From the IMG/VR virus record IMGVR_UViG_3300045051_000365, positions 9,201 through 73,200 of that record: a DNA stretch of 64,000 bases; one strand, given 5' to 3'. This document shows positions 1-64,000 of the stretch, piece by piece. Position 1 is the stretch's first letter. Each line of letters starts with the position of its first letter. Source of the DNA: a virus. The notes under the pieces were generated by a model that made no database searches, was not told the origin of the DNA, and saw only the letters and a list, made by a program, of their open reading frames with translations. A program made the position numbers and the translations under genes.

Positions 1-1224
1 GACCACGGGGGAACGAAGGAGAAAATGCAAGAATTAAATTCCGCTTGGGAAATCCTTAGAAAACAGGAACATTTATTTTCGGGGAATGAATTATCGACGG
101 ATAACCGGATCGTGATCGGACTGACAGCGACCCCGTGGCGATTGTCGAAGCGGGAGGAAATGGGGGACATTTTCGAGACACAAGTTACCGGCCCGACCCC
201 GAGAGAGATGATCGACCGCGGCGCGCTCGTGGGATGCGTCTACTTCGCTACTAAAGACCAGATCGACACGAAAGGAGTTAAGTCTACCGGCGGTGATTTC
301 GACGCGGCGGAACTCGAAACCCGTTGTCTTGAGGCGGTACAGTCGATCGTCGGGGAATACAAAAGGCTCGGGCAGGATCGTCCGTTCGTCTGTTTCGCCG
401 CGGGGAAAGTTCACGCCGCCTCGCTCGCGAAAGAATTCACCGATCGGGGGATTCCCGTCGCCACGATCACCGCGGAAACCCCGCACGAGGAAAGACGGGA
501 AATATTTAAAAACGTGGCGCGACTGAAAACGCGGGGGATTATCAATATCAATACTTGCGGTATCGGGTTCAATCTGCCCGAAATTAGCTGTATTATTCAT
601 TCCCGCCCTACTAAGAGTACGACCCTTTATATCCAGATGACCGGCCGCGGTCAACGGATCTGCAAGTGGCTCGGGAAAGAGGACTGTATCGTTCTCGATC
701 AGGCGGGAAACGTGAAGCGTCACGGCTTTATCGAGGACGTGACCTATCCCGTTCTCCGGGGATCTGGAGACATCGAGAAGGGCGAGGCTCCCGTCAAGGA
801 ATGCGAGAATTGCGGTTGCATGGTTCACGCGTCGGCGCGGGTCTGTCCCGAGTGCGGGTTCGAGTTTATTTCCGAGGGGAAAGAGAGGCGGATAGCGAAC
901 GAGAAGTTACAGCTTTTAGTCTCGGACGAGGATAAAAAAATCTATTACGCCTATCGGGAAGCGCGGCGGGAAGCGTATAAAAAAGGGAAGAAGCCCGAAG
1001 CCGCTAGGTTCGATGTTGCTAGGATCTATAAATTAACGGATTGGTGGCCAAAGAAGTTCTGGAAGCTTCACGCGGTATTCGGGGAGAAGTATACTGAAGA
1101 CAACGTGAAAAGTTATCAAGATTATTTGAATCGTTGTTGCGGCGGTATCGATAATCAAAAATGGGTAGAAAGCAAAATGCGCGAGGAGTTCGGGGATGAC
1201 TACGGCGAGAATACTGGGAAGTAA
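1..1224 (+). CDS. SF2 (DEAD/DEAH, RadD-like) helicase with C-terminal Zn ribbon, 5'-truncated by window
   Basis: Motif III GLTATP, motif V GIGFNLP, motif VI YIQMTGRG, CENC..CPEC. The frame is open back to base 1. Confidence 0.9.
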   Translation, partial: DHGGTKEKMQELNSAWEILRKQEHLFSGNELSTDNRIVIGLTATPWRLSKREEMGDIFETQVTGPTPREMIDRGALVGCVYFATKDQIDTKGVKSTGGDFDAAELETRCLEAVQSIVGEYKRLGQDRPFVCFAAGKVHAASLAKEFTDRGIPVATITAETPHEERREIFKNVARLKTRGIININTCGIGFNLPEISCIIHSRPTKSTTLYIQMTGRGQRICKWLGKEDCIVLDQAGNVKRHGFIEDVTYPVLRGSGDIEKGEAPVKECENCGCMVHASARVCPECGFEFISEGKERRIANEKLQLLVSDEDKKIYYAYREARREAYKKGKKPEAARFDVARIYKLTDWWPKKFWKLHAVFGEKYTEDNVKSYQDYLNRCCGGIDNQKWVESKMREEFGDDYGENTGK

Positions 1225-2815
1225 CGGGCTATTACTGTCCTCCTCTCAAGAATATAAAGAACAGGTCGCGAACGAATTATTTAGACTCGTCAGCGTCGCC
1301 CGCGCGCCGATCGTCTCCCGAATTGTCACGACCCCCCCGACGAACGGACTAAGCCCCGATTCGTTCTATATCGTTCCCGCGGGCGCGTCTGGCGCGTGGT
1401 CGGGAAAGACCGATAAAATCGCTTGCCCGGCGATCGGGTTAAGCGGACAGGTAATTTCGGGCGCGTGGAAATTTTACGATCCTTTCGAGGGATTAAAAGT
1501 ATCGCTCCTCTCGGGAGGGGATCTAGTTTATAGCGGGAACGAGTGGGCGGCCGCTCCGGGCGGGGGCGATATGCTCGCGGACGATTACGACTCGGACGGG
1601 GATCTAAAAGTTGACGCGGCGGAAGTCGCGGACGAGATCGCCGGGACTCCCTCGGGCGATAACGTCTACGGCGTTAAAGACGGGGTAAAGGGCTGGACGG
1701 GTTTTTCCGCGTGGGTAAGATCGGTTCCCCTGTTCGGGCTAGTCACGGGAGCGAATACGGCGATCACCAACTCGAATACTATTATTCAAGCTTTCCAGAA
1801 CTTACAGGCGCAAATTACCGCGATCCTGACGGGAGGAAGACTGATCCCGCCGGGCGGGACAACGGGGCAAGTTCTCAAGAAGTCCACGAACGGGGATTAC
1901 GCGGTCGGGTGGGGAGACGATAACGCGGGAACCTCGGGAAGTTCCGCTTTCACCGGACTCGCCGATACTTTTAGTTCGTTCACCGGCCGCGCCTCTCAAT
2001 TTCTACGGGTGAACGCGGCGGGAACTTTAATCGAGTCGATCGCTCTCGGGGCGGCCGCTTTCCTCAAGCCCGGAACCGACCCCGGAGATCTGTTGCAAAG
2101 AGACGTGGACGGACGCTATCCCGCCGGTGACGGACGCAATATCACGGCGATCAACGCGGGGAATATCACGACGGGAACACTCAGCACCGCCCGACTCGAT
2201 ACGGGGACGACAGCGGGGAAAGTGGTGGTTCTCGATGGAGCGGGAAAGTTACCGGCGGTGGACGGGAGCCAGCTTACGAACCTTCCGTCCGGTGGTGGAT
2301 CGGCTATCACCGTATCCGACGAGGGGACAAATCTCACATCCAACGCCACGAGTTTTAATTTCACGGGGTCGGGAGTAACGGCGACTAATTCTGGTGGTGC
2401 TGTTACGGTTAATGTGAGTGGTGGAGGATCTTCCCTCACCACATCCGTCATCACCGCTAACACCACGGCAGTATCCAATACCCGTTATCTCTGCAACACC
2501 TCTAGCGGATCTTTCACTCTCACCCTTCCCGCGTCTCCAAACAACAGTGATGTTATCGAGATAGCCGACTTTAATAACTCCTCTCTACTCACGGGATTCG
2601 GGATTAATCCACTCACGATTACCGCCAATACGGGACATAATATCGTCGGGAATACGAATCTAGTATTAGATAGGGGAGGACAGGGAGTAGAGTTAGTATT
2701 CCATACGAATCGATGGAGTATTGTTAGTGGGATAGGGGAAAATTCAACGTTGGTATTGTTACAGAATCAATTATTAGCAGAGGTACAGGCTGTTATGTTA
2801 GCGGGAGGATTTTAG
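1196..2815 (+). CDS. Tail fibre protein with N-terminal DUF2793-like domain
   Basis: N-terminal YIVPAGASGAWSGK..IA..W.F..P.EG pattern, Gly/Ser/Thr-rich fibre repeats, and a C-terminal T4 gp34-like YLCNTSSGSFTLTLPASP repeat. Confidence 0.8.
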   Translation: MTTARILGSNGLLLSSSQEYKEQVANELFRLVSVARAPIVSRIVTTPPTNGLSPDSFYIVPAGASGAWSGKTDKIACPAIGLSGQVISGAWKFYDPFEGLKVSLLSGGDLVYSGNEWAAAPGGGDMLADDYDSDGDLKVDAAEVADEIAGTPSGDNVYGVKDGVKGWTGFSAWVRSVPLFGLVTGANTAITNSNTIIQAFQNLQAQITAILTGGRLIPPGGTTGQVLKKSTNGDYAVGWGDDNAGTSGSSAFTGLADTFSSFTGRASQFLRVNAAGTLIESIALGAAAFLKPGTDPGDLLQRDVDGRYPAGDGRNITAINAGNITTGTLSTARLDTGTTAGKVVVLDGAGKLPAVDGSQLTNLPSGGGSAITVSDEGTNLTSNATSFNFTGSGVTATNSGGAVTVNVSGGGSSLTTSVITANTTAVSNTRYLCNTSSGSFTLTLPASPNNSDVIEIADFNNSSLLTGFGINPLTITANTGHNIVGNTNLVLDRGGQGVELVFHTNRWSIVSGIGENSTLVLLQNQLLAEVQAVMLAGGF

Positions 2816-2816
2816 A

Positions 2817-3563
2817 ATGGTCTATCTCGGTTCTATGTTTAATCAAGCGGTATTACTTCCGAATCTAAAAAACGGTTTAATATCGTGGTGGGATCTAGAA
2901 GAGATTTCGGGAAATCGCTTAGATTCTCACGGAACTAATCATCTAACCGCAACTAATGTTAGTTATCGAAATCATCTATCGACAAGTAGCCCGAACTTTC
3001 AATATTCATTGTCGGTAGCGAATAATTCTACATTAGAACTAGCTTCTAAGAGTTTTACAATCTGCTGTTCTGTAGCTTTGTTTCAATCACCCTCCGTTAA
3101 TGGGAATTATTTCTTTATTTTTAACAAAGACAATATTGGGACAAATGGAAGGGAATGGGGTTTAATTATAACGTCTGTCAGCGATCCAGTAGCGAATAGA
3201 TTTATATTCGGTATATTCAATAAAGATGTTGGTGGTGGACAAGATACTATAACCGCTAATAACGCAGGAAACTTTACTCTCAATACCCGTTACTGGATAG
3301 TCTGTAAATACAATAAATTATCGGGTACTATATCGATTCGAGTCAATAACGGAATATCCGATACTAAAACCTACAACAATGCTATCATTCACTCTAATAC
3401 TCCTAGTCCTGTTAGATTGAGTGCATCTTCGGGAACAGGTACACCTTACGGGTTAAACGGGGTAATTACAAAAGCCTGTATTTACGAGAAGATATTATCT
3501 GATGTTGAGGAGGATTATCTATGGAACAATGGAAGATTACGAAATTACCACGAATTATACTAG
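2817..3563 (+). CDS. LamG/ConA-like adhesin
   Basis: LISWWDLEE..DSHG.NHLT start and IYEKILSD.E...LWNNG end typical of LamG-like folds. Confidence 0.7.
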   Translation: MVYLGSMFNQAVLLPNLKNGLISWWDLEEISGNRLDSHGTNHLTATNVSYRNHLSTSSPNFQYSLSVANNSTLELASKSFTICCSVALFQSPSVNGNYFFIFNKDNIGTNGREWGLIITSVSDPVANRFIFGIFNKDVGGGQDTITANNAGNFTLNTRYWIVCKYNKLSGTISIRVNNGISDTKTYNNAIIHSNTPSPVRLSASSGTGTPYGLNGVITKACIYEKILSDVEEDYLWNNGRLRNYHELY

Positions 3564-3590
3564 CCGATATTCAAGCAGGAGGGATTTAAG

Positions 3591-4217
3591 ATGACGGTAG
3601 GATTGAGTGGGTTGTATACAACAGGGCAGACCGTACCGACAGAGCCTTTTAGCTTATCGATAAAACTCGGTAACAGTCAGTTTTATACATTTACTGGAAA
3701 TCACAACGGTTTGGTTTTACCGATTTCAACATCCGTGCCGTCATCTCTTACTTTTGGTGTTTGGATTAAACCATCCTCGGTTTCGGGTGTGCAGAATATT
3801 CTTTCCAAAAACAGTTATTTCGCCACGGGGACGGGAGATTTTCCCCTCTCGTTTAGTTTGACCAGTTCATCTTTAGGACTTAATCTCGATGGTGGCAACG
3901 ATTTCTCGCCCGACCTAACTCTAAATTCTTCGGGAGTGACGATTACTACCGGCGCGTGGAGACATATCGGGTTCAGTTATTCTAATAACGGACAATCTCG
4001 ACTATATATCGATGGAGTCGTAAACGCTTCAACGTCTATAAACTTTTCTGTTGGTAATAATTCAAGAAATTGGACACTGGGTAAGTGTAGTTTTTTTAAT
4101 TCGGGAGATAGTCAACTTCGTTATTCTGGAGATATGTTCGATCCGTTTATAGCGATCGGGGAACAATCTGATTTTTTGATAGCTACTTTATTCCAGAAGA
4201 AACCTTTTATTAACTAA
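3591..4217 (+). CDS. LamG/ConA-like adhesin
   Basis: TFGVWIKP, WRHIGFSY, RLYIDG, YSGDM.D motifs. Confidence 0.75.
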   Translation: MTVGLSGLYTTGQTVPTEPFSLSIKLGNSQFYTFTGNHNGLVLPISTSVPSSLTFGVWIKPSSVSGVQNILSKNSYFATGTGDFPLSFSLTSSSLGLNLDGGNDFSPDLTLNSSGVTITTGAWRHIGFSYSNNGQSRLYIDGVVNASTSINFSVGNNSRNWTLGKCSFFNSGDSQLRYSGDMFDPFIAIGEQSDFLIATLFQKKPFIN

Positions 4218-4222
4218 ACATC

Positions 4223-4639
4223 ATGCCTAAAACCTACGTCTCACCAGCCGCTCAAAACATCAACGCTCAAGTTCCGCAAACCTTCGCTAACAGTGACGGA
4301 ACCAACATCAAAACCTGTTACACGGCGGGAGCGGACGACTCGAATATCAAAGCGATTATCGTCACCAGTACCGATACGAGTTCTAAAGACATTCAATTTT
4401 ATATCTCTGACGGAACCAGTAACTTTATCCTGAGAAGGGTCACTATTCCCGCGAGTAGTGGAAACTCTACTTCCGCTTTACCCGTAGATTGTTTATCGGG
4501 CATACCGGGATTACCGTTCGACGCTCAGGGTAATCGTATCTTACAGTTGAGAAGAGGGTTTCAATTGCGGGCTAATTTAGTTAGCGCGGCTAGTTCGGGA
4601 ACTCAGATTAATGTTATAGCGATCGGGGAGGATTATTAA
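4223..4639 (+). CDS. Small beta-rich fibre-associated virion protein
   Basis: Position in fibre cluster, beta-sandwich-like sequence ending INVIAIGEDY, TAATG coupling to next gene. Confidence 0.55.
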   Translation: MPKTYVSPAAQNINAQVPQTFANSDGTNIKTCYTAGADDSNIKAIIVTSTDTSSKDIQFYISDGTSNFILRRVTIPASSGNSTSALPVDCLSGIPGLPFDAQGNRILQLRRGFQLRANLVSAASSGTQINVIAIGEDY

Positions 4640-5454
4640 TGCTAGGAATGAGAGGGATGGAGTTAGCGGCGGCTAAATTAATCAGATCGATCGGATCGGG
4701 ATTATTATTGTCAAACTCCGGGCAACTTTCTTTAGATACAAGCGTAGTTCCGAGTACACTTTACAACGGACTTGTATATAATTTTCCGTTCGATAATTTC
4801 GCTTACTCGATCGCCCAAGCCGCTAGTTTTAACAACGCGATCACGGGAAATAATTACAATAGTTCCCCGAAGCTCGGAACCCGATGCTTGGTAAATACCG
4901 GATCGGGATATACGCTCGATAGCAATGTCTGGCGAACGGTCAACTTCAATCGGGATTTCGGGGTCGCTTTTTGGTTTTATCCTACTGTGATTACAGGGGG
5001 ATCTAGTGCTTCACCTTTTGCAATAGACTCTATAACCACGAGTGGGTCTGCGTTTTGGATGTTTGTTGTTAATTTTTTCTCCCGAAATAGCGGGGGAAGC
5101 GGTACGACTGCCCCTCGATTAATAGCGAGAGACAATATCGATTTACAACTATCCAGCAGTCAGGTTGCGCTTAATACTTGGTGTCATGTAGCAGTTAGAT
5201 ATAGCGCGTCCTCTCGCAACTTTGTACTTTCTATCAACGGAGTCCATTACAATGCACCGGGAACGATCGGCACTGGCTTTACCGACGAAAATAGTTCGAG
5301 TTCGGCGCGGATTTATCTCTTCGGGGGAAGTAGCGGAACTTCCGACAACCTGAATCACACCGATCGCCTCGATCAGCTTCTCTGGTGGTATCGTAGACCG
5401 ACGGATTCCGAGATAGCCGCGCTCTACAACAACGGGAACGGACTTGAATTATAG
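4639..5454 (+). CDS. LamG/ConA-like adhesin
   Basis: FGVAFWFYP, NTWCHVAV.Y, LDQL..Y.R..TDSEIAALYNNGNG. Confidence 0.75.
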   Translation: MLGMRGMELAAAKLIRSIGSGLLLSNSGQLSLDTSVVPSTLYNGLVYNFPFDNFAYSIAQAASFNNAITGNNYNSSPKLGTRCLVNTGSGYTLDSNVWRTVNFNRDFGVAFWFYPTVITGGSSASPFAIDSITTSGSAFWMFVVNFFSRNSGGSGTTAPRLIARDNIDLQLSSSQVALNTWCHVAVRYSASSRNFVLSINGVHYNAPGTIGTGFTDENSSSSARIYLFGGSSGTSDNLNHTDRLDQLLWWYRRPTDSEIAALYNNGNGLEL

Positions 5455-5458
5455 GCAA

Positions 5459-5486
5459 AAATCACCCCCGATAAAGAGGGTGATTT
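5459..5486. terminator. Bidirectional hairpin between convergent genes
   Basis: AAATCACCC-loop-GGGTGATTT. Confidence 0.65.
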
Positions 5487-5503
5487 ATTAGCCTAAACCT
5501 CGA

Positions 5504-5662
5504 TTAAATACGGGGAGCCGAGGTACACGTCGGAGGAGAGACGATCGGGTAACATCGAAGACCGTGAGCCTCGTTAGAAGGTTTTTCGGTTTGAGCCAGA
5601 GCGGAACCGGCAAGGGAAGCGAAAACGAGAGCGGAAAGAGCGAGAGATTTTAAAAATTTCAT
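5504..5662 (-). CDS. 52-aa secreted peptide precursor (not in ORF track)
   Basis: MKFLKSLALSALVFASLAGSALA|QTEKPSNEAHGLRCYPIVSPPTCTSAPRI*. AGGTG RBS 8 nt upstream and hairpin terminator downstream. Confidence 0.8.
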   Translation of the reverse strand: MKFLKSLALSALVFASLAGSALAQTEKPSNEAHGLRCYPIVSPPTCTSAPRI

Positions 5663-5821
5663 ATAGATGCACCTGAATTAAAGTCTTGATACACCTATCT
5701 TTCCCCTCCGATTCGGAAGGGCGATCGGGGGAATTCTCGGAAATCTTAAAAAAACATACTTTTCTCTTACGTGAAACTGTCAGGAAGAAAGGTACAATCG
5801 TGTTGACGCTTTCCCGATACC

Positions 5822-8161
5822 ATGAATCTCTACTACCACGTTTTCGGAACCTGTAGGGAGAAATCCCTAAACGGATCGCAGGATAATCCCGCTTTTTGGC
5901 GAACATTAAACCCGATTTCGTGGGATAAAGTCCCAAGGCTAGATATAGCAAGCGTGGACGATAACAGAGGGACAAGCACTTTCGGACAACAATGGAAGAT
6001 TGTCACTAAATACAAGCAAATACAGGGAATTGGTTATATTTCCGAAACTAATTACAACGCGCGGGAAACCGGGGCTATAGATTTCGGATTCGGAGGAGGC
6101 GAAATTTATAGAACGTCCGCTAACTACTCTTCTCAAGGGTCGATCTCCGGACACACTCGACTCGGCTACGATGTCGAGATCGTCGCGGTCGTTCGGGTCA
6201 CGAATCCCGCCCATTTTCCACTAAATCCCTATCCCGTAGATCTTCCCGAATTCCCGATCCTACCCGACAAGGATTTTTCTGTAGAGATTCAATTCAGTAA
6301 TTACGAATACGACAACACCGGCGACGCGGAACAGAGGATCGTGGAATGGGCAGACCCGATCCGCGTTTTCAACCTCTCCCGATCCGCTCTCCGAACCGAA
6401 GATCTCGATCGCCTTCTCGATTTTCACGAGGCGAGGAAAGGGGCGAAAGGGGATTTTCTCTACCGGGATCTCTCGGACGATCGGGCTACTAGGATTCCCG
6501 TGAATCTCGGCAATGGGGCGAGTACGCAAGGCGTTTTATATCCCGACGCGGACGGAACTCGAACCGAGTTTATCCTGACAAAAGCTTACTCGTGCGGCGG
6601 AAGCGTCCACTACCGTCCGATTCTCTATCCCGACGCGGGACTCAAGATCTACCGCGGAAACACCGAACTAAGCGGGTACGTTGTCGCGCCGGATCGGATC
6701 GTTTTCGATAGCCCGCCATCCGCGGGACTATTGACATGGGAAGGAACTTTTAAAATTCCCTGTTCTTTCGAGAGCGATCGCCTCGACTATCGGCCGCTGG
6801 TCAAGACTATAGACGGGAATCCGACAACAATTAAAGGCGTTTTCGAGATCCCGAAATTCGTACTACGCGAGTCGAGAATCGAACCGGCGATCGTTCCCGC
6901 GGACGTGTTCGAGGGTAGCACGTCCCACGTTTTCGGGCTTAATCTTTACAAAGCCTCGACACTATCCCCCGAATTCCAGACTAATATTATCGACCTCTCT
7001 AGCGGGGAGCGAAAACGGTTCGCGCGTCGGGGGAAACCCTCGGACACTAATTCGCTACAGCAGAGAAAAACCTTACGCCAGCGAGATATAGAGTATCTAA
7101 CCTGCCTCTGGCTCTCTCACAAGGGAACCGGCGCGACGTTTCTTTTTCCCGATCTCCTGAACGGGGGAAACGTAATATCGCGATTTAACTCGAAATCCCT
7201 AAGCTACTCCAATCAGACGATCCAACGCGTCTACTCCCTCGGGGAACTCCAGATCCGACGATTCACGGACGGAGCTAGAACGGACGCGGGGACGGGGGGA
7301 TCGCTATCCTCTCCCGTACTCACGATCTGCCGGTCCGTACTGATCGAACTCGCGGACGGGGAAAAGCTCGGGTACACGAATCACTCGCGGGATCTAAGGA
7401 TCGACGGCGTGACGTACCGCGCCCGCCGCGCCCTCGATCCCACCGCGCTCGATCGCTCTCTCGGGTTTAACTCCGATAACGAGGAATTCCGCGGCGCGTT
7501 CACCGACGATCTAAAAGAATCCTTGATTCTCTCGCCCCGATTTCAAGAGGCAAAAATTATCACGGCCGTAGTGGACTGGCGAGATCTCCCCGACTCGCTT
7601 CTCGATCTACCCGACGAGCGGGTACAGATAGGATTTGTCGGGGAGATCGCCTCGAAAAGCGGCGAAACCTATACTCTCGAAAATTTAACCGAGGCGAGTA
7701 TCAAGCTCCGGCAATCGCGGGACGAACGGGTAACGCCCCTGTGCCGGTGGTTTTTCGGACAGGATAACGGCGACGGAACGGGATGCCGGAAAAGTATTCC
7801 GACCTACACGAGTTCGGTGCGAACCGTCACCGATCGCCGCGTTATCGAGGTCTACGGGGTATTCGATAACCTTTCATGGGGAACCCTGACGTTTTTAGAT
7901 GGCAAGAACAAGAGCGCGTCGTACCCGATCTATAGATCCGAGTCTTACCCCGCGTCCTCGGGAACTACGAGGATCGAGTTATTCACCGGCGCGTCCGATT
8001 CAATTTTCGCTCACGACAAGGTAAGACTAACCGCGGGATGCGATCGGACTTACGGGACGTGCCGAACGCTCTGGGACAATACGGGCAATTTCGGCGGGGT
8101 TCCCTCATCCGGGAATTTTATGCCCGGCGGAAAGTTCCTGTTCGCCTCCCCGACTCGGTAA
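5822..8161 (+). CDS. Fused tail-tip protein: two DUF2460 (TIGR02217, Dit-like) domains plus DUF2163/BR0599 (TIGR02218, hub-like)
   Basis: EQRIVEWADP..LLDFHEARKG..F.YRD; second copy PEFQTNIIDLSSGERKR..FLFPD; LGYTNHSRDL.IDG.TY; GCDRTYGTC...N..NFGG.P. Confidence 0.85.
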   Translation: MNLYYHVFGTCREKSLNGSQDNPAFWRTLNPISWDKVPRLDIASVDDNRGTSTFGQQWKIVTKYKQIQGIGYISETNYNARETGAIDFGFGGGEIYRTSANYSSQGSISGHTRLGYDVEIVAVVRVTNPAHFPLNPYPVDLPEFPILPDKDFSVEIQFSNYEYDNTGDAEQRIVEWADPIRVFNLSRSALRTEDLDRLLDFHEARKGAKGDFLYRDLSDDRATRIPVNLGNGASTQGVLYPDADGTRTEFILTKAYSCGGSVHYRPILYPDAGLKIYRGNTELSGYVVAPDRIVFDSPPSAGLLTWEGTFKIPCSFESDRLDYRPLVKTIDGNPTTIKGVFEIPKFVLRESRIEPAIVPADVFEGSTSHVFGLNLYKASTLSPEFQTNIIDLSSGERKRFARRGKPSDTNSLQQRKTLRQRDIEYLTCLWLSHKGTGATFLFPDLLNGGNVISRFNSKSLSYSNQTIQRVYSLGELQIRRFTDGARTDAGTGGSLSSPVLTICRSVLIELADGEKLGYTNHSRDLRIDGVTYRARRALDPTALDRSLGFNSDNEEFRGAFTDDLKESLILSPRFQEAKIITAVVDWRDLPDSLLDLPDERVQIGFVGEIASKSGETYTLENLTEASIKLRQSRDERVTPLCRWFFGQDNGDGTGCRKSIPTYTSSVRTVTDRRVIEVYGVFDNLSWGTLTFLDGKNKSASYPIYRSESYPASSGTTRIELFTGASDSIFAHDKVRLTAGCDRTYGTCRTLWDNTGNFGGVPSSGNFMPGGKFLFASPTR

Positions 8162-8188
8162 AATTACAGATAGAACGAAAGATCTATT

Positions 8189-8692
8189 ATGGAAAAAACT
8201 ATGACTGTCGCTACTTTTCCCACGGCCGTCACGCCGCCCCCGTCGCAATGGACGATTCAGGATTGGGGGGTCGTATTCAGTATTTCGATCGCCGTCGGTT
8301 CCGCGGTAGGTTCGTATTTCATGCTCCGATCGAGATCACAGGCTAAAGAGCTAGACGAGGCTACAATCGAGCGAGCCGCCGAATTAAGTGAGGCTCAGGC
8401 GGGCAGATTAGAGAAAATGATGGAACGCTTAGATACGAGCGTAGGACACCTTGACGGGTCGATCCGACAACTCGGGGAGAAGATCACGGGACTAACCGAA
8501 CGGCTCGCCGTCGTGGAGACAAAACAGCAAGTGGCCGATCAGATCATGCCGGTATACGAGCGGCAGTTCGGGGAACTCCGCTCGCGACAGGACGCGCTCG
8601 CTCATCGGCTCGTGACGATCCAACGCGGGCAAACGATGATTTTTTCTCACCTTAAAAAATTAACAGAAACTATCAACTCCTCAACAAAATGA
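8189..8692 (+). CDS. Single-TM plus coiled-coil protein upstream of endolysin (lysis-associated?)
   Basis: Hydrophobic WGVVFSISIAVGSAVGSYF segment then heptad-rich region; ATGA overlap with the endolysin. Confidence 0.5.
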   Translation: MEKTMTVATFPTAVTPPPSQWTIQDWGVVFSISIAVGSAVGSYFMLRSRSQAKELDEATIERAAELSEAQAGRLEKMMERLDTSVGHLDGSIRQLGEKITGLTERLAVVETKQQVADQIMPVYERQFGELRSRQDALAHRLVTIQRGQTMIFSHLKKLTETINSSTK

Positions 8693-9444
8693 GCAATAGT
8701 CTAATCGCCCTCCGGGATACGCTTCTAAAATCCTACCCGATCGACTCCTCCGATCCGAATCCCCCGGACGGATTCGCGACGATCCCGGTGAAGAAAGGGG
8801 AAAAAATTACCTATAACTGGATTCGCCCGAAAGGAAAGCACTTACTTTTCGAGGGAACCGAGATCCGGGGGGACTTCTGGAACTGGTACGCTTTCCGCGA
8901 TCACTTCGACAACTCGAATATCGATTCTCCCGTGGTTCGAGAGGATCAAGTAGAGTTTATCCTGAATCACCCGATCGCCGATTCCCTATTTAAGAGCCTC
9001 GACAATTGCCTGAAAAGATTCGAGATAACCACGATCCCCCGCGTTCGACACTTTATCTCGCAATGCGCCCACGAATCAATGGGATTCCGGCAATTCAGCG
9101 AGTTCGCATCGGGCGCGGCTTACGAGGGACGGAGAGATCTCGGGAACGTCCGCCCTGGTGACGGTCGCCGATTCAAGGGGGTCGGGGCGATTCAGGTCAC
9201 GGGACGGCACAACTACCAAAGATTCGCGGATTTCATCGGCGATCCCCGCGTGATGGAAGGGTGGCGGTACGTTGTCACGCGCTACCCGTTCGAGATCTCG
9301 GGATTCTGGTGGATGGATAACGCGATGAACTCGCTCATCGATCGGGGCGCGAGTGTAGAGCGAGTAACCCGACGCGTGAACGGAGGATACAACGGACTTA
9401 GCGATAGAATCAAATATTACAATAGAGCTTTACAAGCTATCTAA
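8689..9444 (+). CDS. Endolysin, glycoside hydrolase family 19
   Basis: FISQCAHES, YEGRRDLGN..GDG.RFKG.G.IQ.TGR.NY, VNGGYNG. Confidence 0.9.
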   Translation: MSNSLIALRDTLLKSYPIDSSDPNPPDGFATIPVKKGEKITYNWIRPKGKHLLFEGTEIRGDFWNWYAFRDHFDNSNIDSPVVREDQVEFILNHPIADSLFKSLDNCLKRFEITTIPRVRHFISQCAHESMGFRQFSEFASGAAYEGRRDLGNVRPGDGRRFKGVGAIQVTGRHNYQRFADFIGDPRVMEGWRYVVTRYPFEISGFWWMDNAMNSLIDRGASVERVTRRVNGGYNGLSDRIKYYNRALQAI

Positions 9445-9462
9445 AATCCTCTCTCTAATTTA

Positions 9463-9492
9463 CTTGACAATTCAAGAAAGCTTTAGTATTAT
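9463..9492 (+). promoter_or_regulatory. sigma70-type promoter with overlapping palindromic operator
   Basis: TTGACA-17-TATTAT; CTTGA-CAAT-TCAAG inverted repeat. Confidence 0.75.
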
Positions 9493-9515
9493 TTAGCTAA
9501 TCGAGCTTTCTGGAG

Positions 9516-9713
9516 TTGTTTTGTCTTATGATCGATGATGAGTATTTAGGGAATTGTTTTGACGACCTAGTGATAGTTATCACTAAAATGACCGAAGAAC
9601 AAAAAGAGATGAACCGATATTTAAAGGAAATATCGGAATCTTTTAAACAGCTAATTCAATGCGAGCAAACGCTAGTCAAACACTGCCTCGGGGAGAAAAA
9701 CAGCCATGAATAA
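9516..9713 (+). CDS. Hypothetical protein
   Basis: First ORF after promoter, overlaps next gene. Confidence 0.5.
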   Translation: MFCLMIDDEYLGNCFDDLVIVITKMTEEQKEMNRYLKEISESFKQLIQCEQTLVKHCLGEKNSHE

Positions 9714-9963
9714 GGGATATAGACCGTTAATTATCGAGGACGTGAACGGGAAAAAGAATCTTATTAACTGTTACGAGGTTGTAATTGTCGCCCCTAGCGA
9801 TCGTGAATCCCTTTACGGCATTAGCCTATCAACAAGATCGGCTATTATCGTGGATGAGCGAGTCGCGGAGATTCTAATGGATCGCCTTACCGACGAACTA
9901 TTCTTCGCTCCCGAATCTATCGAGCGGCAAAAAGCGATTTTAAATCCCGTAGAGGAGGATTAA
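9706..9963 (+). CDS. Hypothetical protein
   Basis: GGAG RBS, operon packing. Confidence 0.6.
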   Translation: MNKGYRPLIIEDVNGKKNLINCYEVVIVAPSDRESLYGISLSTRSAIIVDERVAEILMDRLTDELFFAPESIERQKAILNPVEED

Positions 9964-9967
9964 AACT

Positions 9968-10306
9968 ATGTTCACCATAGATCAAAACGTGAGATTAAAA
10001 ACGGAAGAGATCGGGGAAAGTATCGATCGGGGAGTCGGTCGGATCGTGGGGTTCGTTCCCGAAACTCCCTACCTATCCGTCGATTTTCAGATTCCCGAAA
10101 CCGAGAATCTGTGGTTGCTCCCGTCCGAGGTTATCCCCGTCCCTCCCGCAACCAGAAAACATTCACTCAATATTGTAGACTGCTTCGGGATCGGTTACGA
10201 GGTTCCATCGAACGAGCCAGATCCGCGAGACGACGACGGGAACGGGTACGGGGTTCACGATTACGCGCCTCCGTCCGACGAACCGCTAGTATTTCGAGAA
10301 TTTTAA
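9968..10306 (+). CDS. Hypothetical protein (SH3-like N-terminus)
   Basis: GAGGA RBS; F.IDQ.VRL..G.GRIVG pattern. Confidence 0.6.
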   Translation: MFTIDQNVRLKTEEIGESIDRGVGRIVGFVPETPYLSVDFQIPETENLWLLPSEVIPVPPATRKHSLNIVDCFGIGYEVPSNEPDPRDDDGNGYGVHDYAPPSDEPLVFREF

Positions 10307-10332
10307 AGTTTCTCTCGCTGAATGTTTCAAGG

Positions 10333-10359
10333 AAGACCGCTACTAGAGCGGTCTTTTTC
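10333..10359 (+). terminator. Rho-independent terminator
   Basis: AAGACCGCT-ACT-AGAGCGGTC-TTTTT. Confidence 0.7.
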
Positions 10360-10390
10360 TCTTAGAATACAGAGTAGAACTATTATTCCC

Positions 10391-11695
10391 ATGTCTAAAG
10401 CAAAAGATAAAAAAGGCAAAAAAAAAGATGGATCGCTGAGAGGATCACAGCGATCGCTGGCCACGTCGGGAATTTTGTCGATGTCGCGCCGGTACGATCT
10501 GGAGATCGAGGAGAACCCGATCCGCGATCCCCGTATCTCCCGAGAGTTAATCGAGCTTAACCAGTGGTGTTACGAGGTTTTCCACTCCCTAGAGATGGCG
10601 GCCGACGATACTTTCGCTAGTTCCGACGGGGACGATCGGGGATGGACGATCGCCGATACCCTAGACGACGAGGAAACGCCCGTTAATCCCGAGGTTCTCG
10701 CCATAGGCGAGGACGCGCGACAGCGAAAACAATCTCTCGACTCCTACGTTATCGGCGGCGACAAGCTTAAAAAAGCGTTGCGGTGGTCGCTCGGGAAAGG
10801 GGATTGTTTTATCGAGCTAGGGATCGAGCGCGAGGGACTATCCCCGAACAAGAGCAAGGATTTCGGCGTGAGTAGGAGTCTCTACCTCCCCACGTTCGAG
10901 ATGTTCCGGAAAGAATCCGATCAGGGGGAATTGCTCGGATTCGAGCAGAGAAAATATCTATCGCACTCCGATCCCGATTATTTTTTCGAGCCAGAAAAAA
11001 TCATCCATCTCCGGCACTCTCCCGAATTTCTCTACGGGCGATCGCTCTGGCTTCCCTCCCTCGACGCGTGGGCGGACGTGAAGCGCGCGGCTGACAACCT
11101 ACAGAGAAAAGCCGACGATATAGCGAGCGATCCGACGATCTACACGTTTCCGGGGATCTCGGAAGAGGAAAAGCGAAAATTCGAGCAAGAACTACAATTA
11201 CGCCGACAGTCGGGAACCATTACCGATTTCGTGCTAAAAAGCGACAAGTACCTGATTAACAAAATGGCGAATTTCCGGGACGATCTATCGCCCCTGATCG
11301 AGTATCTTCTACAATGCCGCTACAAGCTGATTATTCCCGGATTCCCCTCGTATTTTTTCCCCGGACTCGAATCGAAAGGCGGGACGAAAGAGCTATCGAG
11401 ATCGCCCGATCGCCGTTATTCCCGGATGCGTTACGGGTGGTGTCAATTGCTAACCGGGGCGATCAAACAGACGATCGACACGGAGATCGTTTTACGCAAG
11501 GGATACGAGTGGTATGTAGAAAACGCGCGCAATAAGTATCGGATCTTGTGGCCGGAGTGGTCGGAATCGATCGACGGGATGAGCGGGAACGAGTCCGAAA
11601 ATACGGGTAGCGAGGAAGAAAGCGGGAACGGCGCGGGAGCCGACAAAAAACCTAAAAAAGGAAGTAATGCAAAAAAAATCGGGAGATCTCGCTAG
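10391..11695 (+). CDS. Portal protein
   Basis: GDCFIEL, F..EKIIHLRH....YGRSL motif; about 430 aa; upstream of head genes. Confidence 0.85.
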   Translation: MSKAKDKKGKKKDGSLRGSQRSLATSGILSMSRRYDLEIEENPIRDPRISRELIELNQWCYEVFHSLEMAADDTFASSDGDDRGWTIADTLDDEETPVNPEVLAIGEDARQRKQSLDSYVIGGDKLKKALRWSLGKGDCFIELGIEREGLSPNKSKDFGVSRSLYLPTFEMFRKESDQGELLGFEQRKYLSHSDPDYFFEPEKIIHLRHSPEFLYGRSLWLPSLDAWADVKRAADNLQRKADDIASDPTIYTFPGISEEEKRKFEQELQLRRQSGTITDFVLKSDKYLINKMANFRDDLSPLIEYLLQCRYKLIIPGFPSYFFPGLESKGGTKELSRSPDRRYSRMRYGWCQLLTGAIKQTIDTEIVLRKGYEWYVENARNKYRILWPEWSESIDGMSGNESENTGSEEESGNGAGADKKPKKGSNAKKIGRSR

Positions 11696-12389
11696 GGCGT
11701 TAGCCGCGGGAGAGATCCGCCCGCACTATCAAGCGATCGTCAACGCTGACGGAGTTCCCCGTCTTTACGAATCTCTCGCCCGATGGAAAGGATTCGAGGA
11801 AATAGGCGCGCGGATCGTGTTCGAGGCGGCCGCGGACGAGGATCTTTTATTTTCGCTTTATCTATCCCTCGCCGAATCGATCCGGGAAGATACCCGAAAC
11901 TACGGTATTTCGAGGGTTTGCGTAAACATATCGCCGCTACAATTATCCGATCGGTGTCACCTGAAAAAGCTCGCGGAAACGCTCGATCCCGAGCGGGTAA
12001 TAATCGAGGTAACGGAAAGCGATCCGCTTTCCCCGAGCGGACTAAAGGGAGTTCTTCACCTAAAAGAAATCGGGTACAAGCTCGCGATCGACGACTTTCC
12101 CTGTAATCACGCGGGACTCGATCGGCTATTCGCGATCCTCCCCGAGATCGTCAAGTTCGATCGGCGATTTTTGCTCGATTCCGAGAACCCGGCAAAATCT
12201 AGTTTTATTCGCTATTTTACAAACTTCTGCCGGGAACAGTCGATCACTACCGCGGCGGAAGGGATCGAGTCTTTAGAAAAATTTAATAGTTTAAAAGAAT
12301 TAGGGATAGACTATTTTCAAGGGTACGAGATCCATCGCCCCGAACTTCCCGAGAATCTATCTAGATACTTGTCAAAAGATTTCGGGTAA
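11667..12389 (+). CDS. Standalone EAL-domain (c-di-GMP phosphodiesterase-like) protein
   Basis: PHYQAIV, YESLARW, VNIS, IEVTES, AIDDF, VKFDR, AEGIE, FQGY..RP. Confidence 0.9.
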   Translation: MQKKSGDLARALAAGEIRPHYQAIVNADGVPRLYESLARWKGFEEIGARIVFEAAADEDLLFSLYLSLAESIREDTRNYGISRVCVNISPLQLSDRCHLKKLAETLDPERVIIEVTESDPLSPSGLKGVLHLKEIGYKLAIDDFPCNHAGLDRLFAILPEIVKFDRRFLLDSENPAKSSFIRYFTNFCREQSITTAAEGIESLEKFNSLKELGIDYFQGYEIHRPELPENLSRYLSKDFG

Positions 12390-12401
12390 ACTAGATCCGC
12401 G

Positions 12402-12605
12402 ATGACACATCTACCCGAGGATATAATGCGGGAATTAAAGAGCGAAAACCAAGAGATCGTCAGAATTTACTCCGGGATCTTACTCTGGATCGGGATAGGA
12501 ATTCTCAATATAGGGAGAGATTTGCTCGATGGCGAAATTCAATCCGAAGGACAAGAATCTCGATCCGGTGACGCGGTTGCTGTCGAGAGCGAACGTGAAT
12601 TCTAG
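12402..12605 (+). CDS. Small membrane protein
   Basis: Hydrophobic ILLWIGIGILNI segment. Confidence 0.35.
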   Translation: MTHLPEDIMRELKSENQEIVRIYSGILLWIGIGILNIGRDLLDGEIQSEGQESRSGDAVAVESEREF

Positions 12606-12699
12606 CGATGTATCCGCGGCGATCGGGGACTGGAAAAAGAAACCTCCCGATCCCGATTTCGAGAATTTTTTAGAGCCAGAGATCGATGAGCGACTTTAG
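12529..12699 (+). CDS. 56-aa hypothetical protein (not in ORF track)
   Basis: MAKFNPKDKNLDPVTRLLSRANV..W..; GGAG upstream; overlaps start of next gene. Confidence 0.5.
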   Translation: MAKFNPKDKNLDPVTRLLSRANVNSSDVSAAIGDWKKKPPDPDFENFLEPEIDERL

Positions 12700-13324
12700 T
12701 TTTAATCCCCTCACGCGCCGCTATCACGACAACCGATCGAAGAAATTCCTATCGGCCGCCCGCGTTCGGGAACTCGTGTCCGAGACGATCGCCGCGAGAG
12801 AGGATCGGGCTACCCGAATAACCCGAGAGCTACTATCAGAACGGATAACGCCTCGGGAATGGGAAACGCGGATGAGCGAGGAGATTAAAACATTGACGAT
12901 CCAGCTATACCGGATCGGTCGGCCGGACATGAACGCCTCGGACTACGGCAGGATCGGCTCTATCCTCCGCTCTCAATACGCCCGCCTCCGAAAATTCAGC
13001 CGGGATATTATTCTCGGAACCCAAAGCGAAAAACAGATCTTAAACCGGGCGAAACGCTATATCGCTAAAGCGCGCGAGGCGTTCGAGGAAGGGAACCGCC
13101 GGGGATACGCCACGGTGAGCCGATGGGAAAAACGGGTACGAACGAAAATTGAATCCTGCCGGGAGTGCCGCGTTTACGAGGCTATGGGATGGCAGATCGT
13201 CGGGACGCTACCCCGTCCCACCGATCGCTGTTCCTGCCGGGATAATTGCGGTTGTTACCTCGCCTACTCCAATTCCCGCGCCCGCCCGACAACGAACCTA
13301 CTTCGGGGATCGGGATGGCTGTAA
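12686..13324 (+). CDS. Head morphogenesis (MuF/gp7-like) protein
   Basis: C-terminal E.C..C....GW..G.LP.P...C.C..NC.C; position between portal and protease. Confidence 0.7.
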   Translation: MSDFSFNPLTRRYHDNRSKKFLSAARVRELVSETIAAREDRATRITRELLSERITPREWETRMSEEIKTLTIQLYRIGRPDMNASDYGRIGSILRSQYARLRKFSRDIILGTQSEKQILNRAKRYIAKAREAFEEGNRRGYATVSRWEKRVRTKIESCRECRVYEAMGWQIVGTLPRPTDRCSCRDNCGCYLAYSNSRARPTTNLLRGSGWL

Positions 13325-13483
13325 ACACAAAAAAGCGGGGGAGGAGTCACCCCGCTATCTAGGATACTTGCCATCGAACGTTAAATTTCGGTTTTAAATT
13401 TTGAATTTATTAGCCAACACCCGAAATTATCTTAACATAAACTTTCAGTTTAAAGATAGAATTGTAAATATAGATTTAACGCT

Positions 13484-14197
13484 ATGCTTTTAACCCGAGC
13501 GGATTTCGAGAAACTACTAGAGACGCGCGAGCCTACCGCGGAAGAACTGACGGCGATTAACGCCTACGCTCCCCGCGGCGCGTCCCCGTGGGAAGCCTCG
13601 GAACTAACAAGATTCTGTCTTCTCGCCTCGAATAATCTAATCCACGGATCGCTGATGGCGTGGGACGAGACGGCACTAGCGACGATGGTAGCGAGCTATC
13701 CCGGATGCCCGCTCATGATCGATCACGCGTGGGAGAACGGATCGAAAACCTTCGGGATGGTTTACGACGCGCTCCTCTACTCGCTACCGCGGGTGAGCGA
13801 GGAGGGAATGAGCAAGATTCTTTCTAAATCCCCGAATCCCGAGGAAGACCGGGGGATTATCGAGCGAGACGGCTATCATCAGGTCTTGGTTTTCGGGTTC
13901 CTCGAATCATCCCATCCCGAAGCGTCCGATATTATCTACGGCCGACGCGCGAACGTGAGTATCGGCGGGAATTTCTACGGAAAATCTTACTGTCCTACCT
14001 GTAACACCCCCTACAGCGATAAACATTGCGATCACTATCCCCCGTATATGGCGGGATGGGTAGACGAAGAATTGCTAACCCCGTACTATCGGCGCGTCGG
14101 CAAACTGGAGTCGCTAGAGTGTTCGTTCGTATTCGCCGGTAACTGTCGTCAGGCCAGAATTGTCGATAAAAACTTGAACGCTTTTGTAATGGCGTAA
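13484..14197 (+). CDS. Prohead protease
   Basis: PLMIDH, VSIGG..CPTC...CDH, E.SFV..G motifs; directly before capsid gene. Confidence 0.75.
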   Translation: MLLTRADFEKLLETREPTAEELTAINAYAPRGASPWEASELTRFCLLASNNLIHGSLMAWDETALATMVASYPGCPLMIDHAWENGSKTFGMVYDALLYSLPRVSEEGMSKILSKSPNPEEDRGIIERDGYHQVLVFGFLESSHPEASDIIYGRRANVSIGGNFYGKSYCPTCNTPYSDKHCDHYPPYMAGWVDEELLTPYYRRVGKLESLECSFVFAGNCRQARIVDKNLNAFVMA

Positions 14198-14248
14198 GGT
14201 TAAAACTTCAAGTATAATTTTTTTAGCGATCGCGAGAAAACCTGTACC

Positions 14249-16156
14249 ATGTCCCAAAAAACACTGCAAGAAATTAAACGAGTGACCCCCGTGGTCGTGA
14301 AAGATTCCGAGGGGGAAACCGTGGACGAGAAAGAATTATTCGAGATGAAGACCAAGGCCGTCGAGCGGAACGCGCTACAGTCTCCCGCCGGATTCGTTCC
14401 CGTCAAGAATGTCGAAACCGAAACCGCTCCGACTCCGCTCGATTTAAAAGAGATCGAGTCGATCGTCGCTTCCGCGGTTAAGTCGGCCGTAGACGAGGTA
14501 AAAGCGGCGACGGACGCGGAAAAAGCCGAGCTAGAAACGCGAAATCGGCAACTAGAAAACGAGAGAGACGGGATTAACTCCTCTCTAGCGGAAACCGCGG
14601 AAGCGGTCAGGCAGACTAACGAAAAGCTAACCGCGCTCGAAACGGAACTGAACGAATCCAAGCGGATTATTAACAATTTCAACGACCTCGGGAAACTCCA
14701 CGGATCGGGTCAACCGGCAAAAGAGGCGAAAAACGACGAAGTGAAAGAACAGAACAACGCGCCGAAATTCAAGACGGTAAATTTCAACACGAATATCTCG
14801 ATCGGCTACAACGATAAGTTACCCGGCACGTTCCGAGAGATCCAGCATCACATCGATTCGCTCCCGAAAGTCCTCAAGTACACGGGTACTAAAGAGCGGG
14901 TGATCGATTTCGACAAACAAGAACTCGATCGCTACGTCAAGCAGAATTATCGCCATGTCCTAGCGGATCTCAATTCGTGGGGCAAGGGCGCGGGTTTGTT
15001 CCGGGGAACCGATATTCAGATGATCGATCCCGGCGAGAGCGTGGCTAACACGATCATCTCGGATCTTCCCGGCGGTTTTCTGCCGACGCTCTCCGCGATC
15101 ATGCGCGTCACCCATCGCCCCGGCTTCGTGTTTCACATGATGCCCTTGATGCGCTACGATTTTGCGAAATCGCGCGGGAACGTCATTCAGATCGGGCGAT
15201 TTAACTATCTTTCCGTCTCCCCGACCCTTGCTGATTACGAACTTTCAGCGGGCAGTACCTACAGCGCGATCACGACCCGTAGCGACTCGATGAACACCTC
15301 GAAAGTCGATGTTCAGATCCGCGAGTACGGACGGGGGAAAGAGGACGCGCAGACACAGATCAACCCGATCCGGATCGTTAGCTTTGTCGAGTATTTTTCG
15401 GCTTACGAACTGGCCGCGGAACTCAATCAAAAATTCGGCTACGATTACGCCCAATTCGAGGATCGCCTGATCCGTTCCCGCTACGATGTTACCTCGGTCA
15501 TCTGGTACAACCGCGGCAACACGATCACCACTTCCGCGACCGCTCTACAGAACGGCGATGGGCGGATGTCCAAACAATTCCTCCGCGAGATGCGTCATCG
15601 CGCCCATAGTAGCACGTCCCCGTGGGAGCCTTTACCCGATGGCAATTTTATCTCGGTTATGAACTCTACCGCGTGGAAGCAACTTCGCGAGGATCTTGAT
15701 GATGATTGGGAAGTCCCGACCCCTTCTAACCTTCTCGACTTCCTTAACGCGATGTTGCCCGCTTACGTCCCCGACGAGTCCGAGCCTCGGGTTAACGGGT
15801 ACATGGGCGTTATCGAAGGGGTTCACTGTTTCGAGAGCAACGCTTTCGGGGTAGGTAACGCCGGGGCTGACGGGGTAACGAATGTCACCGTTCGCGCCGG
15901 TTCTCCCGCGACCACCGCGACTTTCCGCGATTCCTATTTCTTCGGACACGGTGCTGTAGGCCGGGGTGTGGCGATGCCCGTCGAGGTTCGCACCGATAGC
16001 GTTACCAACTTCGATCGGGAATCCCGCCTAACGTGGCTCTCGTGGGAAGGGGTCGATACTCTCGATGTCGATCCGACCGGATCGGGCAACTCTAGTCAAC
16101 AGCTACGGGTCGCCAAGTTCCGGACGACCGATAACGCTCTTTCCGGGCTGAGTTAA
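14249..16156 (+). CDS. Major capsid protein with N-terminal coiled-coil scaffold/delta region
   Basis: Acidic coiled coil in the first ~150 aa; HK97-like C-terminal G.IEGV..FESN, FFGHGAVG. Confidence 0.8.
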   Translation: MSQKTLQEIKRVTPVVVKDSEGETVDEKELFEMKTKAVERNALQSPAGFVPVKNVETETAPTPLDLKEIESIVASAVKSAVDEVKAATDAEKAELETRNRQLENERDGINSSLAETAEAVRQTNEKLTALETELNESKRIINNFNDLGKLHGSGQPAKEAKNDEVKEQNNAPKFKTVNFNTNISIGYNDKLPGTFREIQHHIDSLPKVLKYTGTKERVIDFDKQELDRYVKQNYRHVLADLNSWGKGAGLFRGTDIQMIDPGESVANTIISDLPGGFLPTLSAIMRVTHRPGFVFHMMPLMRYDFAKSRGNVIQIGRFNYLSVSPTLADYELSAGSTYSAITTRSDSMNTSKVDVQIREYGRGKEDAQTQINPIRIVSFVEYFSAYELAAELNQKFGYDYAQFEDRLIRSRYDVTSVIWYNRGNTITTSATALQNGDGRMSKQFLREMRHRAHSSTSPWEPLPDGNFISVMNSTAWKQLREDLDDDWEVPTPSNLLDFLNAMLPAYVPDESEPRVNGYMGVIEGVHCFESNAFGVGNAGADGVTNVTVRAGSPATTATFRDSYFFGHGAVGRGVAMPVEVRTDSVTNFDRESRLTWLSWEGVDTLDVDPTGSGNSSQQLRVAKFRTTDNALSGLS

Positions 16157-16204
16157 TCCAACGGGGAGAAATCCCCGTTTTAAACAATATTTTAAAAGGT
16201 AGCT

Positions 16205-16429
16205 ATGGCCGAAACGAAAACCAAGACCGAGAACGCTGGCGAGATTCCCGCGCCCGACTTCCCCCCCGCGGAGAGCGAGTATCAACTGTTGAACCTGAAG
16301 AGTCAGGGCGTGAAGCTCTGTAACGATTGCGGGGGGCGATTGCAGTACGACGATGGAGCGCGCGCCGCTTTCTGCCCGCAACGGACGAAAGAGAATCAAA
16401 AATATTGCCCGATGCTCAAAATCTCCTAA
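16205..16429 (+). CDS. Small Cys-rich head-associated protein
   Basis: CNDC...CP...CP; follows capsid gene. Confidence 0.55.
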   Translation: MAETKTKTENAGEIPAPDFPPAESEYQLLNLKSQGVKLCNDCGGRLQYDDGARAAFCPQRTKENQKYCPMLKIS

Positions 16430-17097
16430 TGATTTTTACTTCCGACGATTTAACACTATTCGCGCCCGGCGTGGCCTTAACCGGCAACGCGCTAGAGGGC
16501 GCGATTTTATTCGTTACCTCGATAGTCGAGAGCGATCGTGGGGCGGATCGTCCACTGGAGATCGTCCGCCATCGGGAAAAGTTACGCGTGAATCTAAAAT
16601 TTCAGAATTTCCGATTAACCTACGTCTCGATCGATACCCCGCTCGCGGAAGAACCCGCGCCGATTGTTAAAGCTCGCCTCGGGAACGTAGTAGATGGATT
16701 TAATCGAGCGATCGCCCCCGACAACTGGAAAACCCTAACCCCCGACGAGTACCGGATCGATAGCGACGGACAGATCGATCTATCGACTTTTTGCGGACGC
16801 TCGTGGGGCTACGGCCGCTCGTGGAACACCCGAGAACCCTATCCCGAATTTTCCGAGGCGGACGTAGAGTATTCCGCGGGGATCGACTTCTCGGAAGATA
16901 CCCGAACGGTGAGACAGCTAAAAGCCGCTTTCGGGCGCGTTCTCGATTGGGTTTGTAACACAGGAAGTTTCAAGGGCATTACGTCAGTAGAACTGCCGTT
17001 CGAGGAATTAAAAATCAGCTACGGGACGGGGCAACTCGGGACAGTTCCCGACGATTTGCTATTAGCTTTTCGGAAGTATAGATCTATCACGGTATGA
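16429..17097 (+). CDS. Head-tail adaptor (gp15/gp6-like)
   Basis: V.Y.AG, P.DLL..F.KYR C-terminus; TAATG coupling. Confidence 0.65.
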   Translation: MIFTSDDLTLFAPGVALTGNALEGAILFVTSIVESDRGADRPLEIVRHREKLRVNLKFQNFRLTYVSIDTPLAEEPAPIVKARLGNVVDGFNRAIAPDNWKTLTPDEYRIDSDGQIDLSTFCGRSWGYGRSWNTREPYPEFSEADVEYSAGIDFSEDTRTVRQLKAAFGRVLDWVCNTGSFKGITSVELPFEELKISYGTGQLGTVPDDLLLAFRKYRSITV

Positions 17098-17242
17098 GCT
17101 TTTTATTTTTGCTAAATTACCGTGTTTTTCAATGGTTCGGGTATCGTCTCGCCCGAATTATCGATACCGAGACGGGAAAACAGATCGGGTAGTATTGGTG
17201 GAAATGCCCGCTAATGCAACATTGGAACATCAGGAAGAAAAA

Positions 17243-17650
17243 ATGATCGCTACTTTTACCTGTCCGCTCCCCCCGACATTAAACGATCAGATCCGAGAAG
17301 CGCGCGATAACAAATTTAAAAGCGCGAGTCTTAAAAAGAAGTGGAATCACTTCATCGCTATCCTCGCCATCGAGCAGAAAATCCCGAGGTTTACGGGCGA
17401 GATCTGGCTACATTACGAGTGGATAATCAAGAATTTTAGCCGCGACCCCGATAATACTTCTGCTGGGGCGAAATACGTCAATGACGGACTGAAACACGCG
17501 GGGATAATAGTAGAGGACAATCTAAAGATTATTCGGGGCTACGATCACAGCTTCGCCAGGGGAGACGAGGATAAATTAGTTTTAACGATTAGCGATCGTC
17601 CTATTTTTACGAGGGTTCGCTGTGAGAAATTTGAATCGAGCATTGTTTAA
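17243..17650 (+). CDS. RusA-like Holliday junction resolvase
   Basis: PPTLN, RDPDN...K...DGL...GII.EDN. Confidence 0.75.
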   Translation: MIATFTCPLPPTLNDQIREARDNKFKSASLKKKWNHFIAILAIEQKIPRFTGEIWLHYEWIIKNFSRDPDNTSAGAKYVNDGLKHAGIIVEDNLKIIRGYDHSFARGDEDKLVLTISDRPIFTRVRCEKFESSIV

Positions 17651-17846
17651 AGACTGGAAAACCTCTTTTCTAGCGGCAATCTATTTAATCAGCGACTATG
17701 TTACTTACGCTCAAAGTCATCCCGAGATGGACGGGCTAATTCTGTTATTTAACTACATTGCATCGGACAATTGGCAGGGAAAATTAATTGCCCTTGCTCT
17801 ATTCGTGGCCGGGGATTCTAGGGATGATTCGGGGGAGAGAAGTTAG
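17622..17846 (+). CDS. Small holin-like membrane protein
   Basis: KDWKTS followed by hydrophobic segments and a charged C-terminus. Confidence 0.45.
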   Translation: MRNLNRALFKDWKTSFLAAIYLISDYVTYAQSHPEMDGLILLFNYIASDNWQGKLIALALFVAGDSRDDSGERS

Positions 17847-18121
17847 CAAACAAACCTCAATCTTTCTTCAATTTCCGCCCATTCGGGGATTGGCCTCACG
17901 AGGGACGGACAGACGGGAACCCCGACCACGCGGGCGGCATTGTAACGCTCTCGCAACCATTCCGCTTTATCGAGAGGCTTGTCTCCCGCGGCAACGTCGA
18001 TATAATGACGAAAATCCTCCCGATCGCCCGTGTTACCGGGCAGGAAAAGCAAGATTTTCCACTGTTCGATCTCCGAGAGGGGAAATCGGGTTTTATTAAC
18101 TACCTCGATCGAATTCGACAT
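17843..18121 (-). CDS. Hypothetical protein
   Basis: GGAGAGG RBS; packed minus-strand operon. Confidence 0.5.
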   Translation of the reverse strand: MSNSIEVVNKTRFPLSEIEQWKILLFLPGNTGDREDFRHYIDVAAGDKPLDKAEWLRERYNAARVVGVPVCPSLVRPIPEWAEIEERLRFVC

Positions 18122-18123
18122 AC

Positions 18124-18474
18124 TTAGCCCTCTCCTTCTATTACGAGGCTATATAAACAATCCGAGTAGTTACTAACAAGTTCTCCACAATGGGGGCAAT
18201 CACTAGGTAGTTGCGGGAACCCATGACCGAAAGGAGCGGAAAAAGCTACGGTATCACGGGTAATGTAATCGGTACATTTTTTATGCCAAGCGCAACACCC
18301 GATCTCTTTTTTGTCGGCCATCGCGTTAAGAATTCTTGTCGCGCTAAACAATTGCCGCGGCGACAGCTTTTTCGCCTCCTCTTCTACGTTTTCTTTTTTG
18401 TAAATTAAATAGATAACACGACAGACATCGCTTCTTAGCTCGTCCTCTTCAACTGCCCTGATCGAATCTGACAT
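18124..18474 (-). CDS. Hypothetical protein with CxxC
   Basis: GGAGG RBS; CPHCG. Confidence 0.55.
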   Translation of the reverse strand: MSDSIRAVEEDELRSDVCRVIYLIYKKENVEEEAKKLSPRQLFSATRILNAMADKKEIGCCAWHKKCTDYITRDTVAFSAPFGHGFPQLPSDCPHCGELVSNYSDCLYSLVIEGEG

Positions 18475-18886
18475 AAACCTTAATCCTCCGTCCTAATTTA
18501 CTGGAAATATCTAATTGCTGACTTGTCGGGGATTCAAAAGCGTTCAATTGCCGGACGAGTCCCGATCGTCCGTTGATCACGACCCGGATATTCCCCGCGG
18601 CCCGTATCGGGAACGGGTAGTTTTTCGGGGATACAAGACGACCCTCGAAATATTCCGAGTCTAAGTACGATCCCTCCTGTACGTCCGCGTAAGGGGGCTT
18701 TTTCTGCTGAAGCCAACAGGAAAGCGCGACCTCTTCCGTCGCGTTCGTGGCGAGGATCGGGTTTCCCACTTCGTCCACGGTCATCGTCGGATCGCCGATC
18801 GCCACGGGAAACACGAGGGAGGCGTTCGCTTCTATCGTCGGGTTCGAGAGAAATTGACCGGCTATACCGATCGCCGCGTCGATCAT
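18449..18886 (-). CDS. Putative head-closure/neck protein
   Basis: VDEVGNP motif and beta-rich pattern of stopper proteins. Confidence 0.45.
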   Translation of the reverse strand: MIDAAIGIAGQFLSNPTIEANASLVFPVAIGDPTMTVDEVGNPILATNATEEVALSCWLQQKKPPYADVQEGSYLDSEYFEGRLVSPKNYPFPIRAAGNIRVVINGRSGLVRQLNAFESPTSQQLDISSKLGRRIKVYVRFDQGS

Positions 18887-18929
18887 TTTTATATCCTGAA
18901 ACTTTCTGAAATCAGTATATCTCGATTCT

Positions 18930-18957
18930 CTTGACAATTCAAGAAACTTGTTATAAC
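18930..18957 (+). promoter_or_regulatory. Promoter/operator CTTGACAATTCAAG
   Basis: Same 14-mer as at 9463 and 57924; TGnTATAAC downstream. Confidence 0.7.
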
Positions 18958-18984
18958 TTTTAAGTATGGAATCGAGAATATCCT

Positions 18985-19800
18985 ATGACAGCAACAATTC
19001 TTGACATTAAATTAACGCCTTTTCTAAAGTACACGGGCGGGAAAACCCGACTTCTCCCCGAACTGCTTCCCCGCGTTCCGGGGGGATTTACCCGCTTAAT
19101 TAGTCCTTTCTTCGGGGGCGGCGCGCTAGAGTTAGCTATCGCCCCGAAAAAAGCGATACTCGCCGACGCTAATCCCGAATTAATCAACGCCTTGCAAGTG
19201 ATTCGGGATTTCCCCTACACGCTGATCGAGTATCTATCCCATCACGCGTACAGCCCCGAATACTATCTAGATCTACGGGGCAAAAGAACGACCGATCCTG
19301 TTAAAAGAGCGTCCCGCTATATCTACCTAAGTAAGTGCGGATTTAACGGGGTACAGAGAACGAATAAAAAGGGAGAGAATAACGTCCCGTTCGGAAAACA
19401 CAAGAGTCGTCCCGATTGGGTTCAAAGAGACAAGATTCTCGCTATTTCTAGATACTTGAACAAAAACGAGATCGAGATCGCTAATTCCGATTTCGAGGCG
19501 ATTATCGATTGTTCTACGGAAGGGGATTTTCTCTATCTCGATCCCCCGTACCACGGAACCCATACCGCTTACGTCGCCGCGGGGTTCACAGAAAAAGATC
19601 AGATCCGACTTAAAGAAACGGTGAATCGGGCTAATAACCGCGGGTCTAAGTTCCTGCTATCGAGTTCCGATACGGATTTTATTCGCTCGCTCTGGCAGGA
19701 CTACAAAATCGAGGAGGTGACAGTAAGGCGATCGGTTTCCCGCGACGCGTCCACGCGGGGAGAGGTGACGGAATTGTTAATTAGTAATTATAGGATCTAG
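18985..19800 (+). CDS. dam: Dam-family (D12) N6-adenine DNA methyltransferase
   Basis: LKYTGGKT, PFFGGGA, DPPY. Confidence 0.9.
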   Translation: MTATILDIKLTPFLKYTGGKTRLLPELLPRVPGGFTRLISPFFGGGALELAIAPKKAILADANPELINALQVIRDFPYTLIEYLSHHAYSPEYYLDLRGKRTTDPVKRASRYIYLSKCGFNGVQRTNKKGENNVPFGKHKSRPDWVQRDKILAISRYLNKNEIEIANSDFEAIIDCSTEGDFLYLDPPYHGTHTAYVAAGFTEKDQIRLKETVNRANNRGSKFLLSSSDTDFIRSLWQDYKIEEVTVRRSVSRDASTRGEVTELLISNYRI

Positions 19801-19804
19801 TCTC

Positions 19805-20347
19805 ATGCCCGAACCCGTAAAACTTCCCCTAGAACAGAAATTTTTGCTGTATATCAAAGCCGAATTAATTTCACGAACAGACAATCACTTCCTTTTTAAA
19901 ATTCAACTTCCGCGCGCTATTGTTAGCGGCTTACAAAATCTCACGGGATGGAAATTTATCCGAGATTCCGATTTTACCGAGCCGATCGATATAGTTCGGG
20001 AACTAAAAGAACGGCGGTACGTTCCCGATCGCTGGCCGACTCGTGACGACCGACAGAAAGAGGTAGAAAACCCCGCGCTAATGCTGGCATTTTGGGAGCA
20101 ACAGAGTGATAAAGCGATCGAGATTTTCGACGTATTAACCCGTCACGGGGTAGCGATCGATGTCGCCCTTCCGGTCGTAGAACCCTATCTAATCGAAGAT
20201 TACATGGTTCGAGGGGCGATCTGGAACCTCGATAAAACCCCGCGGGCGATCGAGAATCCCCAATTTTATCCGCTATCCCGAGAACTCGCCGATCTTGTAG
20301 AGAAGATGGCGATCGAGTTAAAAAAAGCCGAGGTGAAAAATGGATAA
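19805..20347 (+). CDS. Degenerate ThyX-like protein
   Basis: F.IQLPR.I, RQ, L..HGVA.DVA..V spacing resembles ThyX, but the RHRxxS motif is absent. Confidence 0.4.
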   Translation: MPEPVKLPLEQKFLLYIKAELISRTDNHFLFKIQLPRAIVSGLQNLTGWKFIRDSDFTEPIDIVRELKERRYVPDRWPTRDDRQKEVENPALMLAFWEQQSDKAIEIFDVLTRHGVAIDVALPVVEPYLIEDYMVRGAIWNLDKTPRAIENPQFYPLSRELADLVEKMAIELKKAEVKNG

Positions 20348-20570
20348 ATCGACATTGAAAAACTTGAGGTTCGCCGCGTTCGATATTCTATGGCTCGGGT
20401 TCGCTTTCGGGTTAGGCGGGAGCAACGCGCTGGCGGAGCCAGAACGCTCTCGTAACGTGGTTTACGGGTCGGAATCGATCGCTCTCTCGCTTCTACAGGT
20501 CGTTTTCGTTCTCGTTCTGTTCACGTTTCTTTTGATTTTAAAGCCCCGATGGAAGGGAGGAGATCGATGA
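20340..20570 (+). CDS. Small two-TM membrane protein
   Basis: GAGGTG RBS; two hydrophobic segments. Confidence 0.55.
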   Translation: MDKSTLKNLRFAAFDILWLGFAFGLGGSNALAEPERSRNVVYGSESIALSLLQVVFVLVLFTFLLILKPRWKGGDR

Positions 20571-20650
20571 TTTATTTACCTCTTTCTATCGGGGCGATCG
20601 CCTACGTCCTCCTACTGTTTACGCTTCTTTTTCTATTGCAGAGACGATAA
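20567..20650 (+). CDS. 27-aa single-TM peptide (not in ORF track)
   Basis: MIYLPLSIGAIAYVLLLFTLLFLLQRR*; GGAGG RBS; ATGA overlap. Confidence 0.55.
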   Translation: MIYLPLSIGAIAYVLLLFTLLFLLQRR

Positions 20651-20652
20651 TC

Positions 20653-20994
20653 ATGCCGAAGCCAGCCGACAACACTTTGAGTATAAATCGATACCTCGGG
20701 AACCCCTGCCTACACGAACACCTATACGAGGATACGGGGAAAAGTCTAAGACGTAACAATGACGGGGCTTGTGTTATTTGTAGTCGGGAAAGAAATAGAA
20801 AATGGAAAGAAAAAAATCCGAACAGGAAAAACTACTACAATCCCGAACTTGTGGCGAATTTCCCGATCGTTATCAGCCGAAAACAGAAAGAACTGTTTAA
20901 AGCTAATTGTGACAGATTAGGACTAAAACAGACAAGGGTTGTCCGAGAATTAATTCGACAGTGGAACGAGGAACAAAGAAACAGCAAGTCATGA
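20653..20994 (+). CDS. Zn-finger plus RHH-like DNA-binding protein
   Basis: YLG.PC..EH...SLR...CVIC; C-terminal FK..C...G......VRELI..W. Confidence 0.55.
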   Translation: MPKPADNTLSINRYLGNPCLHEHLYEDTGKSLRRNNDGACVICSRERNRKWKEKNPNRKNYYNPELVANFPIVISRKQKELFKANCDRLGLKQTRVVRELIRQWNEEQRNSKS

Positions 20995-21260
20995 AAATCT
21001 CAAACAGAATGATCGACAAAGAAGAGGAAAGAATCCGCGGCAATTACGAACAGTGGAAAAAGCCGTTATTAGAAGGCAAAATCTATGTTCCCTGTTGCGA
21101 GAAGATCGACAGAAAGGGAATGAAAATCATTCTCTTAAAATACAACCTTGTAGACTACAAAATTCCCCCGCCCGAACACGGGTACATCGAACGCCGAAAG
21201 GCGATCGAGTACAACGGGGAAAGGATAATCGTTAACTTTTTTGAAGCTGTAAAATTATGA
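20991..21260 (+). CDS. Hypothetical protein
   Basis: ATGA coupling at both ends. Confidence 0.55.
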   Translation: MKISNRMIDKEEERIRGNYEQWKKPLLEGKIYVPCCEKIDRKGMKIILLKYNLVDYKIPPPEHGYIERRKAIEYNGERIIVNFFEAVKL

Positions 21261-22012
21261 CATCTACCAAAGAATTGCCACCTATCTTTCAAGGTTTTGT
21301 CGGGGAAATCAACGAGTGTTTCGAGGGAATCCGACAGATTAACAATCGATTGCGCCACGTTCTGCATGAATTCGAGGGAAACGGCGGATACCTCGCGATC
21401 GGGTACAAAACTTTTCGGGGATTCTCAAACGCGTATCTATCGCCCTATATGTTCCGGCGCGTCAAGGAAGAGAATTCGGCCCGGATGATCGAGATGATTA
21501 TATCTGTACCGATCGGGACGTACTCCTATAAGGCACTCGCCCCGCTATTGAACCGGGAACGCGTGATCGTCCTCGCCACGAAAGAGGCGCACGATAACGC
21601 GTCCGAAGTAGGACTCGCCTGTAATCTCGAACGGGCCGGGGAAATCCGATCGCTCTGGCAGAAAATCACGGCCGAGGCGGGAACCGATACCCCGACCCCG
21701 GCACAGATCAAATCTATAGCGAACCGCGTCGGTATCCGAAAACCCGATCCCGTCAAGTCCGATCTCCCGAAAGATGAATACCGGGAACTACTAGAGAAGT
21801 ACAACGTACTACAAGCCGAGAACCACGGGCTAAAACGACAGATCGAGAGACTTAAACCCGCGAGTTTAACGGAGAATATCATCGCCCGCCAGAGACAAGA
21901 GATCGAGAGATTAAAAGACGAGAAAGCGAGATTAGAGCGGAAAAATCAGGAATTAGTAAACAGCCTTCCGTTCGATCGACAACTCGCCGCGTCAGTATAT
22001 CAAGGAGAATAA
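21257..22012 (+). CDS. Hypothetical protein with C-terminal coiled coil
   Basis: 251-aa ORF in operon; GY...GYKTF motif. Confidence 0.65.
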   Translation: MTSTKELPPIFQGFVGEINECFEGIRQINNRLRHVLHEFEGNGGYLAIGYKTFRGFSNAYLSPYMFRRVKEENSARMIEMIISVPIGTYSYKALAPLLNRERVIVLATKEAHDNASEVGLACNLERAGEIRSLWQKITAEAGTDTPTPAQIKSIANRVGIRKPDPVKSDLPKDEYRELLEKYNVLQAENHGLKRQIERLKPASLTENIIARQRQEIERLKDEKARLERKNQELVNSLPFDRQLAASVYQGE

Positions 22013-22322
22013 TGACAGTAGAACATAGAAAAAGCGCGGAATGGCTAGAAGCCTACGGGAACACCCTATCCCCCTCGGGGAAAAGGTTTCCTACGTTATC
22101 GGGGAACTTTTTGACGGCATTTACCATCGGGGAAGTGCCGTATTACACGAGCGCGTCAAGTGGCAGAACGATCGAACGATCGAGATCGTTCTGCCAGATA
22201 TATTTTGTACCGGGCGACTCAAGAAACTCATAGAACTATCCGAGTCCGCGGGTATCGATCTCGCAATATCGGGCGCGTCGCCTAACTATCTCCGAATTAA
22301 ATTTTGGGAGAGAGAAATATAA
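22012..22322 (+). pseudogene. Frameshifted hypothetical gene (C5 run at 22070-22074)
   Basis: Coupled start 22012 (GGAG RBS, TAATG) is in a different frame from the 22041..22322 body; adding one C gives ...LSPLGEKVSYVIGELFDGIYH. Confidence 0.55.
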
Positions 22323-22344
22323 TTAACTACAAACATACTACAAA

Positions 22345-22668
22345 ATGAAAAGAATCTTGGAACTTCTATCGACAGGGCTATCTTTCGCCCTATTAATTAG
22401 CTCTCTGCCGTTCCTCGCGCTTTTCTGGATCGGACACGGGATCGTCGCGTTATCGGCTTTTATTCTGGAAGAGATCCTAGAGATAGCGACGGATCTACTG
22501 CCGAAGTACGATCGCCCGAGGAAACAGAAACTCACGAAAGATCCCGAGATCGAGAAAATGCTTTCCTGTAAATATTATTTCGAGGATCATTTACCGGGGG
22601 CAACTATCAAGTGCGCCGTTAATCCCTGTAGCTCGTGTCTCGATTGCACGACGGGAGAAAAACCATGA
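22345..22668 (+). CDS. Membrane protein with C-terminal Cys cluster
   Basis: Two hydrophobic helices; CKY..CAVNPC..C..C. Confidence 0.6.
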   Translation: MKRILELLSTGLSFALLISSLPFLALFWIGHGIVALSAFILEEILEIATDLLPKYDRPRKQKLTKDPEIEKMLSCKYYFEDHLPGATIKCAVNPCSSCLDCTTGEKP

Positions 22669-22937
22669 ACGAATTAGAACCGATCGCCGGGGTTTATTAT
22701 CTCGGGAGACTATGCAAGCGCGGCCACGAGTGGAGAGATTCGGGGCGATCGCTCCGAAGACAATCCTGCCACGGGTGTATCGAGTGCAACAGGAAACAGG
22801 CGAGAGAGTACCGAAAAACCCCGAGGGGAGAGGAGATACAGAAGCGGGCGATCGTCGCGTTCGTCTCCCGTAATCCTGACTACTATCGGACGTACTGTAA
22901 ATCCTATTACTGGCGTAAAATTAAAGCAGAGAATTAG
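22665..22937 (+). CDS. Zn-finger protein, paralog of 20653..20994
   Basis: YLGRLCKRGH...SLR...CIEC. Confidence 0.6.
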   Translation: MNELEPIAGVYYLGRLCKRGHEWRDSGRSLRRQSCHGCIECNRKQAREYRKTPRGEEIQKRAIVAFVSRNPDYYRTYCKSYYWRKIKAEN

Positions 22938-22960
22938 ATTTTCATCACTCCATTTGACCG

Positions 22961-22989
22961 AAATCCCCCGAGCGCTCGGGGGATTTTTG
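22961..22989. terminator. Bidirectional terminator
   Basis: AAATCCCCCGAG-CG-CTCGGGGGATTTTT. Confidence 0.75.
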
Positions 22990-23081
22990 TAGGTACACGA
23001 CAAAACCCCGCTTTCCCGAAAACTATAAAACGGGAAAACGGGGTCTGTAGGAATCGATCGGCAAGTTAGCCGGAGGTTTGA

Positions 23082-23873
23082 CTATTCTAGCGCGGGGCGG
23101 GATGTTTCGGGCAAGAGTTCACGATCCGCGAATCGGGGAGAGCGGGGGGCGAGAGGATTAAAACGAAAATACCCGATTACCGGTTCCTTGAAAAAATATT
23201 CGTGCCAACAATCCCCGAAAGTATATTCCCTGATTATTGTCGCGCGGCTCCAACCGCGTCCGTGTCCCCGAAAATGCAGACATATCGCCGGTATCAATTC
23301 TGACGCGACGATAACCGCCTCTTCGGGAGTTACCCTACGCTTTCCGAAAATCTCGCACAGTTTAATAGTCAATTCGATTTCCTGTCTCGCTAGACTTCCG
23401 GGGCGTTCGCCGGGGATCGGGGATTTTTCACCCGCGGGAATTCCGAGCGGGTATTTGTCGATCGGCCAATCCTCGGGTAGCCCGGCCGCGGCTAGTTGTT
23501 CTGAAGTAGTTAAGGGTTTTTCTATCCCGATCTTCGTCTCTCCCGTAGACATGAGGGTGAAGATATGGCGATCGCACCATATAGCAAAACCGGGAGAGAT
23601 CCATCGAGCGCAATTAATAGCAAGAGTCGGATGCGCCCAAGTTCCTCCCTCGATTCCCTCTTTGGTATCGATCGCCGATCGATAAACTCCCTCAGATCTG
23701 AGGGAGTTATCTAAAACCCTTACATAGTCTTGAGTTGATTTGAGTCTCAAAAAATTATCAACACGTTTCCCCCCGGCCGCACACATACTTGTCAGGTCAA
23801 TATACCCATCGGATTGACGGCGATTGATAATTTTGCCGTCATAGTCAAACCCGAAAACTGCTAAACTAGACAT
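23082..23873 (-). CDS. KilA-N domain protein
   Basis: DGYIDLTSMC..GKR..NFLRL, GTWAHP.LAI..ARWISP.FA.W. Confidence 0.9.
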   Translation of the reverse strand: MSSLAVFGFDYDGKIINRRQSDGYIDLTSMCAAGGKRVDNFLRLKSTQDYVRVLDNSLRSEGVYRSAIDTKEGIEGGTWAHPTLAINCARWISPGFAIWCDRHIFTLMSTGETKIGIEKPLTTSEQLAAAGLPEDWPIDKYPLGIPAGEKSPIPGERPGSLARQEIELTIKLCEIFGKRRVTPEEAVIVASELIPAICLHFRGHGRGWSRATIIREYTFGDCWHEYFFKEPVIGYFRFNPLAPRSPRFADRELLPETSRPALE

Positions 23874-23987
23874 AAGAATATTTTCTCTGGAAGGCTAGAC
23901 AACTTCCATCATAGCACCCCGCCAGATCCCCGAATCTAGGCGGGGTCTCTGTTTTGGGCGTTTCAGTCTGTTAGGGGCGTTGGACGA

Positions 23988-24624
23988 TGTTAAGAAACTG
24001 ATAACATCTCCGAACCCTCTCACCGCAAGCTTTTCGACGAAATGTTATGAATGTTCGCCCGATCTAGGAAAAAAGTAGGGACGGGAAAAAGCGGGGCGTG
24101 TTACATAAGTAGTATTTGTAATACATCGGACTCTACTATAGCGATCGCCGCGGGGGAGTTTACAAAACTTCACAATAAGACATCCCCGATCGGGTGTTGC
24201 GATGTCATGGGATGTTAGAGGGGTTCATAACACCCTGCAATTCTTTCCCCGTCTAGCTTGTAGAGATTTGTTATGAATGTTATGGCGATCTAGGGAAAAA
24301 GAGAGAGAGGGGATCGGGTAGAGCGGGGTCAACAGTGGAAACGTAGGGAATACGATCCGAGGATCGAGGTATAGGGAAAGTGATTAACATCAATAACAAA
24401 TTGATGAACTCTATATATATCAATACTTTTTCCCTGTTATAACAAACTCTAACGTCCCCTAACATCGATAACGTGGTTCCCCCGTACTATCCCCGTGATG
24501 GAGTGGCGAGGTCGTGAGGGAGAGATCGGGGGAAGATCGCTATACGGGAAAACGACATAACACACTAACAAAAAGTTAAAACTCTTTCTCTATCTATCTT
24601 TTCCCTGTTATAGACTCCCTAACA
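23988..24624. repeat. Four copies (2 forward, 2 reverse) of TGTTA-N8/9-ATAACA-N35/36-TGTTA..TGTT element
   Basis: Units 23988-24055, 24213-24282, 24385-24454(rev), 24558-24624(rev). Confidence 0.85.
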
Positions 24625-24946
24625 TCTCCCTAACGTCCCTAACATTTCCCCGTACCTCGCTCTATACCGGAATCAGCCGATCGGGTCTTCCCTCTAAAGA
24701 CCGATCTCGTGATAATAGAGGGGTAATTCATTGGAGGTAGAGTTTCCGAGAGATTGACAGAGTACGCGTGAAATTGAATTCTCTTCTTGTTCCTCGGGGG
24801 ATCGACCGACCCCCCGATTTGTTTATCCTCTCTACCTCGCTAAAAATCCCCCTAGAACGCTCTCTAGGGGGATGGATAGGGAATAAGTTGTCTAGTGGAT
24901 TCGGGACACTCTGACGCGTTCTAAAGTCCCGATCGTCCGATCGCTA

Positions 24947-25684
24947 TTAACGGGCGGTACGGTAGGTATTTACTTCCGGTATTAAATTTCGGAGGATAGC
25001 GGAATTAATTCGGATCGGCTTGCCGTCATCGGTTATTAGAACCCATCGCTGAAACCGTTGATGTAAAATCCGAATATCGGGAATCCGCTTGTGATCTCGC
25101 TCGTATTTGTCCATGTACTCGGCGATCGCGTCGATCAGCTTCGCTCGCTGAATAGCGTTAGCCGAATTGGAGTTGTACGCGCTGGCCGTAGGGATTGACG
25201 AGAATTGAGAGATCGATTCGCTCGGTTGTTTCGAGTCCAACGCGAAACGCTCTCGCTCTACATCGGTTTTCGTGGTTTCTAGCCGGAGTTTCGCTATCTC
25301 TAGCTCTATCTTTGCGTTTTCTAGTTCGATCTTCAGTTTTTCGGTTTCCGACAATTCCTGTCGCTGTCCGTATTCCCCGGTTTTCCGGATCGAGGGGAGG
25401 ACTTCCTCGAAAACCCAATCTTGGAACTTTTCCGCGGACGGTAACTTGGAAGAAAAAATTAGTTGATAGATACCGGGTTCCTCTAGAACCGTTATATCAC
25501 GGAGCTTTCCGTCAAGTGTCTGGGTTTTACAGACACTTTTGTTTTTCTCTTTAACAAGTCGGTAAACAGCATCGGCGGGATCTTTATATCCCAACACGCG
25601 AGCTACATCGTTAGCGACGGGGCGATCGCCGACAAAACGGATCTCTTCGTCTTGAAACTGAAACAGTACAATATTGTTAGCCAT
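24947..25684 (-). CDS. BRO-N domain (antirepressor-like) protein
   Basis: VANDVA.VLGY, E.GIYQLIFSSKLP.AEKFQDWV.EEVLPSIRKTG.Y. Confidence 0.9.
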   Translation of the reverse strand: MANNIVLFQFQDEEIRFVGDRPVANDVARVLGYKDPADAVYRLVKEKNKSVCKTQTLDGKLRDITVLEEPGIYQLIFSSKLPSAEKFQDWVFEEVLPSIRKTGEYGQRQELSETEKLKIELENAKIELEIAKLRLETTKTDVERERFALDSKQPSESISQFSSIPTASAYNSNSANAIQRAKLIDAIAEYMDKYERDHKRIPDIRILHQRFQRWVLITDDGKPIRINSAILRNLIPEVNTYRTAR

Positions 25685-25762
25685 TTTGACCTCTGTAGTA
25701 GGTTGACTTGGTGAGTCCCCCGCGGTTACGGGGGCATTTTATTATATTCCGAAAGTTTCTAT

Positions 25763-27346
25763 CTATCTCCCGTATCCCCTCGGCAATCCGCCCCTAAACT
25801 CGTTCACGGGGGTAGAGGATACAATCGGGGTCGCGGACTCCTCAGATCCCCCGAAAAATTCATTTTCAAGCGAGTAGAACGCGCCGGATAGAGAATCGAC
25901 AATATCGTTTACCGGCGGCGGTTTCTTGTTCCCGTCAAAACTCTGACACGCGTTCAAGAAACGGGTATTCCAGACAGCATCGCGGAGTAGATAGATCTGC
26001 CCTCTACTGGCCGCCGTGGCCGCGGGTATCGATCGGGTGAGTTTATCCCCTTGCGGTTTGATCGCCGCTACATCGTGATTCGGGTGATACTCGCGTATTA
26101 CATTGGTGATCGTGTTTTCCACGAATTTGCCGCTCGATCCGCCCTCCTCTTCCCACCGAACCGCGACGCTCTTGCCGTCTATCCCCGCGGTATTTTTCAA
26201 CATCAATTCAACCTCGCCGACTTTCTTCTGCTCGCATAGGTTATCGGCGACCACGTACACGAATTCCCGTACCTCTTTCCCGTCCGATAGTACGGACTTG
26301 ATACGCTCGTATTTATAGACGAGGGTTCCGGACGTGTAGCAGTGATAATCCTCCGCGTTCTCTTTCGCCGTGGCCGCCAGATCCCAAAAGCGAACTTTCC
26401 CGAGTAATTTCCAGTCCGCGGGGATATTATCGATAACGTGAAACCACGTCCGATCGAAGACGGAACCGTTTTCATACTTAATCTTCCAGTTGCCGTATAA
26501 AAGGCGTTCTCTCTCTACCGGGTGCAACGCTTCAAGGTTCGCGATATATTCGGGGTTAGTCTTTAGAAAAATCGGATTATCGTAGATCGTCGCGTTGATA
26601 AAGGTAAAGCTTTTCGGGCTAGACTTCGGGAATCGCGCGATCAGTTCGTCCTCGGTATCGCCCCAGACTAAAGACCCCCCCGATCGCACGAAGTAACGGA
26701 TTACCCCGCAACGATCCTCGATCGGGTATCCCGTTCTAGGGTCGATCCACCAATCGATCATTCCCGCGACCCACGAATCAGCGTCCGGGTTCATTGTTGC
26801 CCTAACTTTCGGCTTAATTCCTGACATCGATCGGTTACGGGATAGCAAATACCAGAACGCCTCGCCGTCATCGTCCCAATGAGTTAACTCATCCCAACAG
26901 ATTAAATTTACCTGCGCTCCCTGCCAAGCGAAAATATCTTTCCGATGCTGTAGATACCGGAAAGATATTTTCGCTCCCGATGGAAATTTCCAGTCGAACG
27001 GCTTTGTAATTAATTTTCCTCCTAGATCTCGGTAGATTAATTGTGATTCATCTGCTAGACCACCGGGGTTTGTTATCTGACTATAGGATATTCGGAAGAT
27101 CACCGCGTTAAAAAGCGGGTTATAGATAAACTCTTTTCGAGCGCAATAGGCGAGAAGATTTCTTGATTTTCCGGAGCCGGCCGCACCGCCGAAAAATACT
27201 ATATCCGCATCGGAATTAAAGAATATAGTTTGTTTTCCGGGTTGTGGCTCGGGATACCTGTAATCCGTCCTAGTCGAAAAGCGAGAGCTGTTTTCCTGTA
27301 CGCGATATAGGTTTTTGGGGCTGATTTTTTGTCTGTTTTTTAGCAT
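25763..27346 (-). CDS. terL: Terminase large subunit
   Basis: Walker A GGAAGSGKS, Walker B ICWDE, ATMNP, nuclease WDLA and DIVDSLSGA. Confidence 0.92.
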   Translation of the reverse strand: MLKNRQKISPKNLYRVQENSSRFSTRTDYRYPEPQPGKQTIFFNSDADIVFFGGAAGSGKSRNLLAYCARKEFIYNPLFNAVIFRISYSQITNPGGLADESQLIYRDLGGKLITKPFDWKFPSGAKISFRYLQHRKDIFAWQGAQVNLICWDELTHWDDDGEAFWYLLSRNRSMSGIKPKVRATMNPDADSWVAGMIDWWIDPRTGYPIEDRCGVIRYFVRSGGSLVWGDTEDELIARFPKSSPKSFTFINATIYDNPIFLKTNPEYIANLEALHPVERERLLYGNWKIKYENGSVFDRTWFHVIDNIPADWKLLGKVRFWDLAATAKENAEDYHCYTSGTLVYKYERIKSVLSDGKEVREFVYVVADNLCEQKKVGEVELMLKNTAGIDGKSVAVRWEEEGGSSGKFVENTITNVIREYHPNHDVAAIKPQGDKLTRSIPAATAASRGQIYLLRDAVWNTRFLNACQSFDGNKKPPPVNDIVDSLSGAFYSLENEFFGGSEESATPIVSSTPVNEFRGGLPRGYGR

Positions 27347-28082
27347 TGAACGTTAGCGATCGGGTTATTTTTGCTTTCTCTAGAACTTCTGGCTCGTGCA
27401 TCGCTTTAATAGCGTTCCAACAAACCTCGCCTTTTTTTCTTTTCCCATTATTCCCCGTTCTTTCGGCATAAGATGCAATTCCCCGTTCCCGCCTCGCTCT
27501 AGCGATCGTTCTTTTGCTTAAGCCAAATCTTTCCCCGATCTTATAATCTGGTTCGGTTCCGAGAAGATCGATAATTTCCTGACTCAATTCTATTTTATTC
27601 CATCCTCCCATCGGGGGCGGGATAGGTTTTTTTAGATTGCCACAAGGCGAAATTCCTCGGATCGTTCGCTGGTAGTTTACAGTTTTTGTCGAACATCCGA
27701 GTTTTTTCGCTAGTTTATTATCTGGCATTGTGCCTAGTAGATACTCGTATTCTTCCCATTCTAGGCTCGCGTTGTTTCCCGATCCCCCGTGTCCCGCGCT
27801 ACCCGTATTAGTCAGATCGAAATATTTCCCGTACTCGATCATCCATCGCTTTTCCGTCTCGATCGCTTTTTCTTTTTCTACCGCATCGATTTCGATAATT
27901 ATCGGACGATACCCTTTTTCCAGAATTTCTTTAATTTTTAATGCCTTTCGAGTATTTTTCTTTTTTCCGTCTCGAATATGATTATTCAGGCGATGCGTTA
28001 GTCTCATCGTGGTTCTACCCACGTAGAACGGGATACACTCGATCGGATCGATTAATATGTAAATTCGTGTTAAACTCTGCAT
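27270..28082 (-). CDS. Free-standing GIY-YIG homing endonuclease with tandem C-terminal HTH repeats
   Basis: IYILIDP..FYVGRT..RL..H..E; repeats LLGTMPD.KLAKKLG and LLGTEPD.KIGERFG. Confidence 0.8.
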   Translation of the reverse strand: MQSLTRIYILIDPIECIPFYVGRTTMRLTHRLNNHIRDGKKKNTRKALKIKEILEKGYRPIIIEIDAVEKEKAIETEKRWMIEYGKYFDLTNTGSAGHGGSGNNASLEWEEYEYLLGTMPDNKLAKKLGCSTKTVNYQRTIRGISPCGNLKKPIPPPMGGWNKIELSQEIIDLLGTEPDYKIGERFGLSKRTIARARRERGIASYAERTGNNGKRKKGEVCWNAIKAMHEPEVLEKAKITRSLTFNAKKQTKNQPQKPISRTGKQLSLFD

Positions 28083-28233
28083 GGTTGACCTACTCCCATA
28101 GGTTAACAAACAAACCGATGAGATCGTCACATCTCATCGGTTTAATTATAATTCAATTTCGGCGATAATTCTCGGTATTCGATTTGATCTTCGATCGGTT
28201 CTTAATCGACGCGCCGTTACGGATTATCACGAT

Positions 28234-28542
28234 CTATAACCAGTAAGTTTTCTCTTCTTTCTTGCCGTAGCGATCGACCTTGAATTTAATCGCGTCCTCT
28301 AGGGTATCGAATGTTGTTATTTCTTCCCACCGGACAAATTCCCACCATCCCCCGATCGTGAAAGTATCGCCCCCGCGGATAAAATCATCGATACATACAA
28401 TGACAGCGATCGGGAACATAAGAGAGTACCCGATCCGCTCGAATATATTTCTTTTCCGATAGAGAGTGAAAACTAATTTACCACCGCGATACTTGTCTTC
28501 TACACTCTCGATAACCTTGAACCTTCTATCGTGTTTCATCAT
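28234..28542 (-). CDS. Hypothetical protein
   Basis: Operon packing on minus strand. Confidence 0.5.
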   Translation of the reverse strand: MMKHDRRFKVIESVEDKYRGGKLVFTLYRKRNIFERIGYSLMFPIAVIVCIDDFIRGGDTFTIGGWWEFVRWEEITTFDTLEDAIKFKVDRYGKKEEKTYWL

Positions 28543-28792
28543 TTTTCAACACTCCATAGTAAGTAAAATTCTTTCCCCGCTCCGATCGGATCTTCCCTTC
28601 CGATACCATCCGATCGAGATGTTTTTTAACCGTTTCGGGGCGACGCGTTCCCCATTGTAATCGCTTTAATATTTCGTACACGTCAAGGTAGTTAGAACGT
28701 CCATAATTGTCTAGGACAATAATTAGAACAGATTCGGGTACGTGTCTAAAGCGATCGACAATTCTATCGAGCAAGTCTTTAATTAACCGCAT
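28526..28792 (-). CDS. Winged-helix-like protein
   Basis: TVKKHLDRMVSEGKI...Y pattern. Confidence 0.5.
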   Translation of the reverse strand: MRLIKDLLDRIVDRFRHVPESVLIIVLDNYGRSNYLDVYEILKRLQWGTRRPETVKKHLDRMVSEGKIRSERGKNFTYYGVLKNDETR

Positions 28793-29081
28793 ACGTCCAC
28801 CTCGCCGTTAAAATTTTAAAATGCAAAAACGGGATAGCGAAATCTTTAAAATCTGTCGCTTTATCCCCGATCGCTTTCCTCGATCTTTTTGCGTGGATCT
28901 CCCGTACTTTTAAGGTAAATACTATCGCGTCGATCGGGATATAGTTACCGTCGAAATTATTCGCTAGATAAACGGCGAACCCTTCTAACAGGAGAGGGTT
29001 CTTATAGTGAATATCCGTCTCTAGTCTCGCTAGTTCAATCGCGAGAACGGCATTGTATATTTCAGCGGTATTCGCGTTCAT
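28779..29081 (-). CDS. Hypothetical protein
   Basis: Coupled ATGA start (MNANTAE). Confidence 0.5.
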   Translation of the reverse strand: MNANTAEIYNAVLAIELARLETDIHYKNPLLLEGFAVYLANNFDGNYIPIDAIVFTLKVREIHAKRSRKAIGDKATDFKDFAIPFLHFKILTARWTYAVN

Positions 29082-29269
29082 CTCGCGTAATTCTCCATAG
29101 CCCGACCTATTACCCAAAAGGGTTCTATTAGAGCGAACTCTCCCCGATTCGTGACGAGTAATTCCGCGTATCGATCGAGGCCGATCGATTCCCACGGGTA
29201 CAGATCCCCGATCGCGTCGTTGATAGCGATCTCGAAAGATAAGCGTTCTAAGGTGTTTAATTCGTTCAC
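29078..29269 (-). CDS. Hypothetical protein
   Basis: GTGA overlap with upstream gene. Confidence 0.5.
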   Translation of the reverse strand: MNELNTLERLSFEIAINDAIGDLYPWESIGLDRYAELLVTNRGEFALIEPFWVIGRAMENYAR

Positions 29270-30030
29270 TCTTCCTCCTCTCCCGTGATAACCGTGGGAA
29301 TCAGCACGTCATCATCGACTACCGCGGAATCCCTCACGATCGCCGCTATATCGTCGTCAACACCGGGGGCGATCGCCTCCTGTCCTACTAATTTTCCATC
29401 GGGATCGATCACCGCTAACCCGTTCTTTTGAATCACGTTTATCGCGTAGTCGAGAGTATCGAACCCCATGACTTTTTCAAGTACATCTGTCAGCGTTTTC
29501 GACATCGATAGCGCGTCCCGGTGCGACCAGTTCCCGTTCGGTTCGATCGTTAATTGTATCGGTCGGCCGCTCTCGTCTACCGAGGTCACGGTTCTACGGG
29601 AGATCGGGTAGTTTGTCATCGCCTCGATCTTGTCAAGACTTTTCATCGCGATTTTTAGCGTTCTCTCGCGGATTTCTGTCAGGACGTGATCGATATGTCC
29701 GTCTTGATCTTGTATTTTTTTTAACCAGTAAGCTCGCGCCCTTTCTTCCCATCGGTAATTCTTACAGGCGAGTATCCAGTCATCGGGTACTGTCTTAGCT
29801 CGCTTGAATTTCGTTTTCTCGATCGTTTCCCCGGCGGCCTCACCGCAATTAGAGAACGCCCGATTTAACGTCCTGTACCCGCTAGGGACGGGCAGATACC
29901 AAGTTTTAAAGCGTTCGTACCAATCGATCGACTCTAACGGTTGTTGTTCCCATACCGGGAAAGTCACGAGTTCGATCGTTTCCTCGTGAATCGTGTAAGT
30001 TCGTTTTCTGCCGCGTCGCGCTACTACCAT
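29266..30030 (-). CDS. Putative terminase small subunit
   Basis: WEQQP.ES...Y..F..Y, W.....Y.W.ERA.AY pattern; upstream of terL on same strand. Confidence 0.65.
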   Translation of the reverse strand: MVVARRGRKRTYTIHEETIELVTFPVWEQQPLESIDWYERFKTWYLPVPSGYRTLNRAFSNCGEAAGETIEKTKFKRAKTVPDDWILACKNYRWEERARAYWLKKIQDQDGHIDHVLTEIRERTLKIAMKSLDKIEAMTNYPISRRTVTSVDESGRPIQLTIEPNGNWSHRDALSMSKTLTDVLEKVMGFDTLDYAINVIQKNGLAVIDPDGKLVGQEAIAPGVDDDIAAIVRDSAVVDDDVLIPTVITGEEEE

Positions 30031-30075
30031 CGGATAGGATAAAGTGTTTTTATAAGTTTACCTGACAATTCAAGT

Positions 30076-30684
30076 ATGACAGATAAATCCGATAAGTTAT
30101 CGATCGAGTATCGCCGTCTCTCCGATCTCGTTCCACTGAAAAGTAATAGCAAAAAACACGCGACCGAGAACACGATCGCTCTTATCCTAGAGTTCGGTTT
30201 TAAAGACCCGATCGGCATCGATCCGAGCTTAAACGGCGGAAAAGGCGGAATTACCGAAGGACACGATCGACGTGCCGCATTATTAGAGATTAAAAAACGC
30301 GATATTCCCGCGCCTCGGGGAATTATCCTCGATAAAGACGGAGAATGGATGGTTCCTGTTTTAATCGGGATACATTTAGAATCTGAACCGAAAGCGATTA
30401 AATACTCAGTCCTACACAATCACAGTACAATCCGGGGCGCGGGACTCGATCCGATCGATGAACTGAAACTATTCGATCGGGATCTGTTACTCGAACAAGC
30501 GGAATATCTCGATACTCACGGGGAAGACCTCGGGGCGATCGGGGATTTAAACACGATTCTCGAAACGTTAAACGCGGGAGACGGGGAAAGCGATGAAGAA
30601 ATTCCCGACGATAACCGCAATATAGACGAGGAAAGTTTAGGCGAGACGAAACACGAATGCCCTAACTGTAAATTCCGGTGGTAA
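30076..30684 (+). CDS. ParB/Srx-like N-terminal domain protein
   Basis: NSKKH..I..FGF.DPI, EGHDRRAAL, C-terminal CPNC.F.W. Confidence 0.75.
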   Translation: MTDKSDKLSIEYRRLSDLVPLKSNSKKHATENTIALILEFGFKDPIGIDPSLNGGKGGITEGHDRRAALLEIKKRDIPAPRGIILDKDGEWMVPVLIGIHLESEPKAIKYSVLHNHSTIRGAGLDPIDELKLFDRDLLLEQAEYLDTHGEDLGAIGDLNTILETLNAGDGESDEEIPDDNRNIDEESLGETKHECPNCKFRW

Positions 30685-31715
30685 GGACTATGAGTGAATG
30701 GACGTTTCACCCGCGACCACAAACGAAACCTGTAACGGTAAGAGAAGCGTTCGCGGGATTGGACGAAAACGAACCCTGCCCGATCGCTATACCCGAATGG
30801 ATGCGGAAAGTAGCGGGCGAGATGGTAGCCGGGGATTTTAACAGCGATCGGATCAAGCCGATCATCGCGAAGTACAAAAATGGAAAAACGGGCGGTTTTA
30901 TGGCTATTAAGCTGTTATCGTGGGACAAACCATCTTGTACCTTAATTAAATTTAAAAATTGGGAAGCGGGCGGCATAATTCACCCGAACCGAAAGCGATT
31001 CGTTAACGAGCGGGAACTAGCCAGACTCGCGAGCTTTCCCGATGACTTTATATTCCCGCCGTCCCTCGGATTTAAAAACGTTATCGAGCGCGTCGGAAAT
31101 TGCGTACCGCCGTTGCTAATGAAAGCGATCGCCGAAAATTTACGCTTATCCCCGTTCCTACAAGATACCGATCGGCCGACCGTTATCGATACCTTTTCCG
31201 GTTGTGGGGGAAGTTCCCTCGGACTCCATCTCGCGGGATACGATGAACGGTTAGCGGTCGAGTGGGATAACAAGGCGGCCGCGACCTACCGATCGAACTT
31301 TCCCGACGTACCGCTCTATCACGGGGATATAAAAGAACTGTCCCCCGATCGGGCCGTAGAATTATCGGGAGTGAAACCGGGCGACCTCGATCTATTCACC
31401 GGTTCCCCGCCGTGTCAGGGCTTCTCGGTATCCGGTAAGCGCGAACTGCACGACGATCGCAATCAGCTGTTCCGCGAGTATTGCCGGTTACTGGACGCGT
31501 TTAAACCGAAAGCTTTCGTGATGGAAAATGTCAAAGGAATGATCTCCGGACACATGAAACCGATCGCTCTCTCTATATATAGTGAACTCCGATCGTGCGG
31601 TTACGAGGTACGGGGGCAAGTGTTGAACGCTAAATACTACGGGGTTCCTCAATCGCGGGAACGCGTGATCCTAGTCGGGGTTCGGAAAGACCTAGTACAG
31701 AAGCACGATCTATAG
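30678..31715 (+). CDS. C5-cytosine DNA methyltransferase, circularly permuted
   Basis: RELARLASFPD (IX) and GNCVPP (X) precede FSGCGG (I), GSPPCQGFS (IV), ENVKG (VI), PQSRER (VIII). Confidence 0.92.
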   Translation: MVRTMSEWTFHPRPQTKPVTVREAFAGLDENEPCPIAIPEWMRKVAGEMVAGDFNSDRIKPIIAKYKNGKTGGFMAIKLLSWDKPSCTLIKFKNWEAGGIIHPNRKRFVNERELARLASFPDDFIFPPSLGFKNVIERVGNCVPPLLMKAIAENLRLSPFLQDTDRPTVIDTFSGCGGSSLGLHLAGYDERLAVEWDNKAAATYRSNFPDVPLYHGDIKELSPDRAVELSGVKPGDLDLFTGSPPCQGFSVSGKRELHDDRNQLFREYCRLLDAFKPKAFVMENVKGMISGHMKPIALSIYSELRSCGYEVRGQVLNAKYYGVPQSRERVILVGVRKDLVQKHDL

Positions 31716-31861
31716 AGTCCTATCGATACCCGTCTATCCGAACTATAGAGAAAGACACAGCCAGAAAGTTTCAAGATTTTTTAGGGACGATCTCGCTCGG
31801 ATCGTCCCTATTCCTTTCGTAGCGAGCGTTTCGGGCTGAGAGGGGAGTGTTACCCCGTTAC

Positions 31862-31890
31862 TTGACATATCCAAAAACAGGCGGCATTAT
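31862..31890 (+). promoter_or_regulatory. sigma70-type early promoter
   Basis: TTGACA-17-CATTAT. Confidence 0.65.
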
Positions 31891-31896
31891 TAAGTC

Positions 31897-32943
31897 ATGG
31901 GAAAGCGAAACACCCAAACAGAAAACATTCAAAAGCGAGAGGACATTATGATTTCCATCGAACAAATTAAAGCTTGTGAAGTTTATTCCGAATTGCAAGC
32001 CGTAGGGAAGGAACTAAACATCGCTCACGAGGCGGGAATCAAGATAGTGGGAGTTTCTAAAGTCGCGCTACGGGAATCGATCGTTAGCTGGATCGAGAAC
32101 AATCTAGTAAACGTATTAGAAACTATCGAAGATTCCGAACCCGATAGCGATGAACTGCAATCGGAAGAAAACGAACTAGAAACCGAACCAGAAACCGAAC
32201 CCGCTATCGAAGAAACCATCGAAACGGAATCCGAAGAAAACGAGAACGAAGTAGAAACCGAACCCTCTCCCGACGAACAAGCGAGCGATAAAGGAAAAAT
32301 CCTAGTAACTTCCGATCTTAAATACGAGATCGAGTATTGGGGAGAGAGTATTAAGTTCTTTGACTATCAAAAGAACGAGGTTTACAAAATTCCCGCGGAT
32401 CTGTTTAAAAGCCTTAACGCTCGCACGAAAGAAGTGTATTTAGTAGACTTTATCGAACACAACACACCCGTACATATTCCCGATATAGAGGAGTGGTTAT
32501 TCTCTAAAGGAATCGGGTACGGATGGACTGACACCGGACTCGTGAACATGGACTGTCGCTTATTCACGGACAGCGACAAATACTACGCGGTCAATAAAGC
32601 CGGGGAAATCGTGTCCACGATGGATAGTGCTTTCTTCAATCCTAAATGGTTTAAGTCTCAAGCTTGGGAGTCGTGGCTCGGGATCGAGAAAAAAGCCCGT
32701 AAATCTAGCGGGGGCGGCGCGCCGGGTTCGCGAGCTAATAATCCGAACGCCAAAACCCCGAAAGTTCCTCAAAAACTTGTCGATTTTATGCGGGAAAAAC
32801 CGCGAACCGTTAGCGAAATGATGGAATTAATGGGATGGAATTACCATAACGCGAGAAATTATCTCAGCTATATCAAGTGGAATGGAATGACCTTGGTTTC
32901 CGAGGGTAAAGGCGAAACGAGAACCCATCACATCGTAGGCTAG
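31897..32943 (+). CDS. Early protein with acidic linker and C-terminal wHTH-like domain
   Basis: E/T-rich tract; TVSEMMELMGWNYHNARNYLS; likely start 31948 after GAGGA. Confidence 0.65.
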   Translation: MGKRNTQTENIQKREDIMISIEQIKACEVYSELQAVGKELNIAHEAGIKIVGVSKVALRESIVSWIENNLVNVLETIEDSEPDSDELQSEENELETEPETEPAIEETIETESEENENEVETEPSPDEQASDKGKILVTSDLKYEIEYWGESIKFFDYQKNEVYKIPADLFKSLNARTKEVYLVDFIEHNTPVHIPDIEEWLFSKGIGYGWTDTGLVNMDCRLFTDSDKYYAVNKAGEIVSTMDSAFFNPKWFKSQAWESWLGIEKKARKSSGGGAPGSRANNPNAKTPKVPQKLVDFMREKPRTVSEMMELMGWNYHNARNYLSYIKWNGMTLVSEGKGETRTHHIVG

Positions 32944-33007
32944 TCTATCACCGGGGATCACCCGATCCCCTCTCTAGTAAACCTTAATCAATCAATGGAG
33001 TTTAATT

Positions 33008-33172
33008 ATGTTCGCTGTAATTCTCTTGACCGACGCGCATTATGAACAGATTGGCAGAATTATCGATCTCTATTTCTGCCCGGTATCCGAGAAACGAGAG
33101 TACAAAGTAATTCTAGAAAACGGCACGGTAGTTTATTGCGAAGCCGATGATCTAATTCCCGTACTGCTATAA
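33008..33172 (+). CDS. 54-aa hypothetical protein (not in ORF track)
   Basis: TGGAG RBS; MFAVILLTDAHYEQIGRII... Confidence 0.6.
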   Translation: MFAVILLTDAHYEQIGRIIDLYFCPVSEKREYKVILENGTVVYCEADDLIPVLL

Positions 33173-33225
33173 ATCCCCTCGCTTTTGAGTCCTAATCACA
33201 TCAATCATTCAATGGAGTAAAGGCG

Positions 33226-33381
33226 ATGATCGACTATATCGAGTGTTACAACTTTGAAGTTTATTCGGATAATGTGATTGTCGGATACGTCCGGACAGAA
33301 GCGGATATGAGACAGTTTAAATCGATTTATCAATCCCCGTTCTCTCCCGCTATATTTTCCCTAGCTTGTCCGCTTAAATAA
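33226..33381 (+). CDS. 51-aa hypothetical protein (not in ORF track)
   Basis: TGGAG RBS; MIDYIECYNFEVY... Confidence 0.55.
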   Translation: MIDYIECYNFEVYSDNVIVGYVRTEADMRQFKSIYQSPFSPAIFSLACPLK

Positions 33382-33437
33382 TCTCCCGATCCGCTTTTTG
33401 AATCCTAGTAAAAACATCAATTATTTCGGAGTAAATC

Positions 33438-33785
33438 ATGTCTGAAACAAAAAAAGAATTCCGTAAGTTATTTTCCAGTATCGCAAAATCCCACCGATTA
33501 AAAGCTGTAGATTTTTACGTTACCGGGGAGTATGTCGCGTTCCCAACTACTTACCTAGTCAGTGAGACATTAGAGGCGTTTAAAGCACTAGGTATCGAGG
33601 CTAAATATCTTTACATCATCGGAGTATCGGTAAAAAAAGAAGAACTGAAAAAAGTAGGAATAGATCTACCCGTGGGAACATATTTCATTCCTACCGACAC
33701 TCGGAAACCGATCGCGAAAAAACAATGGGTAAAAATTGTCGATTCGGAATACTACGCGGATATGTACCCGCGAGGTAGCGTGTAA
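33438..33785 (+). CDS. Hypothetical protein
   Basis: GGAG RBS; followed by terminator. Confidence 0.65.
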   Translation: MSETKKEFRKLFSSIAKSHRLKAVDFYVTGEYVAFPTTYLVSETLEAFKALGIEAKYLYIIGVSVKKEELKKVGIDLPVGTYFIPTDTRKPIAKKQWVKIVDSEYYADMYPRGSV

Positions 33786-33810
33786 AATTCCCACCGCTAA
33801 CCGAACACGG

Positions 33811-33835
33811 CCGCCGATCGCCCCGGCGGTTTTTT
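33811..33835 (+). terminator. Rho-independent terminator
   Basis: CCGCCG-loop-CGGCGG-TTTTTT. Confidence 0.7.
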
Positions 33836-33942
33836 CGTATCTCCCTTGTAGTATGTCTGTAGCGAGGCGTAGGGAAAATAGGGACGGGATAGAGGGGATC
33901 GGGAGGGAGAAGAGAGAGAAAAAAGTTATTCCTGTTAATGAG

Positions 33943-34269
33943 TGTTAGGAGAGTTAATAACATTCTCTATCCCTCTCTACGTCGATGTTCTAGCTTTTTG
34001 TTATTGATGTTAGGGCGATTCCCGTGACTTCGTTTCCCCGTGTATATCTCTCCCGATCCCCTCGAAAATAGCTTCTATCCCTATCCTCTCTATTCCCTCG
34101 ATAGAATCTATATCCCGATCGCTTATCGTGTCTCTACGTTCGTTCTTATGGACGGGTTCGGTTATTCCTGTTCCGATCCATTCTTTCCCTCGGATCGGCT
34201 AAACATTCATAACAAATCGCTGTAATCGTTACAGGATAAGACTTTCAGGGTGTTATTGACTCCCTAACA
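33943..34269. repeat. Inverted pair of the TGTTA/ATAACA N36 element
   Basis: 33943-34012 forward, 34202-34269 reverse. Confidence 0.85.
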
Positions 34270-34356
34270 TTCCCCCGATCCCGATAACAGGGGATAGATA
34301 GAGAAAAATCTATAGATACTATAGAAAAACTTGTAGAGAAAACTTTAAGGATTTTA

Positions 34357-34386
34357 CTTGACAACTTAAGTAATTTACAGGATGAT
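34357..34386 (+). promoter_or_regulatory. Promoter with operator variant CTTGACAACTTAAG
   Basis: TTGACA-17-GATGAT. Confidence 0.6.
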
Positions 34387-34422
34387 AGTTTGTGTCAGGA
34401 CAAACAAGCGAGAGGAAACAAG

Positions 34423-34704
34423 ATGAACGAAGTACAGGAACTTCAAGTTTCAAGTCTAATGCCGGGGATTTATGTTATCGGCGTACTAAACGCCGATAAT
34501 CCTAAGCTCGCCCCGTCGCTTTTAAAAATGTTCGTGGGCGAGAACGGGATCGAGATCTATTGGGAAGACTACCCCACGGGGAATAACGGGAAAGGAAATA
34601 AAAAATTCAATTGTTTCGACGCGATCGCTCATTCTCATATTGCGACTATCCCCGTGCATCGAGAAAACTTTACGCCGGTATTTATTACTGGTTCCAATGA
34701 ATAA
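34423..34704 (+). CDS. Hypothetical protein
   Basis: GAGGA RBS after promoter. Confidence 0.6.
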   Translation: MNEVQELQVSSLMPGIYVIGVLNADNPKLAPSLLKMFVGENGIEIYWEDYPTGNNGKGNKKFNCFDAIAHSHIATIPVHRENFTPVFITGSNE

Positions 34705-34749
34705 CCCTAGCCGATAGGCGGCCGCGCGGGGTTCGATTCCCCGCTAGGG
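34705..34749 (+). ncRNA. tRNA-like (acceptor + T arm, no anticodon arm) structure
   Basis: CCCTAG/CTAGGG stem, CGGGG-TTCGATT-CCCCG T arm, CCG-ATAGG-CGG mini D-like arm. Confidence 0.55.
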
Positions 34750-34792
34750 ATTGCCCGAATAGGGCAAATACTAGAAACATTCAACGGAGTAA

Positions 34793-35959
34793 ATGAAAAT
34801 GACGCTATCTATTTCCGATCCCCGCAACGCCGGATGGAATCTAGGCGAACGGAATCGCCAAAAGGCACAGATCGTGTACGGGGGCGTTGATCCCTCGTAT
34901 GGATTGGGGATCGAGTTCGATAAAAACATGACCACGAACGAAGCCTTATCCGAGGTCGGACTGAACTGGCAGATTCAAAAAAGCGAGTATCGGTACGGGA
35001 TGTTCTACGAACGGAATAACCCGAACAAGATAGCCTTATCCGATCCCGAAGGTCGCGATATGGGAACCGTGAGTAAGGAATGGTCTGACAGCCTGATTCC
35101 TTTCGGGCAGTATGTCGATAATTTTCGGAATTTCTGTAGCGAGAATTCCCTACCGCTAGAAAGAATAGGCAAGCTCGAAACTGTCAATCGAGCGGGTGAA
35201 TTGGAACTGAGATTATTTATGGTCGCGGATCTAGCGGGATCGGGGTTCAGTATATGTGGTGATGACCCCAATACGGGAAAGCTGTTAATACAGCACCCGT
35301 TTTATTACGGCGCGGGTCACTCGATTTCTAATATCGCCTTCCGTGTTGTCTGTAGCAACGGAATGGTAGAGAAAGTAAGAGACAAGGTCAAGATCATCGG
35401 ACACAACTCGAACGCCGCTTTAAATATTCAAGCTTGCTTACAGGCCGCCCGTGACGGATGGGAATCCTACAAAAATCGGGTTAACCTTTTAGCCCAAACC
35501 ACGATCACGGGCGCGGAAAGTTTAGTGATCCTGATAGACCGCTACGGAACCCGTCAGGAAAATAAAGATCTCGCCCGTAACCTGCTAGGACGGTTACAGC
35601 AGGAAAAAATAACCGTAGAACAGTTAGATCGCTTAGTTAACTCCATCGATCTAACCGATGAATCGGAAATACTCCGAACCGTTCACGCGATGTATACCCG
35701 TAACGCGTTCATCGGTAGCGACCTCGTTTCATCCCGCGAAACCGCGTGGGGATTACTAAATTGCGTGACAGAATACTACTGTCACAATCGATTAGAAGAG
35801 AGCAAAAATCTTAACCGTAGCGTTAATTCGTTATGGAATGGAAATAGCCAGTCTTCTACTCAAGCTTTCCTAAATTCTATCTCCTCGTTCGCTCACGAGA
35901 AAGCGAACCGAGAAAAACTGAAAACATCGAATATAATCCAAGCCGTCCGCGCTTGGTAG
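34793..35959 (+). CDS. DUF932-family protein
   Basis: GLNW.I.K, RVVCSNG, TAWGLLN.VTEY..H, SLW.G. Confidence 0.8.
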   Translation: MKMTLSISDPRNAGWNLGERNRQKAQIVYGGVDPSYGLGIEFDKNMTTNEALSEVGLNWQIQKSEYRYGMFYERNNPNKIALSDPEGRDMGTVSKEWSDSLIPFGQYVDNFRNFCSENSLPLERIGKLETVNRAGELELRLFMVADLAGSGFSICGDDPNTGKLLIQHPFYYGAGHSISNIAFRVVCSNGMVEKVRDKVKIIGHNSNAALNIQACLQAARDGWESYKNRVNLLAQTTITGAESLVILIDRYGTRQENKDLARNLLGRLQQEKITVEQLDRLVNSIDLTDESEILRTVHAMYTRNAFIGSDLVSSRETAWGLLNCVTEYYCHNRLEESKNLNRSVNSLWNGNSQSSTQAFLNSISSFAHEKANREKLKTSNIIQAVRAW

Positions 35960-36026
35960 GAAATAAAATAGCGGGGTGAAATTCCCCGCGTACCCTTCTG
36001 TAAAATTCATTCAATAGGATTGTATC

Positions 36027-36467
36027 ATGACTTACGCTATTCATAGCTTCACTGAAAAATTCAACGACCCCGATCCGCTAAGAAAAATAAAATAGGTTCC
36101 CGATGGAATAGCCTGTCATGACGGATACGATTGTATCGTTTACGAAGAAATTCATCCCGCTAATAATATTCATAAACGACTACTCCTGTCGGTAGTTTAC
36201 GCGCCCTATTCCCCGGTAGACGGATACGAGACTTACAGGGCGATCGGGTATGACAGCAACGAACGCGTTACCGAACAAATAAAGCTCGTAAAATACGCTA
36301 TCGCCCGCCATGACTATCAAGGCACTTTTGCGGTAATCGAGCGAGAAATAAACAAGGAAAAATACTACAACTTCCGCGGAATAGACGAGAAAGATTATCT
36401 CGCCCGGACGTATAGCGAGGGAATGGACGGGGAATGCAAAATAGTTGCGCTTGTGACGGCTAAATAG
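36027..36467 (+). pseudogene. 146-codon gene interrupted by one TAG at 36093-36095
   Basis: AGGA RBS; frame open on both sides of a single amber codon; fills an otherwise empty 600-bp gap. Confidence 0.65.
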
Positions 36468-36560
36468 GTACTCAAGCCTTACAGGGGAGTTGCGAGGTAT
36501 TCCCCTAGCCTTGCCCGAAAATAGGGCAGTTAACCGAAAATAATCAATGGAGTAAAAGCA

Positions 36561-37049
36561 ATGACTCACGCGTTAGAAATTCAACCGATCGCCTCTATCA
36601 ACATCGAAAATAAAAATATTTTCGTGGGGGCAAAATTCCCGCAATTAAATAAACTAAAAACGCTTGCAGAATACGTGGCGCAACTCGAAAATTTTCATCC
36701 CGACAAACCCGTGATAGAGCGGGTAAAGATAACCGAACAAATAACCCTGTCTCAAGCCGATTACAATCGGTTTACATCCGCTCTAACAGACGATCGGGAT
36801 TGGCTCGCGGGGAAAGGTGGTCACGACAGCGACTATCCGACGGAACTAGAGGGGATGACTTTATTGTCCAATAGCGAAGAGTTTTGTAAATGGCGAGAAA
36901 AAGCCTATCGGATATGTGTTTTGGTCGTGTCCGATACCGATCGCCGGGGAATACTGGTAGATCCGCAAGGGTATAATTACGCCCGCTATGTCGGGTTAAT
37001 AAACGCAAAAACGCTATCGGAAATAACCGAAAAAATTATTAATGAGTAG
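36561..37049 (+). CDS. Hypothetical protein (DUF6329-like C-terminus)
   Basis: Y..F...L..D.DWL, ILVDPQGYNYARYVG. Confidence 0.6.
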   Translation: MTHALEIQPIASINIENKNIFVGAKFPQLNKLKTLAEYVAQLENFHPDKPVIERVKITEQITLSQADYNRFTSALTDDRDWLAGKGGHDSDYPTELEGMTLLSNSEEFCKWREKAYRICVLVVSDTDRRGILVDPQGYNYARYVGLINAKTLSEITEKIINE

Positions 37050-37104
37050 AAATAATTCCGCTTTTTGAATCCCATAAAAATAACCATCACCCGAGGAAAA
37101 ATAA

Positions 37105-37335
37105 ATGCTCACGCGCGATATTTGTAACAATTGGTTAAGCGATCAAGGATCGGGAGATCGCTATCGAGTACACAAAAAAGAACCCGATAGAGCGATCGCC
37201 ATCCGAACAGACGGAGCGGAGTCGAACGTGCTTCACGAGATTATCGACGGCGAAAAAATCCAAGTTCTCGATCTCGGATGGGATAAGTGCATCGATCGGC
37301 TACAAAAATATTTTCACGAGGAAAAAATAAAATGA
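37105..37335 (+). CDS. Hypothetical protein
   Basis: GAGGA RBS. Confidence 0.55.
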   Translation: MLTRDICNNWLSDQGSGDRYRVHKKEPDRAIAIRTDGAESNVLHEIIDGEKIQVLDLGWDKCIDRLQKYFHEEKIK

Positions 37336-37538
37336 ACACTCAGCCGTTAACCGTATCGAACGCGGGAACCCCGATAGGTAGAACCGTGTTTATCTCCGAA
37401 AAAGAAACTTACTCGGTAGACCTCGATCGGGAATGGACGGCCGCGGAAATAATGCTAGATTCTATCTGGAAAAATAACGCGGAACCCGTCGCCACGATCG
37501 ATCCCCGAGGGATCTTGTGTCTTGACTTTCGGAAATAA
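37332..37538 (+). CDS. Hypothetical protein
   Basis: ATGA coupling. Confidence 0.5.
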   Translation: MNTQPLTVSNAGTPIGRTVFISEKETYSVDLDREWTAAEIMLDSIWKNNAEPVATIDPRGILCLDFRK

Positions 37539-37560
37539 AAAACAAATAGGAGTAAAAACG

Positions 37561-37857
37561 ATGAAAGTAATCGCGACAGACGCTAATGATCGAGAAATAA
37601 TCTTCTATTCCGAGAACGGGGAACTAAATGCGATAGAGAAGCTATCCCCCGTAGACGATTCCGAAATAAACGAGATGATCGAATGTGGCGTTCATTTCGG
37701 ACGGGCGATCTCTTACGGCGCGTGGGAAATAGAGATCGAGCGGACGGACGCGGAAAAATTAGAGGCGATCGCCAACGTCGCCCGCGCATTCCCGCCGGAC
37801 GCGTCGATCGAGCTTTATCGGCGGGGAATAGAAGCTGTCCTCGCGATACTTGACTAG
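37561..37857 (+). CDS. Hypothetical protein
   Basis: AGGAG RBS. Confidence 0.55.
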   Translation: MKVIATDANDREIIFYSENGELNAIEKLSPVDDSEINEMIECGVHFGRAISYGAWEIEIERTDAEKLEAIANVARAFPPDASIELYRRGIEAVLAILD

Positions 37858-37910
37858 ACAAAAAATAAATCGTGTATAATGTCTTAGGTTGTCCCTAAGA
37901 CTTTTCCGCT

Positions 37911-38339
37911 ATGGACGAAAAAATAATTCAAGAAATAATCGATCGCTACCGAGGGGATGAGTATTTATCTTTCGTGGAAATAGCGGACGATCTGAAAATA
38001 GAATATCGTTCGCTAGTGGAAAAATTACAGCCACTAGCGAACGAGATCGAACTGAAAGTATTTAACCGCTCGGGCAATAGAAACGGACACGCGATAGATA
38101 CGAGTCCGTTCCTGCTAGACTATTACTATATAGTCGATTGCGATCTTAAAATTCTCGCCGAAACGTTCGGGTATAGCGATTACAGCAACGCTCTTAGAGC
38201 GATGCGAAAAAATAAACACTATATCGGCAAAAATAAAAATATGTTCTCAGAACTTCCCCATATTCCCCCGTTTCCGAAGAATACTAAAACCATGCGGGAT
38301 AGGAAAAAAAATAGGGATAAAATAAAAATAAATGATTAA
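37911..38339 (+). CDS. Putative HTH DNA-binding protein
   Basis: LSFVEIADDLKI and LAETFGYS helix-turn-helix-like segments. Confidence 0.5.
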   Translation: MDEKIIQEIIDRYRGDEYLSFVEIADDLKIEYRSLVEKLQPLANEIELKVFNRSGNRNGHAIDTSPFLLDYYYIVDCDLKILAETFGYSDYSNALRAMRKNKHYIGKNKNMFSELPHIPPFPKNTKTMRDRKKNRDKIKIND

Positions 38340-38727
38340 TTGGAATATAGGGAAGCAAATAGCAATAGAAGCGTTCGGGGAAATGGTAGACGAGTTCGCC
38401 GGTGAAATAACCTACCAGATCCGCGATCCGAAATGGCAGTGGCCGCGGGAAACGCGACGGAGGAACAGCACGATCGCCGGTTCCCCCCGTGACATCGTGG
38501 ACACGGAAGAATTGAAAAATAGCCAGTTCACGGAAGATATTAGCGATACCTATAAGGTGATCGGCTACACCGCCGAACACGCCGCGCTAGTTCACGAGGG
38601 CTATCAAATAGAGCGGGCGGACGGGGGAGTAACCGACGTTCCCGCGCGCCCGTTTATCGATGAAGCGGTGAAGGAATACGATCCGCTAGAAAGCTACGCC
38701 GATATTTTACGGGAGAAGTTGGGTTAG
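38332..38727 (+). CDS. Tail-completion protein (HK97 gp10-like)
   Basis: SPRDIVDT.ELKNS, YT.EHA..VHEG, PARPFI. Confidence 0.75.
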   Translation: MINWNIGKQIAIEAFGEMVDEFAGEITYQIRDPKWQWPRETRRRNSTIAGSPRDIVDTEELKNSQFTEDISDTYKVIGYTAEHAALVHEGYQIERADGGVTDVPARPFIDEAVKEYDPLESYADILREKLG

Positions 38728-38842
38728 AACTATATGGCAATTAAATTTTACAAAAGTCCGTTTCACGCGACCGAATCGCCCGAGCGAGCCGATATGTTAT
38801 GCAAAATAGTTGATCTTTTGTTAAAAATAAGGGATATAAGAA

Positions 38843-39289
38843 ATGAACGAAACCGAACTAAGATCGACCCTAGCGGCGATCAGAAATAACCTGATTCTCG
38901 TTCTCGATTCCGACCTCGGAAAATACGAGATTTTAAATCCCTCGGGACAAAAAATAAGCGAGGTTCCCGCTATCTGGACAGAACCGCCCGAACTACCCTC
39001 GAATTATCGGGTAAAACCCGATAGCGGGATCGAGACGATAATCCAACGGGAACCCGATCCCGAATACGATTCCCTACTCGGGAACTATATCGAGGTCGCG
39101 AGATACACGATCGTACTCAAGCAGTACGATCTATCCCGTTCCCTGACCCCCGTTGTCGGCAGACTCCAGATCTGCCCGTACTGGAACGTCCTAGAATCGC
39201 CCCGCGTCACGTCCTACACGAAAACGCCCGAAGGAATTGTCCGCCCGAGAGCCGTTATCAAGGTATCGACGGCCAAAGTTTTAAGGTAA
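38843..39289 (+). CDS. Putative tail terminator
   Basis: Size and position directly before tail tube gene. Confidence 0.55.
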   Translation: MNETELRSTLAAIRNNLILVLDSDLGKYEILNPSGQKISEVPAIWTEPPELPSNYRVKPDSGIETIIQREPDPEYDSLLGNYIEVARYTIVLKQYDLSRSLTPVVGRLQICPYWNVLESPRVTSYTKTPEGIVRPRAVIKVSTAKVLR

Positions 39290-39325
39290 AATATTACTTG
39301 AAACTTTAGGCAGAAAGATAAAATA

Positions 39326-40066
39326 ATGTCTACCTACGCGGATCTCAAGACCCCGGACAATCTAACCCCGGCGCGTAACACGAAAGTATTAGTGTCGGCC
39401 GTTTTTCCCTACGGCGATCCCGCCCCTGCTAGAACCGTCGCGCTCGCCGCGGGCGTTGACGAGGGAGACGATCAGATCACCGTGGCGAGCGGGGGATTCG
39501 GTCGCCTTCTATTCGAGGGAACCAAGATCGAGATCGGGGCTACCGGCAACTACGTCATCGTTCGGAAGAAAACCACGACCACGACGCAAGTAGCGATCGA
39601 CATCGAACCGGCAAAATTCTCCGATACTCTCGACACACCGACCCCGCAAACCTGCACGATCCGCGCGTGGATTCCTGTAATCAGCGCGAAGACCTACAAC
39701 ATCGACGCGAGTAATAACGAGGGTTCCGACTCCGTTTTCTCGGACGATCTCGCGATGGAGAAATTCATCGAGAGCGTCAACTACTCGGGTTCCGTCTCCG
39801 GCCCGGAAGTGTACGGAGATCCCTCCCTCAAAGTGATCACCGCGGCCGAAGAAGCGGGCGCGTGTCTGTACCTCGAAATCCTCAAACCCGGACAGCGCGG
39901 CGGGCGTAACGCTCAATGCTATGTTTCCCGCGGCGAGAACGGCGATAAAACCGCCTATCTCCAGAACACGATCAACCTCACGATCACGGGCAAGGCGGGC
40001 TACATCGATGGTATGGCAAGCTCTCCGTTCGATGGCGACGTGGTTCAAGCCGACTACACCTTATGA
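39326..40066 (+). CDS. Major tail (tube) protein
   Basis: Beta-rich 246 aa; ends I.LTITG; precedes chaperones and TMP. Confidence 0.7.
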   Translation: MSTYADLKTPDNLTPARNTKVLVSAVFPYGDPAPARTVALAAGVDEGDDQITVASGGFGRLLFEGTKIEIGATGNYVIVRKKTTTTTQVAIDIEPAKFSDTLDTPTPQTCTIRAWIPVISAKTYNIDASNNEGSDSVFSDDLAMEKFIESVNYSGSVSGPEVYGDPSLKVITAAEEAGACLYLEILKPGQRGGRNAQCYVSRGENGDKTAYLQNTINLTITGKAGYIDGMASSPFDGDVVQADYTL

Positions 40067-40338
40067 TGATCCGGCACTTGACGGACGCGGGGCAAGAGGT
40101 ATTTCTCGTGAATTGCGAGATCCGCGGTGAATACCTTTACTTCCGCGTCGGGGTGTTCGATCGAGAAATAAAGGACGAGAAAAAAACCTTCTATTCAGAC
40201 CCCGATCCGAGGGGACACCGGGACGAGTACGAACTAGAACTCGATCCCCTCTGGTTGAACGATCTACCGCGCGTAAAAAAAAATAAGCGAGTAAAAATAC
40301 ATGGCATTAAGCATCTTAGGAAAATTCAAGACGGATGA
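40063..40338 (+). CDS. Hypothetical tail-region protein
   Basis: ATGA coupling to tube gene. Confidence 0.55.
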   Translation: MMIRHLTDAGQEVFLVNCEIRGEYLYFRVGVFDREIKDEKKTFYSDPDPRGHRDEYELELDPLWLNDLPRVKKNKRVKIHGIKHLRKIQDG

Positions 40339-41071
40339 AGCCCACTTTTTCCCGCTAAGGAAGGAATGGATCGGGTACATCGAGGAGGAAAAAGTATTAG
40401 AAAAACTCGATACGATCGTATCGGAAAAAGACGGGGAGATCGGGATCGAATTAACCAAGCGGTACGGGGTTCACCCGTCCGAGAATAAGGCTATTCCCGA
40501 AGCGTTCGAGAGACGGGAAAAAGCCGATAAAGTTTTTCTAGAACAGCTTAAAGCGGTTAGCCAGAAAACCGGGCTATCGATCGGGGAGGTCGAATCGATC
40601 GTCATGAGCGATAACTCTCTCGCCGAACGCGTCGAAGAAATCATGGTTTCCGCCGCGGAGATGACGGACTCGCGCCCCGAGGAAAAAATAAATATCGCGA
40701 AGGTCGTACAAGAATCGATCTCCGATTCCCGCAAAAAACGCCGCGAGTTTAGTAAAGAAACCGCCGATCTTATCGCGCCGTTTCTCGATGAATTAAATAG
40801 TCTATTTCAAGAAAGATCCGACGCGTTCGACAATTACAATCGCGAACTAATCACCTTGTTTTTAAATAGCCCGCGCCGGGTAGCGAAAGCCAATCCCAAA
40901 AAAGAACCCCTCACCCGCTCCGACATCGAAGGACTTCACCCGGCGATGCTGATCCGCTTTTATAACGATTACGTTTACCCCGATATTAACCAGTGGCCCG
41001 CGCCGCCCGCGGTGAGCGAACCCGAAAAAGAACTCGAACCCGAGGAGGAGGAAACCGAAAAAAAAGAATAG
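40301..41071 (+). CDS. Tail assembly chaperone (G-like)
   Basis: Position; ends at slippery A8G before TAG. Confidence 0.7.
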   Translation: MALSILGKFKTDEAHFFPLRKEWIGYIEEEKVLEKLDTIVSEKDGEIGIELTKRYGVHPSENKAIPEAFERREKADKVFLEQLKAVSQKTGLSIGEVESIVMSDNSLAERVEEIMVSAAEMTDSRPEEKINIAKVVQESISDSRKKRREFSKETADLIAPFLDELNSLFQERSDAFDNYNRELITLFLNSPRRVAKANPKKEPLTRSDIEGLHPAMLIRFYNDYVYPDINQWPAPPAVSEPEKELEPEEEETEKKE

Positions 41072-41517
41072 ACGACGCGATAGAGGCGAGGTTAGAGGCG
41101 ATAAGCAACCCGATCGAATGGGAGAAGATCTATTTCCAGTGGTTCGCTTGGGGACTGCCGGCCGAAGAATGGCACGAGTGGCCGGACTGGATGATCCTCA
41201 AAAAATGGTCGGGAGTGCAACGGGTCAAGGCGGAAGAAATAAACTCGCTATCGGGAACCGCAAGCCAGATCGCCGCGATGGTTCACGCGTACATGAAAGC
41301 GCAAGCCAAAGATAGCGGGAAAGTGGACGATCTCTCGCCCGGCGATTTTCTCCCCTACCGACTAGAGAAAGAGAAAGAATATTTCTTCGATCCCGAAACC
41401 GCCGAAGTATTGGTAGAGGCGTTAAAAGCCGGGGAGGTTCCCGTCTACGCCCTACAGATAATCGTGGATTGCGGACTTTACGACGAACTTATACTGCTAG
41501 GGGATAAAACAAAATGA
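41059..41517 (+). CDS. Tail assembly chaperone -1 frameshift extension (T-like)
   Basis: -1 frame KKRIDDAIEARL...DFLPY runs to the TMP start. Confidence 0.65.
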   Translation, partial: KKRIDDAIEARLEAISNPIEWEKIYFQWFAWGLPAEEWHEWPDWMILKKWSGVQRVKAEEINSLSGTASQIAAMVHAYMKAQAKDSGKVDDLSPGDFLPYRLEKEKEYFFDPETAEVLVEALKAGEVPVYALQIIVDCGLYDELILLGDKTK

Positions 41518-44500
41518 CGCTCTCGCTCGGTACGCTTGAAATCGGATTAGGGCTAAATACCGCCGATTACGATCGGAAGATCGCGAGAGCGGAGAATCGG
41601 ATCTCCTCGTTGAAACGTCAGGTCGAGCGCGTCGGCATGACCGCGAGAATCAAAGTAGAGGTTGACGATCGCCGCCTCTACGAACTGAACGATCACCTAA
41701 AACTCAAACGGGACGACCTCGATAAAACCGCCGCGCACTACCGACGTAATCCGATCCGCGTTCGAGTGGAAGACGATTCCCTAATCCGCCTCAATCGGGA
41801 GTTGCGGGAATTACAGCGCGTCAGCGTCGATATACGGGTTCCCTCTCGCCTCGTTGTCGAACATCGCTTCTCGGGGTATCAGGATCGGGTAGAAAAGGCG
41901 ATCGAGCGATTATCCGTCACCGTTCGTAACTCTAGCCCGCGTTCCCGGAATCCCCTCGAAAAACTATTTAATCTGACCGTGGGCAACGCGGTCGGGGGAT
42001 TTTTCACGGGGGCGGGAGCCTACGCGGGAGTAAAAGCCGGAAAAGGTTTTTATAAGGGATTCGATACCGACTTCGACGCGATCGGGCGGGAATTCGGCAT
42101 TTACACGAAAGACAAGGTGGATCGGGTCAAAAAAGGACTCGATACGGGATTTCGGGAGTTGCTAGGGTTCCCCGATGGATTGAAAGACGCGAAACGCCTA
42201 TTTCAAAAGAATTTTGATACTTTCCTCGATAACATCACCGATCCGGGGTTTTACCGGGATCTAGAGGATCTTTTCGTCGCGATGGCGCAAGCGAAGTTCG
42301 ATCCCTCGATCCTGAAAGCCGGGGCAAAACTAACCGAGAGCCAAGCGGCCGATAAAAAAATATTCGAGGAAGCGCGGGGAAAAGTAGTTTCTCGATTCGA
42401 GGAAACGGTTAAAGAGGATTTTGTCCGAGCGGCCGGGGCTTTCATGAAGCTATCGGCTCAACCCCTGCGAGTTCGTAAGCGGGTACAACTCCGGGACTCT
42501 TCCGAGATGGCCCGGCAACAGTCGGGAATTTTCGGGCGGGAATACGACGCGGTTCGGGACAAGATCGACGCGTCCGATAATATCGTTCTCATGACGGGCG
42601 GCGTTGACCCGACAAAATCGAAGCGGGGCAAGCCCAATGTAGATACGACCTATCAGATCGCCGCGGGAATTCAAGCTCTTTTCCCGAAAGCGTTCGTAGA
42701 TACCATTACGCCCTATCACACGACATCGATCGAGGATCTAGAACAGGGCGCGTATAACCGGATCTTGCGGGGATCGATCCTGCCGTTTATCAAAGAACAG
42801 AAAGACGCGCTCGCTAACCTTTTTGGCGAGAAGATGGTTAACGACATCATCGCCAACCTCGAACAGTTTCACCCGGTAGAGTCGATCCTCCGGCAGTCTG
42901 TCGAGAAGGGCTATAACGACGACTCGATCCGGATGGCCACGAAAGCACTATCCGCGTCGATGATGTTCCCCGATAAAAAGATCACCCTCGCCGGGGCATC
43001 GGGGGGCGGCTTCGTCGTGGAAGAGGCGATCGCTATCCTCAATCAGATAGCGAAACGGTTTCCCGAATTACGAAAAGCGATCTCGAATATCAAGGGATTC
43101 GCTATCGGTACTCCGATGGCCGGCATGACGGCGACAAGTGGCGGGATAAAGGGAGAGTACGCCAAATTCCAAGCCTATATCGGAACGCTAGACCATATCG
43201 GGAAAGGATTTTTCGGGGATACCCTGTACGCCGGGGACAGAAAAACGGCGAAACCGAACGAGATCGAGAGACTCGATAACGAGATCGCTCTCCCCGGCGG
43301 GATATTAAATCCGAAAAATAATCTGCAAACCGTGATCGGCGGATGGGGATACGATCACGAGGTCGGGAAAATGCTCGCGGATCTCGGAAAGCCCGTTTCT
43401 GAATTCCTGCTACTCCTTTCCTCGTTCCTGAATAACCGGGTAATGCGACCCGAAGAAGCCAAGCGACTAACGGGAGTATTCGAGAAAATAAAATCCCTGA
43501 AAGTCGGGCAAGATGCTAACGCCTATATCGACGATCTCGCGGCGATTATCAAAGAGATCGGAAGCGTAAACAAAAAAATAGGCGGGATTCTCGATACCAA
43601 AGAACTCGGGACGCTATTGCGAAAAACCCGACAACTAGCGCGCGCGACGGGGAGCGAGGGAGCGAAACAATTCGAGGGACAGATCGCTAGGGAGATCGAG
43701 GGGGTTCTGAGATCCGGACTCGGGATCGATAACGTGGCCGGACTCGGGGAACGCGGGGGCGGGCAAACCTCTTTAGTCGTTCGCAATATCTCGGATCTAA
43801 TCCGGGACGCGTTCAACGAATTAGCCCGAAGACAGGGCAAGCCGTCGCCGTATCCCGAATCGGACTTTCAGCCGCTCGATCCCTTTCTCGAATCGATCGC
43901 CACGATCGAGGACGCGCTACGCAAGTCGGCCGAAGAATTAAATTTGCCCGCGGGTGATTTCGGAAGCCTGATCCAACTATGGAAAGCGGGCAAGGCGACG
44001 GAACCGCCGGTAAGGGGCTATGCCGACGAATTCCGTTCCGTGTACCGGGATTTTCTCAAAGAACTCGGGAAACTCTCGAAACTAGGGAAAAACTATTTCC
44101 AGAAAAGCGAGGACGGGAGAACGAAAGTAGATTTTTACAAACTTCTTTGGGATTCCGCGAAGATCGCCGCGGCCTACGGACAGCCTCCCTACGCGGAAAT
44201 GTCCGGGAAATACCGCGAGCAAACTTTCAATACACCCGAAGAGAAACAGATGGAAAAAGCCTTACTCGCTTTTTTCAAGCTGTACGAGAAAGACGCGGAA
44301 ATATTCAAGAAGCAATATCTAGAGATCGCTCTAGAGGCGAAAAAGCTGTACGCGGCGGGAGATCCCGCGGGATTACAGAAACTAACCGAACTTCTGTCCA
44401 CCTCGAAATTCTCGCGGATCGCGGAACTCGGGAAGAATATAAAAACCGCGAAGAGCGGCAGGATCGGCAAAGAAAAAGCCCTCGGGGAAGGAACGAACTA

Positions 44501-47500
44501 CAAACGCCTCGCGGGATTCTTGGACAAGTTGCTAGAAAGTCTCGTCCGGTACGAGGTATCGAACCGACAGGATACGAGTGGGTTCGGGGAACTCGCCGCC
44601 GCGGGCTACGGTATTAACGCGATCCTCGATTTCGTGAATCTCGCGGCAGAACGGGGCAAGGAATTCGCCCGCGTCCCCGATCTCCTAAAATCGTCACAAA
44701 TACAATCGGCACTAGAAGATCCCGAGATCGCTAAAAAATTCGAGATCAAGGCCGAGAACATGAAATCGGCCTTACAAGAGGTTTACGCCAATCTAGAAAC
44801 GCCCCTAGAAAGAAAGACGGCCGAAATTGTCGAGGCTTACGTTAGCGGTATCTCGAAACTGATCGACTCGATCGACGCGGAGATCGTCGCCCGAAAAGTT
44901 TCTACCCCCGTCACCATTGACGGCAGACTCCGGGAGATGGCCGTCAATCGCCTACAGACCCCCGACCGCAATAACGAGATCGTCAACATCGCGGGGAACG
45001 AGGATACCGCGAGTCTACTGCTACAGACGGCCAAGCGCGAGATCTTTAATGCCCTCAATCTCTCGGATAAATCGCTCTGGAAGGGGGCGAACGCGACGAT
45101 CCAGATCTTCGATCGGCTCGTCATCGCCGCCCGAAAGGTAGAATCCGCTTTTCTCGGGAGAATACCGGCGGCGATGGCCGCGAAGAATATAGCGGCTCCC
45201 GTTGTCGCGCCGATGGCGTTGGGGGCGATGACCCTCGCGGGATTGCCCGATGATGTCGCTCACGGGATCTATCAATCGCTATACAACGTTTTTCACGAGC
45301 TTTACAAAACAGGAAGCGATAAATACGTCCAGGAACTAGCCGCGCATATCAAAGACGCGCTAGATATTGCGGTTCCCGCCGACGCGAACCCCGCTATCCG
45401 GGGGATTATTCAGGGCGTGAACATGGCGACCGAACAGATAGCTAACGCGGTGATCGCGCCGATACAAAGCGTTGCAAACTCGATCGTGGAAGGAGAATCC
45501 GCGGGAACCGCTTACGCTACCGCGACGACAGTAACGGGATTCGCCGTAGAAACCCTATTCGGGACGGCCAGAAAAGCGATCGCCCCGAAAGCGTTAGCCC
45601 CCGAAAAACTTGTCGAACTAGAAGCGAAAGGGATGGCACTAGGCGCGTCCCTCGCTAAACTTACCGATTCTCTCTCTAGAATCACGAATAATCTGCCCGC
45701 GCTCCCCCCCGGCGTTGACCCTTTCAAGCGGGAATATTACACCCGCGACCGACTACGGGAGATCGCTCGCAATCAGGGATTGAACGTACTGCCGGGCGGG
45801 AGTAAAAAAACGCCCTCGGTCGATGATTACTGGAAGGCGATTATCTCGAAAGTCCCGCCCGAGACGTTAATAAAACTTCTCCTCGCCACGAACGAAAAAG
45901 GACGCACGAAAGCGGGACGCGAGGCGTTAGCGGGGATGAGTTACGCGGCCTCCCCGATCGATAAAGGATTCGTGACGACGATCGGGCAGTCGGTCGCGAC
46001 CGTCCGTAAAATGGCGAAAGGCTCGCTCGCGGAAGCGGAACCCGATCCCCGCAAGCTCGCGGAATACTACCGGCAACTACAGAAAATCAAGGGCGAGATC
46101 GCTAAAGTTCGAGCGAACCCCGAACTCGACACATCGGGACTCAATCGCAACCTTAACGCCCTCGTTATTAATATCGAGAATTTACAGGGGGATATTCAAC
46201 GCTCGATCGGGAACCTAACAAAAGGAGCGAATAACGAGCTAGATTCCGCGAGACTGAACACCCGCGAGATCGGGGAGAACGCTATAGACGATCTCGATGA
46301 CGCGCTCGGGAACCGATCGCCCTCGTGGAAAGGAAAGCGATCCGGGAAAAACCTGATCAAGGGATTGGAAATAGGAACCGCGGAAGAGGCGAGAGTCTTT
46401 ATCGGTCAGATCGACGCGCTATTCCGAGATATTAATAAACGCCTTGAACTCAACCAGAAGCAGGGCGGAAAATTCCTGATCTACGCGAGACGGGAACACC
46501 TCGACTCGATTATGAACACGGGCTACCAAGCCCTACACCCGAACAGCAACAAGGATCGCTCTCTCCGAAAACGATTCGAGAACGCTATCCGTCCCGACTA
46601 CTCTCCCGAGGGGGTCAGTCCGATTTACGGGTTCTGGCATCCCGACGCGGCCGGTAAATTCATCGGAACCGGGGGAGGGATAAACCGACCGCGCGCGCTG
46701 ATGGCTTTCGGAACCCATAACTACGGCGGGAGAGAACCCGTAGCCCTAGAGGGTTTGTTCAACCCCGATCGGATGATGTTACACGCGGGCGACAGTCTCG
46801 GGATGGCAAGCGGGCTGGCAAGCTCCGCTCCGATGTCGCGCGATATGGTCGAGCGGATAACGTCCCGTTTCGGGAGACTCATCGAGGCCGACATCCCGAA
46901 AATGTTCGAGAAATTCCGAATCGCTACAGGAGACGAGGAATTTAGTTCGGACACTTACGGCATGGAAGGGATCTTGTGGGATAAATTCCTTCTCACGGCA
47001 GTAGGCGCGTTGCACACCTATGACGGACAGATCGGGGGAGTCCGTCCGTTCGAGGACGGTACAAGGGAACTGGCCAAGAAAAAAGGCATCGAGCTACAGG
47101 ATCTCGAATGGGTACAAGACCCGAACGCGAGCGATTGGGACAAGCTTCTCGGGCGTGACGGGATGTTTCAAGAGCGGACGCAACCCGGCGCGATCAAGCA
47201 ACAGATGTCGCGGTTCCAAGAACTTTATAAGCTCTGGCAAGATCCGAGCCTGCCCGCCGGTAAACGTAAGGATATTTTTATCGAGCTATCCGTCGCGCTC
47301 CTCAAGCAACAGGGAGAACTCCGAACGATCGCTACCGCTATCGGCGCGGATATGTCTACCTTGATGTTCACCGCGGGCAAGGTCGGCGCGTCCAATTTCC
47401 AAAAAGGTTTACAGATCGGGGTCGCCACGAACGAGGCGGAAAAAATCGCCTACCAGAACGCGCTCGACATCGTGGACGAGACGAACAAGGGACTCGGGAA

Positions 47501-50500
47501 CGCGTCGCCGTCCAAAAAAGCGATGAAAGCGATGCGGTTCTTCTACGAGGGACTAGCGTTAGGCGCGCGCCAGATCCGCTTCGGACTAGGACTAGAAACC
47601 CGCTTCGATAAAGAGGTGAGCGACTTTACTTTCTTTGTCGGGATGAAGTCGAAAGAAGCCCGAAAAGCGGTGCTTCAGGCTCTTAAAGAGATGGGGCTAG
47701 ACCGCGGGGAACGCTTACAGGTTATCGACGAAGTTCTCGGATCGATGGATTCGGGAACCTTTACTTCCCCCCGCGCTTTCCAAGCGATGAAGCGGGCTAC
47801 CGTTATCGCCCGCCCGAAAACAACGCGAGAAGAAATCCTCGGGGATTGGAACAAAAAACGCGACAATTTATTTAACACCCTCGATAGCATCGAGAAAGCG
47901 GGAGTTTCTAGCGGGTTCACGAGAGGGATCGTTAGCGGTATCCGCGTCGCCGTCGCGCAACTCGACGGATTTATAGGTTCGCTATCGACGGCCGGTAAAC
48001 TACTACGGACGATCGATAAGGAACTCGACGCGGCCACGGGCGGGATGTTCAATCTCAGAAAAGCCGCGCTCGCGGTAGTCGGGGGATTCGCTCTACTCAA
48101 GGGAGCGGAATTCTTATTACAGCCGCTTTATTTCGGTATTCAAAATCTTCCCTTCACCGTACAGCAAGCGGTAACGAACTCGCTTCAGTCTCTAGTCGAG
48201 CTACAGAGAATCAAGGTTAACCTCGATGTCGCCGGGGTAGACAACGCGGACGAGGCGATCGGACAGTTGCGGGATCGGGCTAACGAACTCGGTATCTCGT
48301 TCAAAGAGAGCGTGAAACAGTACGCGCAATTCCGGATCGTCACTACCGACACCCCGCTAGAGGCTCAGGGCGATTCTATCTACCGGGGATTTCAATCGGC
48401 TCTCGCGGTGCGCAATACCAACCCGCAACAACAGACCGAGACATTCCGGGCGATCAATCAGATGGCCTCCCGCTCCGTTCTGTCGGTGGAAGAATTCACC
48501 CAACAGTTAACCGAGTCCGGGGGACTTTACGACGCGCTGATCGTCGCCGCCCGAGCGATGGGACTAACCACCGCCGAATTCTACCGGCAAGCGTCCGCGG
48601 GACAATTGTTATCGCAAGACGTGATCCCCCGGTTATCGGCCGAATACGAGCGGATGAGCGCGGGGGGACTCGGGGAATCTGGGAAAACCCTACAGGCGGA
48701 AATTAACCGCTATCAGAATAATCTCGAACAGTTATCGATGGGAGTCGGGGAGAAGATCGGCGCGGTAGCCTATCCCGCTCTACAACTGCTGAACGTCGCG
48801 CTAGGGGGGGTAAACGACAACCTCGACGCCTTGTTAATTGTCGCGAGAGCCGCGCTTAACGTCACGATCGGGTTAGTCACAAAATCCGTCCTACAATTTA
48901 TTGCCGCCACGCGACTCGGACAGCTTGTCCTTTCTTCGTACAATGCCGCTCTTTTTACTACTGGAGTACGCGCCGGAGAAACCGCCACGCGGATGCAAAT
49001 GTTGTCAGCGACAGCGAAAGCGACGGGGGTAGTTTTTAATTCGGCTATTTCGGTAATGGCGATCCCTCTCGCCGTGACCGCGGGATTACAACTATTCTTC
49101 GCGATCTGGAACGCGGGGAGCGAGGATCTTCGTAACAATCTACAGACGATCAAAGAATCGAAAAAAGTATTAGAAGATCTCGGGAAAATCAAGCCCGAAT
49201 CTAACCGGCAAAATTTCCTAGAAAAAGTTTTCACGCCGGAACAAACCAAAAAAGATCTATCCGAGGGGAACTGGTGGGATAAAACGGTCGCGCTCTTTAC
49301 GTGGAGTCCGTTCCGGGAAGCGGGAAAAGTCGGATTCGATAGCTACGGAACGAGCAAGGATATTCGGAATATTAACGACACCCTAAAAGAAGGCGAAACC
49401 GTCCTAAAGGGATACAGGGATCAACTTTCCGATGTAACCGGGATCGATAAATTTATCGATTCCCTGCAAGGTCTTCGGAACAAGCTCGCTCAGGTTCGCG
49501 CGGAACGGGCGATCGCCGCGGGGAAAGGGGATTCCGCGGGAGTGGCGCGGGCGAATACCGTCGAACAAGAACTGATGAAACAGGAACAGGAAGCGATCGA
49601 TAAACGCTTCGGTTCTCTAGGGTCCCGTATTGCCGCGGATCTGCAAGCTTACGAAAGCTCGCTCGCGAAACTGGAAGAGTCTTATCAAAAAGGCAATGTT
49701 TCCGTAGACGAATACACGGACAAATCGACAAAACTTAAAGCCGTAATCGCCCAACTCAAAGCCGAACAGCAGAATTATCTCAATATACTCAAGGATCAAG
49801 AAAAGCAGTACAAAAAACTTCAGTTCGGTTTTAAAAGAACCCTTAACGCTCAAGAAAATCGAGACTTTATTAACGCTCGAAAATCCCTGAATCGGCAGAT
49901 CGGCAACGAGAAGGGATTCGCCGCGGGACAGCTTAACGAGTACGAATTTAACGTCAGGGTGCGGGAGGAATCGCTACAGACGGCAAAAGAGAAAATCGCC
50001 TCGCTACAGACAACCGCGACGGAAACGGGGGCAAAACTCAATACCCGCATCACCGAAGCGGCCGATAAAACCCTCTCCACTTATTTCGGCAAAGACCTCG
50101 AACGGCTCGGGGTTGGCAGTTTTTCCGAGGCGATCGCGAAAAACCTCCTCTCCCCGAAAATGATCGAGGATGTCATGGACGAGTTTTCGGGAGATCTCGA
50201 ATCGAACGCCGCGCTAAAAAATATCCTAGAGATGGCGAAACGGTACGTCTCTACCCGACAGGATATTCTATCCTCGGAAAAAGAGATTCAGGCGATCAAC
50301 CGGGAAATTATTACCGAGCGGAAGCGTCGCCAGATAAACGAGAAACAGGCGGGGAACGAGGTTCTTATCGCCGGGAAACAGGAAAAACTCTATTCCTCTA
50401 CCCCGACCGGAAAACTCCGCTCGTTTCAATCGTCCGAGACGCGGCTATCCCTAGAAGAACTTTACAAGCAACTGGCGATCGAGCAGGAACGGCTCGCGGC

Positions 50501-53423
50501 TAACGTCGATGATCCCCTCCCGATTAAATCCAATATCGCCCGGATTAAAGCGAATATCGCCCGGACGAGATTATCGCTACGGGATCAGCAGAACGACCTC
50601 GCCGAATTCTACGCGACCACGGCGATCGAGATCGAGGCGACAAACAAATTAATCGGGCTAACATCCCGAACCGTATCGAGTCAGGTCAAGACTTTCGCCC
50701 GCGACCAAACACTGATCGAACTCGGAAAACTTTACAAACAACTCGCGTTCGAGCAATCGAAGCTTAATGGGACACTCAAGGGCGATCCCCTCGAAATTAA
50801 AGCGAATATCGCCCGAATCCAACTTCAGATCGAGCAAGCGAAACTATCCCTACGGGATCAGTCTTTCGATCTCGTGGATTACTACACGAACCTTCAAAAA
50901 CAGATAGTCGATCTGAGGGTATCGATCGAGGATTTCCAGATTCAATCGTCCCGCGAGGTGCGGGGATTCCGGGAAGCCTACGGGGATATGATCCGCGGGT
51001 TACAGCGGTCGCTTATCGAGTCCGAGAACGAATTTCGGGCGAGTCAGCGTAGCCTAGAGGGGCAACGTTTACGGGTATCGATGCTAGGGAGTAGAACCCC
51101 CGGCGTGAATTCCCTACAGAAACAGATAGACGAGCTAATCCTACAGTACCGGGATGAAATCGCGTCGATTCAGGGAGAGGCGGACGGATTGCGGACAAAA
51201 CCGCTCGATATTCAAGATCAATCGATCCAGTTCGCCCGACAGTTGCGGGATCTGCAAGAGCAGATCTACGACGCGGAACGGAATCGCCTCAAACAGCTAC
51301 GGGATTTCTGGACGCAACAGGTACAGATAGCTAAAGAGATCGAGCGTCAGCAGTTAACATTTAAGTCGCTTAACGAGATATGGGCGGGAATTCTGGAGAA
51401 TTCCAAGAAACTCCTCGCCCGATCGGGAGAGATCGCCGGCGGGAAATCCCCGAAAATAGCACCGGCGATCGGGGGCGCGGGTAACGCCGGGGCGATGAAG
51501 TCCGAGGCGACGCGGCAGGGAACCCCGAACAATCCCCGAACATTACAGCGCGGGGATTACATCGACTACGGCAACGGACAGATCTATAAATACGATCCCT
51601 CGCCTACCTACGATCCGAAAACCCGCACGTACCGGGAGACGGTCAACGCCGATAATATTCAACATCCCTCGGTAGTGCAACAGGTTCAGACCTCGGGATC
51701 GGCGGAATTCGATCGTCTTCTGATGCGCTCGGGACTTTATAAAAATTGGGAGGGATTCGCCCGCACCGTTCTCAACCCGAATCTACAGCCCCTTACACCC
51801 GAGGAACGGGCGAACTACAACGCGGGCAACGTTCCGAAATACTCGGGAGCGTTATCGGGTCAACCGATGGCGAATATCCCGCTCGCCCCACTGCCCTCGT
51901 TCGACTACGATCGGGCGCGGGAACTCGACACGCAGATCCGCATTAACCGGGAACGAACGCTAGAGAATCAGAAGGCCGAAAACTTACTCAAGCTCGAACG
52001 GGCGAGACGGGAAAACCTCGATCGGATCGCGGGATTGATCTTACAGACGCGAGAGAGTCGGATTCAAGCCGAGATCGGACTGAGGGACACGGGCGATAGT
52101 TCCTCCGATCTAATGCTTTCCTCGAAAGGGTATCTAACTTTCTCGGAAAGAGTCGAGCAGACCCGTCGCAACGGGAACCGCGAGATCGAGAAACAGCGCG
52201 AGGGTATCCAGTCACAGATCCGATCGCTCGGACAACTTACCGATAGTTTCGCTAAAAACTCGGAAGAAACGCGGGCGCGGCTACTGAAAGACACCGGCAA
52301 CGATGACGCTTTCAACGCCCTCGCCGCGGAGAACAAGCGGAATCTAGCTATCCTAGAAGGCTATAAAGCCCTCGACGATCAACTCGCCAAGTACGGGCAG
52401 ATCCGGGGCGACGCGGCCGCTACCCGAGCGATCGAGGAAGAACGGGTGACGGCTCTCGAACGCTACAACAATCTGATCGCCGACGGTATCGACGCGAGTA
52501 ACCGGATGAACCCCCTCGGGAACCTGTTCAATACCGGGGAATCCCGAAAACTCCGGATAGAAGCGGACTTCGCGCGCCGTCGCCTCGAACTCAAGCGGTA
52601 CGCGGAAGAGGGATCGCTTTCCCCGCAAAAACTCGGGGAGATGTCGGCCGCGCTCGATAAAATGCAACAGGCCGATCTCGCGTCCGCGTTTATCGAGGCT
52701 AATCCCGCGGTAGGGGCGTTCGGGGATCTGTTACGGGCCGCGTTCACCGGCGGGCGGGATACCTTGCAACAGATGCTAAACGTTCTGATCAACTTCCTAC
52801 AGAAGATCGGGGAGATGGCGGCCAATCAACTACTAATGCAGATCTTCGGGGGAGGGGGGAAAGCGTCACCCGTCCCGACCGGGGGCGGATCGGGATTCGG
52901 ATCGGGAATTCTCGGGGCTTTAGTCTCGGGAATCATAGGCGGGGCTACCGGGGGGTCGTCGTCTTTCGCGTCGCTCGCCCCGACATCTTTCACGGGCGCG
53001 TCCTCTTATTCCCTCGGAACGGGACTTAGCCTCTTTAGTTCCGGCGGGAAAATCGGAGGCGACGCGCCCGTAGAGAAAAATATGGTTTCCGCGTTCCGGC
53101 GCGAGCGGTCTATGAGCGGGGGAAGAAATCCCCGGCTGATCGTGGCTAACGAGGACGAGTACGTTATCCCCGCGAACGAGGCCAGATCCTATCTAGAATA
53201 TAAAAACGCGCCGGTTAAAAATTACGCCGGCGGGGGATTCGTCGGGGGAACCGGCTATAATGTCACGACCTCGAATAATTCTTCCTCCGATCGCTCTCTC
53301 GCGATCACGAATGTCAGTAACATCACGATAGAATCGCGGAACGATATGGGGTATTCTCTAACCCAACTCAAAGAGCGCGAGAACGCGCAGAACGAGCGGA
53401 CAAAAAGGAGATTTTTCGGATGA
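41514..53423 (+). CDS. Tape measure protein, 3969 aa, with inserted domains
   Basis: N-terminal LGTLEIGLGLNT; AINQMAS...EEF.QQL.E tape-measure motif; C-terminal F..GG...E.V.P...YAGGG.VG. Confidence 0.92.
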   Translation: MTLSLGTLEIGLGLNTADYDRKIARAENRISSLKRQVERVGMTARIKVEVDDRRLYELNDHLKLKRDDLDKTAAHYRRNPIRVRVEDDSLIRLNRELRELQRVSVDIRVPSRLVVEHRFSGYQDRVEKAIERLSVTVRNSSPRSRNPLEKLFNLTVGNAVGGFFTGAGAYAGVKAGKGFYKGFDTDFDAIGREFGIYTKDKVDRVKKGLDTGFRELLGFPDGLKDAKRLFQKNFDTFLDNITDPGFYRDLEDLFVAMAQAKFDPSILKAGAKLTESQAADKKIFEEARGKVVSRFEETVKEDFVRAAGAFMKLSAQPLRVRKRVQLRDSSEMARQQSGIFGREYDAVRDKIDASDNIVLMTGGVDPTKSKRGKPNVDTTYQIAAGIQALFPKAFVDTITPYHTTSIEDLEQGAYNRILRGSILPFIKEQKDALANLFGEKMVNDIIANLEQFHPVESILRQSVEKGYNDDSIRMATKALSASMMFPDKKITLAGASGGGFVVEEAIAILNQIAKRFPELRKAISNIKGFAIGTPMAGMTATSGGIKGEYAKFQAYIGTLDHIGKGFFGDTLYAGDRKTAKPNEIERLDNEIALPGGILNPKNNLQTVIGGWGYDHEVGKMLADLGKPVSEFLLLLSSFLNNRVMRPEEAKRLTGVFEKIKSLKVGQDANAYIDDLAAIIKEIGSVNKKIGGILDTKELGTLLRKTRQLARATGSEGAKQFEGQIAREIEGVLRSGLGIDNVAGLGERGGGQTSLVVRNISDLIRDAFNELARRQGKPSPYPESDFQPLDPFLESIATIEDALRKSAEELNLPAGDFGSLIQLWKAGKATEPPVRGYADEFRSVYRDFLKELGKLSKLGKNYFQKSEDGRTKVDFYKLLWDSAKIAAAYGQPPYAEMSGKYREQTFNTPEEKQMEKALLAFFKLYEKDAEIFKKQYLEIALEAKKLYAAGDPAGLQKLTELLSTSKFSRIAELGKNIKTAKSGRIGKEKALGEGTNYKRLAGFLDKLLESLVRYEVSNRQDTSGFGELAAAGYGINAILDFVNLAAERGKEFARVPDLLKSSQIQSALEDPEIAKKFEIKAENMKSALQEVYANLETPLERKTAEIVEAYVSGISKLIDSIDAEIVARKVSTPVTIDGRLREMAVNRLQTPDRNNEIVNIAGNEDTASLLLQTAKREIFNALNLSDKSLWKGANATIQIFDRLVIAARKVESAFLGRIPAAMAAKNIAAPVVAPMALGAMTLAGLPDDVAHGIYQSLYNVFHELYKTGSDKYVQELAAHIKDALDIAVPADANPAIRGIIQGVNMATEQIANAVIAPIQSVANSIVEGESAGTAYATATTVTGFAVETLFGTARKAIAPKALAPEKLVELEAKGMALGASLAKLTDSLSRITNNLPALPPGVDPFKREYYTRDRLREIARNQGLNVLPGGSKKTPSVDDYWKAIISKVPPETLIKLLLATNEKGRTKAGREALAGMSYAASPIDKGFVTTIGQSVATVRKMAKGSLAEAEPDPRKLAEYYRQLQKIKGEIAKVRANPELDTSGLNRNLNALVINIENLQGDIQRSIGNLTKGANNELDSARLNTREIGENAIDDLDDALGNRSPSWKGKRSGKNLIKGLEIGTAEEARVFIGQIDALFRDINKRLELNQKQGGKFLIYARREHLDSIMNTGYQALHPNSNKDRSLRKRFENAIRPDYSPEGVSPIYGFWHPDAAGKFIGTGGGINRPRALMAFGTHNYGGREPVALEGLFNPDRMMLHAGDSLGMASGLASSAPMSRDMVERITSRFGRLIEADIPKMFEKFRIATGDEEFSSDTYGMEGILWDKFLLTAVGALHTYDGQIGGVRPFEDGTRELAKKKGIELQDLEWVQDPNASDWDKLLGRDGMFQERTQPGAIKQQMSRFQELYKLWQDPSLPAGKRKDIFIELSVALLKQQGELRTIATAIGADMSTLMFTAGKVGASNFQKGLQIGVATNEAEKIAYQNALDIVDETNKGLGNASPSKKAMKAMRFFYEGLALGARQIRFGLGLETRFDKEVSDFTFFVGMKSKEARKAVLQALKEMGLDRGERLQVIDEVLGSMDSGTFTSPRAFQAMKRATVIARPKTTREEILGDWNKKRDNLFNTLDSIEKAGVSSGFTRGIVSGIRVAVAQLDGFIGSLSTAGKLLRTIDKELDAATGGMFNLRKAALAVVGGFALLKGAEFLLQPLYFGIQNLPFTVQQAVTNSLQSLVELQRIKVNLDVAGVDNADEAIGQLRDRANELGISFKESVKQYAQFRIVTTDTPLEAQGDSIYRGFQSALAVRNTNPQQQTETFRAINQMASRSVLSVEEFTQQLTESGGLYDALIVAARAMGLTTAEFYRQASAGQLLSQDVIPRLSAEYERMSAGGLGESGKTLQAEINRYQNNLEQLSMGVGEKIGAVAYPALQLLNVALGGVNDNLDALLIVARAALNVTIGLVTKSVLQFIAATRLGQLVLSSYNAALFTTGVRAGETATRMQMLSATAKATGVVFNSAISVMAIPLAVTAGLQLFFAIWNAGSEDLRNNLQTIKESKKVLEDLGKIKPESNRQNFLEKVFTPEQTKKDLSEGNWWDKTVALFTWSPFREAGKVGFDSYGTSKDIRNINDTLKEGETVLKGYRDQLSDVTGIDKFIDSLQGLRNKLAQVRAERAIAAGKGDSAGVARANTVEQELMKQEQEAIDKRFGSLGSRIAADLQAYESSLAKLEESYQKGNVSVDEYTDKSTKLKAVIAQLKAEQQNYLNILKDQEKQYKKLQFGFKRTLNAQENRDFINARKSLNRQIGNEKGFAAGQLNEYEFNVRVREESLQTAKEKIASLQTTATETGAKLNTRITEAADKTLSTYFGKDLERLGVGSFSEAIAKNLLSPKMIEDVMDEFSGDLESNAALKNILEMAKRYVSTRQDILSSEKEIQAINREIITERKRRQINEKQAGNEVLIAGKQEKLYSSTPTGKLRSFQSSETRLSLEELYKQLAIEQERLAANVDDPLPIKSNIARIKANIARTRLSLRDQQNDLAEFYATTAIEIEATNKLIGLTSRTVSSQVKTFARDQTLIELGKLYKQLAFEQSKLNGTLKGDPLEIKANIARIQLQIEQAKLSLRDQSFDLVDYYTNLQKQIVDLRVSIEDFQIQSSREVRGFREAYGDMIRGLQRSLIESENEFRASQRSLEGQRLRVSMLGSRTPGVNSLQKQIDELILQYRDEIASIQGEADGLRTKPLDIQDQSIQFARQLRDLQEQIYDAERNRLKQLRDFWTQQVQIAKEIERQQLTFKSLNEIWAGILENSKKLLARSGEIAGGKSPKIAPAIGGAGNAGAMKSEATRQGTPNNPRTLQRGDYIDYGNGQIYKYDPSPTYDPKTRTYRETVNADNIQHPSVVQQVQTSGSAEFDRLLMRSGLYKNWEGFARTVLNPNLQPLTPEERANYNAGNVPKYSGALSGQPMANIPLAPLPSFDYDRARELDTQIRINRERTLENQKAENLLKLERARRENLDRIAGLILQTRESRIQAEIGLRDTGDSSSDLMLSSKGYLTFSERVEQTRRNGNREIEKQREGIQSQIRSLGQLTDSFAKNSEETRARLLKDTGNDDAFNALAAENKRNLAILEGYKALDDQLAKYGQIRGDAAATRAIEEERVTALERYNNLIADGIDASNRMNPLGNLFNTGESRKLRIEADFARRRLELKRYAEEGSLSPQKLGEMSAALDKMQQADLASAFIEANPAVGAFGDLLRAAFTGGRDTLQQMLNVLINFLQKIGEMAANQLLMQIFGGGGKASPVPTGGGSGFGSGILGALVSGIIGGATGGSSSFASLAPTSFTGASSYSLGTGLSLFSSGGKIGGDAPVEKNMVSAFRRERSMSGGRNPRLIVANEDEYVIPANEARSYLEYKNAPVKNYAGGGFVGGTGYNVTTSNNSSSDRSLAITNVSNITIESRNDMGYSLTQLKERENAQNERTKRRFFG

Positions 53424-53626
53424 GCGAGCTATCGGAGAAAAAGCGGGTTCTAGCGATCGTCGGGGTATTTCTCGGGGGGGCGGCCGCGCTGACTTTTCTC
53501 GATTCGTGCCGGGGGGATCGGGTTCTATACGGAAATCACTGCATTGTCTACCGAAACTCGGTAGCGATGGATTCTACACGGAAGAATGATAATGGTGAAC
53601 ACGCCTGTTATTGCGCCAATCGGTGA
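53420..53626 (+). CDS. Small membrane/lipoprotein-like ORF
   Basis: ATGA overlap; KKR followed by a hydrophobic stretch then Cys. Confidence 0.4.
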   Translation: MSELSEKKRVLAIVGVFLGGAAALTFLDSCRGDRVLYGNHCIVYRNSVAMDSTRKNDNGEHACYCANR

Positions 53627-54020
53627 TCGGATCGTCATCGAGGCGATCGGGTGGATCGGGACTCCGTGGTATAGCAATCAGTCCAAGAAAGGGATCGGGT
53701 GCGATTGCGTCGGGTTCCTCGCCGGGGTCGGCAGGAACGTCGGCTTTCTGCCCGAGGATTTCGCGCTCGAAAATTACGAGCGGATTCCCCGAAGCGATTT
53801 TCTCGTGAAGTCCCTCGATCGTTACCTGTACCGGATCGATAGTTTCCCCCCGATCGCCGGGGACATACTCGCGTTCCGGCGGGCGGGAGTGATCACCCAC
53901 GTCGCGATCCACGCGGGGGAAGGGGCGATGATCCACGCGGACATGGATTCGGGCGTGATCCGCTCCTACCTCGCGGAATATATCAAAACCCTCGCCTATA
54001 TCTATCGGGTACAATACTAA
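53586..54020 (+). CDS. NlpC/P60 tail peptidase (TIGR02219-like)
   Basis: WIGTPW...GCDCVG...GDIL.F...HVAI..MIHA. Confidence 0.9.
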   Translation: MIMVNTPVIAPIGDRIVIEAIGWIGTPWYSNQSKKGIGCDCVGFLAGVGRNVGFLPEDFALENYERIPRSDFLVKSLDRYLYRIDSFPPIAGDILAFRRAGVITHVAIHAGEGAMIHADMDSGVIRSYLAEYIKTLAYIYRVQY

Positions 54021-54048
54021 AAGAAACTTTAGTATTCCGCCTTAAAAC

Positions 54049-56946
54049 ATGGCCGCCTTTTTAATTCCCGTGGCGATCGGGATCGCAACAAGCGTACTAA
54101 CCGCGGTACTCGCCCCGTCGCCCCCGCGTCAGCGACAGGGCAAAATCGAGGATACGGGTATCCCCGAGGCGGAATACGGCTTTTCCCTCTCTCTCCCGTT
54201 CGGACGGGTAGAGAAAGAAGGGTTAAAAATGATGTGGGGCTTGAAGCTCAAGGAAAAGCGAAAAAAGCGCGGCGGGAAAGGCGGGCAAAAAACCGAAACT
54301 TTTACTTATTTCCTCACGGCCGCTTACCCGATCGCCCGAGAGATCGAGTACGTGCGCCGCGTCTGGATGAACGGGATTCTCGTCTATACCCACGGCTCGA
54401 ACGACAAGAAAAGTCAGAAATTCCTAGAGTGTTGCACGATCTACACCGGAAACCAAACCTCGCCATCGTCGGTAATTCAAGCGAACGAAACGAACCCCGT
54501 ACCCGCGTTCACGGGATGGAGTTATCTAGTTTTTAACAACTACCCGCTCGCCGAATTCAACGGCAACGGATTCCCGAAAATCGACGTGGAAGTAGTGGGG
54601 GAAGGCGGGGAGAATCCGAAGATTAGGGATATTCTAAGAAAAGTCTGCAAGATCGCCGGGATAGCGGAAAACAAGATCGACGTTAGCGGGGTTCCCGATA
54701 ATATGCAGATCGAGGGATTCGATCTACTATTCGAGGGAACGTCTTTCGCCGATCAGATCGGGGAATTATTACGGGCGTTTTTCCTGATAACCCGAGAGAC
54801 GAAAGATAAGATCATTTTTAAGCAACAGCGAACATCGAGCGGGGTAGAGTCGATCCCGAAACTATCCCTCGGGGCTAAAAAATTCGGCGATCGCCCGATC
54901 GATCTTTACGAGATAAAACAAACGCATTTTCGAGAGATACCTAGCGCGGTCACGGTGAGCGGATCGAACGTTCTCAAGGATTACGATAACATCTCGGTCA
55001 CGGCAAAAGATCCATCGGCGAGGCACGAGAACGAGCTAACGATTCAAACTAGGTTGATCTCTACCGATAATCTTTTCACTACTCTCGCCTCGCGCGTTCT
55101 TTTTCTCGGCAGAACGCAATCGAAAACGCTCTCGAAAATGTTCCTACTGCCCGCGTGGGACGATCTCGCGGTCGGGGATCTAATCTCGTCCGACAGCGAT
55201 CGGCTTTTCCATCGAGAAGTTTTGCAGATCACGAAAAAAACCCGAGGGGCGGGATACCTGATCGAACTAGAAGCTACTCGGTTTCAGGGGTTTTCGAGCG
55301 AGTGCAAGCATATCGCCGTTCTCGATCTGCACTCGTTCAATACAGACGCGCCCCCTCCCGCCATCGAACCGGAAACATTGTATAGCGTTACCGCTACAAC
55401 GCGCATCACTAGCTATTTCCCGAACGGACAGGAATACTACAGTATTACTAACACGACAACCACACCGCCGATCTCCGGCCCGATAGCTTTTCCCCGATTC
55501 TTCCGATCGTGGGATAGTAACGCGCCCTCGAATGTTTTTACCGGTTCCGGCGCGAGCTACCTTCTCCCTTTCGGAGACGGGCAATGGATCGGGGTCGGAG
55601 CGGGAGTATCCTCGCCCCCCTCGGAAGATTGGCGCGGTCGGGAAGTGCAACAGTTCAGAATTGTCCGAACTCAAGACGGGCAAGAGATCGATACAAGTTA
55701 CTATACAAATCGCACTCGCATCGAAAGGGGGACGGTATTTAGTCCGATTATTTCCTACCGCGCGCCCTTAAGATTCGAGACAACCCTCCCCCTCGGGCAG
55801 GTATCCCCGACCCCGACAACCGAACTCAGGATCTACGACGCGGACGATAATCTAATATTCACGCAAGATACTCAATACGGACTAGCCGATAATTCTACTT
55901 GGGGAGTTGTTACCGACTGCTCGGGGATAGACGAGATCACGAGCGATTTCCTGCCCGATATTACGGTTAATAACCCGTTCGAGTCCGAGGAAAACCCCGC
56001 GGGCTACGGTTCCGCTACGGCGATCGTTATTGAGTGTCCCCCGATCGAATCCTCGGACGCGGATCTCGGGATCTACGTGGCGATCGAGGGAGACGCGGAC
56101 TACCGCGCCGGCGCGCTATTCTATTCCGAGGATGGCGGGGAAAGTTACGATCTCGCTACCGCCATCACGGGCGAGAGCGTAACGGGAACGGTATTAAGCT
56201 TTAGCGCGAATTTCAATAATTCCTCGCCCGCGTTTATCGATGACTTCAATTGGATTCGGGTACGGATGGACTCGGGCGAGATAGAGCCGGTAACGCTCGA
56301 AAAATTCCTATCGGGAAAACAACTCGGCTGGTTTTCCACGGGCGAAATTCTCGCTTTTAAAAACGCGGAAATCGTCTCGAACAGTCCGCTCACCTTCGAT
56401 ATTTCCTACACGATCCGCGGGCTAAAGGGAACCGAGGCTTTTATCGATAATCACGCGATCGGTGAAAGGTTCGTACTCCTCACCGATTACCTCGTTCGCT
56501 TACCCGTCGATACGTTCGACGTGAACCGTGAATTACACCTTAAAGTCGTGCCGGACGGACTCGCGGAAACGGAAGTCGATACCGAGACGATCCACGCCGT
56601 CAAATTGGAGAGCGTCAAACCGTTCCCGGCGGTCGTGACCTCGGAACGGAGCGGGGGAGATGTGATTATCTCGTGGTATCGTAGAACGCGCTTAAACGGG
56701 CGTTGGACGGATTATATCGATATTCCCTACGCCGCGGGAGAACTAGATACTTACACGGTCAGAATTTACGATGGCGACGCGGTAAAACGCGAGTTCGCGA
56801 CCGGGGCGGGAGAGCGATCGGTCACGTATACCGCGACGCAACAAGCGGCCGATTGGGGTTCTCCTCGTCCGTCGTATGTTGTGCGGGTTTTTCAGAATTC
56901 GAGTTACCCCGTAACCTTTAAAGAGGCGCTAGGGGTTAGTATTTAA
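54049..56946 (+). CDS. Central tail/host-specificity protein (GTA gp15/Phage-tail_3-like)
   Basis: YG..L...FG, RRVWMNG, PAF.G..Y.VF...PL..F, RGL.GTE...H..GERFVLL, SWYRRTR. Confidence 0.85.
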   Translation: MAAFLIPVAIGIATSVLTAVLAPSPPRQRQGKIEDTGIPEAEYGFSLSLPFGRVEKEGLKMMWGLKLKEKRKKRGGKGGQKTETFTYFLTAAYPIAREIEYVRRVWMNGILVYTHGSNDKKSQKFLECCTIYTGNQTSPSSVIQANETNPVPAFTGWSYLVFNNYPLAEFNGNGFPKIDVEVVGEGGENPKIRDILRKVCKIAGIAENKIDVSGVPDNMQIEGFDLLFEGTSFADQIGELLRAFFLITRETKDKIIFKQQRTSSGVESIPKLSLGAKKFGDRPIDLYEIKQTHFREIPSAVTVSGSNVLKDYDNISVTAKDPSARHENELTIQTRLISTDNLFTTLASRVLFLGRTQSKTLSKMFLLPAWDDLAVGDLISSDSDRLFHREVLQITKKTRGAGYLIELEATRFQGFSSECKHIAVLDLHSFNTDAPPPAIEPETLYSVTATTRITSYFPNGQEYYSITNTTTTPPISGPIAFPRFFRSWDSNAPSNVFTGSGASYLLPFGDGQWIGVGAGVSSPPSEDWRGREVQQFRIVRTQDGQEIDTSYYTNRTRIERGTVFSPIISYRAPLRFETTLPLGQVSPTPTTELRIYDADDNLIFTQDTQYGLADNSTWGVVTDCSGIDEITSDFLPDITVNNPFESEENPAGYGSATAIVIECPPIESSDADLGIYVAIEGDADYRAGALFYSEDGGESYDLATAITGESVTGTVLSFSANFNNSSPAFIDDFNWIRVRMDSGEIEPVTLEKFLSGKQLGWFSTGEILAFKNAEIVSNSPLTFDISYTIRGLKGTEAFIDNHAIGERFVLLTDYLVRLPVDTFDVNRELHLKVVPDGLAETEVDTETIHAVKLESVKPFPAVVTSERSGGDVIISWYRRTRLNGRWTDYIDIPYAAGELDTYTVRIYDGDAVKREFATGAGERSVTYTATQQAADWGSPRPSYVVRVFQNSSYPVTFKEALGVSI

Positions 56947-57143
56947 GCGGACAAAAGATCTGTTCCATTATAAGCGTACTGGATCGCTCTACTAGACTTT
57001 TCTAAGTCTCGATTCCATTTATCGGACAGTTCTTTATCCGACAAGGATTCATCCCCTTTTGCCTTGCACCATTCCAGTACTAACTCGGGGCGATAGCCGT
57101 GTTTTTTACCGAGTTGTTCGGCGATCGATCTTTCTCTACTCAT
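56943..57143 (-). CDS. Hypothetical protein
   Basis: GAGGAG RBS. Confidence 0.55.
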   Translation of the reverse strand: MSRERSIAEQLGKKHGYRPELVLEWCKAKGDESLSDKELSDKWNRDLEKSSRAIQYAYNGTDLLSA

Positions 57144-57146
57144 AGC

Positions 57147-57347
57147 TTAGATCTCCTCTAATACAGTCTGGTGAACAGAGATAAAGTATTTTTTCCCCGA
57201 CTCTTTCTCCTGTACCTCGATCTCGGTATCCGTGGGGACTCCATCCCACAAAAAGATAGTTCCACGGGGAATTTCTCCTTTAATGCTTGCGACTAGCGCG
57301 CGACCGGGTAACACATCGAGACTACGGGACGCTTTTAATTCAATCAT
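57147..57347 (-). CDS. Hypothetical protein
   Basis: Downstream of minus-strand promoter. Confidence 0.55.
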   Translation of the reverse strand: MIELKASRSLDVLPGRALVASIKGEIPRGTIFLWDGVPTDTEIEVQEKESGKKYFISVHQTVLEEI

Positions 57348-57488
57348 GACTCAAAACTTTCCCCTACTCGGATTCGGGGTATCCCTAATAGGGATTTATT
57401 CGGGGCGCGGGGAATGAAATAGCTTTCGACATTAAGCCCAGACTTATTCATTTCAATCCCTAATAGAGATTCATTCGCTCGTACCCCT

Positions 57489-57517
57489 ATCTTATCGATC
57501 CCGATCGGAGTTGTCAA
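57489..57517 (-). promoter_or_regulatory. sigma70-type promoter
   Basis: Reverse strand TTGACA-17-TAAGAT. Confidence 0.65.
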
Positions 57518-57550
57518 GTAAAAAGTTTCTGTTATCTTTTCCTCTCCCGG

Positions 57551-57791
57551 TGTTAGAGAGTCCATAACACCCCGAAACGTCTACAGGGAGGGGGTTCTAG
57601 GTTTTTGTTATGAACGTTCGCCCGATCCTAGACAAAAAAGAGATCGAGATCGGGGATAAGCGAGGTCGTCCGCTAGGATGAAGGATTTCCGTAGAGAAAA
57701 AACGAGAGTCGAGGATCGGGGAAACAACAATAACAAAAAGTTAGATCCTATATATATCAATACTTTCCCTATGTTATTAACTCCCCTAACA
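57551..57791. repeat. Inverted pair of the TGTTA/ATAACA N36 element
   Basis: 57551-57618 forward, 57723-57791 reverse. Confidence 0.85.
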
Positions 57792-57923
57792 TCGGATAAC
57801 ACTCCTAACCCTTCCCCCTACCTTGACACTCTTCCCCCGATCCGGCTAAACTCGATCCAGATCCCCCGCGGTTTCCCGCGTCCTCTCGCAATTGGATAAG
57901 GGGATCTTTATTTTGGGGATTTA

Positions 57924-57953
57924 CTTGACAATTCAAGAAAGGATTGATAGGAT
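57924..57953 (+). promoter_or_regulatory. Promoter/operator CTTGACAATTCAAG
   Basis: TTGACA-17-(TGn)TAGGAT. Confidence 0.75.
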
Positions 57954-57991
57954 TTAAGTAAGTTACACTTTTGTTAGTAGCGAGAGGACAA

Positions 57992-58306
57992 ATGATCGTA
58001 GAGAACGTTTCAGTTTCCTATACTCAAAAATTTAACCTAGGGAACTTTGAATCTTTAGAGTTAGGCGTATTTATTCACGCCAAAACCGAGGGGGAAGATC
58101 ACGAGGCTTGCGCCGAGCTTCTTATCGAACAGGCGCGGGAGCGAGTGCTGACAGAGGCAAAGCGAGTGACCGCCGCCCACGATATTACTTGCCCGTCCGT
58201 GAAAAAGTATTTTTACGGCAAGCCTATTGACGAATTCCCCTCGGTTGTTAGCGGCGAGGCAATGGGTTTCAAGATCGGGGAAGTTTCCGACGATATTCCG
58301 TTTTAG
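57992..58306 (+). CDS. Hypothetical protein with SSB-like acidic tail
   Basis: VSVSY..KFNLGNFES motif; ends DDIPF. Confidence 0.65.
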   Translation: MIVENVSVSYTQKFNLGNFESLELGVFIHAKTEGEDHEACAELLIEQARERVLTEAKRVTAAHDITCPSVKKYFYGKPIDEFPSVVSGEAMGFKIGEVSDDIPF

Positions 58307-58323
58307 TTTTATTCAGAAAAACA

Positions 58324-59358
58324 ATGCCTATTAAATCTTTGACCACTAGAAACGCCCGATTTCCGATGCTCGGAAAAATCCGTAAGGGAGACGAGAAAAA
58401 AGCGGGAAGTAACCGACCGGGTTCGGATCTAACCTATTTTCGCGTCGATTCCGACATCGACGGGATTAACGAAAAATTCACCCGAGTCTACGGGAAAGAA
58501 CCAGATCAACTCGACTGCCTTCTCCCGTTCGCTTCCGTCGAACAAGTTTTTCCCGCGTGGATGGAAGAATGGGGCAAGTCCTCGATCGTTACCCGATGCG
58601 ACGAAGAAACCCGCGTACTTTACGAGGAAAAAGGAAAAATTATCGCTACCCGTCCCCTACCCTGCAAGAAACTAATAGAAGGGGCTGACGGCAATTTCGG
58701 GACGTGCGAGTGTAAGCAAGTAGGAAGACTGCACGTCGTATTACCGAAGCTCGGGGAGATGGGCTATTTCGAGGTCGAAACCCATTCAAAATGGGACATC
58801 ATCGGACTAACCGAACAACTTCTAGCCGTGGAAACCGCCGCGGGGAGTCTGACCGGGATTCCTTTCCTACTAGAGCGCGGGCCGCGGGAACTTTCCTATC
58901 CTCTCCCGGACGGAAAACGGGGAAGAAAGACTTTTAATCTACTCTCGATCCGCGTTCATCCCGATCGCGCCGCCAAAGTTTTGCAAGTCATTGAAACCCG
59001 CGCTTTCCAACAGTTCACGGGCGAGCCTTCCCGCCCCGAACTGCCTTCTTCGGGACAGCAAAAAGCGTTACCCGCGTCCAACGGGAACGAGTGGGCATCT
59101 AGCAAAAAAGACGGGATTCAGTGGGCGGTCAAACAGGGGATGTCGCTATCGGAAGCGACCCTAATAGCCGATCGCTGTACAACCAAGCGAGAGTATTTTG
59201 ATACGGTCAATTCCCTGTTAAAGGATCGAGTTAATTTCACCGAAGCGGAGATCGTCGGGAACGAGATTAATCCCCAAGTATCCGCGGAAATCGACGCGAT
59301 GATCGAGGATAGACCACTACTCGAAACCGTCCCCGCGGATGAAGACGAGGGTTTTTAA
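58324..59358 (+). CDS. Recombination directionality factor-like (gp3-like) / putative single-strand annealing protein
   Basis: FPMLGKIRKG, RCD, C..C.C...GRL, ETHS; acidic DEDEGF end. Confidence 0.65.
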   Translation: MPIKSLTTRNARFPMLGKIRKGDEKKAGSNRPGSDLTYFRVDSDIDGINEKFTRVYGKEPDQLDCLLPFASVEQVFPAWMEEWGKSSIVTRCDEETRVLYEEKGKIIATRPLPCKKLIEGADGNFGTCECKQVGRLHVVLPKLGEMGYFEVETHSKWDIIGLTEQLLAVETAAGSLTGIPFLLERGPRELSYPLPDGKRGRKTFNLLSIRVHPDRAAKVLQVIETRAFQQFTGEPSRPELPSSGQQKALPASNGNEWASSKKDGIQWAVKQGMSLSEATLIADRCTTKREYFDTVNSLLKDRVNFTEAEIVGNEINPQVSAEIDAMIEDRPLLETVPADEDEGF

Positions 59359-59418
59359 AAAGCTTGTCAGGGGCATTGACAACGCCGATCATCTCTCAAC
59401 ATCATCGGAAGTAAAATA

Positions 59419-59754
59419 ATGAACATTCATCGCGGAAGTGATGCGCTAGAACACCTAGAATCGATCCTCCCGCCAACTTTCGAGAATCGAATCCTAGAAC
59501 GTCAAGAACTTTTCCGTCTCGATCTTTCAACCGAATTAAAAAGACTCCGAAAATATCTCGGGCTAACACAAAAGCAAGTTGCGGAAAAGCTAGGCGTTAC
59601 TCAAAGCTGGATCTCGAAACTGGAGAGTGCAAACCACGATCATACTTTTTCAGAGATCATCGCCTACCTTGCCGCTCTAGATGCTGATTTCGAGTTTCCT
59701 ATTTTTCTAAACAACGAACAGCATACGTGCGTATCTGCCAGTAAAGACCGCTAA
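59419..59754 (+). CDS. XRE-family HTH protein (antitoxin-like)
   Basis: LRK.LGLTQKQVAEKLGVTQSWISKLE. Confidence 0.85.
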   Translation: MNIHRGSDALEHLESILPPTFENRILERQELFRLDLSTELKRLRKYLGLTQKQVAEKLGVTQSWISKLESANHDHTFSEIIAYLAALDADFEFPIFLNNEQHTCVSASKDR

Positions 59755-59780
59755 ATACCAACATCATCGGAAGTAAAATC

Positions 59781-60890
59781 ATGCTTAATTTTCTTGTTAC
59801 GACAAATCTAGAAACTCTCAATACCAAAATCGCCGAACTCGGGGAGTGTTCGGTCGTTATGATCGACGGAACCGTACCGGGATGGGAACCGCGTGAAATT
59901 GACTGGCATTTCGACCATCATCGACCCGGCGGCGACAAAGTTCAAATTGAAGACATCGAAAAACAGATAGATTTCATGGCGGAAGAAGGAGTTAATTTTT
60001 CCGATCTCTGCCCGATAGACAAACGCGATAATATATTATTCGCGACCACTCAGTTAGACGCGGACGCGGTATCTAGCGCGGTACACCTCTACCTAACCTA
60101 CCTCGCGCCCGATCGAACAAATCTCTATTGTTTTAACGGGAGATACACGGATAACTACAGCAAGCTAGTCGCTATCTCTTACGACTGCGATCACCTCGCC
60201 GTCCCGCCCGAACTATCCAATTACGCCGATTTTGCCGCTAAGTGTGTAGCGGGAATGAAATGCGAATCGGACGACCTCGCTATCGATCTCGATATGCCCA
60301 AAGATCGGCGGGAATGGACGATCGAGCAGAAGGAGTATTTTCACTCCCGCGCTTTTGAAAAATCCTTTTGGGATCTAGTGAGAGCGATCGAGGGTAAGGA
60401 TAACTGGCCGTGCGACCATCCGAAAATTTCCGAGTATTGGGAGAAAGTCGAGAAGTTCACGAATCAACTAATCGAGGAGAATCGGATTAGTTTTTATAAA
60501 AATTGTGCCGTAGTCACGATGTCGGGGCTAGGCGGGACGTACATCGATCCCCGTTGCACCTATCGGGCGATCGATCGGATTTTAGAAAAGAAAGGACAAA
60601 ATATCAGCTTTTATTCCCCCATTACCCTCACCCAACGCGAGGTAATCGTGGATAACAAATACCTCGGCAACAAGTACACACTTGCCTGTAATCCGAATCA
60701 CCCTGAAACTGAAAAAATCGACTTTACAACGGGAACCTATACCACGCTGTCAATAGCGGAAAAAGAACGAGATCCGAGCGAGGAAGGATGGGGCGGACGC
60801 GCTACGGTCGGGGGATCGGGGTGGAATACCTGTAGTAATCTTTCTCCGTGGGAAGTGATCGAGATCGTTTTGCGGTGCATCAATTTCTAA
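59781..60890 (+). CDS. DHH-like phosphoesterase with reordered motifs
   Basis: IDG, FDHH, then DADA, YDCD, and C-terminal WGGRATVGGS. Confidence 0.55.
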   Translation: MLNFLVTTNLETLNTKIAELGECSVVMIDGTVPGWEPREIDWHFDHHRPGGDKVQIEDIEKQIDFMAEEGVNFSDLCPIDKRDNILFATTQLDADAVSSAVHLYLTYLAPDRTNLYCFNGRYTDNYSKLVAISYDCDHLAVPPELSNYADFAAKCVAGMKCESDDLAIDLDMPKDRREWTIEQKEYFHSRAFEKSFWDLVRAIEGKDNWPCDHPKISEYWEKVEKFTNQLIEENRISFYKNCAVVTMSGLGGTYIDPRCTYRAIDRILEKKGQNISFYSPITLTQREVIVDNKYLGNKYTLACNPNHPETEKIDFTTGTYTTLSIAEKERDPSEEGWGGRATVGGSGWNTCSNLSPWEVIEIVLRCINF

Positions 60891-60921
60891 TAGTTTTCGG
60901 GGTTGTTTATAAATCCCGAAA

Positions 60922-61179
60922 ATGAGCGAGATCGAAGAACTAAAACGACGCGTCTATCATTTAGAGAATCAAGTTGATCTATTGACGGAACTCTGTCTAG
61001 AACTCAAGTCCGATCTGTGGGTAGACAGTCAGGAGTGTTGCGAGAGGCTTAAAATCTCTCGCTCTACCCTCGAACGTTATCGCAAGAAGGCGAAAGAAGG
61101 AGTTCACTACAAGATCCACGGAGAACGAGGATACCGCTACAACTGGCAGAAATTTCAAAAATTATTAGAGGGGAAATGA
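60922..61179 (+). CDS. Excisionase-like HTH protein
   Basis: WVDSQECCERLKISRSTLERYR..G.HY..YRYN; near integrase. Confidence 0.7.
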   Translation: MSEIEELKRRVYHLENQVDLLTELCLELKSDLWVDSQECCERLKISRSTLERYRKKAKEGVHYKIHGERGYRYNWQKFQKLLEGK

Positions 61180-62249
61180 CAATCAAAAAACTTCAGGGAA
61201 AAGAAAAAATCCGAGCCTACGGAAACGCCCGCGGGGAATTAATATTAATCGATCCCCGGTTGATTTCCTTCCGCCTCGCTAACGGGGAATTTATCGGGCC
61301 GCGGATCGGATTGCACGACGACGGAAAAATGCACGTTCTCCCCGGCGAACTCCCGCTAACCTTCTCGGAAGACCTAATCGCCGCGGTATCGGGAGAGTCG
61401 GGATGGAATACCCGTATTTCTTACGACCTCGATTCGATTATCGAACTAGCCGATAAAGTCGTCGCGGCGCGGGCGATCTATCAACCGTTGCATCTAATAG
61501 CGGACGGCGATCGCCTCTTCCCGAAAGATGGGCATCGAAGAACTCTCGCGTGGTTTTACAACGCCACGCGGGGGATCGAGATCTCCAACGTCACGGCGAT
61601 TATCAAGACTCTCGCCCGCGGACAGACGATCCGGGATCTAGAGTACGAAATGCTCTCGATGGGAGTGGACGCGGAAAAGCTATCCCTACTCGATCGGGCG
61701 AAAATGATCCGCCGTCACCTACGGGAGGACTGCCTATCGGGATTATCCGAGGAACAATCGCGGGCGCAATTTTGCGAGCGGACGGGATGGAAAAAATCCG
61801 ACTACGATCGGGTATTAGAGATCTCGACTTTCTCCGCTCCGGTGCTGAAGGCGATCGAGGAAAAAGAGATCGCCGAAACGACGCTACAGACGCTCATGAG
61901 GGAACCCGAACTAACTCTATCCGAGAAAGAGAAAATTATTCTCGAATCCGTCAACCTCGCGGAAGAAACGGGAGCCAAGAAGGTCACGGGATCGATCGTC
62001 GGGTCGGTCGCGAAAAACCACAAGGAACGGAAACGCCCGAGCTTTTTAAAGCCGAACGGAAAAATCAAAACCCCCAAGGAAATGCCCGTCAAGCCCGTTC
62101 AACTTCCCCCGAAAGCGAAAGATATTCGGGACGTGTTTTTAAAGCTCGTCTCGGAAGGAAATTCCCGTAAAATCGGGGACGGGTATACTGTCGATTTTTC
62201 GGCGGAATTGTGGGAAAAAGCTGTTAGTTTTGTGGAGAGATTGAAGTGA
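61176..62249 (+). CDS. ParB-like protein
   Basis: I.QPL...DGHRR, KLS.LDRA..I.R, HTH CERTGWKKS. Confidence 0.75.
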   Translation: MTIKKLQGKEKIRAYGNARGELILIDPRLISFRLANGEFIGPRIGLHDDGKMHVLPGELPLTFSEDLIAAVSGESGWNTRISYDLDSIIELADKVVAARAIYQPLHLIADGDRLFPKDGHRRTLAWFYNATRGIEISNVTAIIKTLARGQTIRDLEYEMLSMGVDAEKLSLLDRAKMIRRHLREDCLSGLSEEQSRAQFCERTGWKKSDYDRVLEISTFSAPVLKAIEEKEIAETTLQTLMREPELTLSEKEKIILESVNLAEETGAKKVTGSIVGSVAKNHKERKRPSFLKPNGKIKTPKEMPVKPVQLPPKAKDIRDVFLKLVSEGNSRKIGDGYTVDFSAELWEKAVSFVERLK

Positions 62250-62250
62250 T

Positions 62251-63363
62251 TTAATCCCCCCGATTCAACCGACGGAACACGTCGATCAGATCCCGATCGT
62301 TAACGTGCCGGAGATAGGATTTTTTCCTCGTCTCCCGACTGTGGCCGCCCATCTTCTCCGCGAGATTAGGCGGCCACCCCGCTTTCTCCAATCGGATAAC
62401 GTAGCAATCCCGGAAAGCGTAGCCCGTCCATAGAATCCCGTTCCGTTTTAGCCCCGGCGTTATCCTCGCCCCGAGATCTTTATTGTCGTGAGTCTCGGGG
62501 GATACCGTGAAATCAGGCCAATGCTTTTCTTTCAAGTTCCAACGGTCGACCCATTCCGCGGGACACGGTAGCACCGTTCTCTCTCTCGTTTTCGTGGACG
62601 ACAGAACCCTCAAAATCGGCGGTTCCCCGTCCATTCCCGATAGATCGAGATGAAATAGTTCGTGCGGCCGCAATCCATAGGCGGCCATTATCCCGGCTAT
62701 CCATCTCCACGCGGGATTTTTCACCCGGTCGATCGTCTCCTCTATCTCTCTATCCTCGGGTAGATACCGTTCCCCCGGTTCGTACCGTATTCTGTATTTG
62801 TTGAAATCGATTCCCAATCCCGCGAACCGCGCGAGCCTCGTGTAGGCTAGACAGTATCGGTTACGCGTCTTTCCCTCTCCCGGACTCGTCTCTCTGACGA
62901 GCGTTTCCCTTAGTAGATCCTCGCTTAAAATCGCGTTAGGGGGGAGTTTCGAGTACGGATTGAGATAATCTTCCCGAAAGCTTCTCTCGCGGCTTTTCGT
63001 TCGTTTCACTCGGTTCCAGTGGTCGGCCGTTAGTTTCTCGATCCATTCCCTACAACTATCTCCCGACGCGACTAACTCGGGCGATAGCCAGTTTTCCCAT
63101 TTGAAAGTTCCGAGGATAAGTTCGCTCGATAGGGTATCGGCCTTGATCTTGGCCGCTCTTAGTCCCGCTATCGTCGCGGGCGCGCCCGTCCTTAATTCCT
63201 GTTGTCTTTTTCTCCCCGTCACCCGATCGGGTAGCGTCGCCCGTAGGAACAAACGATCTCCCTTCCTCCGGATCGCTACCCTTCGCAACGTTAAATTTGA
63301 TTCCCTAATCCGCTCGTCTATCTTCCCTAAATCTTCCCTAAAGTCGGACGCGTCGTGACGCAT
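62251..63363 (-). CDS. int: Tyrosine integrase (cyanobacterial type)
   Basis: L.LRATLP arm domain; YGLRPHE, KT..R, YAFR, MGGHS......Y. Confidence 0.92.
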   Translation of the reverse strand: MRHDASDFREDLGKIDERIRESNLTLRRVAIRRKGDRLFLRATLPDRVTGRKRQQELRTGAPATIAGLRAAKIKADTLSSELILGTFKWENWLSPELVASGDSCREWIEKLTADHWNRVKRTKSRERSFREDYLNPYSKLPPNAILSEDLLRETLVRETSPGEGKTRNRYCLAYTRLARFAGLGIDFNKYRIRYEPGERYLPEDREIEETIDRVKNPAWRWIAGIMAAYGLRPHELFHLDLSGMDGEPPILRVLSSTKTRERTVLPCPAEWVDRWNLKEKHWPDFTVSPETHDNKDLGARITPGLKRNGILWTGYAFRDCYVIRLEKAGWPPNLAEKMGGHSRETRKKSYLRHVNDRDLIDVFRRLNRGD

Positions 63364-63572
63364 TTAGTGTTTTTTCTGTATCAACTTTAAATCATCGTAT
63401 CGGACGCTGTAACCCGTTCAAATAGTAGTAAACAGTGGGGGCGAAGGGACTCGAACCCTTACGAGGTGATAAGCCTCAACGGATTTTAAGTCCGTCGATG
63501 TAGTTCCTGAAAGCCTCGCCATTTCTAACTTCTGTCGGCCGCTGAAAATCGATTCCCTAAAACTTCCCTAGA
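63301..63572. other. attP: tRNA-Leu core flanked by arm-type TTCCCTA(A/G) repeats
   Basis: Repeats at 63301, 63323, 63334 and 63553, 63564 (11-bp spaced pairs) on both sides of the core. Confidence 0.8.
63436..63497 (-). tRNA. 3' fragment of tRNA-Leu(UAA) (att core; no D arm or 5' acceptor strand)
   Basis: ACGGA-CTTAAAA-TCCGT anticodon arm, long variable arm, AAGGGTTCGAGTCCCTT T arm, CGCCCCCA. Confidence 0.88.
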
Positions 63573-63585
63573 TCGTTACAATCGA

Positions 63586-64000
63586 CTACGCGCCGATCAA
63601 TCGATCTTGTAGAAGTCGGTAGAATTCCTTTTGAACCTCTTTCGGCGCGGACGTTAAATAACCCTCTACCTCTTCCTTGCTAACCTCGCGCGTCGTCGCG
63701 AATTGAATTTCCTCGATACGGGCGAAAAGCGATTGCAATTCCCCGACGATAACGGGAGCCTTAACGCGGATGTCGGCGTTGCGGAACATCTCCGCGGCTA
63801 GGTTCGGGCTTAAATCGATACCTCCCTTTTTCCGATAATCGGGATCGCCCGTCAACTCGTTAATCGATTTCCAGTTGCCGTTTAAGTAAGTAACGAAAGA
63901 ATCGGTATCGAGTCCGAAAACCGCGGCGAGAACCCGCATATTCCCGAGGTCGGGGCAGGACGCGATACGCGGTAATTCCCAATTCTGAATCGCCCCGACG
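63586..64000 (-). CDS. XRE/cI-like repressor, 5'-truncated by window
   Basis: Frame open to window end: VGAIQNWE....CPDLGNMRVLAAVFGL. Confidence 0.7.
   Translation of the reverse strand, partial: VGAIQNWELPRIASCPDLGNMRVLAAVFGLDTDSFVTYLNGNWKSINELTGDPDYRKKGGIDLSPNLAAEMFRNADIRVKAPVIVGELQSLFARIEEIQFATTREVSKEEVEGYLTSAPKEVQKEFYRLLQDRLIGA

What the first reader, a model, noticed from the sequence alone, without database searches (positions are those of the whole stretch)
5504..5662. Hidden secreted 29-aa, two-Cys peptide gene: candidate phage signal or exclusion peptide
Seen: an antisense standalone gene below the ORF-track cutoff, with an RBS, a textbook Sec signal (MKFLK, hydrophobic core, ALA cleavage), mature QTEKPSNEAHGLRCYPIVSPPTCTSAPRI with a possible disulfide loop, and its own terminator. 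Known: Bacillus arbitrium AimP precursors are similarly sized signal-peptide genes, and antisense morons are often expressed in lysogens. Inference: an exported peptide for lysis-lysogeny communication or receptor blocking in a cyanobacterial phage. No AimR-like TPR receptor is visible in this window, so any receptor would be of another kind or lie elsewhere.
Basis: partly seen in the sequence, partly recalled or inferred. Interest (0 to 1): 0.8.

Follow-up and report, generated by a model that had tools for sequence, protein, structure and literature searches.

The report
Mobile phage gene for secreted mini-peptide
A real, conserved but fast-evolving 52-codon gene for an exported two-cysteine peptide sits backwards among the tail genes of a probable cyanobacterial phage and moves between related phages as an add-on gene; its function is untested, and blocking entry of rival phages is my leading guess.

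Summary
The ORF at 5504-5662 (-) is there as described (52 aa, AGGTG 7 nt before ATG, strong hairpin plus T-run after the stop). ORF length alone is not beyond chance. Homology makes it a gene. An exhaustive HMMER search of 1.84 billion proteins found one other cluster (E 4e-12), and locus scans gave five full-length variants (a sixth is partial), all on phage contigs. All share a signal-peptide-like N-terminus ending AxA/VxA, an NEAxG[LM] motif and a C-x6/8-C pair. The loop and C-terminal tail vary, and pN is below pS.

The gene is an add-on ("moron"). Among three complete related phages it sits at the same site in two and about 32 kb away in the third, each time antisense to all neighbours. 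It is absent from three other relatives and from 42 of 43 related contigs sampled around the tail-hub gene.

The arbitrium reading is not supported: no adjacent receptor, no TPR match in the genome, and a likely diderm host (HIP1 enrichment). My best guess (about 0.35) is a periplasmic factor blocking phage entry, by analogy with Llp/Cor, HK97 gp15 and Spackle. Expression, export and function are untested.

The parts
5504..5662 (-). Peptide gene, 52 codons plus stop (precursor)
   Evidence: Single copy in the 73.2-kb genome, with an open frame of only 57 aa. Homologues found.
5594..5662 (-). Codons 1-23: signal-peptide-like N-terminus (MKFLK, uncharged hydrophobic core, ALA before Q24)
   Evidence: Read. 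An AxA/VxA motif before Q/T is kept in 5 of 5 variants. AF2 helix at residues 2-23. Weak match of residues 1-30 to the N-terminus of NCBIfam PatX (E 0.0062, 17.3 bits, below the cut-off of 30). Cleavage has not been tested.
5507..5593 (-). Codons 24-52: predicted mature 29-aa peptide
   Evidence: Disordered in the AF2 model (pLDDT about 50).
5558..5575 (-). NEAHGL, the best-conserved motif of the family (NEAxG[LM])
   Evidence: N, E, A and G are invariant in 5 of 5 variants.
5525..5554 (-). Cys37 to Cys46 loop (C-x8-C here; C-x6-C in the other variants)
   Evidence: Codons checked. Alignments. MAFFT aligns only the first Cys as an invariant column; the second Cys pairs up when the loop length is allowed to differ. 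A disulfide bond is inferred, not shown.
5670..5674 (-). Shine-Dalgarno-like AGGTG, 7 nt before the ATG
   Evidence: Read. No clear equivalent in the two other contexts.
5455..5486 (-). Intrinsic-terminator-like hairpin (5459-5486) plus T-run, starting 17 nt after the stop codon. It also folds on the + strand.
   Evidence: -23.5 kcal/mol, z -5.46. The homologue in L002 has its own terminator of 12 pairs plus a T-run.
5663..5821 (.). Divergent non-coding region between the peptide gene and the hub gene. No promoter was identified for the peptide gene.
   Evidence: One search finds only a + strand promoter-like site (5771-5798), pointing at the hub gene. No sigma-70-like site lies on the peptide's strand, and the same holds in the two other contexts.
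4639..5454 (+). Left neighbour: last gene of the variable tail-fibre cassette (LamG/ConA-like)
   Evidence: Pfam PF13385, E 2.4e-8.
5822..8161 (+). Right neighbour: tail distal/hub fusion protein (DUF2460 + phiJL001 Gp84 N-terminal domain + BR0599)
   Evidence: Pfam. It is 75-79% identical in the closest relatives.

Best explanation
The locus is a self-contained add-on gene (a 'moron') in a probable temperate cyanobacterial siphovirus. It is read against the flow of the surrounding tail genes and ends at its own terminator.

It encodes a 52-aa precursor. A 23-aa Sec-type signal peptide would be removed after ALA. That would leave a 29-aa peptide in the periplasm (or thylakoid lumen) of a diderm host. 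The mature peptide has an acidic/polar lead-in, a conserved NEAxG[LM] motif and one loop closed by two cysteines.

I infer that it binds an envelope-exposed target. The most likely effect is that cells carrying the phage become refractory to entry of the same or related phages (superinfection exclusion). That would work either by jamming the receptor from the periplasmic side or by interfering with the incoming tail tip. The variable loop would be the contact surface in an arms race.

Shown: the gene exists, it is conserved, it has a mobile antisense layout, it has a terminator, and it evolves fast.
Inferred: export and cleavage, the disulfide bond, expression from the prophage, the target, and the exclusion function.

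Odds: about 0.85 that this is a real gene for an exported peptide and a moron; about 0.35 that it acts in exclusion.
For: 1. Homology. A profile of the first two sequences, searched against 1,835,955,588 proteins, gave 2 hits at E<=0.001: the query itself and P0002 (E 4.2e-12). There are five full-length variants plus one partial with a further change (L050).

2. Constraint. pN is below pS in all 3 pairs (0.29 against 0.59 for G002 against the G001 type). The G001-type protein sits on 65+43+1+1 contigs as four sequence variants. These differ only in the upstream extension and the signal region, never in the mature part.

3. Moron anatomy.
- G002 carries it at the same site as the window.
- The close relative G001 (median ORF identity 71%) carries it about 32 kb away. 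There it is again the only + strand gene among - strand neighbours.
- In L003 the hub gene follows its upstream gene after 28 nt, with no such gene between them.
- 0 of 3 further relatives (G003-G005) carry it.
- Only 1 of 43 distinct hub-bearing contigs (45 loci) carries it near the hub gene.
- Terminators follow it in 2 of 3 contexts.

4. Fast evolution. The peptide is 29-31% identical between G000 and the other two types. The other ORF pairs have medians of 71% (38 pairs) and 75% (40 pairs).

5. Lifestyle. An integrase-like gene lies beside tRNA-Leu, and an RDF-like gene is present. Repressor homologues are present. IMG/VR classes G002 as a provirus.

6. Precedents, from passages I read.
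- Llp and Cor are small exported phage proteins with an intramolecular disulfide bond. They are encoded next to the receptor-binding or tail-tip gene and block the receptor from the periplasm. That paper notes that many small phage proteins may be exclusion factors (PMC9586334).
Against: - There is no expression data: no RNA run is listed.
- No sigma-70-like promoter lies on the peptide's strand in any of 3 contexts.
- The GC of the insert (0.46) equals that of the left-hand neighbours (0.47), so the moron GC criterion gives no signal.
- G001 carries the gene but has no recognisable integrase of either family. The integrase-like proteins of G000 and G002 score below Pfam's cut-off (23.2-23.8 and 20.3 bits against 27.1). 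The G000 repressor gene looks split across the record ends. Expression 'from a prophage' is therefore not secure.
- The peptide differs from Llp/Cor: it has no lipobox Cys and its mature part is about half their size. It matches no PHROG, Pfam or PADLOC family.
- In G001 the gene is not next to tail-fibre genes.
- Nothing identifies a target.
- The host is inferred only from HIP1 enrichment.
Confidence: 0.35

Rival explanations
1. Another periplasmic or lumenal effector, not aimed at phage entry. The exported loop peptide would inhibit or tune a host or phage envelope enzyme. Candidates are a protease, a peptidoglycan hydrolase (as in a lysozyme inhibitor), or the holin-like protein's large extracytoplasmic domain (as in an antiholin).
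For: It shares the anatomy of the main reading: an exported, disulfide-constrained variable loop. A holin-like gene (8189-8692; one TM helix plus a long C-terminal domain; weak holin PHROG matches) and a GH19-type endolysin (8689-9444) lie 2.5-3 kb downstream. T4 Spackle is a periplasmic inhibitor of a tail lysozyme (PMC7677548; search listing and start of the abstract only).
Against: There is no linkage to the lysis genes in G001. No similarity to any inhibitor family. The peptide is antisense to the lysis genes. No partner was tested.
Confidence: 0.25
2. A communication peptide. The exported precursor would be trimmed in the periplasm, and a fragment would be sensed by neighbouring cells or by the phage's lysis-lysogeny switch. 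The models are arbitrium, or PatX in filamentous cyanobacteria.
For: Its size and Sec-type N-terminus fit criteria 1-2 of the RRNPP signature (PMC10075063, passages). PatX (56 aa) is exported to the periplasm by a Sec signal, cleaved there, and its C-terminal hexapeptide spreads along the filament (PMC12756182, passages). This shows the route exists in a diderm cyanobacterium. The window peptide's first 30 residues weakly resemble the PatX model (E 0.0062). The C-terminal tails vary between variants (APRI, SPRF, GSL, DRKGL).
Against: - No 250-500-aa TPR protein is adjacent in the window or among the neighbours scanned with Pfam in the other contexts.
- There are 0 TPR_12 and 0 TPR_8 matches in the genome.
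- There is no RG[ST]GR motif.
- The PatX score is below the cut-off and covers the signal region only.
- The conserved part is the middle and the loop, not the tail. P0002 and P0003 differ only in the tail, which suggests the tail is weakly constrained.
- RRNPP systems are described for Gram-positive Firmicutes and their mobile elements.
Confidence: 0.12
3. A small membrane toxin of the type I toxin-antitoxin kind (Hok-like). The N-terminal hydrophobic stretch would be an uncleaved membrane anchor, with a short Cys-bearing tail outside. It would serve to stabilise the prophage or abort infection.
For: It is about 50 aa, with an N-terminal hydrophobic helix and a polar tail with two Cys. The gene is stand-alone and antisense. 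The resemblance to Hok architecture is recalled from memory, not tested.
Against: There is no Pfam match, Hok/Gef included, at E<=0.01. The hydrophobic stretch is Ala/Ser-rich and ends in a small-x-small motif with a Pro or Gly just before it in 5 of 5 variants, which is the signal-peptidase pattern. No antisense RNA or fold-back elements were identified, and I did not search for them systematically.
Confidence: 0.08
4. A chance ORF or decaying remnant with no function.
For: ORF length is within chance (496 of 2000 shuffles). No promoter was found. No expression data exist.
Against: The frame, signal, motif and Cys pair are conserved across 29-51% identical variants in three genomic contexts, with pN below pS. 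The mature part is identical on more than 100 contigs.
Confidence: 0.04

Closest known systems
Phage superinfection-exclusion lipoproteins Llp (T5) and Cor (T1, phi80, N15, HK022)
   Same: They are small exported phage proteins with one intramolecular disulfide bond. They act from the periplasmic side and are encoded beside the receptor-binding or tail-tip gene (PMC9586334, passages). Here the gene lies between the tail-fibre cassette and the tail-hub gene in 2 of 3 contexts.
   Different: There is no lipobox Cys, so this is not a lipoprotein. The mature part is 28-34 aa; I recall Llp as about 60 aa. The gene is antisense. No sequence match was found. The host is probably a cyanobacterium. The function is untested.
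HK97 gp15 moron (inner-membrane exclusion protein in the tail operon)
   Same: It is an add-on transcription unit inside the tail genes, absent from related phages, and encodes a small envelope protein (PMC3594210).
   Different: [quoted passage not shown] No homology was found.
Arbitrium AimP / RRNPP propeptides
   Same: A short Sec-type precursor encoded by a temperate phage.
   Different: There is no adjacent TPR receptor and no TPR match in the genome. The conserved part is not the C-terminal peptide. The host is probably diderm rather than a Firmicute.
PatX of heterocyst-forming cyanobacteria (NCBIfam NF047413)
   Same: A precursor of about 50-56 aa with a Sec signal, sent to the periplasm of a cyanobacterium (PMC12756182). 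There is weak N-terminal similarity (E 0.0062).
   Different: The score of 17.3 is below the cut-off of 30. Only 1 of 5 variants matches. The match covers the signal region only. There is no RG[ST]GR motif. The gene is phage-borne.
T4 Spackle
   Same: A periplasmic phage protein that excludes superinfecting phage (PMC7677548, abstract start only).
   Different: I recall Spackle as about 100 aa and folded. It is an early gene of a lytic phage. No similarity was found.

Membership tests
Moron (as defined in PMC3594210) | Extra DNA compared with related phages | tested here: met
   It is absent upstream of the hub gene in L003 (28-nt gap). It is absent from G003-G005. It is present near the hub gene in only 1 of 43 distinct related contigs. 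In G001 it sits at a different site.
Moron (as defined in PMC3594210) | Own terminator | tested here: met
   Window hairpin at -23.5 kcal/mol, z -5.46, plus a T-run. L002 has 12 pairs plus a T-run. None is seen in L052, where a convergent gene abuts the stop codon.
Moron (as defined in PMC3594210) | Own promoter | tested here: inconclusive
   No sigma-70-like site lies on the peptide's strand in 3 of 3 contexts. The scan covers only the E. coli-type consensus. The antisense orientation means a promoter of its own must exist if the gene is expressed at all.
Moron (as defined in PMC3594210) | [quoted passage not shown] | tested here: inconclusive
   The insert is 0.46, the left neighbour 0.47 and the hub gene 0.54. 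GC3 is 0.42 for the peptide gene against 0.61 for the hub gene. The whole fibre cassette is GC-poor, so there is no clean contrast.
Moron (as defined in PMC3594210) | Expressed from the repressed prophage | not testable with these tools
   No RNA run is listed.
RRNPP / arbitrium (five criteria of PMC10075063) | Propeptide of 10-100 aa | tested here: met
   49-54 aa.
RRNPP / arbitrium (five criteria of PMC10075063) | Propeptide secreted via Sec | tested here: inconclusive
   The features fit by eye, AF2 gives a helix at residues 2-23, and there is a weak match to the PatX signal region. No SignalP was available.
RRNPP / arbitrium (five criteria of PMC10075063) | Directly adjacent receptor of 250-500 aa | tested here: not met
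   Window neighbours: a 271-aa LamG-like protein and the 779-aa tail hub. G002 neighbours: a 69-aa ORF and the hub. G001-type neighbours: ORFs of 130, 159 and 164 aa.
RRNPP / arbitrium (five criteria of PMC10075063) | Receptor with TPR repeats | tested here: not met
   No TPR match in any neighbour scanned with Pfam. PF13424 and PF13181 give 0 matches in the 73.2-kb genome, while the controls ring in 14 and 13 of 14 genomes. Only two TPR models were tried.
Llp/Cor exclusion lipoproteins | Lipoprotein signal with a lipobox Cys | tested here: not met
   No Cys before residue 37 in any of the 5 variants.
Llp/Cor exclusion lipoproteins | Intramolecular disulfide bond | tested here: inconclusive
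   There are exactly two Cys in the mature part of 5 of 5 variants. Bond formation cannot be tested here.
Llp/Cor exclusion lipoproteins | Encoded beside the receptor-binding or tail-tip gene | tested here: inconclusive
   True in G000 and G002, not in G001.
PatX (NCBIfam NF047413) | Score over the curated cut-off, and an RG[ST]GR motif | tested here: not met
   17.3 bits against a cut-off of 30, covering residues 1-30 only, in 1 of 5 members. The motif is absent from all 5 sequences.
Hok/Gef type I toxins | Match to the family model | tested here: not met
   0 Pfam families at E<=0.01.

The most novel reading that the evidence does not exclude
The peptide is a phage-made periplasmic signal. 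In filamentous cyanobacteria the periplasm is shared along the filament, and the host's own PatX signal travels by that route. A prophage-encoded exported peptide could therefore tell neighbouring cells 'this filament is already lysogenised or infected'. It could set immunity or the lysis-lysogeny choice across a multicellular host. That would be the first peptide communication system of a phage outside Gram-positive bacteria, and it would use a receptor that is not a TPR protein.
Probability: 0.08. Interest if true: 0.9.

Novelty: new variant of a known kind. Interest (0 to 1): 0.42.

Why it matters
Small phage genes are routinely missed, and most have no assigned function. This is a clean case of a 3-kDa exported, disulfide-loop peptide family. 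It is confined to one lineage of freshwater and soil phages as far as 1.84 billion proteins show. It is mobile within that lineage and evolves much faster than the rest of the genome.

If it blocks phage entry, it would be a minimal, non-lipoprotein exclusion factor, and one of the few such factors described for cyanobacteria. My searches turned up none, but they were not exhaustive. Its variable loop could point to the receptor or tail component these phages use. If it is a signal instead, it would extend phage peptide communication to diderm, multicellular hosts.

Either way it is cheap to test, because the peptide can be synthesised.

Tried and rejected
Database and locus searches that gave nothing or little:
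- The word-indexed protein search with the window peptide, and with the first two-sequence alignment, found only the query.
- Locus scans with the window peptide as first row found nothing (viral; metagenome: 15 pattern matches, none confirmed). Confirmation uses the first row, so I re-ordered the alignment with P0002 first. That gave 3 metagenome and 6 viral loci.
- Megablast of 3500-9500 against cultured phages gave no match.
- tblastn of P0002 against cultured phages gave no match.
- The hub protein against cultured phages gave 34 records, all under 60% identity. The listed ones were 26-32% identical, from Rhodobacter, Roseobacter and Paracoccus phages with GTA-like tails. This allows no host inference.
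- PDB sequences gave only signal-like matches at E>=0.29.
- ESM Atlas: best score 0.85 for the whole protein, and no usable hit for the mature part.
- PADLOC gave 0 matches.
- PHROGs gave one match at E 0.0092 with no stretch passing on its own.

Structure: AF2 gave no fold for the mature part (mean pLDDT 62), so I ran no fold search. I did not use complex prediction because I can name no partner.

Sequencing runs: no RNA holder was listed. laid contigs only. The ORF is fully covered in X1 alone (two contigs, no other letters). X2-X4 leave parts of it without cover, which says nothing either way.

Host: I could not scan cyanobacterial genomes in six frames. That scan returned 2 loci from one MAG labelled Crocinitomicaceae, possibly phage contigs binned with it.

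Readings considered and dropped:
- o-spanin or lipoprotein: no lipobox Cys, and the gene is antisense to the lysis genes.
- PatX: no RG[ST]GR motif.
- Bowman-Birk-like protease-inhibitor loop: a resemblance of SPPxC recalled from memory. It is not kept in the other variants and was not tested.
- The overlapping 133-aa TTG ORF at 5574-5975 (-): no equivalent in L002.

Literature: searches turned up no description of this peptide family. It has no name, so a text search cannot exclude one. I did not ask for supplements. The supplementary tables of PMC10075063 may list viral candidates that I did not see.

Full report
WHAT IS THERE. The window is bases 9201-73200 of a 73.2-kb virus record that CheckV rates 100% complete. 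AGGTG ends 7 nt before the ATG. Seventeen nucleotides after the stop lies a hairpin at 5459-5486, followed by UUUUUG. It folds at -23.5 kcal/mol (z -5.46; 0 of 200 shuffles as good). It also folds on the plus strand (z -4.96), so it could end the tail-fibre transcript as well.

The gene lies in a 367-nt gap between the last gene of a tail-fibre cassette (4639-5454, LamG-like) and a tail distal/hub fusion gene (5822-8161; DUF2460, Gp84 N-terminal domain, BR0599). It is antisense to both. A holin-like gene and a GH19-type endolysin follow the hub gene.

IS IT MORE THAN CHANCE? Not by length. In 496 of 2000 shuffles the gap contains an ATG ORF at least this long. The case rests on relatives.

A phage contig whose hub protein is 75% identical (L002, record G002) has a 53-codon ORF at the same place and on the same antisense strand. 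That ORF has the same build and its own 12-pair terminator. A profile of the two sequences, scored by HMMER against all 1,835,955,588 representative proteins, returned two proteins at E<=0.001: the query and a 49-aa protein, P0002 (E 4.2e-12). Its 90% cluster holds a 54-aa sister, P0003. With P0002 as first row, locus scans found 3 metagenome and 6 viral loci. These carry a fifth variant.

All five full-length variants share the following:
- M-K near the start;
- an uncharged hydrophobic stretch ending in AxA or VxA before Q or T;
- a polar, acidic lead-in;
- NEAxG[LM];
- two cysteines spaced by 6 residues (four variants) or 8 residues (the window).

The loop residues and the tail after the second Cys differ. 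P0002 and P0003 differ only in that tail.

Non-synonymous differences are rarer than synonymous ones in all three pairs that have DNA (pN/pS of 0.47/0.69, 0.44/0.69 and 0.29/0.59). dS is saturated, so this is only qualitative. The fifth variant was called by gene finders as an 84-aa protein from an upstream start. It sits on 65+43+1+1 contigs as four sequence variants, and their differences lie in the upstream extension and the signal region, never in the mature part. The upstream extension is not open in the window (open frame 57 aa), so the shared MK start is the likely one.

No longer protein contains this module. The exhaustive search had no length limit and found none.

AN ADD-ON GENE THAT MOVES. 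I compared six records. G001 and G002 are close relatives of the window's genome. Median identity of ORF pairs is 71% (38 pairs) and 75% (40 pairs), and the hub protein is 78% and 75% identical.

G002 has the peptide gene at the window's site. G001 has it elsewhere, upstream of the homologue of window gene 37911-38339, about 32 kb away in window terms. There it is again the only plus-strand gene among minus-strand neighbours. Two G001-type contigs even differ in the gene on its right-hand side (L051 against L052).

G003-G005 are more distant relatives of 74, 67 and 91% completeness. They have no copy anywhere. A six-frame HMM scan of all 45 hub-bearing loci (43 distinct contigs, 337 kb) found the family only on the G002 contig. 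These loci reach only 3-6 kb either side of the hub gene. In L003 (hub 79% identical) the hub gene starts 28 nt after its upstream gene.

So three features of a moron as that term is defined hold: extra DNA relative to kin, an independent orientation, and its own terminator (PMC3594210, passages). A promoter could not be shown, and GC content gives no clean contrast.

The peptide is among the fastest-evolving genes of these phages. It is 29-31% identical between the window and the other two types, and 51% identical between those two.

HOST AND LIFESTYLE. The octamer GCGATCGC occurs 22 times in the window against 3.7 expected (maximum 8 in 100 shuffles). It occurs 24, 8 and 13 times in G000-G002 and 0 times in G003-G005. 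This palindrome is over-represented in many cyanobacteria (PMC5101192, passage). A cyanobacterial host is therefore likely but not shown. The DNA is held by four runs labelled rhizosphere metagenome.

A 370-aa integrase-like gene lies beside a tRNA-Leu gene (23.2-23.8 bits, below Pfam's 27.1). There is also an RDF-like gene (E 2.7e-30) and repressor homologues. G002 has the same integrase-like gene and is classed as a provirus. G001 has the repressor but no integrase of either family. Both ends of the G000 record match one repressor of G001.

HOW IT PROBABLY WORKS. In a diderm cell a Sec signal delivers to the periplasm, and in cyanobacteria also to the thylakoid lumen (PMC12756182, passages). 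The product would therefore be a peptide of about 3 kDa in the envelope rather than in the medium, with one disulfide-closed loop that varies between phages.

The nearest functional models are small exported phage proteins that protect the infected or lysogenic cell against further phage. Llp and Cor carry an intramolecular disulfide bond, act from the periplasm and are encoded beside the receptor-binding or tail-tip gene (PMC9586334). HK97 gp15 is a moron in the tail operon. Spackle is a periplasmic exclusion protein (abstract start only).

The position beside the fibre cassette in two of three contexts, the mobility, and the fast-changing loop all fit an arms-race exclusion factor. I put this at about 0.35. 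It rests wholly on analogy.

Other periplasmic roles get about 0.25. These would be an enzyme inhibitor or a lysis regulator acting on the holin-like protein's long outer domain.

There is no adjacent 250-500-aa protein, and there is no TPR match in the window's neighbours, in the other neighbours that I scanned with Pfam, or in the genome. The conservation pattern also points to the middle of the peptide, not to a C-terminal hexapeptide. PatX does show that a Sec-exported, periplasm-processed peptide signal exists in cyanobacteria. One variant weakly matches the PatX model over its signal region (E 0.0062, below cut-off). I therefore keep a signalling role at about 0.12.

A Hok-like membrane toxin (0.08) is disfavoured by the signal-peptidase motif kept in 5 of 5 variants and by the lack of any family match. 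A functionless ORF (0.04) is disfavoured by the conservation.

WHAT IS KNOWN AND WHAT IS NEW. The family matches nothing in Pfam, PHROGs (one marginal match), NCBIfam above cut-off, PADLOC, PDB sequences or the ESM Atlas. The kind of element is known: a moron encoding a small envelope protein. This form is not described in anything I found: a non-lipoprotein peptide of 28-34 aa with a disulfide loop, always antisense, in probable cyanobacterial phages.

LIMITS. The disulfide bond, export, timing of expression and target are all inferred.

Noticed in passing
window 22345-22668 (+); L002 5086-5325 (+); G001:C1:14333-14551 (-): A second small-protein family has an N-terminal membrane helix and a Cys-rich tail with a shared KCAVNPxxxCxxC motif (seen by eye). 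In G001 it sits directly upstream of the hub gene. In G002 it is in the same island as the peptide gene. In the window it is 17 kb away. Pfam gives no family.
   Followed up: partly
window 53420-53626 (+): A 68-aa ORF lies just after the giant 3969-aa gene. It has one membrane helix and a four-Cys tail ending CYCANR. It has homologues in G001 (48%) and G002 (40%), but none listed in G003-G005. Pfam gives no family.
   Followed up: partly
window 5354-5486: In run X2 several contigs break or diverge at 5456-5460, with loose ends of unrelated sequence to the left (tables 7-8). This suggests that phages with different fibre cassettes join the same downstream sequence at the terminator hairpin.
   Followed up: no
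G000:C1:1339-1818 (-) and 72786-73139 (-) (the second is window 63586-63939): Both record ends match one 192-aa repressor of G001 (81% and 75%), and a TnpB-like ORF (41-1408) lies between them.
   Followed up: partly
G001 (record of L052): G001 is a close relative of the window's phage but lacks the block of a 357-aa gene, the integrase-like gene and tRNA-Leu between the 369-aa gene and the repressor. It has no tyrosine or serine recombinase match.
   Followed up: partly
L002 4916-5521: The G002 island between the fibre genes and the hub gene holds three more small plus-strand ORFs (55, 79 and 69 aa) besides the peptide gene. The 55-aa ORF has a homologue upstream of the hub gene in L003.
   Followed up: no
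window 58324-59358 (+): A 344-aa protein with a Gp3-like recombination-directionality-factor domain (E 2.7e-30) lies 3 kb from the integrase-like gene.
   Followed up: no
window 2817-5454: The tail-fibre cassette is markedly GC-poorer (0.36-0.47) than the flanking DUF2793 fibre gene (0.55) and the hub gene (0.54). It is much shorter in G001. It looks like an exchanged host-range module.
   Followed up: no
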